Shown here one piece after another: positions 1 to 64,000 of a stretch of DNA of 64,000 nt. Numbering within the stretch: the first letter of the stretch is position 1; every line of letters starts with the position of its first letter. The notes under the pieces are model-generated. The model had not been told where the DNA came from and did no database searches. It saw only the letters and a program-made list of their open reading frames with translations. Origin of the DNA: Alphaproteobacteria bacterium (GTDB lineage Bacteria; Pseudomonadota; Alphaproteobacteria; MPNO01; UBA830). The stretch is from positions 192,001 through 256,000 of the forward strand of contig OZ251539.1 of NCBI GenBank assembly GCA_965243135.1, written 5' to 3'. Made by a program: the position numbers and the translations under genes.

Positions 1-1
1 G

Positions 2-3000
2 GGCACGGTGTCGAGCGGCGGGGGCGCGGTGACCGGGGCGGCGCTGATGCTGACCGACGACGACGCGCTGCCGACGCTCTCGCTGGCGCTCGAGCCGGCG
101 TCGATTTCGGAGTCGGGCGGGGCGTCGTCGGTGACGGCGGCGCTGTCGCATCCGTCCGGCGAGGCGGTGACGGTGACGGTGGCGGCGGCCCCGGGGACCG
201 GGGCGGCGGCCGCGGACTTCGACCTCTCCGCCGCGACGACGCTGACCATCGCGGCGGGAAGCACGACCAGCGCGGGGGCGGTGACGGTGACGGCGAACGG
301 CAACGACGTGGACTCGCCGGACAAGGCGGTGACGGTCTCCGGCGCGGCGGCGGGCGGCAACGGCGTTGCGGCGCCGTCGAACGCGACGCTGACGCTCGCC
401 GACGACGAGGTCCTGCCGACGGTGACCTTGGCCCTGGCGCCGGCGTCGATTTCGGAATCGGGCGGGGTGGCGTCGGTGACGGCGGCGCTTTCGGCCGCCT
501 CCAGCGAAGCGGTGACGGTGACGGTGGCTGCGGCGGCGGGGACGTATGCGGCGGCGCGGGACTTCACGCTGAGCGCGGCCAGGACGCTGACCATCGCCGC
601 CGGAAGCACGGCCAGCGCCGGGGCGGTGACGGTGACGGCGAACGGCAACGGGTTGGATTCGCCGAACAAGCAGGTGACGGTCTCCGGCGCGGCGACGGGC
701 GGCAACGGCGCGGCGGCGCCGTCGAACGTGACGCTGACGCTCGCCGACGACGACCGCACGCCGACGGTCACCCTCTTCAGCCCGACCGATGCCGGCTGGG
801 AAGGGCACAGCGGCGCGGCGCGGAGGCCCGGCGGATTTACCTACGTCCAGGCGGGGCAGTTGAATTTCGTTTTGCAAATGGATGGCGCGAGCGAGCTGCC
901 GATCACGTTCGCTCTGGGGGCCTCCGGGGCTGCGACCGCGGGGCTGGACTACACCTCCCTCGTCGGGCGGACGTTGACCGTCCCGCCGGGCCGCACGTCC
1001 CTCAGCTTCCACGTGACGGTGCTGGACGACGACATAGACGAGAGCCTCTACGAGTCGGTGAACCTGAGGCTCGCCAACCCGGTCAACGCCAACGTGAGGG
1101 ACTGGACCGCGAACACCCAAATCCGCGACGACGACGACGCGGCGGGGCTGACGGTGGTGGAGAGCCAGGGATCGACCCGGACCGGCGAGGCGGGAACCAC
1201 GGACTCCTTCACGGTGGCGCTTTCCAGCGAGCCGACCGCGGCGGCGACGGTGGAGGCGTCGGTCCCGTCCGGGTCGTCGGGCGAGGGCGAGCTGTCGGTG
1301 GACGGCGGCGGAACCTGGGGCGGTTCGGGAACGCTGAGCTTCAACGCGACCAACTGGAATGTCGCCCAGGAGGTGCGGGTGCGGGGCGTGGACGACGACG
1401 CGGACGACGGCGACGGCAGCTACGCCGTCACGCTGAACCCGGACAGCGCGTCCGACGCCAACTATCGCGGCCTGGGGAACGTCGCGGTGAGCGTGACCAA
1501 CGCCGACGACGACGCGGCGGGGCTGACGGTGGTGGAGAGCGAGGGTTCGACCCGGACCTCGGAGACGGAGACCACGGACAGCTTCACGGTGGCGCTCTCC
1601 AGCGCGCCGACCGCGGCGGTGACGGTGGCGGTGGAGAGCGGGGACGCGAGCGAGGGGCTGGTGTCGGTCGCCGGGGGTTCGACCGCGGCGACGGCGACGC
1701 TGACGTTCGACGGGACCACCTGGAGCACGGCGCAGACGGTGACCGTCCACGGCCAGAACGACGCGCCGGCCAACGCGGTCGACGGCGACGTGGGTTATTC
1801 GATCACGCTGGACCCGGACAGCGCGGCGGCCACGGACACGCCGCCCGGCGACGCCAACTATCGCGCCCTGGCGAGCAGCGAGGTGCGGGCGGCCAATCTC
1901 GACGACGACGGCGCGCGGGTGTCGCTGCATCTGTCGTCGGCGCGCATCGACGAGGACGGCGGCCAGGCCGGGGCGGCGACGGTGACGGCGAGCTTGAGCG
2001 CGACGGCTGCCGCGGCGACGACGGTGACGGTGGCGGCGGACCCGGTAGCGCCGGCGGTCGCGGGCGACTTCGCGCTGAGCGCGGCGAAGACCTTGACCAT
2101 CGCGGCGGGGGCGCTCGCGAGCACGGGCGTCGTGACCGTCGCGGCGGTGGACAACGACGTGGACGCGCCGGACAAGGCGGTGACGGTGTCGGCGACCGCG
2201 GCGACCGGCGCGAACGCGCCGGCGGTGCTGCCGCTGACCTTGACCATCGCCGACGACGACGCTGCGCCGGAGGTGACGCTGGCGGTGGCGCCGACGTCGA
2301 TTTCGGAAGCGGGCGGGGCGGCGACGGTGACGGCGACGCTGTCGCGCGCCTCGAGCGCGGCGACCACGGTGACGGTGACGCCGAAGCCGGGGGCCTGGAC
2401 GGCGGGTTCGGACGCGACCATCGCCATCGCGGCCGGCGCCACGGCCGCCGCCTCGGACATGGCGACGGTGACGGCGGTGGACAATCTGCGCGACGAGGAC
2501 GACCGCCGGGAAACGGTGGCGGCGACGGCGGCGAACGACCACAGCTTCCCCGCGGGCGCCGGGCGGGCGACGGGGGCGGCGCTGACGCTGACCGACAACG
2601 ACAATCAGCCGGACCTGGCGCTGACCGACGCGGCGCAGGTTTCGGAGGGCGACGCCGGCGACGCCATGCCCGGGACGCTGACCTTCGCGGTCAGGCTGGG
2701 CGTGGCCAGCGGCAAGACGGTGACGGTGGACTACGCCGACGCCGGTACGGGCACGGCGACGTCGGGGACCGACTACACGGCCCTTGCGAGCGGGACGCTG
2801 ACCTTCGCGCCGGGAGACCGCAGCAAGGCCATCGCCGTGACGGCGACCGGCGACGCGGGGAACGAGCCGGACGAGACCGTGACGCTGACCCTGAGCAACC
2901 CGACGAACGCGACGCTCAGCGGGGCGACCGGCACGGGCGTGATCGCCGATGACGATACCCGCCCGACGCTGGCCATCGGGGCGGCGAGCGCGAGCGAAGG

Positions 3001-6000
3001 GACCGGCGGCCGGGCGGCGCTGTCGTTCCCGGTGACGCTGAGCATAGCCAGCGGCCAGACGGTGACGGTGAACTACGCGGAGGGGACCGGCGGCACGGCG
3101 ACGGCGGGGGCGGATTACGCGGCGCTCGCCGCCGGCGCGCTGACCTTCGCGCCGGGGGAGACGGCCAGGACCATCGACGTGGCGGTGGCGGACGACGCGC
3201 TGGACGAGGCGGACGAGACGGTGTTGGTGACGCTCTCCGACGCGGTGAACGCGGCCTTGGGCACGGCGACGGGCACGGGGACGATCGCCGACGACGACGA
3301 CCCGCCGACGCTGTCGATCTCTTCGCCGAGCGTGACGGAGGGCGACGCCGGCCAGGCGACGCTGTCGTTCGCGGTGACGCTGGACGCGGCCAGCGGCAGG
3401 CAGGCGACGGTGGCCTGGGCGGACGCGGGCACGGGCACGGCGACCTCCGGGACGGACTATGCGGCCCTTGCGGGCGGCACGCTGACCTTCGCGCCGGGGC
3501 AGACGCGCAAGACCATCGCCGCGGCGGCGATCGGCGACACGTTGAACGAAGCGGACGAGACGCTGCGCCTGACGCTCTCCAGCCCTTCCGGCGCGACGCT
3601 GGGGAGCGCGTCCGCCGGCGTCGGAACCATCATGGACGACGACCCGACGCCGTCGCTCGCCATCGATTCGCCGGAGGTGGGCGAGGGCGGGACGCTGACC
3701 TTCGCGGTGACGCTGAGCGCGGCGAGCGGCAAGCGGGTGACGGTGGCCTACGCGGAGGGGACGGGCGGCACGGCGACCGCGGGGGCGGACTACACGGCGC
3801 TGGCCTCGGGGACGCTGACCTTCGCGGCGGGGGAGACGGTCAAGACCATCGGGGTGGCGGCGTGGAGCGACACGCGGAGCGAGGCGGACGAGACGGTGGT
3901 GGTGGTCCTGAGCGGGCCGACGAACGCGACGCTGGGGACGGCCGCGGGGACGGGGACGATCGCCGACGATCTGCAGCCCTCGTTCGCGGTCTCGCAGGTC
4001 ATGCGGACCCTGGGGATCAACCGGACGTTCCCGACCTTCAGCCTGCCGGCGGCGACGGGGGGCAACGGAACGCTGACCTACGCCATGGCGACCTTGCCGG
4101 CGGGGCTGACGTACACGGCTCCGGGGGCGCGGGATGCGCATGGCGGGCGGATCACGGGGCAGCCGACGCAGGCTCGCGGGGCGACGGTGTACCGGTTGAC
4201 GGCGACGGACCGCGACGGCGACATGGCGACGCTGAACGTCTCCATCGCGGTGTCCGTCAACCCCGGCGTAGAGGAACTCCGCATCACGGACACCGTGGGC
4301 GCCGAGCTCGGGAATTTCCGGACCGGCGAATACATTCTCTTCACGTTCTATTTCGACGCCGCCATCGCCACTTCCGGCGCCGGCGTCGGATTGAAACTGA
4401 AGATCGGCGACAACGACCGCGAGGCGGAGGCCGCCACGTTCTACGACACCAACCCGGACGAACTCACCTTCCGCTACCAAGTGCAGGCGTCGGACTGGGA
4501 CGGCGACGGCATTTCGATACCGCGCCGTCCGTTCCGGTTCTTCTACGACTCCTCCCAAGGCGTCACCGGCTACATCCGGGCCGACGGGGGGCCTTACCAC
4601 AACACGCCGGCGATCGACGACCTCGACGCCCGCGCCCGGATTTCGTTCGCGAACGGCCGTCCGCGGATCAACGACCGGGCGCCGTCGTTCGGCTCGGCGA
4701 CGGCGGCGGCCAAAAGTTTCGTGAAGGGGAGCCGGGTGTGGGCCGACGACCCGGCGCTGCCCGCGGCGAGCTTCCCCGCGCCGGGGGCGGGGGAGACGGC
4801 GACGGACGTCAACTCGTCCCTGACCTACGGCCTGGCGCCGGCGCTGCCGGCGGGGCTCGCCTTCGACGCCGCCGCGCGCCGGATCACGGGCACGCCCACG
4901 GCCGCCGCGCCCGCGGCCGACTACGCGCTGACCGCCACCGACGTGGACGGCGACCGGGCGACGTTGACGTTCTCGCTGACGGTGGAGGAGGACGCCCGGC
5001 CGGCGTTCGCGGCCGACGCCCCGGCGGGATTCGCGTGGACGGAGGACGCGGCGGTTTCGGAGCTGCTGCCGGCGGCGTCGGGCGGCAACCCGCCCCTGGC
5101 TTACGCGCTGACCGGGCCGGGTTCGGCGGCGACGCTGAGCCTGCCCGCTGGGCTGGAATTCGACCTCGACGGGACGGGAACGTGCGGCGCGGCGCGCACG
5201 GTGTGCGGGACGCCGACCGCGGCGTCGGGAGCGGCGGCCTGGACGTTGACCGCGACCGACCGCGACGGCGACGCGGGCAGCCTGGCCTTCTCCATGACCA
5301 TCGCGCCGCGGGCGCCGGACCGGGTGACGGGGGTGACGACGACCCCGGCGGTGGACGCGCTGCGGGTGAACTGGACGGCGGCGGCGAAGGCGGACGGCTA
5401 CAAGGTGCAGTGGAGGTCCGGTTCGGAAAGCTACGACCCGGCGACACGGCAGGCGGCGGTGACCGGCGGGGCGGCGACCGCCTACACGATCACCGGCCTG
5501 GCCGCGGGCGCGGACGCCATGGTGCGGGTGATCTCGACCCGGACCGGGGCGCCGGACGGGCCGGCGTCGTCGGAGGCCACGGGCCGGCCGACGGACGTGT
5601 CCCTGGCGCTGTCGCGGACCACCATCGAGGAGGACGCGGGCGCGGCGGCGGACGCGCGCTCGGCCGCGGTGACGGCGCGTCTGGCGGCGCCGTTGAGCGA
5701 GGCGACGACGGTCACCGTGTCCGCGCGGGCAGGGACCAACGCGGCGGCGGACGACTTCACGCAGACGGGAACGACGCTGACCATCGCGGCGGGCGCCACC
5801 GCGAGCGCCGGGACGGTGACCATCGCCGCGGTGGACGACGAGGTGGACTCGATCGTCGATACGTCCGTCGCCGGCAAGCGGGTGGCGGTGTCGGGCGTCT
5901 CCAGCGGGAACGGGAACCCGGCGGACCTGACGCTGACGGTGACGGAAGACGACGCGGCCGGGCTCGCGCTGGCGCCGGCCCTGCCGGCGGACGCGAACGA

Positions 6001-9000
6001 TCCGTGGTTCACGGTGGCGGAGGGCGGGAGCGCGACGTTCACGCTGGCGCTGGCCAGCGAGCCGATAGCGAATGCGACGGTGAAGGTCTCCAGCGGCGAC
6101 GACGGCGAAGGGCTGCTGTCTTCGGGCGGCGCCGCGCCGGCGGCGGCGACCACGCTGACCTTCACGCCCGCCGACTGGATGACGGCGCAGACGGTGACGC
6201 TGACCGGCGCGACGGACGGCGCGGTGGACGGCGCCGTCGATTACCGGCTGACGCTGGACCCGGACGGCGGGGCCGCGGACGCCTACTCCGTGCTGGCGAC
6301 GGCGCGGGCGAAGGCGCGGACCACGGACGTGGACGCGGCCGGGCTGGCGGTGTCGAAGAGCGCGGTGACAGTGGCGGAGAACGAGACGGAGACCTTCACG
6401 CTGGCGCTGGCGAGCAAGCCGGCGGCGGACGTGACGGTGACGATCGCGAGCGGCAACCCCGCAGAGTTGCGGGTCGGCAAGATCCGGGGCGGCTTCGCGG
6501 ATGCGCAGACGCTGACCTTCGCGCCCGGCAACTGGAGCGCGGCGCAGACGGTGGGGGCGTTGGCGCTGGACGACTTGGTGGACGAGGACGACGAGCAGGT
6601 CGCCTTCACGCTGGATGCGGCCAGCGCGGGCGACGCCGATTACGACAGCCTGGCCAACGTGACCGTGACGGTGACGATGACCGACGACGACCCCTCGCCG
6701 TCGGTCGCCATCGGCCAGGCGCGGGCGAGCGAGGGCGGGGCGGCGCTGTCGTTCCCGGTGACGCTGGCCTTCGTGCCGGGGATGGTGACGGCGAGCGAGC
6801 GGGAGACGACGGTGGATTACGCCGATGCCGGCGCGGGCACGGCGGCCTCCGGCGTGGACTACACCGCCCTGGCCGACGGCACGCTGACCTTCGCGGCGGG
6901 GGAGACGAGCAAGACCATCGACGTGGCGGTGACCGACGACGCGCTGGACGAGGCGAGCGAGACGGTGGTGGTGGAGCTGACCGGCGCGGCCGGTTTGACG
7001 ATCTCGAGCACGGCGGCGACGGCGACGGGGACCATCGACGACGACGACCCGGCGCCGGCGGTCTCCATCGCCGGGGCGAGCGCGAGCGAGGGAGACGCGG
7101 CGCTGTCGTTCGCGGTGACGCTGGGCGCGGCCAGCGGCCGGCAAACGACGGTGGGCTACGCGGAAGGGACGGGCGGCACGGCCACGGCGGGGACGGACTA
7201 CGCGGCGCTGGCCGCCGGCACGCTGACCTTCGCGGCGGGAGCGACCGCCGGGACCATCGAAGTGGCGGTGACGCAGGACGCGGCGGACGAGCCGGACGAG
7301 ACGGTGGTGGTGGAGCTGACCGGAGCGGCAGGTCTCACGCTGTCGAGCACGGCGGCGACGGCGACGGGGATCATCGCCGACGACGACGACCCGCCGGCGC
7401 TGTCGATCTCGTCGCCCGGCGCGGCGGAGGACGTGGGGACGCTCTCCTTCACGGTGACGCCCGACGTGGCGAGCGGGAAGCAGGTGACGGTGGGCTACGC
7501 CGATGCGGGGACGGGCACGGCCACCTCGGGCGCGGACTACACGGCCATCGCGGCCGGCACGCTGACCCTGGCGCCGGGGGCCGCCAGCGGGAGCATCGAG
7601 GTGGCGGTGACGGACGATGCGCTGAACGAGGCGGACGAGACGATCGTCGTGAGCCTGAGCGGGGCGGTGGATGCGAGCGTCGCGCCGGGGGCCGCCAACG
7701 GCGCGGCCACCATCGCCGACAACGACGCCATCACGGCGCAACTGGCGGTTTCGCCGGCGTCGATCTCGGAGGACGGCGGGACGGCGACGGTGACGGCGAC
7801 GATAACGCCGAGCTCGACCGACGCGGTGACGATCACGGTGTCGCCGGATGCGGATTTCACGCTGGCCGGAACGACGCTGACGATCGCGGCCGGGGCGACC
7901 GCCAGCGCGGGGGCGGTGACGGCGACGGCGAACGACAACGCCGCCGATGCGCCCGACAACAGCGTGACGGTGACGGGGCAGGCGGCGGGCGGCAACGGGG
8001 CGGTGACGGTGGCGGGCGCCGCCCTGACCGTCACCGACGACGACGGCGCGCCCCGGGCGGTGCTGACGGCGACGCCCTCCAAAATCGCCGAGGCGGGCGG
8101 GGTGGCGACGGTAACCGCCGGCCTCTCCCATCCCTCGAGCGCGGCGACCACGGTGACCGTGATCGTGAACTTGGGGAAGGACACCCATAACGACGACTAC
8201 ACCCTGACCGGCACGAAGCTGACCATCGCGGCCGGGGCGACCGCCAGCACGGGAGCGGTGACGCTGACGGCGGCGGAGAACGCCGACGCGGAGGACAAGA
8301 TCGTAGTGCTGACGGGCACGGCGGCGAACGACCAGGGGGTCACGATCATCGGCAATTCGCAGGATGCGGATGCCCCGACCGTGACGATGCTCGACAACGA
8401 CGGCGCGCCGGTGGCGGCGCTGATGCTGTCTTCGGCGACGATCGCCGAGGCGGGCGGGAGGGCGACGGTGACGGCCAGCCTGTCGCGAACGGTGTCTTCG
8501 GCGGTGACGGTCTATGTGACCGTGGCAAACTCGGTGTCGCCCACTGACAAGGATGGTTTCAAGGTCAGCGCGAACTCCTCGCTGATCTTCGCGGCGGGGG
8601 CGACCGCCAGCACGGGGGTGGTGTGGGTGGCGGCGGATGCCGACGACGTGGACGCGGCCGACCTGGTTCTGTCGGTCGCCGGCGCGGCCGACGCCAGCAG
8701 CGGCGTGGAGAACCCGCTGCCGGCGACGCTCACCATCGTGGACGACGACGCCACGCCGGAGGCGACGCTGGCGGTGGCGCCGGGTTCGGTTTCGGAGGCG
8801 GGCGGCGTGGCGACGGTGACGGCGACCCTGTCCCATCCATCGGGGGCGGCGACCACCGTCACGGTGACGCCGGTGGCGGGGGGCTACGCTGTGGGCGACG
8901 CCACCATCGTCATCGCGGCCGGCGCAACCAGCAACAAGGACGACGAGGCGACGGTGACGGCGGCCGACGACGACGTCCACCAGGGCAGCGCCGGGCGGAG

Positions 9001-12000
9001 CGTGACGGTGACGGCGTCGGTGGCGAACGCCGTGGGCGCGGACGGCGAGGTGACCGGGGCGCCGTTGACGCTGAGCGACGACGATGCTGCGCCGGAGGCG
9101 ACGCTGGCGCTGACGCCGGCGACCGTTTCGGAGGCGGGCGGTCAGGCGACGGTGACGGCGGCGCTGTCGCGCCCGGCGGCGGCGGCGACGACGCTGACGG
9201 TGGCGGCGGCGGCCGGGACGAACGCGCAGGCGAGGGATTTCGCGTTGTCGGCGGCGACGACGCTGACCATCGCGGCGGGGCGGACCGCCAGCGCCGGCCG
9301 GGTGACGGTGACGGCGGTGGACGACGACCTGGACGGGCCGGCGAAGCAGGTGACGGTGACGGCGACCGCGACCGGCCCGGCGGGGATGCCGGCGGCGGCG
9401 ACGCTGAGCCTGGCCGACGACGATGCGGCGCCGACCGCCAGGCTGGCGCTGACGCCGGCGACCGTTTCGGAGGCGGGCGGGGCGGCGACGGTGACGGCGG
9501 CGCTGTCGCATCCATCGGCGGCGGCGACCACGGTGACGGTGCAGGCGGCGGCGGGGACGAACGCGGCGCCGGAGGACTTCGCGCTTTCGTCGCCGGCGAC
9601 GCTGACCATCGCGGCCGGGGCGACGGCGAGCGCCGGGCGGGTGACGGTGACGGCCAACGACAACGATGTCCATGGGGCGGCGAAAGAGGTGACGGTTTCG
9701 GGCAGCATGACGAACGACCACAGCTTCCCCACGGGCACGGAGCGCCCTGCCGCCGCGACGCTGACCGTCGCCGACGACGAGGAGGCGCCGACGGTGACGC
9801 TGGCGGTGCAGCCGGCCGCGATAGCGGAAGCGGGCGGGACGGCGACGGTGACGGCGACCCTTTCCGGCGCCTCGCCGGCGGCGACCACCATCACGCTGAC
9901 GCCGCTGGCGGGGGCCTACGGCGTGGGTTCGGACGCGGTCATCGTCATCGCGGCCGGGGCGACGGCCAACGCCTCCGACACGGCCACGGTGACGGCGGTG
10001 GACAACGACGCCCACGAGGGCAGCGCCGGGCGGGCGGTGACCGTGACGGCCTCGGTGGCCAACCGCGTGGCGGCCGGGAACGTCGCCGGAGCGAGGCTGA
10101 CGCTTGCCGACGACGAATCCCTGCCGACGCTGGCGCTGGCGCTGGCGCCCGCCGCCGTCGCCGAGAACGGCGGCGAGGCGACGGTGACCGCCGGCCTCTC
10201 CCATCCCTCGGGCGAGGCGGTGACGGTGACGGTGGCGGCGACGCCGGGCGCGGGGGCGGTCTCCGGCGATTTCACGCTGACCGGCGAGACGCTGACCATC
10301 GCGGCCGGGGCGACGGCGAGCGCCGGCGCGGTGACGATCACGGCCAACGACAACGGCAGGGACGAGCCGGACGGGAAAGCGTCCGTCGCCGTGACGGTGT
10401 CGGGAACCGCGTCGGGCGGCAACGGCGTGGCGAACCCGGCGGACGCGGTCTTGGCCATCGTGGACGACGACGGGGCGCCGCAGGTGGCGCTGGCGTTGTC
10501 GTCGGAGTCGGTGACGGAGGGCGGCGGCGCGGCCACGGTGACGGCCAGCCTGAGCCCGGCCGCGTCCGCGGCGGTGACGGTGCGGGTGACGGTGGCGGCG
10601 GTTCCGCCGGCGGCCGCCGTGGACCTCTCCCTGAGCGCGTCCACCAGCCTGACGTTCGCGGCCGGGGCGACGGCCAGCGCGGGGGTGGTGACGATCGCGG
10701 CGGCCGACGACGCCTTGGACGAAGCGGACGAGGCGGCGACGGTGTCGGGAACCGCGTCGGGCGGCGGGGCGCTGGATCCGCCGGCCCTGACGCTCGCGGT
10801 CCTGGACGACGACGATCCGCCGACGGTCGCCATCGCCTCGGCGAGCGTGGCCGAAGGGGCTGCGGGCGCGACGGCGACGCTGTCCCTGCCGGTGACGCTG
10901 GACGCGGCCAGCGGCAAGCAAGTGACGGTGGAGTACGCCGAGGACACGGGCGGCACGGCCACGGCGGGGACGGACTACGCGGCGCTGGCCTCGGGGATCC
11001 TGACCTTCGCCGCGGGGGAGACGAGCCGGACCCTGGACGTGACGGTGACCGGCGACGCCGTGGACGAGCCGAACGAGACTGTGGAGGTGGTCCTGAGCGC
11101 GCCGGTCAACGCGGCATTGGGGGCCGCGGCGGCGACGGGGACCATCGCCGACGACGAGGCGAAGCCGACGGCGACGCTGGCGCTGTCGTCGGCGTCGATT
11201 ACGGAGAACGGCGGGGTGTCGACGGTGACCGCGGCGCTCTCCGGCCCGTCGAGCGAAGCGGCGGTCCTCACGGTGTCCGCGGCGCCGGTGCCGGCGTCGG
11301 GCGCGGCGGCGGCGGACTTCGACCTGAGCGCGGCGAGGACGCTGACCATCGCGGCGGGTTCGACGGCGAGCGCCGGCGCGGTGACGGTGGCGGCGGTGGA
11401 CAACCCCGCGGACGCGCCGGACAAGCGGGTGCGGGTGTCGGCGCGGATCGCGGGCGGCCTCGGGGTGGCGGCGCCGTCCAACGCGATCCTGACCCTGGCC
11501 GACGACGAGGCCCTGCCGACCCTGACGCTGGCGCTGTCGCCGTCGTCGGTTTCGGAGAACGGCGGGGTGTCGACGGTGACCGCAGCGCTGTCGCACCCGT
11601 CGGAAGAGGCGGTGACGGTGACGGTGGCGGCGACGCCGGTGGCGCCGGCGGGGACGCGGGATTTTACGCAGTCGGGGACGACGCTGACCATCGCGGCGGG
11701 TTCGACCGCGAGCGTCGGCGCGGTGACCCTCGCGGCCCGGGACAACGCCGCGGACGCGGCGGACGCGGAAGTGTCGGTGGCGGCGACGGCGGCGGGCGGC
11801 AACGGGGTGGCGGATCCGCCGCCCGCGACCCTGACCCTGAAGGACGACGACAGGCCGGCCGCGACCCTGGTCCTCACCCCGCCGTCGATCCCGGAAGGCG
11901 GATTCTCGACGGTGACCGCGAGGCTGTCGGGCGCGGCGAGGGCGGCGATGACGATCACGGTGGCGACGGCGCCGGGGGCGAACACGGTTTCGCGCGACTT

Positions 12001-15000
12001 CACCACGTCGGACGAGCGGACGCTGACCATCGCGGCGGGGACGGCGTCGAGCGCCGGCGTGGTGACCATCGTGGGGCGCGCCGACTCGCGGGATTCGCCG
12101 GACAAGACGGTGACGGTGACCGGGACCGGGGCGAGCGCGGGAAGCGCGGTGGACGTGACCGGGGCGGCGCTGACCGTTACCGACGACGACCCCACGCCGA
12201 CCGCGGCGCTGGTCTTCACGCGGAGCGGCCAGCGGTCGCCGATCACGTCGATTTCGGAGAACGGCGGCGTGGCTACGGTGTCGGCGCGGTTGAGCGGCGG
12301 CAGTTCGGGCGAGGCGATCACGGTCACGGTGTCCGCGGCGGCGGGGACGAACGCGGCCGCGGGCGATTTCGCGCTGTCGAGCGCGAAGACCCTGACCATC
12401 GCGGCGGGGGCCACGGCGAGCGCGGGCGCGGTGACGCTGAGCGCGGCGAACGACGAGACGGACTCGCCGGACAAGACGGTGACGGTCTCCGGCGCGATCT
12501 CGGGCGGCTGGGGGCTGGTGGCGGACCCGGCGTCCGCGGACCTCGGCATCCTGGACGACGACCCCACGCCGTCGGCGGGGCTGGTCCTGTCGCCGTTCTC
12601 GATTTCGGAGAACGGCGAGGTATCGACGGTGACCGCGAAGCTGTCGAGGCCGTCGACCGAGGCGGCGACCCTCACGGTTTCCGCGTCGCCGGGAGCGAAC
12701 GCGGTCGCCGGCGACTTCGCGTTGAGCGCGGCGAAGACCCTGACCGTCGCGGCGGGGGCCACGGCGAGCGCCGGCGCGGTGACGGTGAGGGCGGTGGACA
12801 ACGACGTTCATGCGCCGGCGGTCAAGCGGGTGACGCTCTCGGCCGCGGTCGCGGGCGGGCGCGGGGCGACGCTGTCGTCGTCCAGCGATCTGCAGATCCG
12901 GGAGGACGACGCGATGCCGACGGTGATCCTGTTGCTGTCGCCGCCTTCGATCCTGGAGAGCGCGGGGGTTTCGTCGGTGACCGCGGCGCTCTCGCGCCCG
13001 TCGAGCGAAGCGGTGACGGTGACGGTGGCGGCGGCGCCGGCGTCGGGGACGGAAACGGTCGCCGGCGACTTCGCGTTGAGCGCGGCGAAGACCCTGACCG
13101 TCGCGGCGGGAGACACGGCGAGCGTCGGGGACGTGACCGTGACCGCGGTGGACAACGCCGCCGACACGGTGAGCCGGCAGGTCACGGTGTCGGGGACGGC
13201 GTCGGGAGGAAACGGCGTTCTGGCGAACCCGGCGGACGCGGAACTGACCATCGTGGACGACGACGGCGGGTCGGTGGTGGCGTTGTCGCTGTCGCGGTCG
13301 TCGATTTCGGAGACCGGCGGAGTGGCGACGGTGACCGCGGTGTTGAGCCCGGTGATGAACGACCCGGTGACGGTGACGGTGACGGCGGCGCCGGGGACGG
13401 GCGCGGACGCGGGCGATTTCGCGCTCGGCGCGGCGACGACCCTCACCTTCGCGTCGGCGACGGGGACGAGCGCCGGCACGGTCACCATCTCGGCGGCGAA
13501 CGACGCCGCGGACGAGCCGGACCAGGCGGTGACCGTCTCGGGAACCGCGGCGAGCCGCGGCGACGTATCGGACCCGCGCCCCGTGACCCTCACCGTCGTG
13601 GACGACGACAACCCGCCGGTGATGTCGATCTCCTCGCCGAGCGTGGCCGAGGGGGCCGCGGGCTCCGCGTCCGCGCTCTCCTTCGAGGTGACGCTGGACG
13701 CCGCCAGCGGCCGGCAGGTGGCGGCGAACTGGAGGGAGCGGACGGACCTGGGCGGCACGGCGACGGCGGGGGCGGACTACGTCGCGCCGGCGGGCGGGCG
13801 GCTGACCTTCGCGGCGGGGGAGACGAGCAAGACCGTCACGGTGACGGTGACGGGCGACGACGTCCACGAGCCCGACGAGACGGTGAAGGTGGGCGTTACG
13901 CCGTTGTCCCCCTTGCACCTGACGCTGGGAACGGCGGCGGTGGGGACCGGGACCATCGTCGACGACGAGACGCTGCCGACGGCGGCGCTGAAGCTCGCGC
14001 CGGCGTCGATTTCGGAGAACGGCGGGGTTTCGACGGTGACGGCGACGCTCTCCGGCAAGTCGAGCGCGGCGGTGACCCTGACGGTCGCGGCGGCGCCGGG
14101 GACGGGCGCGACGGGCGGCGACTTCGCGCTGAGCGCGGCGAGGACCCTGACCATCGCGGCGGGTTCGACGGCGAGCGCCGGCGCGGTGACCGTCGCCGCG
14201 GCGGACGACGACGCGGATTCGCCGGACAAGTCGGTGACCGTCTCGGCGACCGCGGCGGGCGGCAACGGGGTGGCGGCGCCGGCGGACGCGACCCTGACCC
14301 TGACCGACGACGAGGCGGCGCCGACGGTGACGCTGGCGCTGTCGCGGACGAGCGTCGAGGAGGATCCGAACGCGGCGGCGAGCGAGCGGCGGGCCGCGGT
14401 GACGGCGACGCTCTCCGGCAAGTCGAGCGCGGCGGTGACGGTCACCGTGTCGGCGGCGGCGGACGTCAACGCCGCGGCCGACGACTTCTCCCTGTCGAGC
14501 CCGGCGACGCTGACCATCGCGGCGGGTTCGACGGCGAGCGCCGGCGCGGTGACCGTCGCCGCGGTGGACGACGTCGTCGACTCGGTGGTCGATACGTCCG
14601 TGGCGGGCAAGCGGGTGGCGGTGTCCGGGACCGCGTCGGGCGGCGGGATCGCGGATCCGGCGGGCGTCCTGCATCTGCTGATCGTCGAGGACGACGACGC
14701 GGGATTGACGGTGGATCCGGCGTTTCCCGCCGGCCGGCCCTGGCTCGTGGTGGACGAGGGCGACGGCGCGGTCTTCACGGTGCGGCTGGACAGCGAACCG
14801 ACGGAGGACGTGACCGTGGCGGTCGCCAGCACCGACGCGGCCCAGGGCGCGGTGTCGCCGGAGGCGCTGACCTTCACCGCGGCGAACTGGAACGCGGCGC
14901 AGACCGTGACCCTGACCGGGGTGGAAGACCAAGCGGTGGACGGCGACGGCGATTACCGGGTGACGCTGGACCCGGACGCGGCGGGCGACGGGACGGACGC

Positions 15001-18000
15001 CTACGACGGGGTGGCGGCGATCGGCGCGCCGGTGAAGACCACGGACGACGACGCGGCGGGGCTCGTGGCGTCGGCGAGCGCGGTGACGGTGACGGAGGGC
15101 GGGGCGGATGCGGCCTTCACGGTGAAGTTGGCCAGCAAGCCGGAAGCGGACGTGACGGTGACCGCGACGAGCGCGGACGGCGGCGACGCGCGGGTCGCCG
15201 CCGGGGCGGCCTTGAGCTTCGCGGGCATGCAGATCCTGACCTTCACCGCCGACGACTGGAGCGCGGCGCAGACGGTGACCGTGCGGGCGGTGGACGACGC
15301 CGTGGACGAGGCCGACCGCGAGCCGGTCGCGATCGCCCTGGATCCGGCGAGCGCGGGCGATAGCCTGTACGACGGCCTGGCGGACGAGATCGTGACCGCG
15401 ACGGTGATCGACGACGACGCGGCGCCGACGGCGGCCCTGGCCCTGTCGGCCGCGTCGATTTCCGAGTCGGGCGGCGTGGCGACGGTGACCGCGACGCTTT
15501 CCGGCCCGTCGAGCGCCGCGGTGACCCTCACGGTGTCCGCGTCGGCGGTGTCGTCGTCGGACGCGGAGGACGCGGACTTCGCGCTGAGCGCGGCGAGGAC
15601 CCTGACCATCGCGGCGGGTTCGACCGCGAGCGCGGGCGTCGTGACCGTCGCGGCGGTGGACAACGACGCGCACGCGCCGGACGAGGACCGGAAGGTGGCG
15701 GTCTCGGCCACGGTCGCGGGAGGGCGCGGGGCGGTGGCGGCGCCCGCGGACGAAACCTTGACCCTGACCGACGACGAGACGCTGCCGGAGGCGGCGCTGG
15801 CGCTGTCGATGAACCCGATCTCCGAGAACGGCGGCATCGCGACGGTGACCGCGACCCTGTCCGGCAAGTCCGGCGAGGCGGTGACGATCACGGTGGCGGC
15901 CGTGGCGGGGATCAACGCGGACGCGGACGACTTCGCGCTGAGCGCGGCGAGGACCCTGACCATCGCGGCGGGTTCGACGGCGAGCGCGGGGACGGTGACG
16001 ATCGTGGCGATCGACGACGCGACGGCGGGGCCGGGCAAGCAGGTGACCGTCTCGGGAACGGCCGCGGGCGGCAACGGGGTGGCGGCCCCGGACGACGTGA
16101 TCCTCGCCCTCACGGACGACGACGGCGTGCCCCAGGTGGTGCTGGCGCTCTCGCCCGCCGCCATCGACGAGAGCGGCGCCGGCAACGTCGCGACGGTGAC
16201 CGCGACGTTGAGCGAGACGGCGCGCTCGGCGGTGACCGTCACGGTGTCCGCGGCGGCGGTGGCCGCCTCGGGCGCGGAGGACGCCGACTTCGACCTGAGT
16301 CCGGCCCCGACGCTGATCATCGCGGCGGGTTCGACGGCGAGCGCGGGGACGGTGACGATCGCCGCGGCGGACAACGACGTGGACGCGCCGGACAAGCGGG
16401 TGAAGGTGTCGGGAACCGCGGCGAGCGACCGGACCGTCGAGCAGCCCGTGGACGTGACCCTGACCATCGCCGACGACGACCCGACGCCGACGGCGACCTT
16501 GGCGCTCGGACCGTCGTCGATTTCGGAGTCGGGCGGGGTGTCGACGGTGACGGCGGCGTTGAGCGGGGCGTCGGCCGCGGACACGACGATCACGGTGTCC
16601 GCGGCGGCGGTGGCCGCGTCGGGCGCGGCGAACGACGACTTCATGCTGAGTCCGGCGACGACCCTGACCATCGCGGCGGGTTCGACGGAGAGCGTCGGCG
16701 CGGTCACGGTGACGGCGAAGGGCAACGCCGTGGACGCGCCGGACAAGCAGGTGAAGGTGTTGGGGGCGGCGTCCAATTCCCACGGGGTCGCCGCGCCCTC
16801 CGAAGAGACGCTGACCGTCGTCGACGACGACGACCCGCCGACGGCGACGCTGGCGCTGTCGAGGACGGTCCTCGAGGAGGACTCGAATGCCGCGGCGGAC
16901 CGGCGGAGCGCGACGGTGACGGCGACCCTGAACCATCCCTCGCACGCGGCGGTGACCGTCACCGTGTCCGCGGCGGCGGGCGCCAACGCGGACGCGGACG
17001 ACTTCGCGCTGAGCGCCAACAGGACGCTGGCGGTGGCGGCGGGGCGGACCGTCAGCACCGGCACGGTGACGATCACGGCGGTGGACGACGCCGTCGACTC
17101 GACGGTCGCCGACAACGCCGCGCGCAAGCGGGTGATCGTGTCGGGCGCGTCCAGCGGGGCCGCGGATCCGGCCGTCGGAGTGGCGCACCCGGCGGACGCG
17201 GCCCTGGCCATCGTCGAGGACGACGACGCCGGCCTGGTGCTCGACCCGGCGCTTCCGGCGAACGCGAGCGATCCGTGGATCACGGCGGCCGAGGGCGGGA
17301 CCGCGGCCTTCGCGGTGAAACTGGCGACCGAGCCGACGGGGAACGTGACGGTCAAGGCCGCGAGCGGCGACGCCGGCGAGGGGACGCTGTCCTCGGGCGC
17401 CGGGACGCCGGCGGCCTCGACGACGCTGACGTTCACCGCCTCGAACTGGAACGCGGCGCAGACGGTGACGCTGACCGGCGTGACCGACGACACGGTGGAC
17501 GGCGACGTGGACTACGACTTGACCCTGGACCCGGACGGAGAATCCACGGACGCCTATCGCAACGCCGCTACGGTCGCCGCGAAGGCGCGGACGACGAACG
17601 CGGACGCGGCGGGGCTCGCGCTGTCGAGGACCGCGGTGACGGTGGCCGAGGGCGGGGACGGCGAGGCGTTCACGGTGGCGCTGGCGAAGCGTCCGCTGGC
17701 GGACGTGACGGTGACGGTGAAGACGGCGCGGAGCGAAGATGCCGGCCAGGTGGAGGTCGCGGCGGGAGGCGGCTTCGCGGCGTCGCGGACCCTGACTTTC
17801 ACCAACGGCGACTGGAGCGCCGCGCGGACGGTGACCGTGAAGGCGGTGGACGATGCGGTGGACGAGCCGGACGGCGACGTCGCCCTGGCGCTGGTGACGG
17901 AGAGCGCGGGCGCGGCGCCCTACGAAGCGCTCGCCCCCGTGACCGTGACGGCCAGGGTGAACGACGACGACGCGACCCCCACGGCGACGCTGGCGCTTAC

Positions 18001-21000
18001 GCCGTCGGCGATTTCGGAGGACGGCGGGGTTTCGACGGTGACGGCGACGCTGTCGGGCGCGGCGAGCGATCCGGTGACCGTCACGGTGTCGGCGGCGCCG
18101 GGCGCGGGGACGGACTTCACGCTGAGCGCGGCCAACGCCCTGACCATCGCGGCGGGTTCGACGACGAGCGCGGGGGACGTGACGATCGCGGCGACGAACA
18201 AGGATGCGACGGCGACCGCGAACCGAAGCGTGACGGTTTCCGGGACCGCGGCGGGCGAAAACGGGGTGGCGAACCCGCCGGACGCGACGCTGACGATCTT
18301 CGACGACGACGGGGACCCGAAAGTGTCGCTGGTGCTGTCGTCGTCGTCGATTTCGGAGTCGGGCGGGGCGGCGACGGTGACGGCGGTGCTGAACCGCGCC
18401 GTCCCCGGCGCGGCGGTGACGGTCACGGTGTCCGCGGCGGCGGGGACCGGCGCCGCGGACGGCGACTTCAGCCTGTCGAACCCGGCGACGCTGACCATCG
18501 CGGCGGGAGCCACGGCGAGCGCGGGGGCGGTGACGGTGACGGCCGTGGACAACGACGTCGATTCGCCGAACAAGCAGGTCGAGGTTTCGGGCCAGGCGGC
18601 CAGCTCGGCGACGGTCTCCGGCCCCGACGCGGCGGCTCTCGCGCTGGTCGACGACGACCCGACGCCGGCGGCGACGCTGGCGTTGTCGCCGTCGTCGATC
18701 TCGGAGTCGGGCGGGGCGGCGACGGTGACCGCGACGCTGTCCGGCGCGTCGAGCGAAGCGGTGACGTTGACGGTGGCGGCCGCGCCGGGGGCGGGCGCGG
18801 CCGGGGCGGACTTCGCGTTGAGCGCGGCGAAGACGCTGACCATCGCGGCGGGTTCGACGGCGAGCGCCGGCGCGGTGACGGTGACCGCGAACGGCAACGA
18901 CGTGGATTCGCCGGACAAGTCGGTGACGGTCTCCGCGACCGCGGCGGGCGGCAACGGGGTGGCGGACCCGCGCGGCGCGGCCTTGACGCTGGCCGACGAC
19001 GACCCGACGCCGACGGTGACGCTGGCGCTGTCGGACTCGTCGATTTCGGAGAACGGCGGCGTATCCACGGTGACCGCGACGTTGTCGGGCGCGTCGAGCG
19101 CGGCGACGACGGTGACGGTTTCGGCGGCGCCGGCCGGCGCCGTGACGCTGAGTCCCAACCGGGCGCTGGTCATCGCCGCCGGGGCCACGGCCAGCACGGG
19201 TCTGGTGACGGCGACGGCGGTGGACAACCGGGCGGTGGAGCCGGCCAGGGAGGTGACGGTTTCGGGCGCGTCCGCGGGCGGCAACGGGGCGGCGGACCCG
19301 GCGGACGCGACGCTGACCGTCACCGACGACGACGCCCCGCGGGTGACGCTGGCGCTGTCGCCGCCGTCGATTTCGGAGGGCGGCGTTGCCACGGTGACCG
19401 CGACGCTCGACAAGACCTCCACCGCGGCGGTGACGGTCACGGTGTCCGCGTCCGCGGGGGCGGACACGGACGGCGCGGACTTCGCCCTGAGCGCGGCGAA
19501 CACGCTCACCGTCGCGGCGGGTTCGACGGCCAGCGCCGGCGCGGTGACGGTGACCGCGGTGCAGGACGCCCTGGACGAGGCGGACGGGGCGGTGACGGTG
19601 ACGGGCCGGGTGGACAGCAGCGTGCGGGAGATCTCCGACCCGGCCGCCGCGACGCTGGCGATCGCCGACGACGACGCGGCGCCGGCGCTGTCGATCTCCT
19701 CGCCGACGGCGGCGGAGGGGAGTTCGGGCGGGGAGACGAGGACGGCGCTTTCGTTCGAGGTAACGCTGTCGGCGGCGAGCGGGCGGGAGGTGAAGGTGAA
19801 CTTCGCCGACGTCGTCTCCGGGGCGGGGGCCGGCACGGCGGCGGCGAGTTACGATTATACGGCGCTGTCGTCGGGGGCGCTGACGCTGACCATCGCGGAG
19901 GGCGCGACCGCGGCGACCGCGGGGACGCTGACCTTCGCGGCCGGCGAGACCAGCAAGACCCTGGACGCGGCGGTGGTCGCCGACAAGATCAACGAGCCGG
20001 ACGAGACCGTGAAGCTGACGCTTTCCGGCGCGGTGAACGCGACCCTGGCGACCGCGACCGGGACCGGAACCATTACCGACGACGACGACCCGCCGACGCT
20101 GGGCTTCGAGAACACGGCGCTGCGCGAGACCGAGGGCGACGACATGAACGTTCCGCCGGCCAGCGCGCAGGCCAGCGTCTGCGCGGTTCTAAACGAGCCG
20201 ACCGGCTATGGCCGGGTCGGCGCGAAGCTCTCGACCAGCGACGGCACGGCGGCCGCAGGGGCGGACTACAAGGCCATCGTGTCGCAAGACACCGGCTTCC
20301 CCCAGACCCAGGGCGGTCTGGCCGGCGACACCGCCACCTCGCGTCAATGCAGCTCGGTCGAGTGGGTAAAGGACGAGCTGGACGAGCACGACGAGACCTT
20401 CGTCGTCACCCTGCACAACCTGACGGGCCGCGCGACTCTGGCGCCGAACAGGGCCGCCGCGACGCTCACCATCGTCGACGACGACGACGCGCCGACCCTG
20501 TCGCTGGCGCTGTCGGACCCGATTTCGGGCCAGCCGAACACCATCAAGGAGCTGGCCGCGGCGCCCTCCGCCGAGCGCATGGCCACGGTGACCGCCAGCC
20601 TGAGCGCGGTATCGGGGGCGGCGGTGACGGTGACGGTTCAGGCGGCGCCGGGAACCAATGCGGCGGCGGACGATTTCACGCTTTCCGCCAACACGAAGCT
20701 GACCATTGCGGCCGGCGCCACCGCCAGCACCGGCGTGGTGACGATTACGGCGGTGGACGACCGCATCGACTCCATCGTGGACAGCACCGTCGCCGGCAAG
20801 AAGGTAACGCTTTCGGCCAGCGTGGCCGGGACGGCGAGCCAGATGGCGGCGGCGACCGATTCCCAGGGGAATCCGACGGCGGTGGCGGAGCTGCTGATCT
20901 GGGAGGACGACCGCGCCGCCCTGGTGACCGACCCGGCCTTCCCGCGCTGCCGCCGGTCGCCGTGCCCGGTGTGGATCGACGTGGACGAGGGGGCGAGCGA

Positions 21001-24000
21001 GACCTTCACCGTGAAGCTGAACAGCCGGCCGACCACGAACGTCACGGTGGCGGTCAAAAGCAGCGATGCGGACGAAGGGCTGGTGTCTTCGGGCGCCGGC
21101 GCGGCGGCGGCATCGACCAGGCTGACCTTCACGGCGGCGAACTGGGCGACGGCGCAGACGGTGACCCTGCACGGCGTGGCCGACAACGTGGTGGACGGCG
21201 ACGGCGACTACACCATCCGCCTGTTCCCGGACACCCCGGACGAGGCGACGGATGCTTATCACGTCATAGGCGGTGCGAGCGTGCGCCCGCAGACCGTGCG
21301 GACGACCAACGTGGATGCGGCCGGGCTGACGGTATCGAAGAGCGCGGTGACGGTGACCGAGGGCGGGGCCGGCGAGGCGTTCACGGTGAAGCTGGCGAGC
21401 AAGCCGGCGGGGGCCGTGACCGTGACCGCCGCCAGCGCCGCCGCCGACGAGGCGCGGCTGAGCGTGGGCGTGGGCCCTACGGAGGGATCGAAGGATCTGG
21501 TCTTCACGCCTGGCAACTGGAACCAGCCGCGGCAGTTGACCGTGAAGGCGGTGGACGACACGACGGACGAGGCCGACGGCGAAGAGGTCGTCATCACCCT
21601 GGACCCGAAGAGCGCGGACGATGCCGATTACGGCGCCGCCGGCCTCGCGAACGGGACCGTGACCGCGACCGTGAACGACAACGACGACGCGCCGACGGTG
21701 ACGCTGGCGGCGTCGCCGTCGTCGATTTCCGAGAGCGGCGGCGAGGCCACGGTGACCGCGACTCTCTCCGGCGCATCGGCCGAGCCGACCACGGTGACGG
21801 TGACGGGAGTCTCCGGCTTCTACGCCGCGGGTTCGGACGCGACCATCGTGATCGCGGCGGGGCAGACGGCGAACGCCGCCGATACGGCCACGGTGGATGC
21901 GGTGGACGACGACGTCCACCAGGGCAGCGCCGGGCGTTCGACGACGGTGACCGCGACGGTCGGGAACGGCGTGGGCGCCGGCGCGGTGACCGGGGCGGCG
22001 CTGATCCTGACCGACGACGAGGCGGCGCCGGGGGCGACGCTCTCCCTGTCGGACGCCTCGATTCCCGAGAACGGCGGGACGTCGGCGGTGAGCGCGACGC
22101 TCTCCCGCGCGTCGGCCGCGGCCACGACGGTGACCGTTACGGCGGTGGCGGGGGCCTACACGGTGGGTTCGGACGCCACCATCGTGATCGCCGCCGGGGA
22201 CACGACGGCCGCCTCCGACACGGCGGCGATCGCCGCGGTGGACAACGCGACGGACGAGGCGGACCGGAAGGCGACGGTGACGGGCACGCTCGCCAACGGC
22301 CTGGGCGCGGGCGCGGTGACCGGGGCGGAGCTGACGCTGGAGGACGACGACGCGGCGCCGACGCCGATCATGTCGATATCGCCGTCGTCGTCGCCGATTT
22401 CCGAGAACGGCGGGACGGCGACGGTGAGCCTGACCCTCTCGCACCCGTCCAGCGCGGCGACCACGTTGACGGTGGCGGCGTCCGCGGGGGTCTACACGGT
22501 GGCTTCGGGGGCGGGGGGCGCCATCGTCATCGCCGCCGGCGAGACGGCGAACGCCTCGGACACGGTGGTGATTACCGCGGTGGACAACGACGTGGACGCG
22601 GACACCCGGACGGTATCGCTGCGCGCCACGCTGGTGAACGATCAAGGCCTGTCGCTCACGAGTCTGAGCGCGGGGATCGAATTCGCCGACGACGACACCG
22701 CGGGGGTCTCGGTCGCGCCGGCGACGTCGACGTCGTCGCGGCTGCAAACGACGGAGGCGGGCGGTCAGGCGACCTTCGCGGTGACGCTGGACACCGAGCC
22801 GACGGGCGACGTGGTGCTCGGCGTCGCGAGCTCGGACACGACGGAAGGCACGGCGTCGCCGTCGTCGCTGACCTTCACGGCGACGACCTGGAACGCCGCG
22901 CAGACGGTGACCCTGACCGGCCAGGACGATGCTCCCGCCAACCCCACCGACGGCAGCCAGGACTACTCGGTCACCCTGACGGTGAACCAGACCAGCACGG
23001 CGGACGCCAACTACGACGCGCTTTCGGCCGTCACCGTGTACGCCGCCAACCGCGACGACGATTTGGGCCTGGACGTGGGCGCGGTGGCCGGCCAGGCGAC
23101 CGAGGCGGGCGGGACGGCCACCTTCACCGTGGCGCTGCTGTCCCAGCCGTCGGCCGCGGTGACGATCTCGGTGCAGAGCCGGGATACCGGCGAAGGGCTG
23201 GTGTCCACGGGCGGCGGTGCGCCGGCGTCCTCGACGACGCTGACCTTCGCGACGGGGGCCTGGAACGTCGACCAGACGGTGACGGTGACCGGCCAGGACG
23301 ACGCCGTCCACGACGGCGCGGCGACCTGGACGGTGCGCCTCGACCCGGCGAGCGGCGACCCCGGCTACAACGGACTCGCGGACGAGGACGTGTCGGTGTC
23401 CACCACAGACGACGAGGATCCGCCGACGGTGAAGCTGGCGCTGTCGCCGTCGTCGATTTCGGAGAACGGCGGCGAGGCCACGGTGACCGCGACCCTCTCC
23501 GGCGCATCGGCCGAGCCGACCACGGTGACGGTGACGGGAGTCTCCGGCTTCTACGCCGCGGGTTCGGACGCGGCCATCGTCATCGCGGCGGGGCAGACGG
23601 CGAACGCCGCCGATACGGCCACGGTGGCGGCGGTGGACGACGACGTCCACCAGGGCGCGGCCGGGCGCGGGACGACGGTGACCGCGACGGTCGGGAACGG
23701 CGTGGGCGTCGGCGCCGTGACCGGGGCGGCGCTCACCCTGACCGACGACGAGGCGGCGCCGGGGGCGACGCTTTCCCTGTCGGACGCCTCGATTTCCGAG
23801 AACGGCGGGACGTCGGCGGTGAGCGCGACGCTCTCCCGCGCGTCGGCCGCGGCGACGACGGTGACGGTGACGGCGGCGGCGGGAGCCTACGCGGTGGGTG
23901 CGGACGCGACCATCGTCATCGCCGCCGGGGACACGACGGCCGCCTCGGACACGGCGGCGATCATCGCGGTGGACAACGCGACGGACGAGGCGGATCGGAC

Positions 24001-27000
24001 GGCCACGGTGACGGGCACGCTCGCCAACGACCTGGGCGTGGGCGCGGTGACCGGGGTGGAGCTGACGCTGGAGGACGACGACGCCGCGCCGACGGCGACG
24101 CTGTCGGTGGCGGCGCCCTCGATTTCGGAGGACGGCGGGACGACCGCGGTGAGCGCGACGCTGAACCGCCCGTCGAGCGCGGCGACGACGGTGACGGTGA
24201 CGGCGGCGGCGGGGGCCTACACGGTGGATTCGGGGGCGGGGGCCACCATCGTGATCGCTGCGGGGCAGACCGCGAACGTCTCGGACACGGCGACGATCAC
24301 CGCGGTGGACAATGACGTGGACGCGGCGGACAACGCGGTGACGGTGGCGGGCGCGGCCACGAACGACCAGGCCGCGGCCGATACGGAGACGGTGTCCGTG
24401 ACCGGGGCGTCGCTGACCATCACCGACGACGACGCGGCGGGGGTCGCGGTCTCGCCCGCGACGTCGACCTCGTCGCGGCTGCGGACGACGGAGGCGGGCG
24501 ACCGGGCGACGTTCACGGTGACGCTGGAGAGCGAGCCGACGGGGAACGTGGTGCTCGACGTCGCGAGCTCGGACACGGCCCAGGGCACGGCGTTTCCGTC
24601 GTCGCTGGTCTTCACGGCGCTGAACTGGAGCACTGCGCAGACGGTTACCCTGACCGGCGTGGACGACAGCCCCGGCGCGGCCGACGGCAGCCAGACCTAC
24701 GAGGTCACGCTGACGATGAACCAGACGAGCACCGCGGACGCCAATTACGACGCGCTCTCCGCACTCACCGTGTACGCGGTCAATGCGGACGACGAGTTCG
24801 GCCTGAACGTGGGGACGGTATCCGGCCAGGCGACCGAGGCGGGCGGCCAGGCGACCTTCCCGGTGAAGTTGCTGACCCAGCCGACCGAGGCGGTGACGGT
24901 ATCCGTCTCCAGTCTGGACCCCGGCGAGGGCATGGCGTCGCCGTCGTCGCTGACCTTCGGGACGACGAACTGGGACACGGCGCAGACGGTGACGGTGATC
25001 GGCGCGAACGACGACGTCGACGACGGCGACGCGAGCTGGCAGGTGCGGCTGGACCCGGCCAGCGGCGACGTCGACTACAACGGCCTCGCGAACGTGGACG
25101 TATTGGTGAGCACGACCGACGACGACGGCGCGCCGGCGGTGACGCTGGCGCTGTCGCCTTCGAGCATCGACGAGAGCGGGACGGCCAATACGGCCGCGGT
25201 GCGGGCGACCCTCTCGCGCGCCTCGGGCGCGGCGACGACGGTGACGGTGACGGCGGTTCCGGGCTTCTACGCGGTGGGTTCGGACGCGACCATCGTGATA
25301 GCCGCCGGGGATACGGCGGCCGCCTCCGACACGGCGGCAATCACGGCGGTGGACAACGACGTCGACGAGCCCGACCGGACGCCGACGGTGACGGCGACGG
25401 TGGCGAACGACCGGGCCGCCGCCGATGCCGCGACCATGGCCGTCACCGGCGCGACGCTGACGATCCGCGACGACGACGCGGCGCCGAACGTCACGCTGTC
25501 GCTGAGCCCGGCGTCGATCGCCGAGAACGGCGGGACGTCGGCGGTGCGGGCGACGCTCTCGCGGGCGTCGAGCGCGGCGACGACGGTGACGGTGACGGCG
25601 GTTCCGGGCTTCTACGCGGTGGGTCCGGACGCGACCATCGTGATTGCCGCCGGCGACACGACGGCGACCAGCGACACGGTGACCATTACCGCCGTGAACA
25701 ACGACATCGACGAGCCCAACCGGACGGCGACGGTGACCGCGACGGTGGGCAACGGCCAGGGCGCGGGCAGCGTGACCGGGGCCACGTTGACCTTGACCGA
25801 CGACGAGACGCTGCCGACGGCGACGCTGGAGCTGAACCCGGCGTCGATTTCGGAGAACGGCGGGGTTTCGACGGTGACCGCGCGCCTGACCGGCAAGTCG
25901 AGCGCGGCGGTGACGATCACGGTGGCGGCGGCGGCGGGAACGGGGGCGTCGTCGGCGGACTTCGCGCAGAGCGGCGCGACGCTGACCGTCGCGGCGGGGG
26001 CCACCGCGAGCGCGGGCAGGGTGACGGTGACGGCCAACGACAACGACGCGGCCTCGGGCAGCAAGCAGGTGACGGTGTCGGCGACGGCCGTCGGCGGCAA
26101 CGGGGTGGCGGATCCGGCGGATGCGACGCTGACGGTGACCGACGACGACGCGCCGCAGCCGACGCTGCATCTGTCGTCGTCGTCGATCGGGGAGAACGGC
26201 GGCGCGACCACGGTGACGGCGACGCTGGACCGGGTGTCCACCGTGGCGGTGACGGTGACGATTTCGGCTTCGCCCGGCTCGGGGACGGACTTCACGCTGA
26301 GTTCGGCGAAGACGCTGACCTTCGCGGCCACCTCCACCGTCAGCGCCGGCGTGGTGACGATCACGGCGAGCGACAACGATACGGATGCGCCGGACAAGAC
26401 GGTGACGGTATCCGGCACGTCGTCCGACAGCCTGGGCCTCGCCAACGACCCGTCCTCGGTGACGCTGGCCATCGCCGACGACGACGCGGCCCCGGGGGTG
26501 ACGCTCTCCCTGTCGGACGCCTCGATCGCCGAGAACGGCGGGACGTCGGCGGTGTCGGCGGCGCTCTCCCATCCGTCGAGCGCGGCGACCACGGTGACGG
26601 TCACGGCGGTTTCGGGGGCCTTCACGGTCCCTTCGGGCGCGGCCGGCTACATCGTGATCGCGGCCGGCGACACGACGGCGGCCTCGGACACGGTGACGGT
26701 CACGGCGGTGAACAACGACGTGGACGAGCCGAACCGGATGGCGACGGTGACCGCGACGGCGGCGAACGACCAAGGCGCCGGCGGCGTCACCGGCGCCACG
26801 CTGACCCTGGAGGACGACGAGGCGGCGCCGACGGTGACCCTGTCGGTGAACCCGGGGTCGATTTCGGAGAACGGCGGGACGGCGACGGTGCGCGCGACGC
26901 TCTCGCACCCTTCCAGCCAGCCGACCACGGTGACGGTGACGGCGCAGGCGAACGCCTACACGGTGGAGTCGGGGGCGGGCGGGACCATCGTCATCGCGGC

Positions 27001-30000
27001 GGGGCAGACGGTGAACGCCTCGGACACGGCGACCGTTACCGCGGTGGACAACGACGTGGACGCGGCGGACAACGCGGCGACGGTGACGGGAACGGCCGCC
27101 AACGGCCACGGCGTGACGGCGACCGCGACCGGCGCGTCGCTGACCATCACCGACGACGACGCGGCGGGGATCGAGATGGATCCGGCGACGACGACGACAT
27201 CGCGGGTGCGGACGTCGGAGGACGGCAGCGCGGCCACGGTGGACGTGACGCTGGCCAGCGAGCCGACGGGGGACGTGAGGATAAACGTGGCGAGTTCGGA
27301 CACCGGCGAGGGCGCGGCGTCGCCATCGTCGCTGACCTTCACCTCGACCAACTGGAACATGGCGCAGACAGTGACGCTGACCGGGGTGGACGACAACCCC
27401 GACGCGGCCGACGGCAGCCAGAACTACCAGGCGACGCTGACGGTGGACACGGCCAACACGGCGGATGCCTACTACGACGCGCTTTCCGCCGTGACCATCT
27501 ACGCCGTCAACGCGGACGACGAGTTGGGCCTGGACGTGGGCGCGGTGATGGGCCAGGCGACGGAGGCGGGCGGCGCGGCGACCTTCACCGTGAAGCTGGT
27601 GACGGATCCCGCCTTGGCCACGGCTCCTTCGCAGTCGGTGACGGTGTCGGTCTCCAGCCGGGATACCGGCGAGGGTACCGTGTCGCCGCCGTCGCTGACC
27701 TTCACGGCGGGCAGTTCGGGAACCTGGAACGTCAACCAGACGGTGACGGTGACCGGCGCGGACGACGCCGTCGACGACGGCACGGTGACCTGGGACGTGC
27801 GGCTGGACGCGTCGAGCACCGCCGGCTCCGACTACCACAACGTCCCGGACGTGGACGTGGCGGTGACCACCACCGACGACGACGGCCCGCCGACGGTGAC
27901 GCTGTCGCTGTCGCCTTCGAGCATCGACGAGAGCGGGACGGCCAATACGGCCGCGGTGCGGGCGACGCTCTCGCGCGCCTCGGGCGCGGCGACGACGGTG
28001 ACGGTGACGGCGGTTCCGGGCTTCTACGCGGTGGGTTCGGACGCGACCATCGTGATTGCCGCCGGGGATACGGCGGCGGCCTCCGACACGGCGGCGGTCG
28101 CGGCCGTCGACAACGACATCGACGAGCCGAACCGGACGGCGACGGTGACGGCGACGGTGGCGAACGACAGGGCCGCCGCCGATTCCACGACCATGGCCGT
28201 CACCGGCGCGACGCTGGCGATCAGGGACGACGACGCGGCGCCGAACGTCACGCTGTCGCTGAACCCGGCGTCGATCGCCGAGAACGGCGGGACATCGGCG
28301 GTGAGCGCGACGCTCTCGCGGGCGTCGAGCGCGGCGACGACGGTGACGGTGACGGCGGTTCCGGGCTTCTACACGGCGGGTTCGGACGCGACCGTCGTGA
28401 TTGCCGCCGGGGATACGACGGCGGCCTCCGACACGGCGGCGATCGCGGCGGTGGACAACGACATCGACGAGCCGAACCGGACGGCGACGGTGACGGCGAC
28501 AGCGGGCAACAGCCAGGGCGCGGGCAGCGTGACCGGGGCCACGTTGACCTTGACCGACGACGAGACGCTGCCGACGGCGACGCTGGTTCTGAACCCGGCG
28601 TCGATTTCGGAGGCCGGCGGGGTGGCGACGGTTACGGCGACGCTGGACGGCAAATCGAGCGCGGCGGTGACGTTGACGGTGGCCGCGGCGGCGGGGACCG
28701 GCGCGGTTTCGGGGGATTTCTCGCAAAGCGGCGCGACGCTCACCATCGCGGCCGGTTCGACCGCCAGCGCGGGCAGGGTGACGGTCCGGGCCAACGACAA
28801 CAGCGCGGCCACGGGCAGCAAGCAGGTGACGGTTTCGGGGACGGCCGCGGGCGGCAACGGGGTAGCGAACCCGACGGCGGCGACGCTAACCCTGACCGAC
28901 GACGACACGCCGCAGGTGACGCTGGCGCTGTCGTCGTCTTCGGTTTCGGAGAACGGCGGCGTCGCGACGGTGACGGCGACGCTGGACCGGACGTCCGCCG
29001 TGGCGGTGACGGTGACGGTTGCGGCTTCGCCCGGCTCGGGGACGGACTTCACGCTGAGTTCGGCGAAGACGCTGACCTTCGCGGCCAACGCCACCGCCAG
29101 CGCCGGCGTGGTGACGATCACGGCGAGCGACAACGACACGGATGCGCCGGACAAGACGGTGACGGTATCCGGCACGTCGTCCGACAGCCTGGGCCTCGCC
29201 AACGACCCGCCTTCGGCGATGCTGACGATCACCGACGACGACGCGGCGCCGGGGGTGACGCTCTCCCTGTCGGACGCCTCGATCGCCGAGAACGGCGGGA
29301 CGTCGGCGGTGTCGGCGACGCTCTCCCACCCGTCGAGCGCGGCGACGACGATCACGGTGACAGCTGTCTCCGGCTTCTACACGGCGGGTTCGGACGCGAC
29401 CATCGTGTTCGCGGCCGGGGACACGACGAATGCCACCGACACGGCGACGATCGCGGCGGTGGACAACGCGACCGACGAGCCGAACCGGATGGTGACGGTG
29501 ACCGGCGCGATGACCAACGACCAGGGCGCGGGCAACGTCGCCGGCGTGACGCTGACCCTGGAGGACGACGACGCGACGCCGGTGACGACGCTGCGTCTGT
29601 CGTCGTCGTCGATTTCGGAGAACGGCGGGACGACGAGGGTGACGGCGACGCTGGACCGTCCGTCGAGTCGGCCGACGACGGTCACGGTGGCGGCGGCGGC
29701 GGGGACCGGCGCAACGTCTTCGGACTTCGCGCAGAGCGGCGCGACGCTGATCGTCGCGGCGGGTTCGAGGGCGAGCGCGGGCGTGGTGACGATCACGGCG
29801 GTGGACAACGACGCCGACGCGCCGGACAAGCAGGTGACGGTTTCGGGAACGTCGGCGAACGACCACGGCAAGACGAACCCGTCGAACGTGACGCTGACGA
29901 TCTCGGACGACGAGGCGACGCCGACGGCGCGGCTGATCTTGACGCCGTCGACGATTCTGGAGAACGGCGGGGTGTCGACGGTGACGGCGGCGTTGTCGCA

Positions 30001-33000
30001 TCCGTCGTCCGAGGCGACGACGCTGACGGTAATGGCGGCGGCCGGCGAGAACGCGCAGACGGGCGACTTCACGCTGTCGAGCCCGACGACGCTGACCGTC
30101 GCGGCGGGTTCGATGGCGAGCGCCGGCGTGGTGACGATCACGGCGGTGGACGACAGCGATGTTTCGGGCCGCATGTCGGTGACGGTCTCGGCGACGGCGA
30201 CGGGCGGTCGCGGCGTGTCGGCCCCGTCGAACGCGACGCTGGCAATCCGCGACGACGAGGCCGATCTGGACGTGGGGCCGGTGACCGGCCGGGCGACGGA
30301 GGGCGGCGGTTCGGCGACCTTCACGCTGGCGTTGCTGACGGAACCCGGCGCGGCGGTGACGGTGACGGTCAGGAGCCGCGACGAGGGCGAAGGGCGGGCG
30401 TCGCCCGCGTCGCTGACGTTCACGACGACGAATTGGAACCGGGCGCGAACGGTGACGGTGACGGGAGTGGACGACGCCATCGACGACGGCGACGCTACCT
30501 ACGTCGTGCGGCTTTCCTCGTCCAGCGGCGACGCCAGCTACCACGGACTCGTCGACGAGGTATCCGTGACGACGATCGACGACGACGCGGCGCCCACGGT
30601 GGCGCTGGCGGCGGCGCCGGCGACGATCGCGGAAAACGGCGGCGTGGCCACGGTGACGGCAACGCTCTCGCACCCGTCCGCTGCGGCGACGACGGTGACG
30701 GTGGCGGCGGTTTCGGGCCTGTACACGTTGGACGGCGACGCGGCGATCGTCATCGCGGCCGGCGCCACGGCGAACGCTTCGGACAGGGTGACGGTCGCCG
30801 CGGTGGACGACGCCATCGACAACGCCGCCGACCGGGCCGGGACGGTGACGGGCGCGGCGGCGAACGACCGGGGCGTCGGCGCGGTGGTCGGAGCGGCGCT
30901 GACTCTGGCGGACGACGACACGAAGGGGTTCGCGTTCGCGCCGGAAAACGTGGTGACGGAGGCGGGAGATCCGGCGGGAGCCGGCTACACGGTGACGCTG
31001 GAGAGCGAGCCGACCGGTCCGGTGACGGTGGCGCTTGCGAGCGGCAACCCGGACGTGAGGGTCGCCCCCGACAGCCTGGCGTTCACGGCGACGAACTGGA
31101 ATCTGGCGCAGACGGTGACGGCGTCGGCGGAGCCGGACGCGGACGACTACGCCGACACGGCGGCGTTGGCGCACACGGCGCGGGGCGGCGGATACGGCGG
31201 GGTGGCGGGGACGGTCTCGGTCGGGGTGGAGGAGGATCTCCGCATCCTGGCGGCGGCGGAAAGGACGGAGGCGGTCTACAGCATCGGCGGCCGAATGGTG
31301 AGGATGACGTTCACGCCGCTTTCGGGCGAGGCGGTGCCGTCGCTCGAAGAGTCGGCGTTCGCCCTCGGTCGGGACGCGGCCTCGCGGGTGGCGGTGGACA
31401 TCGATCCGGAAGCGGTTCCGTCGTCGGGGCTGCACATTTGCTTGCCGGTGAGCGATGCGCTTCTGGACGCGGCGGCGGGTCGCATGCCTCGGTTGCTGCA
31501 TCACGAGGACGGCGCCTGGGCGGAGGTTGCGGGGTCGGAATACGAGGCGGAGAAGAAGCGGGTGTGCGCGCCCGACGTGACGGCGTTCTCGCCGTTTTCG
31601 GTGGGGTACGAGGACTCGCGCCCGGTTTTCGCGGCGAAGGTCGCGGATCAGCGCTGGACGGTGGACGACGAGGTGTCGCTGACCCTGCCTCCGGTCAAGG
31701 AGGGGGCGGGGGATCCGCCGTTGACCTACGCCCTGACCGGACCGGGTTCGGCGGCGACGCTGCGCCCGCCCGCGGGGCTGCGCTTCGATCCGGCGACGCG
31801 CACGCTGTCGGGGACGCCGACGGAGCGGTTCGATCCCGGGATCTATAGCTGGACGGCGAGGGACGTTGACGGTCAGACGGCGGCGTTGAGCTTCACCATC
31901 GAGGTGTTGGCGAACCTTGAGCCGGCGCGGGCGCGGCTGAAGGCGCTCAACGAATCGGTCTTGCCGGCGCTCGCTCGGGCGCAGTGGTCGAGCGCGCTGG
32001 AGGCGGTGACGGCGCGGCTGGAATCGCCGGGCGGCGGCGACGCGCTGGCGGACGCGACGGCGGCGCTGAAGGCGCATGAAGGCGCGCAGGACGCGGAGGA
32101 GGGCCTCTCGTGGCGGAAGGTCGTGGCCGGGCGGACCTTCGCACTCGGGTTGGACGAAGGCGAAGGCGGCGGCGACCGCGGTTCCGGCGTGAGGGTGTGG
32201 GCCAGCGGCGACCTGCGCTCGCTCTCCCTGGAGAAGAGCGCGCTCTCCTGGTCGGGCGAGTTGTTCGCGGCCCACGTGGGGGCGGATGCGGCGTTGGGCG
32301 GCGGCTTCACGGGCGGCGTCGCCGCCTCGCGCTTCGAGAGCGCCATCGACTACACGGACAGGGGCGCGGCGGCGGCGGTCGCGGGCAGGCACGAGAGCCG
32401 CATGACGGCGGTGCATCCCTATATCGGCCGGTCTTGGCCGGACGGCTCCCGCCTGTGGGCGGCGGCGGGCTACGGCGCGGGCGAGATCGAAATCGTGGAC
32501 GAGGAGGTCGTGGAGCGCTTCGGAGTTCAGTCCGGCGACGCGGCGTTCCTGGCGGCGGGCGTGGGCGGCTCGGTGCGCGTGCTGGCGGAGGATGCGCTGG
32601 CGCTCGATCTGAAGACCGCGCTGGAGGCCACGCGCTATTCGCTGTCGGACAACGGCTCGGCCCTCGCGGCGGTGACGGTGGAGACGCAACGTCTGCGGCT
32701 TTCGGCGGAAGGGAGCCGGCTCTACGCGTTGGCGGGCGGCAGGTCGTTGGCGCCCGCGCTGGAGCTGGGCCTGCGTTGGGACGGCGGCGCCGGTGAGACG
32801 GGCGCGGGCGTGGAACTGGGCGGCGGCTTCACCGTGACGGATCCGGCTTCCGGCCTCGAAGTGGAGGCGCGGGCGCGCGGTCTCGCGGCCCACGAGGGCG
32901 CGCTCTCCGAGTGGGGCGCGGGCGGGGCGTTGCGGCTGAACGCCCGCGGCGACGGACGCGGACTTTCGCTCCGCCTGGAGCCCTCGTGGGGAGCGGCGGA

Positions 33001-33289
33001 GAGCGGCGCGGCCCGCCTCTGGGCGGACGGCATGGCCCGCACCGCTCCGGCGAGGGCCCCCGTCGCGCGGCTGGAAACCGAGCTCGGCTACGGCTTCGGC
33101 GCGGCGGGCGGCGCGGGCGTGCTGACGCCGTATGTGGGGGCGGGATTCGAGGGAGGTTCCCGCCGCTGGCGCGCAGGCGCCCGCTTGGGGTTGACCCCCG
33201 CCCTTTCCGTCGATCTCGAGGCGGACCGCCGCGAATCCCCCGCCACCACCGATCACAGCCTAAAACTCGAACTCCGCCTCAAGTGGTAG
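2..33289 (+). CDS. Giant repetitive surface adhesin (Calx-beta/Ig-like repeats, putative-Ig and FN3-like modules, C-terminal autotransporter-like beta-barrel); 5'-partial
   Basis: One open frame from base 2 to TAG at 33289, already in mid-repeat at the window edge. Dozens of ~100-120 aa modules end in 'LTxxDDD'. Calx-beta motifs are present (GTATAGADY...GTLTFAAGET.KTI.V.V.DD..DE.DET). Putative-Ig modules (LPAGL.FD...R.ITGTPT) lie at ~3975-5305 and ~31615-31910, and an FN3-like module at ~5310-5590. An amphipathic beta-strand region at ~32190-33286 ends in ...LELRLKW (terminal aromatic residue). Confidence 0.93.
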   Translation, partial: GTVSSGGGAVTGAALMLTDDDALPTLSLALEPASISESGGASSVTAALSHPSGEAVTVTVAAAPGTGAAAADFDLSAATTLTIAAGSTTSAGAVTVTANGNDVDSPDKAVTVSGAAAGGNGVAAPSNATLTLADDEVLPTVTLALAPASISESGGVASVTAALSAASSEAVTVTVAAAAGTYAAARDFTLSAARTLTIAAGSTASAGAVTVTANGNGLDSPNKQVTVSGAATGGNGAAAPSNVTLTLADDDRTPTVTLFSPTDAGWEGHSGAARRPGGFTYVQAGQLNFVLQMDGASELPITFALGASGAATAGLDYTSLVGRTLTVPPGRTSLSFHVTVLDDDIDESLYESVNLRLANPVNANVRDWTANTQIRDDDDAAGLTVVESQGSTRTGEAGTTDSFTVALSSEPTAAATVEASVPSGSSGEGELSVDGGGTWGGSGTLSFNATNWNVAQEVRVRGVDDDADDGDGSYAVTLNPDSASDANYRGLGNVAVSVTNADDDAAGLTVVESEGSTRTSETETTDSFTVALSSAPTAAVTVAVESGDASEGLVSVAGGSTAATATLTFDGTTWSTAQTVTVHGQNDAPANAVDGDVGYSITLDPDSAAATDTPPGDANYRALASSEVRAANLDDDGARVSLHLSSARIDEDGGQAGAATVTASLSATAAAATTVTVAADPVAPAVAGDFALSAAKTLTIAAGALASTGVVTVAAVDNDVDAPDKAVTVSATAATGANAPAVLPLTLTIADDDAAPEVTLAVAPTSISEAGGAATVTATLSRASSAATTVTVTPKPGAWTAGSDATIAIAAGATAAASDMATVTAVDNLRDEDDRRETVAATAANDHSFPAGAGRATGAALTLTDNDNQPDLALTDAAQVSEGDAGDAMPGTLTFAVRLGVASGKTVTVDYADAGTGTATSGTDYTALASGTLTFAPGDRSKAIAVTATGDAGNEPDETVTLTLSNPTNATLSGATGTGVIADDDTRPTLAIGAASASEGTGGRAALSFPVTLSIASGQTVTVNYAEGTGGTATAGADYAALAAGALTFAPGETARTIDVAVADDALDEADETVLVTLSDAVNAALGTATGTGTIADDDDPPTLSISSPSVTEGDAGQATLSFAVTLDAASGRQATVAWADAGTGTATSGTDYAALAGGTLTFAPGQTRKTIAAAAIGDTLNEADETLRLTLSSPSGATLGSASAGVGTIMDDDPTPSLAIDSPEVGEGGTLTFAVTLSAASGKRVTVAYAEGTGGTATAGADYTALASGTLTFAAGETVKTIGVAAWSDTRSEADETVVVVLSGPTNATLGTAAGTGTIADDLQPSFAVSQVMRTLGINRTFPTFSLPAATGGNGTLTYAMATLPAGLTYTAPGARDAHGGRITGQPTQARGATVYRLTATDRDGDMATLNVSIAVSVNPGVEELRITDTVGAELGNFRTGEYILFTFYFDAAIATSGAGVGLKLKIGDNDREAEAATFYDTNPDELTFRYQVQASDWDGDGISIPRRPFRFFYDSSQGVTGYIRADGGPYHNTPAIDDLDARARISFANGRPRINDRAPSFGSATAAAKSFVKGSRVWADDPALPAASFPAPGAGETATDVNSSLTYGLAPALPAGLAFDAAARRITGTPTAAAPAADYALTATDVDGDRATLTFSLTVEEDARPAFAADAPAGFAWTEDAAVSELLPAASGGNPPLAYALTGPGSAATLSLPAGLEFDLDGTGTCGAARTVCGTPTAASGAAAWTLTATDRDGDAGSLAFSMTIAPRAPDRVTGVTTTPAVDALRVNWTAAAKADGYKVQWRSGSESYDPATRQAAVTGGAATAYTITGLAAGADAMVRVISTRTGAPDGPASSEATGRPTDVSLALSRTTIEEDAGAAADARSAAVTARLAAPLSEATTVTVSARAGTNAAADDFTQTGTTLTIAAGATASAGTVTIAAVDDEVDSIVDTSVAGKRVAVSGVSSGNGNPADLTLTVTEDDAAGLALAPALPADANDPWFTVAEGGSATFTLALASEPIANATVKVSSGDDGEGLLSSGGAAPAAATTLTFTPADWMTAQTVTLTGATDGAVDGAVDYRLTLDPDGGAADAYSVLATARAKARTTDVDAAGLAVSKSAVTVAENETETFTLALASKPAADVTVTIASGNPAELRVGKIRGGFADAQTLTFAPGNWSAAQTVGALALDDLVDEDDEQVAFTLDAASAGDADYDSLANVTVTVTMTDDDPSPSVAIGQARASEGGAALSFPVTLAFVPGMVTASERETTVDYADAGAGTAASGVDYTALADGTLTFAAGETSKTIDVAVTDDALDEASETVVVELTGAAGLTISSTAATATGTIDDDDPAPAVSIAGASASEGDAALSFAVTLGAASGRQTTVGYAEGTGGTATAGTDYAALAAGTLTFAAGATAGTIEVAVTQDAADEPDETVVVELTGAAGLTLSSTAATATGIIADDDDPPALSISSPGAAEDVGTLSFTVTPDVASGKQVTVGYADAGTGTATSGADYTAIAAGTLTLAPGAASGSIEVAVTDDALNEADETIVVSLSGAVDASVAPGAANGAATIADNDAITAQLAVSPASISEDGGTATVTATITPSSTDAVTITVSPDADFTLAGTTLTIAAGATASAGAVTATANDNAADAPDNSVTVTGQAAGGNGAVTVAGAALTVTDDDGAPRAVLTATPSKIAEAGGVATVTAGLSHPSSAATTVTVIVNLGKDTHNDDYTLTGTKLTIAAGATASTGAVTLTAAENADAEDKIVVLTGTAANDQGVTIIGNSQDADAPTVTMLDNDGAPVAALMLSSATIAEAGGRATVTASLSRTVSSAVTVYVTVANSVSPTDKDGFKVSANSSLIFAAGATASTGVVWVAADADDVDAADLVLSVAGAADASSGVENPLPATLTIVDDDATPEATLAVAPGSVSEAGGVATVTATLSHPSGAATTVTVTPVAGGYAVGDATIVIAAGATSNKDDEATVTAADDDVHQGSAGRSVTVTASVANAVGADGEVTGAPLTLSDDDAAPEATLALTPATVSEAGGQATVTAALSRPAAAATTLTVAAAAGTNAQARDFALSAATTLTIAAGRTASAGRVTVTAVDDDLDGPAKQVTVTATATGPAGMPAAATLSLADDDAAPTARLALTPATVSEAGGAATVTAALSHPSAAATTVTVQAAAGTNAAPEDFALSSPATLTIAAGATASAGRVTVTANDNDVHGAAKEVTVSGSMTNDHSFPTGTERPAAATLTVADDEEAPTVTLAVQPAAIAEAGGTATVTATLSGASPAATTITLTPLAGAYGVGSDAVIVIAAGATANASDTATVTAVDNDAHEGSAGRAVTVTASVANRVAAGNVAGARLTLADDESLPTLALALAPAAVAENGGEATVTAGLSHPSGEAVTVTVAATPGAGAVSGDFTLTGETLTIAAGATASAGAVTITANDNGRDEPDGKASVAVTVSGTASGGNGVANPADAVLAIVDDDGAPQVALALSSESVTEGGGAATVTASLSPAASAAVTVRVTVAAVPPAAAVDLSLSASTSLTFAAGATASAGVVTIAAADDALDEADEAATVSGTASGGGALDPPALTLAVLDDDDPPTVAIASASVAEGAAGATATLSLPVTLDAASGKQVTVEYAEDTGGTATAGTDYAALASGILTFAAGETSRTLDVTVTGDAVDEPNETVEVVLSAPVNAALGAAAATGTIADDEAKPTATLALSSASITENGGVSTVTAALSGPSSEAAVLTVSAAPVPASGAAAADFDLSAARTLTIAAGSTASAGAVTVAAVDNPADAPDKRVRVSARIAGGLGVAAPSNAILTLADDEALPTLTLALSPSSVSENGGVSTVTAALSHPSEEAVTVTVAATPVAPAGTRDFTQSGTTLTIAAGSTASVGAVTLAARDNAADAADAEVSVAATAAGGNGVADPPPATLTLKDDDRPAATLVLTPPSIPEGGFSTVTARLSGAARAAMTITVATAPGANTVSRDFTTSDERTLTIAAGTASSAGVVTIVGRADSRDSPDKTVTVTGTGASAGSAVDVTGAALTVTDDDPTPTAALVFTRSGQRSPITSISENGGVATVSARLSGGSSGEAITVTVSAAAGTNAAAGDFALSSAKTLTIAAGATASAGAVTLSAANDETDSPDKTVTVSGAISGGWGLVADPASADLGILDDDPTPSAGLVLSPFSISENGEVSTVTAKLSRPSTEAATLTVSASPGANAVAGDFALSAAKTLTVAAGATASAGAVTVRAVDNDVHAPAVKRVTLSAAVAGGRGATLSSSSDLQIREDDAMPTVILLLSPPSILESAGVSSVTAALSRPSSEAVTVTVAAAPASGTETVAGDFALSAAKTLTVAAGDTASVGDVTVTAVDNAADTVSRQVTVSGTASGGNGVLANPADAELTIVDDDGGSVVALSLSRSSISETGGVATVTAVLSPVMNDPVTVTVTAAPGTGADAGDFALGAATTLTFASATGTSAGTVTISAANDAADEPDQAVTVSGTAASRGDVSDPRPVTLTVVDDDNPPVMSISSPSVAEGAAGSASALSFEVTLDAASGRQVAANWRERTDLGGTATAGADYVAPAGGRLTFAAGETSKTVTVTVTGDDVHEPDETVKVGVTPLSPLHLTLGTAAVGTGTIVDDETLPTAALKLAPASISENGGVSTVTATLSGKSSAAVTLTVAAAPGTGATGGDFALSAARTLTIAAGSTASAGAVTVAAADDDADSPDKSVTVSATAAGGNGVAAPADATLTLTDDEAAPTVTLALSRTSVEEDPNAAASERRAAVTATLSGKSSAAVTVTVSAAADVNAAADDFSLSSPATLTIAAGSTASAGAVTVAAVDDVVDSVVDTSVAGKRVAVSGTASGGGIADPAGVLHLLIVEDDDAGLTVDPAFPAGRPWLVVDEGDGAVFTVRLDSEPTEDVTVAVASTDAAQGAVSPEALTFTAANWNAAQTVTLTGVEDQAVDGDGDYRVTLDPDAAGDGTDAYDGVAAIGAPVKTTDDDAAGLVASASAVTVTEGGADAAFTVKLASKPEADVTVTATSADGGDARVAAGAALSFAGMQILTFTADDWSAAQTVTVRAVDDAVDEADREPVAIALDPASAGDSLYDGLADEIVTATVIDDDAAPTAALALSAASISESGGVATVTATLSGPSSAAVTLTVSASAVSSSDAEDADFALSAARTLTIAAGSTASAGVVTVAAVDNDAHAPDEDRKVAVSATVAGGRGAVAAPADETLTLTDDETLPEAALALSMNPISENGGIATVTATLSGKSGEAVTITVAAVAGINADADDFALSAARTLTIAAGSTASAGTVTIVAIDDATAGPGKQVTVSGTAAGGNGVAAPDDVILALTDDDGVPQVVLALSPAAIDESGAGNVATVTATLSETARSAVTVTVSAAAVAASGAEDADFDLSPAPTLIIAAGSTASAGTVTIAAADNDVDAPDKRVKVSGTAASDRTVEQPVDVTLTIADDDPTPTATLALGPSSISESGGVSTVTAALSGASAADTTITVSAAAVAASGAANDDFMLSPATTLTIAAGSTESVGAVTVTAKGNAVDAPDKQVKVLGAASNSHGVAAPSEETLTVVDDDDPPTATLALSRTVLEEDSNAAADRRSATVTATLNHPSHAAVTVTVSAAAGANADADDFALSANRTLAVAAGRTVSTGTVTITAVDDAVDSTVADNAARKRVIVSGASSGAADPAVGVAHPADAALAIVEDDDAGLVLDPALPANASDPWITAAEGGTAAFAVKLATEPTGNVTVKAASGDAGEGTLSSGAGTPAASTTLTFTASNWNAAQTVTLTGVTDDTVDGDVDYDLTLDPDGESTDAYRNAATVAAKARTTNADAAGLALSRTAVTVAEGGDGEAFTVALAKRPLADVTVTVKTARSEDAGQVEVAAGGGFAASRTLTFTNGDWSAARTVTVKAVDDAVDEPDGDVALALVTESAGAAPYEALAPVTVTARVNDDDATPTATLALTPSAISEDGGVSTVTATLSGAASDPVTVTVSAAPGAGTDFTLSAANALTIAAGSTTSAGDVTIAATNKDATATANRSVTVSGTAAGENGVANPPDATLTIFDDDGDPKVSLVLSSSSISESGGAATVTAVLNRAVPGAAVTVTVSAAAGTGAADGDFSLSNPATLTIAAGATASAGAVTVTAVDNDVDSPNKQVEVSGQAASSATVSGPDAAALALVDDDPTPAATLALSPSSISESGGAATVTATLSGASSEAVTLTVAAAPGAGAAGADFALSAAKTLTIAAGSTASAGAVTVTANGNDVDSPDKSVTVSATAAGGNGVADPRGAALTLADDDPTPTVTLALSDSSISENGGVSTVTATLSGASSAATTVTVSAAPAGAVTLSPNRALVIAAGATASTGLVTATAVDNRAVEPAREVTVSGASAGGNGAADPADATLTVTDDDAPRVTLALSPPSISEGGVATVTATLDKTSTAAVTVTVSASAGADTDGADFALSAANTLTVAAGSTASAGAVTVTAVQDALDEADGAVTVTGRVDSSVREISDPAAATLAIADDDAAPALSISSPTAAEGSSGGETRTALSFEVTLSAASGREVKVNFADVVSGAGAGTAAASYDYTALSSGALTLTIAEGATAATAGTLTFAAGETSKTLDAAVVADKINEPDETVKLTLSGAVNATLATATGTGTITDDDDPPTLGFENTALRETEGDDMNVPPASAQASVCAVLNEPTGYGRVGAKLSTSDGTAAAGADYKAIVSQDTGFPQTQGGLAGDTATSRQCSSVEWVKDELDEHDETFVVTLHNLTGRATLAPNRAAATLTIVDDDDAPTLSLALSDPISGQPNTIKELAAAPSAERMATVTASLSAVSGAAVTVTVQAAPGTNAAADDFTLSANTKLTIAAGATASTGVVTITAVDDRIDSIVDSTVAGKKVTLSASVAGTASQMAAATDSQGNPTAVAELLIWEDDRAALVTDPAFPRCRRSPCPVWIDVDEGASETFTVKLNSRPTTNVTVAVKSSDADEGLVSSGAGAAAASTRLTFTAANWATAQTVTLHGVADNVVDGDGDYTIRLFPDTPDEATDAYHVIGGASVRPQTVRTTNVDAAGLTVSKSAVTVTEGGAGEAFTVKLASKPAGAVTVTAASAAADEARLSVGVGPTEGSKDLVFTPGNWNQPRQLTVKAVDDTTDEADGEEVVITLDPKSADDADYGAAGLANGTVTATVNDNDDAPTVTLAASPSSISESGGEATVTATLSGASAEPTTVTVTGVSGFYAAGSDATIVIAAGQTANAADTATVDAVDDDVHQGSAGRSTTVTATVGNGVGAGAVTGAALILTDDEAAPGATLSLSDASIPENGGTSAVSATLSRASAAATTVTVTAVAGAYTVGSDATIVIAAGDTTAASDTAAIAAVDNATDEADRKATVTGTLANGLGAGAVTGAELTLEDDDAAPTPIMSISPSSSPISENGGTATVSLTLSHPSSAATTLTVAASAGVYTVASGAGGAIVIAAGETANASDTVVITAVDNDVDADTRTVSLRATLVNDQGLSLTSLSAGIEFADDDTAGVSVAPATSTSSRLQTTEAGGQATFAVTLDTEPTGDVVLGVASSDTTEGTASPSSLTFTATTWNAAQTVTLTGQDDAPANPTDGSQDYSVTLTVNQTSTADANYDALSAVTVYAANRDDDLGLDVGAVAGQATEAGGTATFTVALLSQPSAAVTISVQSRDTGEGLVSTGGGAPASSTTLTFATGAWNVDQTVTVTGQDDAVHDGAATWTVRLDPASGDPGYNGLADEDVSVSTTDDEDPPTVKLALSPSSISENGGEATVTATLSGASAEPTTVTVTGVSGFYAAGSDAAIVIAAGQTANAADTATVAAVDDDVHQGAAGRGTTVTATVGNGVGVGAVTGAALTLTDDEAAPGATLSLSDASISENGGTSAVSATLSRASAAATTVTVTAAAGAYAVGADATIVIAAGDTTAASDTAAIIAVDNATDEADRTATVTGTLANDLGVGAVTGVELTLEDDDAAPTATLSVAAPSISEDGGTTAVSATLNRPSSAATTVTVTAAAGAYTVDSGAGATIVIAAGQTANVSDTATITAVDNDVDAADNAVTVAGAATNDQAAADTETVSVTGASLTITDDDAAGVAVSPATSTSSRLRTTEAGDRATFTVTLESEPTGNVVLDVASSDTAQGTAFPSSLVFTALNWSTAQTVTLTGVDDSPGAADGSQTYEVTLTMNQTSTADANYDALSALTVYAVNADDEFGLNVGTVSGQATEAGGQATFPVKLLTQPTEAVTVSVSSLDPGEGMASPSSLTFGTTNWDTAQTVTVIGANDDVDDGDASWQVRLDPASGDVDYNGLANVDVLVSTTDDDGAPAVTLALSPSSIDESGTANTAAVRATLSRASGAATTVTVTAVPGFYAVGSDATIVIAAGDTAAASDTAAITAVDNDVDEPDRTPTVTATVANDRAAADAATMAVTGATLTIRDDDAAPNVTLSLSPASIAENGGTSAVRATLSRASSAATTVTVTAVPGFYAVGPDATIVIAAGDTTATSDTVTITAVNNDIDEPNRTATVTATVGNGQGAGSVTGATLTLTDDETLPTATLELNPASISENGGVSTVTARLTGKSSAAVTITVAAAAGTGASSADFAQSGATLTVAAGATASAGRVTVTANDNDAASGSKQVTVSATAVGGNGVADPADATLTVTDDDAPQPTLHLSSSSIGENGGATTVTATLDRVSTVAVTVTISASPGSGTDFTLSSAKTLTFAATSTVSAGVVTITASDNDTDAPDKTVTVSGTSSDSLGLANDPSSVTLAIADDDAAPGVTLSLSDASIAENGGTSAVSAALSHPSSAATTVTVTAVSGAFTVPSGAAGYIVIAAGDTTAASDTVTVTAVNNDVDEPNRMATVTATAANDQGAGGVTGATLTLEDDEAAPTVTLSVNPGSISENGGTATVRATLSHPSSQPTTVTVTAQANAYTVESGAGGTIVIAAGQTVNASDTATVTAVDNDVDAADNAATVTGTAANGHGVTATATGASLTITDDDAAGIEMDPATTTTSRVRTSEDGSAATVDVTLASEPTGDVRINVASSDTGEGAASPSSLTFTSTNWNMAQTVTLTGVDDNPDAADGSQNYQATLTVDTANTADAYYDALSAVTIYAVNADDELGLDVGAVMGQATEAGGAATFTVKLVTDPALATAPSQSVTVSVSSRDTGEGTVSPPSLTFTAGSSGTWNVNQTVTVTGADDAVDDGTVTWDVRLDASSTAGSDYHNVPDVDVAVTTTDDDGPPTVTLSLSPSSIDESGTANTAAVRATLSRASGAATTVTVTAVPGFYAVGSDATIVIAAGDTAAASDTAAVAAVDNDIDEPNRTATVTATVANDRAAADSTTMAVTGATLAIRDDDAAPNVTLSLNPASIAENGGTSAVSATLSRASSAATTVTVTAVPGFYTAGSDATVVIAAGDTTAASDTAAIAAVDNDIDEPNRTATVTATAGNSQGAGSVTGATLTLTDDETLPTATLVLNPASISEAGGVATVTATLDGKSSAAVTLTVAAAAGTGAVSGDFSQSGATLTIAAGSTASAGRVTVRANDNSAATGSKQVTVSGTAAGGNGVANPTAATLTLTDDDTPQVTLALSSSSVSENGGVATVTATLDRTSAVAVTVTVAASPGSGTDFTLSSAKTLTFAANATASAGVVTITASDNDTDAPDKTVTVSGTSSDSLGLANDPPSAMLTITDDDAAPGVTLSLSDASIAENGGTSAVSATLSHPSSAATTITVTAVSGFYTAGSDATIVFAAGDTTNATDTATIAAVDNATDEPNRMVTVTGAMTNDQGAGNVAGVTLTLEDDDATPVTTLRLSSSSISENGGTTRVTATLDRPSSRPTTVTVAAAAGTGATSSDFAQSGATLIVAAGSRASAGVVTITAVDNDADAPDKQVTVSGTSANDHGKTNPSNVTLTISDDEATPTARLILTPSTILENGGVSTVTAALSHPSSEATTLTVMAAAGENAQTGDFTLSSPTTLTVAAGSMASAGVVTITAVDDSDVSGRMSVTVSATATGGRGVSAPSNATLAIRDDEADLDVGPVTGRATEGGGSATFTLALLTEPGAAVTVTVRSRDEGEGRASPASLTFTTTNWNRARTVTVTGVDDAIDDGDATYVVRLSSSSGDASYHGLVDEVSVTTIDDDAAPTVALAAAPATIAENGGVATVTATLSHPSAAATTVTVAAVSGLYTLDGDAAIVIAAGATANASDRVTVAAVDDAIDNAADRAGTVTGAAANDRGVGAVVGAALTLADDDTKGFAFAPENVVTEAGDPAGAGYTVTLESEPTGPVTVALASGNPDVRVAPDSLAFTATNWNLAQTVTASAEPDADDYADTAALAHTARGGGYGGVAGTVSVGVEEDLRILAAAERTEAVYSIGGRMVRMTFTPLSGEAVPSLEESAFALGRDAASRVAVDIDPEAVPSSGLHICLPVSDALLDAAAGRMPRLLHHEDGAWAEVAGSEYEAEKKRVCAPDVTAFSPFSVGYEDSRPVFAAKVADQRWTVDDEVSLTLPPVKEGAGDPPLTYALTGPGSAATLRPPAGLRFDPATRTLSGTPTERFDPGIYSWTARDVDGQTAALSFTIEVLANLEPARARLKALNESVLPALARAQWSSALEAVTARLESPGGGDALADATAALKAHEGAQDAEEGLSWRKVVAGRTFALGLDEGEGGGDRGSGVRVWASGDLRSLSLEKSALSWSGELFAAHVGADAALGGGFTGGVAASRFESAIDYTDRGAAAAVAGRHESRMTAVHPYIGRSWPDGSRLWAAAGYGAGEIEIVDEEVVERFGVQSGDAAFLAAGVGGSVRVLAEDALALDLKTALEATRYSLSDNGSALAAVTVETQRLRLSAEGSRLYALAGGRSLAPALELGLRWDGGAGETGAGVELGGGFTVTDPASGLEVEARARGLAAHEGALSEWGAGGALRLNARGDGRGLSLRLEPSWGAAESGAARLWADGMARTAPARAPVARLETELGYGFGAAGGAGVLTPYVGAGFEGGSRRWRAGARLGLTPALSVDLEADRRESPATTDHSLKLELRLKW

Positions 33290-33304
33290 CACCCGGAAGG
33301 GAGG

Positions 33305-33342
33305 GGAACGCCCGTCTTCGTCCCCGTAGCGGCGGGCGTTCC
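33305..33342 (+). terminator. GC-rich stem-loop downstream of the giant gene (possible terminator or mRNA stabiliser)
   Basis: ggaacgcccgtc...ggcgggcgttcc inverted repeat ~15 bp after the stop codon; no U-tract. Confidence 0.35.
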
Positions 33343-33516
33343 GCATGGGCGCGCGCTTCGCCGCTGTCGGCTCCGTTCGCACGCGCCCCGACGAACCACG
33401 TCGTTGAACGCCGGAAGTCTTCCGCAAATGAGACGATCCGAGACCATGCGCGAAACGGAATCGGCGGAATCCTCCGAACGCTCCTGGAAATGCGGAATGC
33501 GGCTGGCGTACGCAAC

Positions 33517-33618
33517 GGGATGCCAACTTCGGACAAAAGTATCTGCGAATCCGAGTTTTAAAAATTCGAAAATTCCCCCCGTTTTCGAGGTCCGGCGGGA
33601 ACGCCCCTTTCAGATTCG
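33517..33618. repeat. ~100-bp direct repeat, copy 1 (left boundary of the R-M islet)
   Basis: gggatgccaacttcggacaaaagtatctgcgaatccgagttt...gccccttt cagattcg is nearly identical to 37967-38069. Confidence 0.9.
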
Positions 33619-34026
33619 GAACTCCTGACATGGCAACCAATAATCGATTGTCTCCGTTTATTGATTGTGAAGGTGACGTTGAATAATTGATTGAACGCCC
33701 GTCGAGGCGGGCATGCGGCGGTTGCGCCTCGCCTTCTTGTCCTAAAATGCAGTCTCGTCCGCGACGAAGGCCGCCCCCGTCCATCGTCGCGCCTTGCCCA
33801 AGGAGCGTCGAACGTCCAGTTAAAACAATGTCAGGAGGTCTGAAATTGAGCCGACCCGCGCCAGCGCAGCAGTCGTCAGAGAACGTCCTGCGTTGCCGCA
33901 GCAGCAAATGTCCGAAGTCCAGCCTTCCCATCATGCGCCGTTTTCGCCTCTCCGAGGCGCCTCGGCCATGTCGAACCGGTCAGGCGGCGTTGGACAATTC
34001 CGGTGGACGCGGGCTAGAGTCGCATC

Positions 34027-35259
34027 ATGCAAGCAGATCCGGTGTCTCATCAAGATACCTTGGCCACGGTCGCACTCGACCGGGAGTCGCTGCCGCAGTC
34101 CAGCCTGAATATCGAGCGGAGGGTGCGGACGAACCCCTTTCCTTGGGCCGGTCAGTTCTCGCCGCAACTCGTCGAGGAGTTGTTGGCCGCCTACGCGCCG
34201 AGCGGCGCCGTCGTTCTGGATCCCTTTGCAGGCTGCGGGACGACGCTTGTGGAGGCGGCGCGAATGGGGCTCGCGGCCTGCGGCAGCGAGCTGAATCCCG
34301 CCGCCATGATCCTCGCAAGAGTGTATCAGATGGTCAATGTGGACGAAGCCGCCCGCGCTGCGGCGCTCGACCGTCTCCGCGCCGACCTTCTGGAGACCGT
34401 CGGCACCTCCGCCGGACCGCTGTTCGGAGAACCCTCGAATCGCGCCAGGCTCGAAACCGGACTCGTCGCGCTCTGGCGCGACTCCAATCCCGGCGTCGCG
34501 CGAAACCTGGCGGCGGCGTTGGTGGTGCTGTGCGACTTTCACCGCGAGCGCCTGGACGCCGATACCGTTCTGAAGAGCTGGACGAGGCTCGACCATGCCG
34601 TGCGCAACCTGCCCCTGTCTCCGCGACCGGTGGTCGTCCACCACGCGGACGCAAGATCGCTTCCGTTCGAAGACGGTTCGATCGATCTCGCGCTGACGTC
34701 GCCGCCCTACATCAACGTCCACAATTACCATCAGAAGTTTCGCCGTTCCGTGGAAGCCATGGACTGGAACGTGCTGACCTTCGCGCGTTCCGAGATCGGA
34801 TCGAACCGCCAGAATCGGGCGAACCGGTTCCTGACCGTCATCCAGTATTCCCTGGACATGGCGCTGGCGTTGCGCGAGATGGCGCGGACCGCGAAAACCG
34901 GCGCCCGCCTGATCCTCGTTCTCGGACGCGAGTCTTCCGTGCGGGGCGCACGTTTCTTCAACGGCGAACTCGTCGCGAGAATCGCTCTTCGGAGCGTCGG
35001 CCTGGACCGGCGCCAGGAACGCGTGTTCCGCAACCGGTACGGGCTCCACATCTACGAGGACATCCTTCACTTTCGCGCGGGAAGCGGGCTTTGCGACGAG
35101 GCGTCGACGCTGGAGAACGCCCGGCGCATCGCGAAACAATTCCTTCTGGAAGCCCGATCCCGGGCGCCGGAAAAGGAGCGCCCGGGCATCGACGCCGCCG
35201 CGGCTTCCGCGGACTCGGTTTCGCCTTCTCCTGTATCCGCAAGTTTCTCGAATGCCTGA
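34027..35259 (+). CDS. Amino-DNA methyltransferase (probably N4-cytosine, alpha-type motif order)
   Basis: SAM-binding motif I DPFAGCGTT near the N-terminus and catalytic motif IV TSPPY later; overlaps the start of a restriction endonuclease gene. Confidence 0.88.
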   Translation: MQADPVSHQDTLATVALDRESLPQSSLNIERRVRTNPFPWAGQFSPQLVEELLAAYAPSGAVVLDPFAGCGTTLVEAARMGLAACGSELNPAAMILARVYQMVNVDEAARAAALDRLRADLLETVGTSAGPLFGEPSNRARLETGLVALWRDSNPGVARNLAAALVVLCDFHRERLDADTVLKSWTRLDHAVRNLPLSPRPVVVHHADARSLPFEDGSIDLALTSPPYINVHNYHQKFRRSVEAMDWNVLTFARSEIGSNRQNRANRFLTVIQYSLDMALALREMARTAKTGARLILVLGRESSVRGARFFNGELVARIALRSVGLDRRQERVFRNRYGLHIYEDILHFRAGSGLCDEASTLENARRIAKQFLLEARSRAPEKERPGIDAAAASADSVSPSPVSASFSNA

Positions 35260-36151
35260 CTTTCCGACGCCCCACGGCGACATGCTTCGCTCCCTGCTCC
35301 GCAACCGGAAACTGCCGGAGGGCGACCGCGCCGAAGTCCAGGAAGCGATCCACGACGCCCGCCGAGTGCGAGGCGGCGTCCGGAAGCGCGGAGGAAATCG
35401 TCCCGATTCTGACGTCATCGTTGAACCTGTATAAGGAGTATATCGATTGCCGGTTGGTGTTCGACAGCGAGCACGACTTTCTGTATCGGCAGAAAGGACA
35501 GCTCAAGCTCGACAACACGATACTGGAGGAATTCCTGCCCAGAATGGTCGGACGGGTGTTTTCCGATCGACTGCGGGAGCTCGGTCTGGTCATGGGACCG
35601 ACGAATTCTTTCTCCCATTTGCGCTTCGATTCCAGCATTTTGCTTCCGATGACCGGCGGCGGGATGGCATTGCGGTCGAAGGATCACGACTTCGCTCTGG
35701 CGCGCCCGCTGTTTCTGAGAGCGTCGCACGACGAAGACTTCGGCGAGCCGCGCGACGCCAGAACCCATCTCGCCTATGTCGCCGCCGAGATCAAGACGAA
35801 CCTCGACGAGACGATGTTCCAAGAAGCGAGCGGCACCGCCTCAAGCTCGCGCTGCCGAACTCGCGCTATTTCCTGTTGTGCGAGTGGCTGGACATGACCC
35901 CGATCAGCACAGCCGTCACGGCGATCGAGGAAGTCATCGTGCTCCGCAAGGCGCGGCGCTTGCCGTCCGATCTGCGACAGCGCTTCTCGACGGCGGCGGG
36001 CCGGAGAAGGCACCGGGAGGCGTTTCTTCGGCATCTGGCGGAAAACCCGTTCGCGCCCGAGGCGTTCGGACGCTTTCTGAGCCATGTGGAACGGTTGCTT
36101 GGAAACGGCGCCGGAAGCGAGCAGGATGCGCTGGAGCGCGGCTGGTTCTGA
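35252..36151 (+). pseudogene. Bpu10I-family type II restriction endonuclease, two frameshifts
   Basis: Split over three frames: MPDFPTPHG..N.KLP (35252-~35355), FLYRQKGQLKLDNTILEEFLP...AAEIKTNLDETMFQEA (~35360-35838) and LKLALPNSRYFLLCEWLDMTPIST...LRKARR (~35840-36151). These motifs match the Bpu10I/Bsu36I-like family as I recall it. Confidence 0.8.
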
Positions 36152-36154
36152 ACG

Positions 36155-36447
36155 CAGCAATTCCCGCTAAGGTGGCCGTCCTTTGCGAAAGGCGCGTCGA
36201 GATAGCATCGTTACCGAGGGACCAGCCGCCGCGACACACCTTTCCCGCTTCGGTTTGCCGCCGACATAGCCTTGACCACCCTGCTTCCCCTGAAGAACCT
36301 GCTTTAGCACACTCGGTCACGATGCCGGGTCAGGAGGCGGGAACTCCTACTGCTTTCCGGTGTCCAAACGCGATCATTCGGTAGAGCACCTCCCAGTCCT
36401 TCAGGAAGTAGTTGAGGAACGATCTCCGCACCTTTTCCCAGAAGTAA
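36155..36447 (-). mobile_element. Truncated copy (TIR plus transposase 3' end) of the IS at 44300-45948
   Basis: Starts with the TIR cagcaattcccgctaagg and aligns, with substitutions, to 44300-44598. Confidence 0.9.
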
Positions 36448-36607
36448 CAAGTAGAGAATTTCTAAAATAATACCCCCATGGATGACAGGATGCTGCAGTC
36501 TGCTCCCTTGGGACGAGGAAATCTTGGGAGGTCAGCATGCCTTTTCAGAGCCGTCGGGTACTGCTGGAACTCACAGCGGATATTCGAGCGACGTTGGAAA
36601 CCGTCGG

Positions 36608-36700
36608 CCGGCCGTAGTCGAAGCGCTGCTGGACGCCGGCGCCGACCCCGGCGCGCGGAACCCTGTCGGCGACACGCCTGCGGATATAGCGAAGAAGAGG
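36608..36700 (+). pseudogene. Ankyrin-repeat gene fragment
   Basis: Translates to AVVEALLDAGADPGARNPVGDTPADIAKKR, a typical ankyrin consensus, with no intact gene around it. Confidence 0.7.
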
Positions 36701-36923
36701 GTGCCACCGAGGTGCGGCATATGCCGACGGTTGCTTGACGAGCCTCGCTCGGCCGCGGTAACGCGCCTTGAAGAAAAGCATGCCTGCTCGCCCGCCAGCC
36801 TCCGAGGCGACCCCGCTTCGGAGGTCGATCAGCGCCGTCGGGTGCGATCCTGTGTTCAAAAAATTCACCATGCTGCAGTATCCTGGATTTCACGGAATTT
36901 CAGACAGATCAAACGTGGTCCGC

Positions 36924-37965
36924 GTGAAAAATTTCGCCGACGCCGCTCGAAGGCGACAGGCAAATTTCCAGGAGGCGTCGCCGACCATTAGCGAGCAAGG
37001 GCGTCGCCCGTCGGACAACCAAGGCCAGCGCCACGGCCATCTTCTAGCCCTCGGCTACGGGGACGGGAACCTGTATCCATCTCTCCGAGGCGAGCCGGGA
37101 GTGCGCCGGTTCTTCAAAGAGCGTGGAATCAAGTGGCATAGAACTACCCGGAGCGGCGATTCGCCAGGTACGGACGGACCGATCCGCAACGTGACGAGCT
37201 CCCGCGTGCGTCAATTTCCTCCTGTCTCTCGCCGAGATTTCCGGCGCGAGAGCGGCCATGGTCCGTGCGAGGCGATATGAAGGATATCGTCGATATCCGC
37301 CGCGAGGGCACAGCAAATCCCGCTAAGGCTCTTGGAAAATATGGGGTTTCAGAAAAATTTTTCGCAGACTTTTCCGGGTAGTGCGATTCGCCTTCTCCGC
37401 GCCTTCCGGACATGCGCCCGCCTTTGCGGGAATTGCTGGCGAGGGCAGGACGTCGCCTGTCGAGTTCGAGTGGCCTCGAATGTTCGCTCGAAGGAGGCAC
37501 GAAACGGGGCGCCTACTGCACCAGCGTCGACGCCTTTGTCATTGTCAAAGCCGACGCGGCACGGCGCGCATACCTCATGGAATGGAAATACGCCGAAAAG
37601 CCCACGGTCAACAAAGTTGAAGAATGGCGGCGCAGGTATTCCGAACGCTACTCGGCCAAATCATCCGCGTTCAGCAACGTGGTCCCCATGGACGAACTAT
37701 TTTACGACCCTCAGCTTATGCGCTTTCGCTTTCTGGCGGACAGGATGATGACGAACGGGGAGCTCGGCGTCTCTGAAGCGAAAGTAGTTGTTGTCGTGCC
37801 GGAAGGGAACTCGGCCTATCGGGGACGGATCACCTCTCCGCCTCTGGCCAATCGGTTTCCGCATTTCAAATCCGTTTCGGAGGCAATGTGCGCCACGTTG
37901 AAACAGCCCGATTCGCGCGGGTTTTCCCTTCCCGGCTGCTCGGAGCTGTCGAGCGCGGTCGCGGT
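36924..37965 (+). pseudogene. PD-(D/E)XK putative restriction endonuclease (PGN_0703-like), frameshifted and MITE-interrupted
   Basis: Fragments NLYP...FF..RGIKWH...RNVTSS, VEFEW, RGAYCTSVDAF...LMEWKYAE and QLMR...A lie across several frames. A MITE sits at 37311-37438 and the 3' end is cut by the direct repeat. Confidence 0.65.
37311..37438. mobile_element. 128-bp MITE derived from the resident IS
   Basis: TIRs cagcaaatcccgctaagg / cctttgcgggaattgctg; 9-bp TSD gcgagggca at 37302-37310 and 37439-37447; the interior resembles the IS 5' end. Confidence 0.93.
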
Positions 37966-37966
37966 C

Positions 37967-38069
37967 GGGATGCCAACTTCGGACAAAAGTATCTGCGAAT
38001 CCGAGTTTCAAAAATTCGAAAATTCTCTCCGTTTTCGGGGTCCGGCGGGAAATGCCCCTTTCAGATTCG
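37967..38069. repeat. ~100-bp direct repeat, copy 2 (right boundary of the R-M islet)
   Basis: Near-identical to 33517-33618. Confidence 0.9.
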
Positions 38070-38421
38070 AGCCGTGTGCGCTGTTCGCAACGCCTTGAAA
38101 TGCGGACAGCTTTCAGGAGTGCCGAATTTTTTCCTCGGGTACGGAAAACTGCGAATTCTCCGCGCCGGGACCGCGATTTTCGCAGATTCCACCCCACGGC
38201 CGGCCGGGCGCCGCCTCCTGGCCGCCTGCGTTCAGGCCACGGCCCGGCTCGCCCCGGGTTTGCGGCACGGTGCCGAAGTAACCAGATATTCGCTTTTTTC
38301 GTTCTGAAGACCGAGCGTCCGTGCGGCCCTTGCCGGACAGCTGGCGGGCAGGCGGAGCTGTCCGCGGGGTGCCGGCCGGGCGGCGGGCCGATAAAAATGG
38401 CATGGCGCAGACAGATTAGGG

Positions 38422-38451
38422 TTTACCCCCCCCCCCCCCGCCGCTTAAAAT
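38422..38451 (+). promoter_or_regulatory. Putative sigma70 promoter with a C14 homopolymer in the spacer
   Basis: TTTACC (38422-38427), 18-nt spacer, TAAAAT (38446-38451); C14 at 38426-38439; ~100 bp upstream of the likely autotransporter start. Confidence 0.6.
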
Positions 38452-38549
38452 GGTCTTGGAGAATCATGGATTCCGTGACGGTGAGCATCCGTCTGAAGTT
38501 TGAACATCGCAGGGAAAGACCGATGGAGTTCGTGGAGGCGCAGGCGCGT

Positions 38550-41500
38550 ATGATCACGCTGTCGAAATCTGGAAGTCGAGAAAACAAGTCATTCAATAGT
38601 CGTATTGGTATGACCGCCATGGCCTTGGCGTTCCTCGCCTCCTTCCTCCTCGCGCCGGGGGATGCGCGGGGGTGCGCGAATAGCGGAACCGTATCGTCCA
38701 GCCAAGATTTCACCTGCAACAACGCGGCGTACCCCACCTCAATCCGCCGCGTGGTAGATAGCAACGCCAGCCTCACCATCCGCGTCCCAGGTGGCACCGG
38801 CACAGGCGGGACGGCGACCGTGATCACGGGGGAAGCCCATTGGCCGGGCATCGATATAGACGCCAGCGATAACTCCCAGACCGGCAACTATGCCATCCAT
38901 GTCGGCACGACGGGCGCCGTCAACATCGTGGACGACACCGGCAGCGGCAACGCGAGCCGCGGCATCCGGATACTTCAGGACGGCAGCGGCACGGCCACGG
39001 TGGACGTCGGGATGCAAGTGACCATCGGAACCTCGTCCTCCCGGATGCGCCAGCACGGCATCTATGTCCGAAGCAGCGGCAGCGGCGGCGCCGTCACGGT
39101 CACGAACGCCGGCACGATCTACGCCAGCTATGAGGGCCTGGACGTCAAGCATGACGGCCCCGGGACCACGACGGTCACGCACAGCGGCGCCGTCGACTCG
39201 TTGAACCATGGCATCTGGGTGCGGGCGGACGGCACGGGCCCCTTGATCGTCACCAGCAGCGGCAACGTCGCGGTGACGAACGCGAACCAGCAGGGCATCC
39301 GGATGGAAGCCGGCAACAACGGCGCCGCCATGACCCTCACGGCAACCGGCGGCACGGTCACGGCACCGGCTCAGGGCATCTACATGGAGAGCCGGGGCAC
39401 GGGCGCCGTCACGATCCAGGGCACGGCCGCGAGCGCCCCGACCCAGAGCGGCCCCACCATCACGTCGTCGGCGAGTCACGGCATCCACGTCCACAAGTCG
39501 GGGTCCAGCGCCACGGCAGGCAACATCTCGATTACCACCACCGGCGGCTCGATCACGCCCGCCGGGACGGGGAGCTTTTACGGCATCTACGTCCAGGACC
39601 ACGCCGGCTATAGCGGCAGCGTCGCCATCGACAACGCCGCCGACATCACGGCGAGCCAGGAGGCCATCCGTGTCGAGAGGCTGGGTTCCGGCGCCGTTTC
39701 CGTCACCAACAGCGGCGGCACCGTGTCGAGCTCGGCCCAGTCCGGCATCCTCGCCCAGAACGCGGCGAACGATGCCAGCACCGTGAGCGTCTCCATCATG
39801 GGCGGCACGGTGCAAACCACCGGCCCGGGCGTGCAGGCCATCAATGCCAGAAACCAAGGCACCGGCGACGTCGGCGTCGCCATCGCCGCCGGCGCCACGG
39901 TCATATCCAGGAACCATGCCGGCATTCTCGCGGGGCTGGGGAGCTACGCAGGCAGCCCCCGGATGACCATCGAACAGAACGGCGCCATCCTGGGCCGCAA
40001 GGGCGTCTATGCCCAGGTGGTCCACCACAGCACCGACGATCCGGTCGTGCCGCGCCAGCCGGCGGACCAGCCCGTGATCGACATCGCCTGGACGGGCACC
40101 TTCGCGGCGGGGACCACGGCCCAGACCGCCCCGGACGACAACGGCCGCTTCTCCGTGACGAGCGCCGTCAATGTGCCTGTCTTCGCCCGGTCGGCGGTGG
40201 TCGGCGAGGCCAGCGGCGGCCTCTATGACGGGGCGGCGGGCATCGAGGCCCAGGTCATGTCCTCGTTCACTGTGGCGGCGCAGGTGGCGGAGGGCGACGA
40301 CCCGGGCGCGTTCGCCAACAACGCGGCGCAGCTGACGGCCGTGCCGACGACCGCCACCGCCAGCAACAACGACTACGTCGCGCAGTTCCGGGCGGCGTTT
40401 GGGAACGAGCAGCTCGCGATCGCGCCGGCGGTCTTCACCGCCATCGGCACCACCGCCACCACGAGCGCGGCCGACCTGACCGACGCCCAGATCGTGACCT
40501 ATCTGCGGGGGGACAACAACGCCGTCCGAGACCTGCTGCGCAATCTGCTGCGCCGGACTCTCTCGGATAAGGAGAAGGCGGTGCTGGCGGCGTTGGCGAC
40601 CGGCGACGGCGACGGGCTGACCGCCGCGCTGGACGATACGGAGGCGGGGTTCTCCAACGCCTACAAGACGGCGGTGCGGGCGCTGCTGAACCGCTACCAC
40701 GTCGGCAACATCGACGTCGCCATGACCGGCGGTTCCATCGATTCGCGCGGCGACGGCATCCGCGCCTACTACGCGACGCCCAACGCCAACAACGGCGCCA
40801 TCAGCGTCACCGTTGCCGATGGCGCGAGCGTGACCGGCGCCAGGGCCGGCATCCACGTCGCGAACGCGGGCGCCATGGGAACGGGTGCCGAGCGCATCCT
40901 GAAGCAGACCGTCGAGGTGAACGGCACGGTGACGGGCGGGACGGACGCGGCCGTGCGTCTCGTGGGCGGCGGCACGCTGACGGTCGGCCGGACGGGCGTG
41001 CTGATCGCCGGCTCTTCGGGGCGGGCGATTTGGGCCAGCGGGCGGGCGGTCATTCGCATCGACAACGAGGTGCGCGGCGGCCGCGGCGGCGGGGCCGAAG
41101 CGGTGCCTGCGGTGCATCTGACCGGCGCCAACAGCAGGCTGACGGTCGGCCCGGCGGGACGCATTGTGCGCGCTGACGGGGCCGAACTCGCGATCCGGCG
41201 AGACGGCGCGGGGACCAGGTTGATTGCGATCCAGGATCCCGCCCTCGCCCTCGCGGACGGCAGGTTCACGCAAGCGAGCGTCGACGACGCGATCGTGCGG
41301 CTGGGCGGCACCGTCGGCGGCGGCGGAACCGGCAACATCGAGGTCGCCGCGGGTGAGCCGGACAATCCGAACCTCCCCAGCGGCGTAGTTTTAACTCTTC
41401 CCGACGGCGAAATCGCTCTGGAACCTGGTTCCGGGTACAGCGAATTGCCGGTAGATAGGTCACAGCCGGAGCCGCAGCAGCCGGAGCCGCAGCAACCGGA

Positions 41501-42635
41501 GCCGCAGCAGCCGGGGCAGCAGCAGCCGGGGCAGCAGCAGCCGGGGCAGCAGCCGGGGCAGCAGCCGGGGCAGCAGCCGGGGCAGCAGCCGGGGCCGCAG
41601 CCGGGGCCGCAGCCGGGGCCGCAGCCGGGGCAGCAACCGGGGCAGCAGCAGCCGGGGCAGCAGCCGGGGCAGCAGCCGGGGATGCCGAAGGAGAGGCTGG
41701 CGGGGGTGCGCTTCGATTGCGAGATGACAGAGGCAACAAAGGCCAAGTGTCGTCTTTACGAAGCGCTGCCGTCGGCGCTTCTGGCGATGAACGGGTTGCC
41801 GACCTACGGGGAGCGGATGGCGGCGGCGCGGGACAGCAACGGCGGCTGGGCGCGGATCGACGGCGCGGACGGCGAGTGGAAGGCGAAGAGTTCGACGCCT
41901 TCGACGCCGCCGAACGCGGCTTTCGACTACCGCCGGTACGGCGTGCAGGCGGGGGTGGACTTCGCGGTGGGCGGCGACGGGCGGTTCGGCGTGTCGGTGC
42001 GCGGGCTGCAGGGGTCGGCGGAGATAGCGGCGACGGGCGGCGAGATCGAGCTGTCGGGTGTCGGCGCGGGCGCGCACGGCACGGCGTTCTTCGGCGGCGG
42101 CTTCCACGTGGACGTGCAGGCGATGGCGACCTGGTACGATGTCGATCTGTCCTCCGGCCGTATGTCGCTGAAGGAGGGCATGAAGGGTCTGGGCCTGGCT
42201 TTCGGTGTGGAGGCCGGGCGGCGGATGCCCGTGGGCGGGGGAGTGGTCGTGACGCCCGGCGTCGGCCTGTCCTGGTCCGGGGTGGACCTGTCCTGGTCCG
42301 GGGTGGACCTGAGCTTCGCGAGAGGCATGGAGCGCGTGTCGGTGGAGGACGCTCGGAGCCTCGTGGGCCGCGCCGGGCTGCGCGTGGAGATGGAGGCCGG
42401 GCTGTTCGGTTCGTTGGAGGCCACGCACGAGTTCTCGGACAAGAGGTCGACCCGGATCTTGGACGTGTCGCTGCGCACGACCGAGGCCCAGAAGACCGGC
42501 GTTCGCGTCGGGCTGGGCGGCGCGCGTAGCTGGGATGACGGCAAGTACGCGCTGCGGGGCTCGGCCGGATACGCCGCCCGCGGCAGCGGCAACGGCGAAT
42601 TCCACGGCGGGGTCAACCTCGCGATGCGCTTCTGA
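38550..42635 (+). CDS. Autotransporter (type Va-like) outer-membrane protein with beta-helical passenger and Pro/Gln-rich linker
   Basis: GGAGG at 38534-38538 before ATG 38550; signal-like hydrophobic stretch AMALAFLASFLLAPGDARG; repeated 'GIxV...G.V.VTN.G.I' passenger motifs; (QQPG/QPEP)n linker; C-terminal barrel ending ...VNLAMRF. The start codon is uncertain. Confidence 0.85.
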   Translation: MITLSKSGSRENKSFNSRIGMTAMALAFLASFLLAPGDARGCANSGTVSSSQDFTCNNAAYPTSIRRVVDSNASLTIRVPGGTGTGGTATVITGEAHWPGIDIDASDNSQTGNYAIHVGTTGAVNIVDDTGSGNASRGIRILQDGSGTATVDVGMQVTIGTSSSRMRQHGIYVRSSGSGGAVTVTNAGTIYASYEGLDVKHDGPGTTTVTHSGAVDSLNHGIWVRADGTGPLIVTSSGNVAVTNANQQGIRMEAGNNGAAMTLTATGGTVTAPAQGIYMESRGTGAVTIQGTAASAPTQSGPTITSSASHGIHVHKSGSSATAGNISITTTGGSITPAGTGSFYGIYVQDHAGYSGSVAIDNAADITASQEAIRVERLGSGAVSVTNSGGTVSSSAQSGILAQNAANDASTVSVSIMGGTVQTTGPGVQAINARNQGTGDVGVAIAAGATVISRNHAGILAGLGSYAGSPRMTIEQNGAILGRKGVYAQVVHHSTDDPVVPRQPADQPVIDIAWTGTFAAGTTAQTAPDDNGRFSVTSAVNVPVFARSAVVGEASGGLYDGAAGIEAQVMSSFTVAAQVAEGDDPGAFANNAAQLTAVPTTATASNNDYVAQFRAAFGNEQLAIAPAVFTAIGTTATTSAADLTDAQIVTYLRGDNNAVRDLLRNLLRRTLSDKEKAVLAALATGDGDGLTAALDDTEAGFSNAYKTAVRALLNRYHVGNIDVAMTGGSIDSRGDGIRAYYATPNANNGAISVTVADGASVTGARAGIHVANAGAMGTGAERILKQTVEVNGTVTGGTDAAVRLVGGGTLTVGRTGVLIAGSSGRAIWASGRAVIRIDNEVRGGRGGGAEAVPAVHLTGANSRLTVGPAGRIVRADGAELAIRRDGAGTRLIAIQDPALALADGRFTQASVDDAIVRLGGTVGGGGTGNIEVAAGEPDNPNLPSGVVLTLPDGEIALEPGSGYSELPVDRSQPEPQQPEPQQPEPQQPGQQQPGQQQPGQQPGQQPGQQPGQQPGPQPGPQPGPQPGQQPGQQQPGQQPGQQPGMPKERLAGVRFDCEMTEATKAKCRLYEALPSALLAMNGLPTYGERMAAARDSNGGWARIDGADGEWKAKSSTPSTPPNAAFDYRRYGVQAGVDFAVGGDGRFGVSVRGLQGSAEIAATGGEIELSGVGAGAHGTAFFGGGFHVDVQAMATWYDVDLSSGRMSLKEGMKGLGLAFGVEAGRRMPVGGGVVVTPGVGLSWSGVDLSWSGVDLSFARGMERVSVEDARSLVGRAGLRVEMEAGLFGSLEATHEFSDKRSTRILDVSLRTTEAQKTGVRVGLGGARSWDDGKYALRGSAGYAARGSGNGEFHGGVNLAMRF
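41462..41680 (+). repeat. In-frame 12/15-bp tandem repeats encoding QPEPQ/QQPG/PQPG
   Basis: cagccggggcag / cagccggagccgcag units directly visible. Confidence 0.95.
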
Positions 42636-42895
42636 AACCCCGGCGGCGGGCCGGCAACGAACGCCGGCCGCCTCCCCCGGACGGACGGCCCGCTCCCCGG
42701 CCGCCGCGAAAGGCGCAGCTCCGCGACGGAACGGAAACCTTCCGTGGTTCCGTCCGCCGCCTTACGAGCCTCCGACGGCGGAAACCGGTGCGACGGCGCC
42801 TGCGACACGCTGCCAGGCGGCGGACGGTATCGCGAAACTCCCGGTCCGCGGAACCGACGATTTCGGGCTCCCCCGTTGAGGCCCGCGTGGAGCGC
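42571..42895. repeat. Autotransporter 3' end plus downstream flank, duplicated at 49997-50335
   Basis: acgccgcccgcggcagcggcaacggcga...gcgatgcgcttctgaaaccccggcggcgggccggcaacgaacgccgg...gcgacacgctgccaggcg...atcgcgaaactcccggtc is present at both sites. Confidence 0.9.
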
Positions 42896-43094
42896 GCCTC
42901 TCAAGCGGGTTCGAACGCCGTTCATCGGCCGGCACGGCGATTCATGGCGGTGCGAGCGGCGGAATTCCAGAGTTGTCGGGCTGGCGGGTAGTGGGCAGTT
43001 GCTCGCCCGCCCGGATGCTTGAACCCGCAGCGGGCAAGCCGTAGTTTCCGGCGCATCGGCCGCAGTTCGGGGGCCCTGAGCCGGGAATTCGACA

Positions 43095-43790
43095 GTGAAC
43101 GACAAACAGAAGATCGATCGCGCTTCCCTACGAAGCGCCAGAGAGGAGTTTCCTCTTCGAGAACGGCGAATCGAGAGAAGATCCCGACCGGGAAATCATG
43201 AAAGCGGACGGCCGCAAGCGCGTTCTCGCCATCGGTTCGAATCGTTCACCCAGGCAACTGGCTCGCAAATTCGAACATGAACCCGCAATCGCGGCGGTCG
43301 CCGCGACATTGCATGACTTTGACGTCGTCTACGCAGCCAGGATCGCAAGCTACGGCGCGGCGACGCTCGTCCGTCAACCGGGCGCGATAGTGCGCACCGC
43401 CGTATTGTACCTTACCAAGAAGCAACTGCAATGCATGCACAAGAGCGAAGGCGTTGATAAGAAAAAAGGCGCCTGCCGCTTCAAGCGCTACCGAAAAATC
43501 AACCTCCGTCTCGACCGTCTCGATACCGAGCAACAAATCGACGAAATCGATACCTACGTTGCGAATGTCGGCCCGGCGTCCATGAACGGTGCGCCGATCG
43601 CGTTGAGGGAGGTTAAGGCCATCAAACGCAATTTGATTGTCCCAGCGCGAAATGCAGTGCGCGCTTCGCGACAGGGTCGCCCCGCAAGTCGACCTGAACG
43701 AATTCGTGCTCGGCAGCATTGGCGAGGACAACCGAGAAAGCCGTGACAGGCGAAAAAATTCCTCAAAAACCTGGTGCGATCTCCATAGAG
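43095..43790 (+). pseudogene. Conserved hypothetical protein (possible gamma-glutamylcyclotransferase-like fold), frameshifted
   Basis: FPYEAPERSFLF...VLAIGSNRSP.QL.RKF...FDVVYAA.I..YGA...QL..MH.SEG; the reading frame changes near 43120 and 43635. Confidence 0.55.
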
Positions 43791-43844
43791 AAGAACGCGT
43801 CAGATCCTTCCCGCCCAAAGGACTTTGTCGAGATTTGACGCCGT

Positions 43845-43950
43845 TGTCGCCGACCTTCGGAACGACGAACTGGAACGCGATGCAAACGGTGACGTCGAGC
43901 GGCGGCGCGGACGACGGGCTGGCGAACGTGAACGTTGCGGCGACGACGAT
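43845..43950 (+). pseudogene. Detached relic of a giant-adhesin repeat module
   Basis: Encodes TFGTTNWNAMQTVT...GLANVNVAATT, matching TFGTTNWDTAQTVT...GLANVDVLVSTT at ~24950-25120. Confidence 0.65.
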
Positions 43951-44299
43951 CCGTCGGCGTTGACGCTTCATTGCCGAGAGCAGTGCGGGCAACGCAGCGG
44001 CAGCAAGGCTCCCGCATGCGGAGGGCGAACGGGATCTGATTCAGCTGCGCCGCGGCGATTTCGACGACTTGTTGCCGCGCCGCAGGAAATTTCCGCTTGT
44101 AGCGAACACGGCCGCTGATCAAGAGAGTCCGGGTCGCGCCTGGAAGACGTGCGCCGGCCGATCCCGCAGGCGATTCGGTCAGGAGCGCTGGCCCGCCCCC
44201 GTTCACTCGGAGCAATACGCGCCCAAGGCGTGGCCGACGCGTTCGAACCGCGCTTCTCCGCCGATGTCCGCGACGCCCTCGTCTTGACAATTGAAACGC

Positions 44300-45948
44300 C
44301 AGAAATTCCCGCTAAGGTGGCCGCCCTTTGCGAAAGGCGCGTCGAGATAGCGTCGTTACCGAGGGACCAGCCGCCGCGACGCACCTTCCCCGCTTCGGCT
44401 TGGTGCCGACTTAGCCTTGACCATCCTGTTTCCCCTGAAAAACTTGCTTTAGCACATTCGGTCACGGTGCCAGGTCAGGAGGTGTCGTAGGGAATTCCCT
44501 CTGCTTTCCGGTATCCAAACGCGATCATTCGGTAGAGTGTTTCCCAGTCCTTCAAGAAGTATTCGAGAAACAATCCCCGCGCCTTTTCCCAGAAGTAAAT
44601 GGGCCGCTTGGCCTTCGTTTGCGCCTGTTGGAACAGTTTGCAACATCGCTGTTGAATCTGGTCAATCAGGAACGCCAGCATCATCAGGAACGCAAAGACC
44701 GTCGACAGATTCTTGTTACCGTGACCGAAGTTGTGCTCAAAGCAGTAGCCTTGGTTCTTCAGGGTGTTGAAAGTTTCGTTCTCGATCTTCCAGCGCGCCC
44801 GCCCGGTGCGCATCAACTCCATCAGGTTCCCTTCGTCAATTGGCAGATCCGTGACCCAGGAGAAACGTTGTTTCTTGCCGTTTGGGAGCTTCTCCCAGTA
44901 TTCGAGAAAGTTCACTTTGAGGTCGAAGTGCGTATCGTTCAGAGGCACTCCGTTAAGATACCGGAATTCGTGCCGTATGTTGTCACCGTCCGTGAACTCC
45001 CGGCGCTCCACGGACGGCGCGTTGTTGACCCACTCGAACAGGAACTTGTGGTCGCCGGGCTTCGCCCCCAGTATGAAACGCATGTCTAACTCCTTGAGAA
45101 GATTGGCATGCGGTCCGTTCGAGGCCAGCCCATCTTCCAACACAACCAGCTTCAGGTGCGGGTGTTCGCGACGCACATCTTTCAGAAGCCGTTTCGCTGC
45201 GTTGCGTTCGCAATCGTTCTTTTTTGCGCCGTCTTCCTTCAGGATCGGTTCCGGTGCAAACGGAAAAACCTCCTTTTGTTCCGGATGCACCAGAACGGCT
45301 CCCAACATCTGGTGGTAGTAGGTAATCGTACCGTCGCGGTGGTGTTTCTCGCAGCAATTTTTACAGTGCACCTTGTCCGACGAGAAGTATCCCGTTCCAT
45401 CGATCGAAAGAGCGTAATGCCCGTTCAGACAAGTGTATTCTTCCAATCCCTTGCCTCGTTGCAAAACCTGGAACATCTTCGTGAAACAACGCCGCAATTG
45501 CCGCGGACAGACTTCGTCAAGCCGTTCGCGCATCGCAGTGTCCGACGGCACGCGCTTGACGCCGTATAAGGTCGCGAGGTTGTGCCGAACCACTTCGTCG
45601 GCGTGCGCGGCCTCGTCGAATTGCAGAAGCGACGCATACTTCATACCGAACACCGCTAGACCCGACATCAGACAGTCCGTCTGGTTCAGCCCCCTGCTCG
45701 CGATCGGATCTTCGATACGGTCGAAACAAGCTCGCACTTCCTTCAGCAATCCCGGAGCGCTGAGCGTCTTGCGCATGCCTGGCATTCTGGCCATTTTGGT
45801 TACAATCCCGCCTCGCCTTCGGACCACTTTCCAGAGAAAAATGCTCCGCTCGAAGGCAAATAGCCCCGAATCACCTCGAAAAGTCCACGAAAGACTTTTT
45901 TCCGGCCCCATATTTTTCAAGGGTTTCGAGCCTTAGCGGGAATTGCTG
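44300..45948 (-). mobile_element. Complete insertion sequence, 1649 bp (DDE, ISNCY-like)
   Basis: 18-bp TIRs cagaaattcccgctaagg (44300-44317) and ccttagcgggaattgctg (45931-45948), 17/18 match; 9-bp TSD ttgaaacgc at 44291-44299 and 45949-45957; lower GC than the flanks. Confidence 0.95.
44475..45794 (-). CDS. DDE transposase
   Basis: SIDGTG (D1), LEDGL (D2) and RARWKIENETFNTLK (E) motifs, plus C..C...H; apparently intact. Start taken at ATG 45794 (uncertain). Confidence 0.92.
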   Translation of the reverse strand: MARMPGMRKTLSAPGLLKEVRACFDRIEDPIASRGLNQTDCLMSGLAVFGMKYASLLQFDEAAHADEVVRHNLATLYGVKRVPSDTAMRERLDEVCPRQLRRCFTKMFQVLQRGKGLEEYTCLNGHYALSIDGTGYFSSDKVHCKNCCEKHHRDGTITYYHQMLGAVLVHPEQKEVFPFAPEPILKEDGAKKNDCERNAAKRLLKDVRREHPHLKLVVLEDGLASNGPHANLLKELDMRFILGAKPGDHKFLFEWVNNAPSVERREFTDGDNIRHEFRYLNGVPLNDTHFDLKVNFLEYWEKLPNGKKQRFSWVTDLPIDEGNLMELMRTGRARWKIENETFNTLKNQGYCFEHNFGHGNKNLSTVFAFLMMLAFLIDQIQQRCCKLFQQAQTKAKRPIYFWEKARGLFLEYFLKDWETLYRMIAFGYRKAEGIPYDTS

Positions 45949-46083
45949 TTGAAACGCCAGCCCCATGCCGCGGCCCGGGCGTACGGAGCGGCGATATCCA
46001 GTTTGGCATCGGCCCGAGCGCCCGCCGAACACCTGTGCAGGAAGTCGCGGCGTTGCACCGCGATGCCCTCCGCGCAGGCAGCG

Positions 46084-46250
46084 CCGTTTCCGCATTTCAA
46101 ACCCGTTTCGGAGGCGATGCGCGCCACGTTGAAACAGCAAGGCATTCGCGTGGGTCTCCCCTTCCCTGCCGCTCAAAGCTGTCGAGCACGAGTGCGGTAC
46201 AGTTGCGTCATCGTGGGTGGCATACCAGCGGGAGCGCTACGGCTACGGGT
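46084..46250 (+). pseudogene. 3' fragment of a second PGN_0703-like nuclease gene
   Basis: Aligns to 37855-37960 (FPHFK.VSEAM.ATLKQ) and continues to VEHECG...WVAYQRERYGYG*. Confidence 0.65.
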
Positions 46251-46539
46251 AGCAATGCCCACGGGATGACCGCTGCGGTCGTCCGACCGCCTCCCCCCGC
46301 AACTGCCCGCCCGCGTTCAGGCCACGGCCCGGCTCGCCCCGGGTTGCGGTGCCGCGGCGACCGGATATTCGTTTTTTGCTCTGATGTCTGAGCGTCCGCG
46401 AGGCCCTTGCGGGTTGCCGGCGGGGGAACGGAGCGGTTCGCAGCGCGCCGACCCTGTTCCACTTCCTGCAGCCGGGTCCAATGTCCGCCGAGCGCAGCGT
46501 CCCGAGCCGCACTCCGGCGCTTCGGCGACGGCAACCGCG

Positions 46540-46809
46540 CTCTCGGAGACGCCGGCCGCTTCCGTGCGGCGGCGGCCGCGAAACAGCCCGAACGCTGGCC
46601 GAAGACGAGGGCCTCCGGCAGCGCGTTTCCGGAAAGCCGGTTGGCGCCGTTGACGCCGCCGACCGCCTCGCCCGCCGCGAAGAGCCCCGACACGCAGACC
46701 TCCATCTCTTGTCGGCGAGGAGCGCGCGGGCGCCGTTCCGCGCCGCCGAGGCGTACATGCCCGCGCCTATGACAAGGACATCGGTTTCGAGTCTTGCCGT
46801 TTCTTTCAT
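46540..46809 (-). pseudogene. Internally deleted FAD-dependent oxidoreductase (SdhA/NadB flavoprotein-like)
   Basis: N-terminal MKETARLETDVLVIGAG... is joined almost directly to the C-terminal GLFAAGEAVGGVNGANRLSGNALPEALVFG; several hundred codons are missing. Confidence 0.75.
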
Positions 46810-46850
46810 GCTTCCATTGTCCCCGACCGTAAACCCGTCGCGGCGCCGCG

Positions 46851-46997
46851 CGGACGGCGCCTCGTCCTGAATTCCGGCTTGCGCGAGCGCACGAGAGTCT
46901 TCCGGCGAGAGCCGCCGCAGCGGACGGCGCCTCGTCCTGAATTCCGGCTTGCGCGAGCGCACGAGAGTCTTCCGGCGAGAGCCGCCGCAGCGGACGG
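46851..46997. repeat. Perfect 70-bp tandem duplication
   Basis: 46851-46920 is identical to 46921-46990, followed by the partial unit cggacgg. Confidence 0.95.
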
Positions 46998-47059
46998 GCG
47001 GCCGTCGGCGAAGCGCGCGACGGCGCGAGCGGTTCCGCCGGAGAAGGGGTCGACATGAC

Positions 47060-47084
47060 CGTAACGATACGTTATATCATTACG
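47060..47084. promoter_or_regulatory. AT-rich palindromic operator, Zur-box-like
   Basis: cgtaacgata-cgtta-tatcattacg is an imperfect inverted repeat in a GC-rich context. The core GATACGTTATATCATTAC resembles alphaproteobacterial Zur boxes. Confidence 0.5.
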
Positions 47085-47219
47085 AATAGTTGCCAATCTC
47101 ACGGAAGGACCACCGAGGAAGCCGGGAACCTTGGCGACCGTCGCTGCGGCAGCCCTCCATTCGCCTGCCATGGCGCAGGACTCCTTCGAGGAGCGCCTCG
47201 CGGAGCGGTGCCATGATTC

Positions 47220-47247
47220 TTGACGTCGCCGGCCGGCGCGGTACACT
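47220..47247 (+). promoter_or_regulatory. Putative sigma70 promoter of the lipoprotein gene
   Basis: TTGACG (47220-47225), 16-nt spacer, TACACT (47242-47247), immediately upstream of the 13-bp array. Confidence 0.65.
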
Positions 47248-47257
47248 GACGTGGAAT

Positions 47258-47682
47258 TCTTCACGGGGCCTCTTCACGGGGCCTCTTCACGGGGCCTCTT
47301 CACGGGGCCTCTTCACGGGGCCTCTTCACGGGGCCTCTTCACGGGGCCTCTTCACGGGGCCTCTTCACGGGGCCTCTTCACGGGGCCTCTTCACGGGGCC
47401 TCTTCACGGGGCCTCTTCACGGGGCCTCTTCACGGGGCCTCTTCACGGGGCCTCTTCACGGGGCCTCTTCACGGGGCCTCTTCACGGGGCCTCTTCACGG
47501 GGCCTCTTCACGGGGCCTCTTCACGGGGCCTCTTCACGGGGCCTCTTCACGGGGCCTCTTCACGGGGCCTCTTCACGGGGCCTCTTCACGGGGCCTCTTC
47601 ACGGGGCCTCTTCACGGGGCCTCTTCACGGGGCCTCTTCACGGGGCCTCTTCACGGGGCCTCTTCACGGGGCCTCTTCACGG
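47258..47682 (+). repeat. Tandem array of 13-bp units (TCTTCACGGGGCC) x32 plus a 9-bp partial unit
   Basis: Perfect units directly visible, with no spacers. Confidence 0.97.
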
Positions 47683-47700
47683 ATCAAGAGGACCCGTTCG

Positions 47701-49911
47701 ATGACGATGTACAAGCTATGTCTGGCGCTGGTCTGCGGCGCTGCGCTGGCGCTGGGCGCCTGCACCGAAACCAAGACGGTGCGCGTCCCCGACCCGGAGG
47801 CACTCGCGGCCGAGCGGCAGAAGACGGCCGCGGCCGAGGCCGCGTTGAGCGCTCTCCGCGCCTCGCTGGCCGAGGCTCAGGCGGCGTTGGGGGCGACCAC
47901 CGATCCCGGGCAGCGCGAGGCGGCCGGCGCCGTGGTGGAAGAAGCCCGGCAAAATCTGGAGGTTTTTCGCGAACGTCTGGCGGCGCAGCCCGACAGCGGC
48001 GCGAAGACGGCGGCCTCAACGGCGCTGACGGCAGTCGATACCGCGCTGGAGACGGTCGCCGACGTGCTGACGGCGGCCGACGCGGCGCTTCCCTCCGGGG
48101 GGCCTGTGGCGCTGGCGAGCATGCACACGACGCTGGACCGGGCGCAGGCCGCGCTGGACGACGCGCAGACGAAGCTGACGGCGGCGCTGGATGCGAACCC
48201 CACTCCGGAGATCCGGACCTTGCTGCTGCAGGCCCAGGTCACGCTGTCCACGGCCCAGATTTCCCTGGTGCCGCCGCTCCGTCAGGAACTGGCGCAGGCC
48301 GAGAGCGCCGCCGCGAAGCACGAGCGCGACGCCGCGGAGCAACGGGCCAGGGCCGACGCGTACGACCCGCGCGTATCCCTGGCCGTTGCGCTCGAACCGC
48401 GGGAGCCGCGGTTCGTGCCCAGAGGCGAGGCGGACATCGCGCGCACGCCGCGCACCGACACCGGAGAGACAGGCTGGACGAAACTCGCCATCGCGACGGA
48501 CGGCGTCGCCTGGGCTGCGGGCAAACGGGTCGGGGCCGCGAGCGGCGGCCTCGCCGCGACGGACGAACTGCCGCTGCGCGCGGTGACGCTGCGCGCCGTG
48601 GGAAGGCATCCCGTCCGGATCCAGGGCGACGACGGCACGCCGACGTCCTATTCCAACACCGACGGCGTGGTGACGAGTTCGCTCCAGCTGTCCGCCGACA
48701 GCGCGACGCTGAAATTCGGCGGCGAAGGCTTGGTCTATTACGACATGCAGAGAACCTTCGACTACTTCAATGACGCCGACGGCACGCCCGACCACAACTC
48801 TTGGTGGAGGTACGGCCCGGACGGGAAGCTGGGCGACGCGAGCGCGGCGCAGGGCGACGCGATAACCGCCTCCCACGCCAGAGACCTGGGCCTGGAGGCG
48901 GCGACCGGGACGCTGACGGCGGATCAGGCGACCGCGCTCCAGGGCTACGAGATGGACAACGCCGGCGCCTGCTGGAGAGATCCTCTCTCCGATTGCGGCG
49001 ACTGGGCCCACGACGACCTGACGATCGCCTTCGGCCAACCGTCGCAGTCGCCCCACGGCGATCCGTCGTATTATTGGAAGGTGCGGGCTCCGTTCACCCA
49101 AGCGCAGCACGATACGGGCCTTCCGCCGAACCACGTCGAGGGGTCTGGCGACGGCCGGTCGCAGGACCTCGGAACCTACGAGCTGTGGCTGTCGAACTAT
49201 GGCGGCCTCGACGACGTCGGCGACGACGCGCACCGCTACCTCGAATACGCGGCCTACGGCCTGTTCACGTTCTTCGACAACGTCGTGCAAACGCCGAACT
49301 TCCTCCGCCCGCATGCATTCGCCTTCGGCTACGACGCCTTCAGGGACGCGGACGGCATGAGGACGACGGACGTCGCGACGTCGATCGCCGCCACGTTCAA
49401 GGGCCGCACCATGGCGCGCGCGCTGATCAATGGCGGGAGCGAAACCCACGTCACCCTGAGCGGGGCGACGCCGCTCAGGGGCGACGTCACGCTCAACGCC
49501 TGCATCGGCGGCAGCGGCTGCACCGGCGACGGCATTCCCGCCGACTCCAACAAGATCAGCGGCATGATCTCCGGCCTCGAGGAACTCCGCCACGACGGGG
49601 TGTGGATTCCGTACCGCCCTGCCGCCGGAGGCATCCCGATGGCGGAGGGCGAGATCGCCGCCGACGGCAGCTTCGGGGGCAAGCTCGATCATCCGCGAAT
49701 CGCTGATGGCACCCTGAATACATGGGACTTCGACGCCGACATCCGGCCGGGTCAGTACTCTGCTTCCAAATACGGCGGCAATCTCTACGGTCCCAGGAAC
49801 GGCTTGGAAGCCGCGGGCTGGTGGCACATGCAGAGCGACCACCGGGGTCGCGCGCTCCGCAGTTCGCTCATAGGCAGTTTCGGCGCCAGGTGCACGGAGG
49901 GATGCGATTAG
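47701..49911 (+). CDS. Surface lipoprotein with N-terminal helical/coiled-coil region and C-terminal TbpB-like beta-barrel domain
   Basis: RBS AAGAGGA at 47686-47692; signal peptide MTMYKLCLALVCGAALALGA|C (lipobox LGAC); C-terminal pattern YAAYG.F...ATFKGRT.A...GDVTL...ISG.IS...YGGNLYGP...EAAGWW...IGSFGA, typical of TbpB-like/Slam-substrate lipoproteins. Confidence 0.75.
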   Translation: MTMYKLCLALVCGAALALGACTETKTVRVPDPEALAAERQKTAAAEAALSALRASLAEAQAALGATTDPGQREAAGAVVEEARQNLEVFRERLAAQPDSGAKTAASTALTAVDTALETVADVLTAADAALPSGGPVALASMHTTLDRAQAALDDAQTKLTAALDANPTPEIRTLLLQAQVTLSTAQISLVPPLRQELAQAESAAAKHERDAAEQRARADAYDPRVSLAVALEPREPRFVPRGEADIARTPRTDTGETGWTKLAIATDGVAWAAGKRVGAASGGLAATDELPLRAVTLRAVGRHPVRIQGDDGTPTSYSNTDGVVTSSLQLSADSATLKFGGEGLVYYDMQRTFDYFNDADGTPDHNSWWRYGPDGKLGDASAAQGDAITASHARDLGLEAATGTLTADQATALQGYEMDNAGACWRDPLSDCGDWAHDDLTIAFGQPSQSPHGDPSYYWKVRAPFTQAQHDTGLPPNHVEGSGDGRSQDLGTYELWLSNYGGLDDVGDDAHRYLEYAAYGLFTFFDNVVQTPNFLRPHAFAFGYDAFRDADGMRTTDVATSIAATFKGRTMARALINGGSETHVTLSGATPLRGDVTLNACIGGSGCTGDGIPADSNKISGMISGLEELRHDGVWIPYRPAAGGIPMAEGEIAADGSFGGKLDHPRIADGTLNTWDFDADIRPGQYSASKYGGNLYGPRNGLEAAGWWHMQSDHRGRALRSSLIGSFGARCTEGCD

Positions 49912-49996
49912 CGCGGAATGAGCATGGCGAGTTCGCAAGGCCGAACCGTCAAGCGCGACCTCCACGCCGCCGCTCCCAACTGCATCACGACCCGGA

Positions 49997-50335
49997 ACGC
50001 CGCCCGCGGCAGCGGCAACGGCGAGTTCGACAGCGGGATCAGCTTCGCGATGCGCTTCTGAAACCCCGGCGGCGGGCCGGCAACGAACGCCGGCCCGCCG
50101 CCTTCCCCGGACGGACGACCCGCCGCCGGCCCCAGCGAAAGGCGCGGCTCCGCGACGGAACGGGAACCTTCGGCGCCGTGGTTCCGTCCGTCTCGAAAGC
50201 TTCACGAGCCTCCGGCAGCGGAAACCGGTGCGACGGCGCTGCGACACGCTGCCAGGCGCCGGACGGCATCGCGAAACTCCCGGTCGGCGGAGCCGACGAT
50301 TTCAAGCTCCCTGTCGAGATCCGCTTCGCGCGGCG
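49997..50335 (+). pseudogene. Remnant autotransporter C-terminus (AARGSGNGEFDSGISFAMRF*) plus duplicated downstream flank
   Basis: Paralogous to 42571-42895; only the last ~20 codons of the gene remain. Confidence 0.8.
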
Positions 50336-51226
50336 CGATCGTTCCAGGCTGCGCGAGTCCGCCGTCTGGCGCGCGCAGGCAGTCCCTCATACCGGTGCCT
50401 GAGGCGGCGGCGAAGAAACCGCTGCCGCGCCCGAGCTTCTCAGCCGGTTTCCGCCTTCAAGCGCCGTTTCGCCTGCGCCGACGCGCGCCGCGATTTCAAG
50501 AAGGTGGGAAGCGGTCACGACGATTCGTTCGGCGCCCCGCGGCGCTAAGGACCCCGGCTCGCAGACCGCCGTTTGCGACGCGGCGACCGTCACTCGTTTT
50601 CGGCCTTCGGCCCGCCACTCTTCCGCCGTGCGTTGCGCGCGACCGACGGACGAGGGGCTTTGCCGCCGGCAACGGCCCGGCGGGACGAGGCGCGCCAGGA
50701 AGCGGAAACGTCGCGCGGAGGCGGGCCGGCAGGCGACGTTCCGGAGAACGCAGCGCGCGCGCCGAGGCGGCGCGCAACGAGCCGCCTGAAGTCGGCTTCT
50801 TCGGCGAACGAGCGGGCCGCCCGCGGCGAAGCCGGGGAAGCGACTCGACGAACGCGGCAACGCCCGCGGCGCGCAAGCTTGACAAGTTCGAGAGCGAGCG
50901 CGCCCAAGACGCGCAGGAGAGCGGCGCGGAACGAGAAGCCCGGCGGGGGGCGACAGCCCGGGTCGCCGTCGCGCGGACGCGTGCCGCGCTTGCCGGGTTT
51001 CCGTCCGCCGTCCGCGGCAAGCCTTGCGCGAGAAACGGAGAACGAGAAACGGAGAAAAGGTCGCTCGTCGAGTTTCGCGCCGCGGCGTTGTCGCCGGCCC
51101 CCGTTCGACGCCGAAGCGGGAGGCGCGCCGGTGCCGCGGTCGGTCGCGAACGACGTCGCCGGTACTTGCGCCCCGCGCGACCGCGACAGTCGCTCGACTT
51201 CGAGGTTTCGCCGGCGGGGAAGGCCG

Positions 51227-51790
51227 TCAGGCGCCCTTCGTTCCCGCCCCGTCGTCCGTCGGCGTCGTTCGTTCGGCGACGGTTTCCGGCGCGGCGGTCT
51301 GGCGGCCGGTTATCAGCGCCTTGAGCGCCGTCATGCTCTCCTCGTGGCGGCGCTCTTCGGCTTCGCGCTGCTGCTGCATGGCTTGCAGCATGGCCTCGTG
51401 GCGGCGCTCTTCGGCTTCGCGCTGCTGCTGCATGGCTGCGCTCTGCTGCTGCATGGCCGCGCTCTGCTGCTGCATGGCCGCGCGCTGCTGTTCCATCGCT
51501 TCCTCGTGGCGGCGCTCTTCGGCTTCGCGCTGCTGCTGCATGGCTGCGCTCTGCTGCTGCATGGCCGCGCGCTGCTGTTCCATCGCTTCCTCGTGGCGGC
51601 GCTCTTCGGCTTCGCGCTGCTGCTGCATGGCTGCGCTCTGCTGCTGCGTAGCCGCGCGCTGCTGTTGCCCGCGTTCGTCGCTGGCGCGGACCATCGCGCG
51701 GATGCCATACCAGATGCCGACGGCCGCGATGGCGGCCGCAAGCGCGTTGACGGAAGCGACGGCGAGATTGGCGATCGCGACGGCACTCAT
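51227..51790 (-). CDS. Small membrane-anchored coiled-coil repeat protein (cassette passenger, copy 1)
   Basis: RBS ggaaagga before ATG 51790; hydrophobic N-terminus ending GIWYGIRAM; repeated [16 protein letters not shown] units; paralogue at 56164-56721. Confidence 0.8.
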
Positions 51791-51821
51791 GAGCGTCCTT
51801 TCCGGAGACGGTTCCGGAGAC

Positions 51822-51850
51822 AGTATCCGCGGCGCCGATGCGATCGTCAA
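51822..51850 (-). promoter_or_regulatory. Cassette-borne sigma70 promoter (copy 1)
   Basis: TTGACG-17 nt-GATACT on the minus strand, identical in both copies. Confidence 0.65.
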
Positions 51851-52244
51851 GAGAGACGAGGGAGAGACGTTTGCGCCAGGGCGGGAACGGGGCGGCGGCG
51901 TTCATTGCCCGTCCTCGGAGCGGCAGCAGGGGCGGCGCGCAGGACGACCCGCAAGCGGCGAAACGCCTGAACTCCAGGTTGCGGTTCCGTCGAACGGGAG
52001 CGTCGTCCGGTCGAGCGAGGCGGACCCGTCGAACCTCCAGGGTTCGGCCATGGGCGGAAAGCCCGAGGAAACATGCAACCAGCGTGGGCCCGCCTGGAGG
52101 CGGAACGGGCAGGTCGCCCCGCGACCGAACGCTTACGTTCTGAACGTCGGATCCGTCCTCTGCGAACCCGACGCCGGCGCGCGTCGAGAACGTTTCGACC
52201 TGACCGGAAATTTCGCGCGCCGGCGGCGCGGCGTCCTGAGGCGG

Positions 52245-52272
52245 TTGACAGCCCGGAGAGCGCCCCTATATT
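52245..52272 (+). promoter_or_regulatory. Putative rpsD promoter
   Basis: TTGACA (52245-52250), 16-nt spacer, TATATT (52267-52272); RBS GAGGAG before ATG 52326. Confidence 0.7.
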
Positions 52273-52325
52273 GCGGCGCTTGCCGGTCGAGCGTCGCCGG
52301 CGGAAAATGGCGAGGAGACCGGCGC

Positions 52326-52943
52326 ATGTCGAAGCGCGTCCGCTCGAAATACAAGATCAATCGGCGTCTCGGATGCAATCTGTGGGGACGCCCGAAGAGT
52401 CCGTGGAACCTCCGCGAGTACGGCCCGGGCCAGCACGGCCAGCGCCGCCGCAGCAAGTTGTCGGACTACGGCCAGCAACTTCAGGCCAAGCAGAAGCTGA
52501 AGGGATACTACGGAAACATCACGGAAAAGCAGTTCCGGCGGACCTACGAGAGAGCGGTCAGGCGGCGGGGCGATACCGTCGAGCTTCTCATCGGACTGCT
52601 GGAACAGCGGCTGGACACCGTCGTCTATCGCCTCAAGTTCGTGCCCACGGTATTTGCGGCGCGCCAGTTCATCAACCATGGCCACATCAGGGTCAACGGC
52701 AAGCGGGTCAACATACCGTCCAGTCTGGTCGGTCCGGACGACGTGGTCGAGGTCCGGGAAAAATCCCGCGAACTGCCGTTGGTGTTGGAGGCCGCGGGCC
52801 TGCCGGAGCGCGACGTGCCGGACTACCTGGAGGTCGACCACAACAAGATGCAGGGCAGGCTCGTCCGCATTCCCCAGTTCGCTGAAGTCCCCTACCCGGT
52901 GCAGATGGAGCCGAATCTGGTCATCGAATACTATTCGCGGTGA
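52326..52943 (+). CDS. rpsD: 30S ribosomal protein S4
   Basis: [26 protein letters not shown]...[28 protein letters not shown]...[13 protein letters not shown]...IEYYSR; alphaproteobacterial type. Confidence 0.98.
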
Positions 52944-53122
52944 CCCTCCCCTGCGCGGGGAAGGCGGCCGGGGGAGCCGGACGGGCCGCTCGGGGCTCCC
53001 CGCTGGCGCGGCGCGGCGGCGCAAGGTAGATTCCGGTTCGGTCGAACGGGATTGTCCCGTCCGCGACGTCAATGGCCGGCTCCCGTCGCCCGGGTGCCGC
53101 GCCGGGCAAAGGGAGAAGTGGA

Positions 53123-54154
53123 ATGAGAATATCGAGCGCTACGCGCGGGTTCGCCTGCGCCGCCGGCATGGCCGCGGTCCTTGCCGCGTCGTCCGCCGCC
53201 CGCGCCGACACCGACGTCAGGCTGACGCTCGACTGGGTGCCCCAGTCGACTCACGGCCCGTCGTTCATCGCGCAGTACGAGGGCTACTACAAGGCGGAGG
53301 GCCTGTCGGTGAAAATCGACCCGGGCAAGGGCTCCGCCGATGCGGTCCGCAAGCTGGTCGCGGGCACCCACGACCTCGGCTGGGCCGACATCAACGCCAT
53401 CATCCAGTACAACGCGGAGAATCCGGAAAAGGCGATCAAGACGGTCATGATGCTCTACGAGCAGCCGCCTTTTTCCATCTGCGTCCTTGCGAAGTCTCCG
53501 ATCGCGGATCCGAAGCAACTGGTCGGCAAGACCCTCGGCGCTCCCGTGTTCGACGCAAGCTTCAAGCTGTTTCCGGCCTTCGCCAAGGCGATCGGCATCG
53601 ACGCGGGCGCGGTCGAGAAGAAGAACATGGATCCGCGCCTCCGCGAGCCGATGCTTCTGCGCGGCGAAGTCGACGCGGTTTCCGGGCACATCTTCTCGAC
53701 GGTGCTCGCCGTTATGGCGGCTGGCTACAAGGAATCGGATCTGAGGTGCTTCCTCTACGGCGACTACGGGATGGAATCCTACGCGAACGGGATCGCCGTT
53801 TCGCCGAAGTTCCTCGAGAAGAACCCGGACGCCGTCCGCGGCTTCATCAGGGCGACCTACAAGGCCGCGCGCGATACGGTTCTCAAGCCCGAAATGGCGA
53901 TCGCCGCGGCCAAGAAGTTCGAGCCTCTGGTCGACGAGGCCGTCGAAGCGGATCGTTTGCGGCTCGGCGTGTCGTGCTGCATCCTGACGCCCAACGTGAA
54001 GAAGGACGGTTACGGGGACGTCGATATGGCGCGGCTCCAGCGGTCGATCGAACAGGCGGCCCTGGCGTACGGACTCAAGAACCCGCCGAAGGCGGAGGAC
54101 ATGTTCGACCGGTCCTATCTGCCGCCGAAGTCCGAGCGGTTCATCGACAAATAG
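53123..54154 (+). CDS. ABC transporter substrate-binding protein (NMT1/THI5, NitT/TauT family)
   Basis: Signal peptide; LTLDW...HGP..IA...GYYKAEGL.V.I.PGKGS motif. Confidence 0.9.
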   Translation: MRISSATRGFACAAGMAAVLAASSAARADTDVRLTLDWVPQSTHGPSFIAQYEGYYKAEGLSVKIDPGKGSADAVRKLVAGTHDLGWADINAIIQYNAENPEKAIKTVMMLYEQPPFSICVLAKSPIADPKQLVGKTLGAPVFDASFKLFPAFAKAIGIDAGAVEKKNMDPRLREPMLLRGEVDAVSGHIFSTVLAVMAAGYKESDLRCFLYGDYGMESYANGIAVSPKFLEKNPDAVRGFIRATYKAARDTVLKPEMAIAAAKKFEPLVDEAVEADRLRLGVSCCILTPNVKKDGYGDVDMARLQRSIEQAALAYGLKNPPKAEDMFDRSYLPPKSERFIDK

Positions 54155-54162
54155 ACCGCGCT

Positions 54163-54194
54163 CCGCCGCGCCGTCCGTCGGGACGGCGCGGCGG
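54163..54194 (+). other. Intercistronic 14-bp perfect stem-loop
   Basis: ccgccgcgccgtcc-gtcg-ggacggcgcggcgg between the binding-protein and ATPase genes; resembles mRNA-stabilising hairpins. Confidence 0.7.
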
Positions 54195-54212
54195 CTTCGC
54201 GTCTATGCGGCC

Positions 54213-55019
54213 ATGAATTTCATCGACATCGACGGCGTCGACCTCGTCTATCGCAACGCCGCTGGCGAGGAGGCGGGGGAGGGAACGCTCGCGCTGTCCG
54301 GGGCTTCGCTGCGGATGGACAAGGGCGCGTTCGTTGCGCTCGTGGGACCGAGCGGGTGCGGCAAGTCCACCCTGCTCAAGGTCGTGGCGGGCCTCGTCCG
54401 GGCGAACGAGGGCAAGGTCGTCGTCGCCGGCCAGGAGGTGACGCGGCCGCTCAAGATCGTCGGCATGGCGTTTCAGAACGCGACCCTGCTGCCTTGGCGC
54501 TCGACCCGCGAAAACGTGTTGCTGCCGCTCGAGATCGTCGAACCCCATCGGAAACGCTTCCGCGCGGAGAAGGCGGCCTACGAGGCGCTTGCGGACGAGC
54601 TTCTGGCGACGGTCGGCCTCGACGGGTTCGGAGACCGCGCGCCCTGGCAGCTGTCGGGAGGGATGCAGCAGCGCGCGCAGCTGTGCCGCGCTCTCGTGCA
54701 CGAACCCGACCTCCTGCTGCTCGACGAGCCGTTCGGCGCGCTCGACGCCTTCACGCGCGAAGAACTCTGGGACGTTCTGCAGACCCTGTACCTCAAACGG
54801 GCCTGCACGATCATCCTGGTGACGCACGACCTGCGCGAGGCGGTTTACCTTGCGGACACGGTGCACGTCATGAGCGCCCGCCCGGGGCGGATGATCCTCG
54901 AGCGCGCGATCGACCTGCCGCGGCCGCGCAAACTGGACGACCTGTACGGCAGGGAGGTGGTCGACCTGCTTCAGGACCTCCGGCATCACATCCACGTCGC
55001 GCGGGGAGAGCGGCAATGA
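54213..55019 (+). CDS. ABC transporter ATP-binding protein (NitT/TauT family)
   Basis: Walker A GPSGCGKST, signature LSGGMQQR, Walker B LLLDEPFGALD, H-loop VTHD. Confidence 0.96.
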   Translation: MNFIDIDGVDLVYRNAAGEEAGEGTLALSGASLRMDKGAFVALVGPSGCGKSTLLKVVAGLVRANEGKVVVAGQEVTRPLKIVGMAFQNATLLPWRSTRENVLLPLEIVEPHRKRFRAEKAAYEALADELLATVGLDGFGDRAPWQLSGGMQQRAQLCRALVHEPDLLLLDEPFGALDAFTREELWDVLQTLYLKRACTIILVTHDLREAVYLADTVHVMSARPGRMILERAIDLPRPRKLDDLYGREVVDLLQDLRHHIHVARGERQ

Positions 55020-55795
55020 AGAGCGTGACATTCGAACGGGCTTCTCCATGGCTCGTCACCGCGGTTCTGCTGATCCTGTGGGAGGCGGCGGTGCATGCCT
55101 TCAACGTGTCGCGGATCGAACTGCCGTCGGCGTCCGAATCCTTCTACGCCATTTGGGAATTTCGCGTGGCGCTATGGCAAAACGCGCTGACGACGCTGAT
55201 CGCGACGGTCATCGGCTTCGGGATCGCGGTCGTCTTCGGGGTCGCGATGGGGATCGCCATCGGCCTTTGGCGCCCCGTCTACGCGGCGCTCTATCCGCTG
55301 ATGGTGGCCTTCAACTCCATACCCAAGGTGGCGATCGTCCCGATCCTGATGCTGTGGTTCGGCATCGGCCTGGCCACCTCGACGCTCACGGCGTTCATCC
55401 TCTGTTTTTTCCCGATCGTCGTGAACATGGCGGTCGCTCTCGCGACGATCGAACCGGAGCTCAAGGACGTTCTGAGGGCGCTCGGCGCTCACGAGCGCGA
55501 TATCGTGATCAAGATCGGCATTCCGCGGTCGCTTCCCTATCTGTTCGCGGCGCTCAAGATCGCGATTACGCTGGCTTTCGTCGGAGCCGTCATCGCCGAG
55601 ACGGTGGCGGGAGGGAGCGGCATCGGGCATCTGATGCTGGTCGCGAGCTCCAACTTCAACACCCCGTTGATGTTCGCCGGCCTGATCGTCATCGCAGTGA
55701 TGGCGATCGGCATGTACGCGATTTTCGCGGTGATGGATTCGCGCTTCACCGGGTGGGCGACGCGCGACATGTCCTACGCGGCCGCAGGCGGATAG
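55016..55795 (+). CDS. ABC transporter permease (NitT/TauT family)
   Basis: ATGA overlap with the ATPase stop; multiple TM segments; PKVAIVP..LWFG.G and GAVIAE...G.GIG motifs. Confidence 0.94.
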   Translation: MKSVTFERASPWLVTAVLLILWEAAVHAFNVSRIELPSASESFYAIWEFRVALWQNALTTLIATVIGFGIAVVFGVAMGIAIGLWRPVYAALYPLMVAFNSIPKVAIVPILMLWFGIGLATSTLTAFILCFFPIVVNMAVALATIEPELKDVLRALGAHERDIVIKIGIPRSLPYLFAALKIAITLAFVGAVIAETVAGGSGIGHLMLVASSNFNTPLMFAGLIVIAVMAIGMYAIFAVMDSRFTGWATRDMSYAAAGG

Positions 55796-56097
55796 ACCGA
55801 AGGTAAGCGTTCGGTCGCGGGGTGACACCTGCCCGTTCCGTCTCCAGTCCCGGTGCAGGGCAGGCCCACGCTGGTTGCATGTTTCCTCGGGCTTTCCGCC
55901 CATGGCCGAACCCTGGAGGTTCGACTGCGGAAGTCCGCCTCGCTCGACCGGACGACGCTCCCGTTCGACGGAACCGCAGTCTGGAGTTCAGGCGTTTCGC
56001 CGCTTGCGGCGCATGCGCGCTCCGCCGCCGCCTCGAGGACAGAGCCCGGCAATGAACGCCACCGCCCCGTTCTCGCCTTGGCGCATGCGTCTTTCTC

Positions 56098-56126
56098 TTG
56101 ACGATCGCATCGGCGCCGCGGATACT
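56098..56126 (+). promoter_or_regulatory. Cassette-borne sigma70 promoter (copy 2)
   Basis: TTGACG (56098-56103), 17-nt spacer, GATACT (56121-56126). Confidence 0.65.
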
Positions 56127-56163
56127 GTCTCCGGAATGGATACTGTCTCTGGAAAGGATACTT

Positions 56164-56721
56164 ATGATCGCTTTAGAGATCGCCAGACTCGCCGTCACTT
56201 TCGCCAACGCGGTCGCAGCCGTCGTCGCGGCCGTCGGCATCTGGTACGGCATCCGCGCGATGGTCCGCGCCAACGACGAACGCGGGCAGCAACAGCGCGC
56301 GGCCACGCAGCAGCAGAGCGCAGCCATGCTGCAGCAGAGCGAAGCCATGCTGCAACAGCGCGAAGCCGAAGAACGCCGCCACAAAGCCATGCTGCAGACC
56401 ATGCAGGATCAGCGCGAAGCGGAAGAACGCCGCCACGAGGAAGCGATGGAACAGCGGCGCGCGGCTACGCAGGAGCAGCGCGAAGCGGAAGAACGCCGCC
56501 ACGAGGAAGCGATGGAACAGCAGCGCGCGGCTATGCAGCAGCAACGCGAAGCCGAAGAACGCCGCCACAAAGCCGACGAACGCCGCCACAAAGCTGACGA
56601 ACGCCGCCACGAGGAGAGCATGACGGCGCTCAAGGCGCTGATCCGCCAGACCGCCGCGCCGGAAACCGTCGCCGAACGAACGACGCCGACGGACGACGGG
56701 GCGGGAACGAAGGGCGCCTGA
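56164..56721 (+). CDS. Small membrane-anchored coiled-coil repeat protein (cassette passenger, copy 2)
   Basis: RBS ggaaagga; [33 protein letters not shown], then QREAEERRH and KADERRH repeats; C-terminus shared with copy 1. Confidence 0.8.
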   Translation: MIALEIARLAVTFANAVAAVVAAVGIWYGIRAMVRANDERGQQQRAATQQQSAAMLQQSEAMLQQREAEERRHKAMLQTMQDQREAEERRHEEAMEQRRAATQEQREAEERRHEEAMEQQRAAMQQQREAEERRHKADERRHKADERRHEESMTALKALIRQTAAPETVAERTTPTDDGAGTKGA

Positions 56722-57482
56722 CGCCCTTCCCCGCCGGCGAGACCTCGAAGTCGAGCGACTGTCGCGGTCGCGCGGGGCGCACCTCCCGCTTCGGCGCGAG
56801 GGGCCGACGACAACGCCGCTTGCAGGCGCGAAACTCGACCTGCCCGGTGATCTTTTCTCCGTTTTTCGCGCAAGGCTTGCCGCGGACGGCGGCCAAAAAC
56901 CCGGCAAGCGCGGCGCGCGTCCGCGCGACGGCGACCCGGGCCGTCGTCCCCCGCCGGGCCTCTCGTCGCTCTTCCGCACGGTGCGCTCGCGCTCGAACTT
57001 GTAAAGCTTGCGCGCCGCGGGCGTCGCTCGTCGAGTCGCTTCCTCGGCTTCGCCGTGGCGGCCCGCTTCCCGCTCAAGTTCGTTCGCCGAAGAGGCCGAC
57101 TTCAGGCGGCTCGTTGCGCGCCGCCGCGCTGCGTTAACGCCGCCCTTGCCTCCGCGCGACGCGCGCGCCCCGTCCCGCCGGGGCGGTGCGACAGCAAAGC
57201 CCCCGTCCGTCGGTCGCAGTGCGCACCCGCGTCCGGTCCCCGGACGAAATTTTCCTCGTCCCCCGGGTAGCGAACGCTTACGACCGAAGGAACCGGTCCC
57301 CGCGGAAGCGCGTCCGACGCGAGCGGAGGCCGAGGAGTTTCCGCGCCCGGCGTTGCGTCGCCGATTCTCCGTTCGCCAGGGAGCGGCGATCGCGACGCGG
57401 GCTTCTTGCGGCCTCGGCGGTTGCCCGGCTCTGGAACGTCCCTTGCCTTTGCCGTCGGTGCGATGGCAGTCTGGAAGACGCC

Positions 57483-58688
57483 ATGAAGCTCGATATCGAT
57501 CCCGACCGCCTTCTCGGCGATCTCCGGTCGCTCCGGGAATTCGGCCGCCTGACCGCGGGCGTCAGCCGGGTTTCCTATTCGGAGGCCGACGCTGCGTCGC
57601 GGGCCTGGCTGCGGGAGCGCATGATCGAAGCCGGGCTGGAGACCGCGGTCGACGACGTCGGCAACGTGTTCGGGCGCGCGCCGGGAAGCGGCCCCGCGGT
57701 CGTCATCGGCTCGCATACGGATTCGGTGCCGGTCGGCGGTTGGCTCGACGGATCCTTCGGAGTGATCTGCGGACTGGAGATCGCCCGCAGCGCGGCGGCG
57801 GCCGGCCTTGCGGTCGAGGTCGTCTCGTTCATGGACGAGGAGGGAACCTATCTCGCCTGCCTGGGCAGCCGCGCCTTCTGCGGAGATCTCGGCGCCGACG
57901 AACTCGAGGCGGCGCGCGGTCCCGCGGGCGAGAGCGCGCGCGCCGCGATCGAGCGCTGCGGCTACGCCGGCAATGCGCCGGTTCGCTGCGATCCGGACCG
58001 TCACCTCGCGTATCTGGAGGCGCATATCGAACAGGGGCCGAGGCTGGAGGCCGCGGGGAAGCCGATCGGCGTGGTCACGGGAATCGTCGGCATGCGCCGC
58101 TATCGCGTCGCGATCGCCGGCGAGGCGGACCATGCGGGAACGGTGCCGATGGCCATGCGCAGGGATGCCGGCCGCGCCGCGATATCCTGCGCCGCGGGCA
58201 TCCTCGAGGACCTGCCCCGCGCCGGCGGCCCGGATTCCGTGTGGAACATAGGCGCGATCGACTTCCGGCCCGGCGCCGACAACGTGGTGCCGGCTTCGGC
58301 GACCGTCTCCGTCGAGATCCGCGACTTGTCGGCCGAGGTCGTCGCCGCGATGGAACGCGCGGTGACCGAACGGGTGGCGGCGGTGGAGCGCGAAACCGGA
58401 CTTCCCTGTTCCGTCGCGACGACTCTCGAAGTCGAGCCGGCGGCGATGGACGAGGGCTTGATGGGCAAGCTCCGGGACGCGGCCGCGGCGTGCGGCGCGG
58501 GTTGCATGGACATGCCCAGCGGCGCCGGCCACGACGCGATGGTGACGGCCCGCCGTTTGCCTTCGGCCATGCTGTTCGTTCCCAGCATACGCGGCAAGAG
58601 CCACAGCGAGGCGGAAGACACGCATCCGGACGACCTCGCGCTCGGTTGCCGCGTGCTTGCCGCGGCAGTGGAGCGGATCGCCGGATAG
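57483..58688 (+). CDS. M20-family Zn amidohydrolase (allantoate amidohydrolase / N-carbamoyl-amino-acid hydrolase-like)
   Basis: GSHTDSVP.GG.LDG, DEEG, EAHIEQGP, GEADHAGT.PM and SGAGHDA motifs. Confidence 0.92.
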   Translation: MKLDIDPDRLLGDLRSLREFGRLTAGVSRVSYSEADAASRAWLRERMIEAGLETAVDDVGNVFGRAPGSGPAVVIGSHTDSVPVGGWLDGSFGVICGLEIARSAAAAGLAVEVVSFMDEEGTYLACLGSRAFCGDLGADELEAARGPAGESARAAIERCGYAGNAPVRCDPDRHLAYLEAHIEQGPRLEAAGKPIGVVTGIVGMRRYRVAIAGEADHAGTVPMAMRRDAGRAAISCAAGILEDLPRAGGPDSVWNIGAIDFRPGADNVVPASATVSVEIRDLSAEVVAAMERAVTERVAAVERETGLPCSVATTLEVEPAAMDEGLMGKLRDAAAACGAGCMDMPSGAGHDAMVTARRLPSAMLFVPSIRGKSHSEAEDTHPDDLALGCRVLAAAVERIAG

Positions 58689-58692
58689 GCGA

Positions 58693-59400
58693 TCAGATCC
58701 GGCCCGCGCGTCCCAGCCCGGGGATCGGATCCGCGATGCCGGCCGCGCGGAGCGCGGTCCGGAGAAGGGTCTGGTTCGAGGTCAGAACCGGCACGCGCAG
58801 GGCGGCCTCCAGCCTTTCGACGACGCCGAAGGTCGGGAGATCGGTCGCGAGGAGGACGAGCGCCGCCTCGGGGGCGAGCTCGCGGGAGAACGCCGCGAGC
58901 CGCTCTTCGGTAACCTTCGGCACGTTGCTCATGGCGAGAATGTCGAGCGTCGCGTCGCGGTCGACGCGGTAGCCCTCCGCTTCGAAGAAGGGACGCGCGA
59001 GCGCATGAATCGCCGCGGGATAGGGAGTGCCGAGCGCGAAGCGCGACAGGCCGAGCGCCGCAAGCGCGTCCCGCATCGCCGTCCAGGCGGTGACGCAGGG
59101 TATGCCGGTCCGCGCGGCGACGTCGCCGGCGCGCGCCTCGTTCCATCCGGGTTCCATGACGAAGGTCGTCACCATGTCGGCGTACGCGATCAGGTCGACG
59201 CCGCTCGACGACAGGTCGTCGACCGCCCGGTCCGCCGCGCCTTCCATGCGCAGGACGGCGTCGCGGGTCAGGTCGCCCGAAGCCGGTATTCGGGTCGCGC
59301 GGAAGGCCACTCCCTCCGGCGCGACGGACCGGAATTCGGGCTCGATCACGGTGTTGTTGGCCGGCACGACGAGGCCGATTCGGGCGCGCGAGCCGTCCAT
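58693..59400 (-). CDS. Asp/Glu racemase superfamily protein (maleate isomerase / arylmalonate decarboxylase-like), atypical
   Basis: RIGLVVP.NN.VIEPEF, GTPY and LE..L..PVLTSNQ motifs. Confidence 0.85.
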   Translation of the reverse strand: MDGSRARIGLVVPANNTVIEPEFRSVAPEGVAFRATRIPASGDLTRDAVLRMEGAADRAVDDLSSSGVDLIAYADMVTTFVMEPGWNEARAGDVAARTGIPCVTAWTAMRDALAALGLSRFALGTPYPAAIHALARPFFEAEGYRVDRDATLDILAMSNVPKVTEERLAAFSRELAPEAALVLLATDLPTFGVVERLEAALRVPVLTSNQTLLRTALRAAGIADPIPGLGRAGRI

Positions 59401-59401
59401 C

Positions 59402-60751
59402 TCACGAGTTTCCGCGAGCGAGGAACGCGCCGCGGGGCGTTTCGTCGACGAGGGCGCCGTCGGCGGCGATCACGCGGCCGCGCAGCGCGGTCAGCACGGG
59501 CCAGCCTGCGAGCTCCGCGCCTTCGAACGGCGACCGTCCGGCGCGCGACCGGATGTCCGCCGCGGACACGACGCGGCGCCGTTCAGGGTCGACGAGCGCC
59601 ATGTCGCCGTCGGCGCCCGGCGCGAGAACGCCTTTTCGGCCCGCGAGGCCGAACAGTTCCGCCGGACGCTCCGCAAGCAGGCGGGCCGCGTCCGGCCAGG
59701 AAATCGCGCCCTTGGCGGCGAGGTCGAGGACGGCCGCGGCGATGGTGTCGAGGCCGGGAACGCCGCCCGGAACCTCGCGCGGCGCGTCGCCGGCCTTTTC
59801 CGCCTCGGCATGCGGCGCATGGTCGGATCCGACGAAGTCGATCGTTCCGTCGGCCGCGGCCGCGACGGCGGCCCTGCGATCCGCGCCGCTTCGAAGCGGC
59901 GGAATCATGAAGGCGAACCCGCGCAGGCTCGTCAGCAGGGCGGCGTCGAGACGGAGGTGATGCGGCGTCGCCTCCACGGCGAGCGGCAGCGCTTCGGCCT
60001 TGGCCCGGCGCGCGAGCGCGAAGCCGCGGGCCGTGCTGACCTGCCGCAGCACGGTTCGGGCTCCGGTCGCCCGGCAGATCTCGATCGCCGCGGCGATGCC
60101 GACCGCTTCCGCGAGCGGCTCTCGGGTTTCGGCGAACGCCCGGAAATCCGCGCAATCCGCCGGCAGTTCGGCAAGCCGGCGATCGAGAAGCCGCTGCTGT
60201 CCGGCGTAGACTCCGATCACCGCTCCGAGCGCCGCGACGCGTTCCGCCGCGGCGGCGTAGTGGTCGACGTCGAGGCGGTCGTTTTCGGGGGCGTCCGACA
60301 TGAGCGCCTCGAACGAGGTCGCGCCGGCGTTCCAGAGATCGCCGAGAGACTCGAGGTTGTCGCGCGCGACTCCCGCCTGCAGCGCGAAGTCGACGCGGCT
60401 CGACCCCTCGCCGGCCGCCCGCGCCAGCGCGAAACCGGACGGCGACGAGACCGGCGGGCTGGTGTTGGGCATGCACATCACGGTCGTTACGCCGCCGCAG
60501 GCGGCGGCGCGCGTGCCGGATCCGAAGTCCTCCTTGCGGGCCGCGCCGGGATCGCGCATGTGCACGTGCGCGTCGACGAAGCCGGGAAAAAGCAGGAGTC
60601 CGCGCGCGTCGATCACGGTATCCGCCGTCGCCGGCGCCTCGCCGTCCGCGAGCAGCCGGTCGATCCGGCCGTCGTCGCCGACGATCGCGCCGCCGGCCGA
60701 GATCCCGCGTCCGGAGACCAGCCGGGCGTTGTGGATGCAGAGCAGGGGCAT
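59402..60751 (-). CDS. Cyclic amidohydrolase (dihydroorotase/allantoinase-like)
   Basis: PGFVDAHVHMRDPG...KEDF.SGT.AAA.GGVTT...MPNT.P, EATPHHL, PPLR, GSDHAPH and KG.LAPGADGD motifs. Confidence 0.9.
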   Translation of the reverse strand: MPLLCIHNARLVSGRGISAGGAIVGDDGRIDRLLADGEAPATADTVIDARGLLLFPGFVDAHVHMRDPGAARKEDFGSGTRAAACGGVTTVMCMPNTSPPVSSPSGFALARAAGEGSSRVDFALQAGVARDNLESLGDLWNAGATSFEALMSDAPENDRLDVDHYAAAAERVAALGAVIGVYAGQQRLLDRRLAELPADCADFRAFAETREPLAEAVGIAAAIEICRATGARTVLRQVSTARGFALARRAKAEALPLAVEATPHHLRLDAALLTSLRGFAFMIPPLRSGADRRAAVAAAADGTIDFVGSDHAPHAEAEKAGDAPREVPGGVPGLDTIAAAVLDLAAKGAISWPDAARLLAERPAELFGLAGRKGVLAPGADGDMALVDPERRRVVSAADIRSRAGRSPFEGAELAGWPVLTALRGRVIAADGALVDETPRGAFLARGNS

Positions 60752-60788
60752 TGCAGGCACTATATCATCGGCGCCGGGGAGAACGGCC

Positions 60789-61790
60789 GTGAAGCTTCGC
60801 ATTCTGACAGAGTCCGACGTTCGCAGCGTCATCGACATGAAGGCCGCGATCGAGATCCAGAAGGACGCTTTCGAGCGGCTCGCCTCGGGCGCCGCGGTCG
60901 ACGGCTTGCGGAGCTTCGCGCGGTCGGAGACGCCTGCCGGCATCGCGATCTTCAACCCGTGCTTCCTTCGGGGCGGCGGCGGCTTCGGCGTCAAGGTCGT
61001 TTCGGACTATTTCGGAAACGACGTTCGCGGCGCGACCAGGATGTCGGCGTTGATGGCTCTGTTCGACGGCGAGACCGGGCATCCGCGGACGGTGATGGAA
61101 GGCGGGTATCTCACCGATCTCCGCACCGGCGCCGGAACCGGCCTCGCGGCGCGCTATCTCGCCCGCGAGGACAGCCGCGCGCTCGCCCTGATCGGCTCCG
61201 GGCGGGTCGCTCGCAACCAGGTCGCGGGGATCGCGAGCGCATTCCGGGTGGACCGCATTCTCGTCGCGGACCGGACGAGGACCCGCGGCCTGGTCGCGGC
61301 GCTGACGACGCGCGACGGCTGGGATCCGGAACGGGTGTCGGTCGTCGCTTCCGCGGACGAAGCGGTTTCGCAGGCCGACATCGTCGTCGCCGCCACGACC
61401 TCCCGCGCGCCGGTTTTCTCCGGGACGTCGCTGCGTCCCGGCGCGTTCGTGGCGGCCGTCGGCGCGAACGCGCCGGACGCGCGGGAACTGGACGACGACG
61501 CCGTCCGGCGGGCCGCCCTGCGCGTGATCGACAGCCGCCGCGATTGCCTCGCGAACGCGGGGGACTACGCGATTCCCGCCGGCCGGGGAACGATCGACCT
61601 TGAGTCGGTCGCGGAGCTGTCGGAAATCGTGACCGGCGCGCGGCCCGGCCGCCGGAACGACGACGACATCGTCTGCTACAAGTCGATCGGCGTTCCCGTT
61701 CAGGATCTGGTGACGGCGCAGGCGATCGAAACGGAGGCCGTCGCCCGGAACGTCGGCACGGTGATCGATATCGGCGGCGACTACGGTTGA
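60789..61790 (+). CDS. Ornithine cyclodeaminase / mu-crystallin family protein
   Basis: GVKVVS, LFD.ETG.P, LTDLRTGA, IGSG..A..Q, ADIVVAAT and YKSIG..VQD motifs; GTG start after GGGGAG. Confidence 0.9.
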   Translation: MKLRILTESDVRSVIDMKAAIEIQKDAFERLASGAAVDGLRSFARSETPAGIAIFNPCFLRGGGGFGVKVVSDYFGNDVRGATRMSALMALFDGETGHPRTVMEGGYLTDLRTGAGTGLAARYLAREDSRALALIGSGRVARNQVAGIASAFRVDRILVADRTRTRGLVAALTTRDGWDPERVSVVASADEAVSQADIVVAATTSRAPVFSGTSLRPGAFVAAVGANAPDARELDDDAVRRAALRVIDSRRDCLANAGDYAIPAGRGTIDLESVAELSEIVTGARPGRRNDDDIVCYKSIGVPVQDLVTAQAIETEAVARNVGTVIDIGGDYG

Positions 61791-62044
61791 AAGGGAGTTT
61801 GGCGCCGCTTCGCCGGAGCGTCGTCGCCCGTCTCCGGCGAAGCGGGCGAGCGGCATGGTCCGCCGGACGGATGCCCGCCTTCGCGCTGCCGGTCGTTGCG
61901 TCGGCGGCAGCGGCCCTTGACCGGGCTTTCGCGTCCCCTACGCTGTTTCCGGAGGGTGCGCCGCGGATTCGCCGCGGATTTCGCGCGCCGCGGAAGCGGC
62001 TTCGGCCGCCGGGCGAACCGGCAACGCGAACGAGGCGTCGGACG

Positions 62045-63643
62045 ATGGAAAAAATGGAATTCGATCACGTGATCGTGGGCGGCGGCTCCGCGGGATGCGT
62101 GATCGCCGCGCGCCTCGCCGCGGAGAGCTCCGACGCGGTCGCCCTTGTGGAGCGCGGACGCGGAGACGACAGCCGCTGGATCCATATTCCGGCCACCTTT
62201 TTCAAGGCGATTCAGAGCCAGGACGCCGAAGCCGTCGTGTCGGAACCCGATCCGACGCTCGACGGATTGCCGTTTCCCGTGCCGCAGGGCCGGGTGCTGG
62301 GCGGCGGCTCGTCGGTCAACGGCATGCTGTACATGCGCGGACAGCGCCGGGACTACGACGATTGGGAGCGCGCGCACGGTTGCAAGGGCTGGAGCTACGC
62401 CGACGTGCTGCCGGTCTTCCGGCGCCAGGAGAGGAACGTCAGGATCCGCAACGAGTATCACGGCGCCGAAGGCAGGCTCGTCGTGGCCGATCCGCATTCT
62501 CCGCATCCGGTCTCGAAAGCCGTCATCGAAGCCGCTGTCGGGGCGGGCGTCCCTCCCACCGACGATTTCAACGGCGCGACCCAGGAGGGCGTCGGCTGGT
62601 ATCAGATAACCGCTCACGGCGGACAGCGGCAATCGGCGGCGCATTGCTTCCTGAAACCGGAACTCGGGCGCGAGAACCTTTCGCTCCTGACCGGCATGCT
62701 CGTCGAGCGAATCCGGATCGACGACCGGCGGGCGACGGCCGTCGAGGCGCGGCGCGGCGACGGCGGCGAGGTGCTGATCGCCGCCCGCAAGGGCGTCGTC
62801 CTGTCCGCCGGCAGCTTTCAGAGCCCGAAGTTGCTGATGCTCTCCGGCGTCGGTCCCAGAGACGAGCTGCTTCGCCACGGGATCGACCTGGTGTGCGATT
62901 CTCCCGAAGTCGGCGCCAACTATCAGGATCACGTCGGCGCTCCGGTCACGAGGCGGTTGGCCGGAGCGAAAGGCTTTCACGGCGCGGACAGGGGACTGTC
63001 GGCCCTCAGGCACGGTTTCGACTATTTCGTCCTGAAGCGAGGCCTGTTGATGTCCAATCTCCTCGAGGCCGGCGCCTGCGTCGACACCGGCGGAACGGGC
63101 CGGCCCGACGTCCAGTACAATTTCGCTCCCTTCGCCCCGGGCCGGCCCGGAGAGCCGCCGCTTCCGCTGCACGCGGTCCAGGTCCACCCGATGACCATGC
63201 GTCCGAAATCCCGCGGCCGCCTCGGTCTCAGGTCGAGGGATCCGAAAGACGCGCCGCGGTTCGAGTCGCGCGTTCTCGACGGCGAGGAGGACCTCGACGC
63301 GCTGCGCCGCGGCGTTCGCCTGGCGCAGGAGATATTCGCGCAGCCGCCGCTTCGCGAGATCGTGGGCGAGGAAATCTGGCCGGGCCCCGACGTCAGTTCC
63401 GCGGTCGGATCCAACACGCTCGACGACGCGATCCGGAAGCAGGCGCGCACGATCTTCCATCCCGCCGGCACCTGCCGCATGGGAGGCGACCGGCGCGCGG
63501 TGGTCGACCCGGAACTCCGGTTGAACGGCGTGGACAACCTGCGCGTGGCCGATTGCTCGGTCATGCCGGCGCTGGTTTCGGGCAATACCAACGCGCCGAC
63601 GATGATGATCGCCGACAGGGCGGCCGACCTGATTCTCGGTTGA
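62045..63643 (+). CDS. GMC oxidoreductase (choline dehydrogenase-like)
   Basis: FDHVIVGGGSAGC, GRVLGGGSSVNGMLYMRG, SPKLLMLSGVG, HPAGTCRMG and SGNTNAPTMMIA motifs. Confidence 0.95.
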   Translation: MEKMEFDHVIVGGGSAGCVIAARLAAESSDAVALVERGRGDDSRWIHIPATFFKAIQSQDAEAVVSEPDPTLDGLPFPVPQGRVLGGGSSVNGMLYMRGQRRDYDDWERAHGCKGWSYADVLPVFRRQERNVRIRNEYHGAEGRLVVADPHSPHPVSKAVIEAAVGAGVPPTDDFNGATQEGVGWYQITAHGGQRQSAAHCFLKPELGRENLSLLTGMLVERIRIDDRRATAVEARRGDGGEVLIAARKGVVLSAGSFQSPKLLMLSGVGPRDELLRHGIDLVCDSPEVGANYQDHVGAPVTRRLAGAKGFHGADRGLSALRHGFDYFVLKRGLLMSNLLEAGACVDTGGTGRPDVQYNFAPFAPGRPGEPPLPLHAVQVHPMTMRPKSRGRLGLRSRDPKDAPRFESRVLDGEEDLDALRRGVRLAQEIFAQPPLREIVGEEIWPGPDVSSAVGSNTLDDAIRKQARTIFHPAGTCRMGGDRRAVVDPELRLNGVDNLRVADCSVMPALVSGNTNAPTMMIADRAADLILG

Positions 63644-63811
63644 CGGACGGCGGGCCGCGCCGCGTTGCCGCTCGGCGCAGCCGCAGGCGTTCGAGGACGG
63701 GCCGTCCGACCCGCTTGCCGGCCGGCCCCGGCGGCTTCCCTGTCGCGCTTGCGGAAGCGGCGGGACGCTCCTATACGGAAGAGGTTGCCGGTGCCGCTTC
63801 GGGAAGAGGCT

Positions 63812-64000
63812 ATGGAATCGGATTTCGCACTCGACGGCCGGATCGCCGTGGTCACCGGCCCGGCGAAGGGGATGGGCGCCGAGGTGACGGCCACCCTCGC
63901 GCGGGCCGGCGCCGATCTGGTTCTCGCCGGCCGGGATCTCGCTCCGGTCGAAGAGGTCGCGGAGGAGGCGCGGGCGCTTGGACGCCGCGCGGTCGTCGTT
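63812..64000 (+). CDS. Short-chain dehydrogenase/reductase, 3'-partial
   Basis: MESDFALDGRIAVVTGPAKGMG...LARAGADLVLAGR Rossmann start; runs off the window end. Confidence 0.85.
   Translation, partial: MESDFALDGRIAVVTGPAKGMGAEVTATLARAGADLVLAGRDLAPVEEVAEEARALGRRAVVV

Follow-up and report, generated by a model that had tools for sequence, protein, structure and literature searches.

A probable IS66-derived mobile insertion cassette with a captured membrane-protein gene in an alphaproteobacterial genome

The signature of IS66 insertion sequences, as set out in PMC11946415, consists of ends beginning with GTAAGCG and an 8-bp target-site duplication, and two IS66 elements of Paracoccus are tabulated with DR 8 in PMC3281130. 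The latter source also presents mobile insertion cassettes (MICs) as a described class of passenger cassettes that derive from insertion sequences (ISs) and lack a transposase, with MIC231 of Bacillus cereus, derived from IS231, as an example (PMC3281130). IS66 members with passenger genes are termed tIS66 (e.g., ISPa75, which carries fosZ), and further passenger-bearing members appear in Table S5 of the same paper (PMC12888890). Bacterial MITEs such as MITEPsy1 are non-autonomous and depend on the transposase of a related IS (PMC3189936).

Here we describe a 1479-bp unit in a window of 64,000 nucleotides (the whole stretch of DNA analyzed) that we take, with a probability of about 0.85, to be a non-autonomous IS66 derivative with a captured gene, i.e., a mobile insertion cassette.

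Boundaries and internal layout of the unit

Sequence inspection places the unit at 55803-57281 of the window, with perfect 11-bp inverted ends (GTAAGCGTTCG at 55803-55813 and its reverse complement at 57271-57281) and with GACCGAAG on both sides (Table 1), which confirms the inverted ends and duplication proposed by an earlier, sequence-only reading of this DNA. The left GACCGAAG overlaps an ABC permease gene by one base, its first position being also the final one of the TAG stop of that gene. The two ends of the cassette share their first 11 bases perfectly and 19 of their first 24, and each matches a different IS66 subtype much better than it matches the other: the L end agrees at 22 of its first 23 bases with the ends of eight identical autonomous IS66 copies, and the R end at all of its first 26 with the end of type C IS66. 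The IS66 inverted-repeat criterion used for comparison was 20-30 bp.

Taken alone, the excess of the 11-mer within the window is poor support for real termini: with at most one mismatch, 4 occurrences compare with 1.46 expected, and a count of 4 was reached in 3 of 100 shuffles. Genome-wide, the exact 11-mer is present in 122 copies, against the roughly 3 that our own arithmetic gives for a random 11-mer in 2 x 6.1 Mb. Furthermore, perfect 8-bp duplications accompany 23 end pairs, plus one further pair, the chance of a single such match being about 1.5e-5 (own arithmetic).

Table 1. Features of the unit and of its second copy, in window coordinates
Feature	Coordinates	Strand	Remarks
Target-site duplication, left copy	55795..55802	none	GACCGAAG, 8 bp
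Left terminal inverted repeat (L end)	55803..55826	+	GTAAGCGTTCGGTCGCGGGGTGAC
Left-arm module	55920..56032	none	~100 bp, unit positions 126-238
Sigma-70-like promoter match	56098..56126	+	TTGACG-17-GATACT; 1 found against 0.1 expected
Shine-Dalgarno-like site	56151..56158	+	GGAAAGGA, 5 nt 5' of ATG; read from sequence
Passenger gene	56164..56721	+	ATG to stop; 185 aa
IS66 transposase gene remnant	56800..57125	-	5' (N-terminal) part, ~326 bp, unit positions 1006-1331
Terminator-like hairpin, then T-rich run	57230..57246	+	just inside right end; 1 found against 1.5 expected, hence not above chance
Right terminal inverted repeat (R end)	57258..57281	-	GTAAGCGTTCGCTACCCGGGGGAC, read inward
Target-site duplication, right copy	57282..57289	none	GACCGAAG, 8 bp
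Second, diverged copy	50639..52136 (50639-52140 in the alignment)	-	77% identity over 1576 alignment columns

The interior of the unit is a composite. A profile search returned no match to PF03050 (IS66 transposase) inside it and 34 matches elsewhere in the genome. The left-arm module, a mosaic component of this arm, is also found by itself at 22 other loci, where multi-copy AAA-ATPase_like/PDDEXK_9 genes lie downstream of it. The sigma70-like promoter of the sequence-only reading was found where Table 1 places it, and the Shine-Dalgarno-like GGAAAGGA is conserved among aligned cassette copies. In the right arm, the transposase remnant runs inward from the right end, reverse relative to the unit, and its DNA is 68-69% identical to that of type C IS66 copies at positions 294-722, the coding start of their transposase. 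Since this arm combines an IS66 end with a 5' transposase remnant, the unit would be a deletion derivative that captured a gene. An Rfam scan of positions 50000-58000 (E <= 1) gave two chance-level matches, both outside the unit, and a tRNA search of the window gave none.

The passenger and its protein family

The sequence-only reading had described a transposase-less unit with one 185-aa ORF bearing an N-terminal transmembrane helix and EERRH repeats, and this description holds. A stretch of 22 uncharged residues (L9-I30) lies between R8 and R31 as an N-terminal hydrophobic helix, with the best 19-residue hydropathy window at 9-27 (value 2.06). It is followed by one long helix of EAEERRH-type repeats of 7/22 residues, rich in Q/E/R/A/H/M, and then by a conserved tail (MTALKALI...ERTTP). 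The structure is predicted as a single long helix over residues 2-163 (mean pLDDT 90.4), and a homodimer prediction run without controls gave no verdict (score 0.04 against a mark of 0.42), which leaves the coiled coil of the sequence-only reading a putative one. GC content by codon position (0.77/0.46/0.78) resembles that of adjacent genes.

An N-terminal membrane anchor followed by a long charged helix is the architecture of TolA. The passenger resembles it in that a hydrophobic helix precedes a single long one, but its TIGR02794 match is weak (18.3 bits against a cut-off of 59.45) and it has no TolA C-terminal domain. Membership in TolA was rejected on that cut-off, and the likeness is one of shape and composition only.

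Homologues number 191 at E <= 1e-5, and 120 of them, among the matches listed, lack both a Pfam domain and a name. Within this genome the family is confined to these cassettes. Elsewhere it occupies 27 loci in 7 MAG records, mostly in tandem arrays of up to 8 copies without IS66 ends, and DNA similarity to these loci is confined to unit positions 369-898, beginning at the ATG. Eight of ten large ORFs flanking the MAG loci match Pfam (LeuRS, LRR/fn3, autotransporter, amidohydrolase, MmeI, amidase, IS481 transposase and hydantoinase); as these matches are unrelated, the family has no conserved context there.

The best Pfam match of the passenger (E 0.045) is below cut-offs, PADLOC gave no match for any of four proteins, and a PDB profile search with the passenger gave 0 matches. 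The two passenger proteins of the window had no match in PHROGs, where two homologues weakly match (E 6e-5 and 9e-4) families that have no known function; the best ESM Atlas score (0.83) is under the useful range; and a plasmid collection yielded no match by protein or by DNA. In our view the passenger belongs to a genuine, still unnamed protein family. Its members are, as predicted from sequence, small bitopic membrane proteins in which a predicted transmembrane helix leads into one long helix whose length varies.

Copies, movement and competing explanations

A candidate source of transposase is present in the genome. Eight IS66 copies of 2794 bp are 100% identical, each has its own perfect 8-bp duplication, and they appear to have been recently active. 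Autonomous copies contain one transposase ORF and a second, DruA/DUF4338-like ORF; the 609-aa ORF of the 2794-bp element scores 172 bits against PF03050 (cut-off 23.1) and 265.5 against NF033517 (cut-off 180). The type C copies, from which the R end comes, have a broken transposase frame in all four cases. The sequence-only reading had implied a different transposase acting in trans and an autonomous IS with matching GTAAGCGTTCG ends; the eight identical copies are such an element, and we judge the implied action in trans to be right, with movement itself inferred.

The course of events may be pictured as follows. An IS66 element would have lost its downstream gene as well as most of the transposase gene, and a segment of ~900 bp from elsewhere would have replaced the lost part, bringing one small gene together with a promoter-like site. 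As IS66-type ends were preserved on both sides, the transposases of full-length copies elsewhere could bind the cassette ends and insert the cassette at new sites in trans, via the 8-bp staggered cut of the family. In the present case the insertion lies just 3' of the ABC permease stop codon.

Copies at other sites with their own 8-bp duplications, as expected of such movement, were indeed found. Homology edges of other copies recur at unit positions 8/9 and 1487/1488, and homology ends exactly at the left terminus in 16 other loci and exactly at the right terminus in about 29 (own count). Eight complete L...R elements were recovered, including one 59-bp mini element. Four of the eight have perfect, mutually different 8-bp duplications (GACCGAAG, CCCGGCCG, AGTCAAGG and GGATGCTC, the last being that of the mini element at C1:2294699-2294757) and the other four have none; reciprocal flanks, indicative of recombination between copies, were sought among the complete elements and none was seen. 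The order L end, module, promoter, ORF, remnant, R end recurs with differing flanks at 7 other loci, complete or nearly so, and in many further fragments. Element sizes grade from full-length IS66 to cassettes of ~1.1-1.5 kb, then to a 743-bp form and finally to the 59-bp mini element. The second copy in the window, which the sequence-only reading had recognized as diverged and inverted, has its L end at 52126-52136, has lost its right terminus and shows no duplication; it lies ~190 bp upstream of rpsD and keeps an open 187-aa ORF at 51227-51790. The closest long matches to the cassette are 77-86% identical, hence no recent copy was found, and the family, with copies 70-86% alike and most of them decayed, is by this measure old.

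A first alternative is that selection on the passenger maintains the unit as a gene-delivery element, its copies being working genes distributed around the genome. We consider this unlikely. Five copies retain an uninterrupted ORF, every conserved motif and the 17-nt promoter spacing, dN/dS is below 1 in all ten pairs (0.12-0.63 over the first 52 codons), and the family is conserved in other genomes. However, these ratios are based on just 2-13.5 non-synonymous differences per pair (C-terminal dN/dS excludes copy 5727544 and the second copy of the window, 243790, in which indels misaligned the last 36 codons), and 19 of the 24 loci with ORF sequence are degraded. The sequence-only reading had inferred selection on the passenger from open ORFs with conserved promoter and ribosome-binding site. 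The binding site is indeed kept in aligned copies, but the 17-nt spacing survives in only 6 of 15; the other nine have a 12-nt spacer from a common 5-bp loss, and all nine carry broken or motif-less ORFs. A lineage with dead cargo consequently still multiplied. With 5 of 24 passengers intact, the ORFs are mostly broken, an outcome which that reading had itself set against selection, and the claim is not supported. We give little credence to a related idea, in which the family, amplified in every setting where it is seen (tandem arrays in other MAGs, cassettes here), would be more than an accidental cargo. Copy number and length variation of the 7/22 repeats would then be a selected trait, for instance of a variable envelope or host-interaction protein of a symbiont, the cassette being one of two routes of multiplication.

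That a full-length IS66 inserted here and decayed in place, never moving as a cassette, is very improbable. The transposase remnant in the right arm would fit such a history, as would occupancy of the site in all four sequencing runs, where contigs run into the cassette from either side and none joins the flanks directly (short contigs of these runs break inside the repeat, and uncovered parts are uninformative). An empty allele with a single GACCGAAG, anticipated by the sequence-only reading, was found neither in these runs nor in 30 relatives compared by means of the 3.5-kb region. In the relatives the two flanks are never adjacent: the left is conserved up to the cassette edge, the right is elsewhere, and the sequence 3' of the permease differs in all nine relatives read. 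The relatives are consequently uninformative about an empty site. Against decay in place stand the identical deletion architecture at the 7 other loci and in fragments with different flanks, and three other L...R elements with duplications of their own. Spread by recombination or segmental duplication, with inverted ends and direct repeat coincidental, is scarcely credible even with four of eight complete elements lacking a duplication and many copies crowded in an IS-dense stretch at 2.75-2.89 Mb, given that homology halts at the termini at so many loci and that four different perfect 8-bp matches would each have a chance of about 1.5e-5.

Relation to known elements

If the unit is a mobile insertion cassette as we propose, it illustrates neatly, in a natural setting, how an IS66 deletion derivative acquired a gene and then spread. 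Its copies kept multiplying after the death of their cargo, a warning against inferring selection whenever a repeat contains an open ORF. The analysis also flags an unnamed protein family, with 191 homologues and no Pfam domain, whose members annotators will meet as repeated hypothetical genes.

The sequence-only reading had proposed an undescribed system. This proposal is not supported, given that the IS66 signature, MICs and tIS66 are already described. The 59-bp relative of the cassette, small and non-coding, fits the MITE class, whereas the 1479-bp unit is far larger and protein-coding. With tIS66 the cassette shares the GTAAGCG... ends and a captured passenger gene; unlike the cassette, which lacks a transposase, tIS66 elements are described as autonomous and retaining tnpA, tnpB and the DDE transposase (PMC12888890). 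With IS66 in general it shares ends that start with GTAAGCG, an 8-bp duplication and the part of the transposase gene kept in its right arm. It differs in having no transposase, in drawing its ends from two IS66 subtypes, and in its length of 1479 bp compared with 2.6-2.9 kb for autonomous copies.

Among the papers available to us, a search found none describing an IS66 MIC. The parent family here is IS66 and not IS4/IS231, as for MIC231, and mobilization in trans is in our case inferred. The features common to the cassette and MICs are IS-type inverted ends that flank a passenger ORF, the lack of a transposase, and several copies with target duplications of their own (four of the eight complete elements). 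As an element the cassette is of an ordinary kind, and its cargo is of mild interest.

Ends of the cassette and their source

The cassette is built as the sequence-only reading had described it: the perfect 11-bp inverted ends, the 8-bp target-site duplication, the 1479-bp unit and its one 185-aa ORF (the passenger) were all read at the positions listed in the table. The left junction reads ...GGATAG ACCGAAG, followed by the unit from GTAAGCGTTCG to CGAACGCTTAC and then by the right repeat GACCGAAG; the left repeat starts with the last base of the ABC permease stop codon. Inside the window the 11-mer is weakly above chance, with four matches at no more than one mismatch against 1.46 expected (four were reached in 3 of 100 shuffles), and it is the genome-wide count that settles the identity of the ends. 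In the genome, a single 6.10-Mb contig, we found 122 exact copies of GTAAGCGTTCG, against an arithmetic estimate of ~3 for a random 11-mer. When facing ends were paired genome-wide, 23 pairs proved to have perfect 8-bp repeats at their flanks, and a further pair was added later. There are 34 genome matches to PF03050, the IS66 transposase domain, none of them inside the unit. Published accounts give IS66 terminal repeats of 20-30 bp beginning GTAAGCG with 8-bp direct repeats (PMC11946415) and tabulate DR 8 for two IS66 elements from Paracoccus, which are 2.7-2.8 kb long (PMC3281130). These descriptions fit the cassette ends, which, judged by sequence, are IS66 ends.

An autonomous IS with matching ends, as the sequence-only reading had anticipated, accounts for eight of the duplication-flanked pairs with copies of 2794 bp, and the left end (L) of the cassette agrees with theirs at 22 of the first 23 bases. 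Because these eight copies are mutually 100% identical and each carries its own perfect 8-bp duplication, they point to a recent burst. Their 609-aa ORF scores 172 bits against PF03050 (cut-off 23.1) and 265.5 against the NCBIfam IS66 transposase model (cut-off 180), and is followed by a DruA/DUF4338-like ORF. About 58 bp at the left end of the cassette resemble the other end of these elements at 75% identity. The right end (R) matches one end of type C, an IS66 subtype with four copies, all with a broken transposase frame, at 26 of 26 bases. Furthermore, the segment at unit 1006-1331 (window 56800-57125) shares 68-69% identity with type C positions 294-722, the start of the transposase coding region, and this remnant points inward on the strand opposite the passenger. 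L and R have 19 of their first 24 bases in common. The cassette is best read as a derivative of IS66 that arose by deletion and has ends of two subtypes.

Features of the cassette and related elements (plain numbers, window positions; C1, contig of the source genome, G000)
Feature	Position	Length or size	Duplication or remark
Target-site duplication	55795-55802 and 57282-57289	8 bp	GACCGAAG; sequence reading
Inverted ends	55803-55813 and 57271-57281	11 bp	sequence reading
Passenger ORF	ATG 56164 to stop 56721	185 aa	sole ORF of the unit
Sigma-70-like match TTGACG-17-GATACT	56098-56126		1 found, 0.1 expected (shuffles)
Second cassette copy	50639-52140		inverted; 77% identity over 1576 alignment columns
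Complete element (window unit)	55803-57281	1479 bp	GACCGAAG
Complete element	C1 4556273-4557015	743 bp	CCCGGCCG
Complete element	C1 5726443-5727890	1448 bp	AGTCAAGG; right tip mutated
Complete element	C1 2294699-2294757 (locus L069 300-358)	59 bp	GGATGCTC on both sides
Two-L-end element	C1 956485-959057 (locus L067)		AGTCGATC
Identical IS66 elements	C1 57673-60466 and at seven further sites, outside the window	2794 bp	

Copies in the genome and age of the insertion

A BLASTN search of the genome with the unit as query returned 171 matching segments, which fall into 67 loci if the unit is counted. Twenty-two of these hold only a ~100-bp module, four are type C ISs and six are lone right ends of ~50 bp; the remaining 35 (unit included) are cassette copies or pieces. 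Homology begins at unit position 9 or earlier in 16 other loci and stops at 1479-1494 in ~29, and these recurrent limits mark the cassette termini as real edges. Eight elements are complete from L to R, four with perfect, mutually different 8-bp duplications and four without, and a search for reciprocal flanks among the latter found none. The expected further copies with duplications of their own thus exist, and the unit appears to have multiplied as a cassette. The 59-bp element, which has hardly anything besides an L-type and an R-type IS66 end, is a candidate minimal MITE. The two-L-end element holds a broken passenger copy and an AAA-ATPase_like/PDDEXK_9 gene, and so adds another type of cargo bounded by IS66 ends.

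The ~100-bp module (unit 126-238, window 55920-56032) is well conserved and stands alone at 22 other genome loci. It contains hairpin-prone stretches, had no Rfam match within the scanned part of the window and, at the one locus read (L065), precedes an AAA-ATPase_like gene by ~400 nt.

The diverged, inverted second copy that had been reported in the window was recovered with its 187-aa ORF open; its right terminus is gone and no duplication was found there. Between the two inverted copies (window 50639-57281) lie rpsD and the three genes of an ABC transporter (52137-55802), a block that recombination between the copies could invert.

The best long matches between cassette copies are only 77-86% identical and hence give no sign of recent movement, in clear contrast to the eight identical autonomous ISs. 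The empty allele sought as a check was found neither among relatives nor in public runs. A DNA search of 30 relatives found the cassette in none, the only trace being 33-bp end matches in one of them. Four genomes of the same genus align with the permease flank as far as the cassette edge, and the downstream gene is located elsewhere in them, so that an empty allele is unreadable from those genomes. Contigs of all four public runs (two labelled 'sponge metagenome' or 'metagenome') reach into the cassette from both flanks and none has a joint skipping the unit, so the site is occupied in every population seen; in one run, 1367 bases of the right flank contain 29 differences.

The passenger gene and its family

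Open ORFs and a conserved promoter had been taken as selection on the passenger; intact ORFs with the promoter spacing kept are confined to one lineage of copies. ORF sequence of 60 nt or more is present at 24 genome loci, of which six keep the helix start, GIWYGIRAM and MTALKALI in one frame; five of the six are fully intact and the sixth has an altered tail. Alignment of 15 upstream regions revealed two lineages. The 17-nt promoter spacing is kept in six copies, among them each of the five intact genes and each of the three elements that combine an ORF with a duplication, whereas the other nine share a 12-nt spacer from a common 5-bp loss, every one with a broken ORF or the YGIRAM motif lost. 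A lineage whose cargo is dead has therefore spread no less successfully than the live one, which points to the ends, not the passenger gene, as the reason for spread. The proposed dN/dS comparison (first 52 codons, five intact copies) gave 0.12-0.63 over 10 pairs with few differences each, weakly compatible with some constraint on this part.

An 18-bp stretch (GGATACTGTCTC.GGAA.) is tandemly duplicated between the -10-like hexamer and the ribosome-binding site (window 56119-56163) and is private to the window unit among the 15 aligned copies.

The ORF has a coding-like pattern of GC by codon position (0.77/0.46/0.78). The suggested profile search returned 191 homologues at E <= 1e-5 among 8000 candidates scored, with no Pfam domain or name among the 120 matches listed. 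Members read share a hydrophobic stretch ending AAVGIW[YH]GIRAMVRAN, a variable run of QQREA[DE]ERRH.EAM-type repeats and a conserved MTALKALI...ERTAPP end. An AlphaFold model (63 sequences) consists of one continuous helix over residues 2-163 (mean pLDDT 90.4) and a disordered tail. A stable single helix, instead of a coiled coil, would also agree with the composition of the middle part (21% E, 19% Q, 18% R, 16% A), and the nearly balanced charges flanking the hydrophobic helix favour no particular topology.

In the source genome every family match sits in a cassette locus. The family occurs in 2 of 78 species-representative genomes of the order and, by pattern scan, at 27 loci of seven MAG records (six Alphaproteobacteria and one Gammaproteobacteria by label). 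No paired IS66 cores lie near these 27 loci, four of which have a single chance 7-mer. Neighbours are unrelated, with housekeeping or surface-protein genes beside the arrays. DNA similarity between cassette and MAG loci is confined to unit 369-898, which means that it starts with the ATG and does not leave the passenger ORF. The first 121 nt of the ORF (unit 370-490) are 76-82% identical in DNA to genes at MAG loci L047, L050, L060, L062 and L039, a level that seems high for the distance and hints at either strong constraint or transfer. Tandem arrays are the usual arrangement in these MAGs, with at least two copies at 11 of 20 loci examined and a maximum of eight. Head-to-tail arrays of 4-8 genes with a period of ~400-650 bp were seen at L050, L052, L048, L056 and L045.

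Comparison with known mobile cassettes

No description of an IS66 mobile insertion cassette (MIC) was found in the literature searched; ISfinder and paper supplements lay outside that search, and one may already be catalogued there. The passenger family is unnamed, and of all these features only its amplification habit might reward further study. The suggestion of an undescribed system gives way to published precedents: MICs are non-autonomous IS derivatives with passenger genes (PMC3281130), tIS66 is an IS66 member that carries a passenger plus its own transposase (PMC12888890), and movement of MITEs in trans is documented (PMC3189936).
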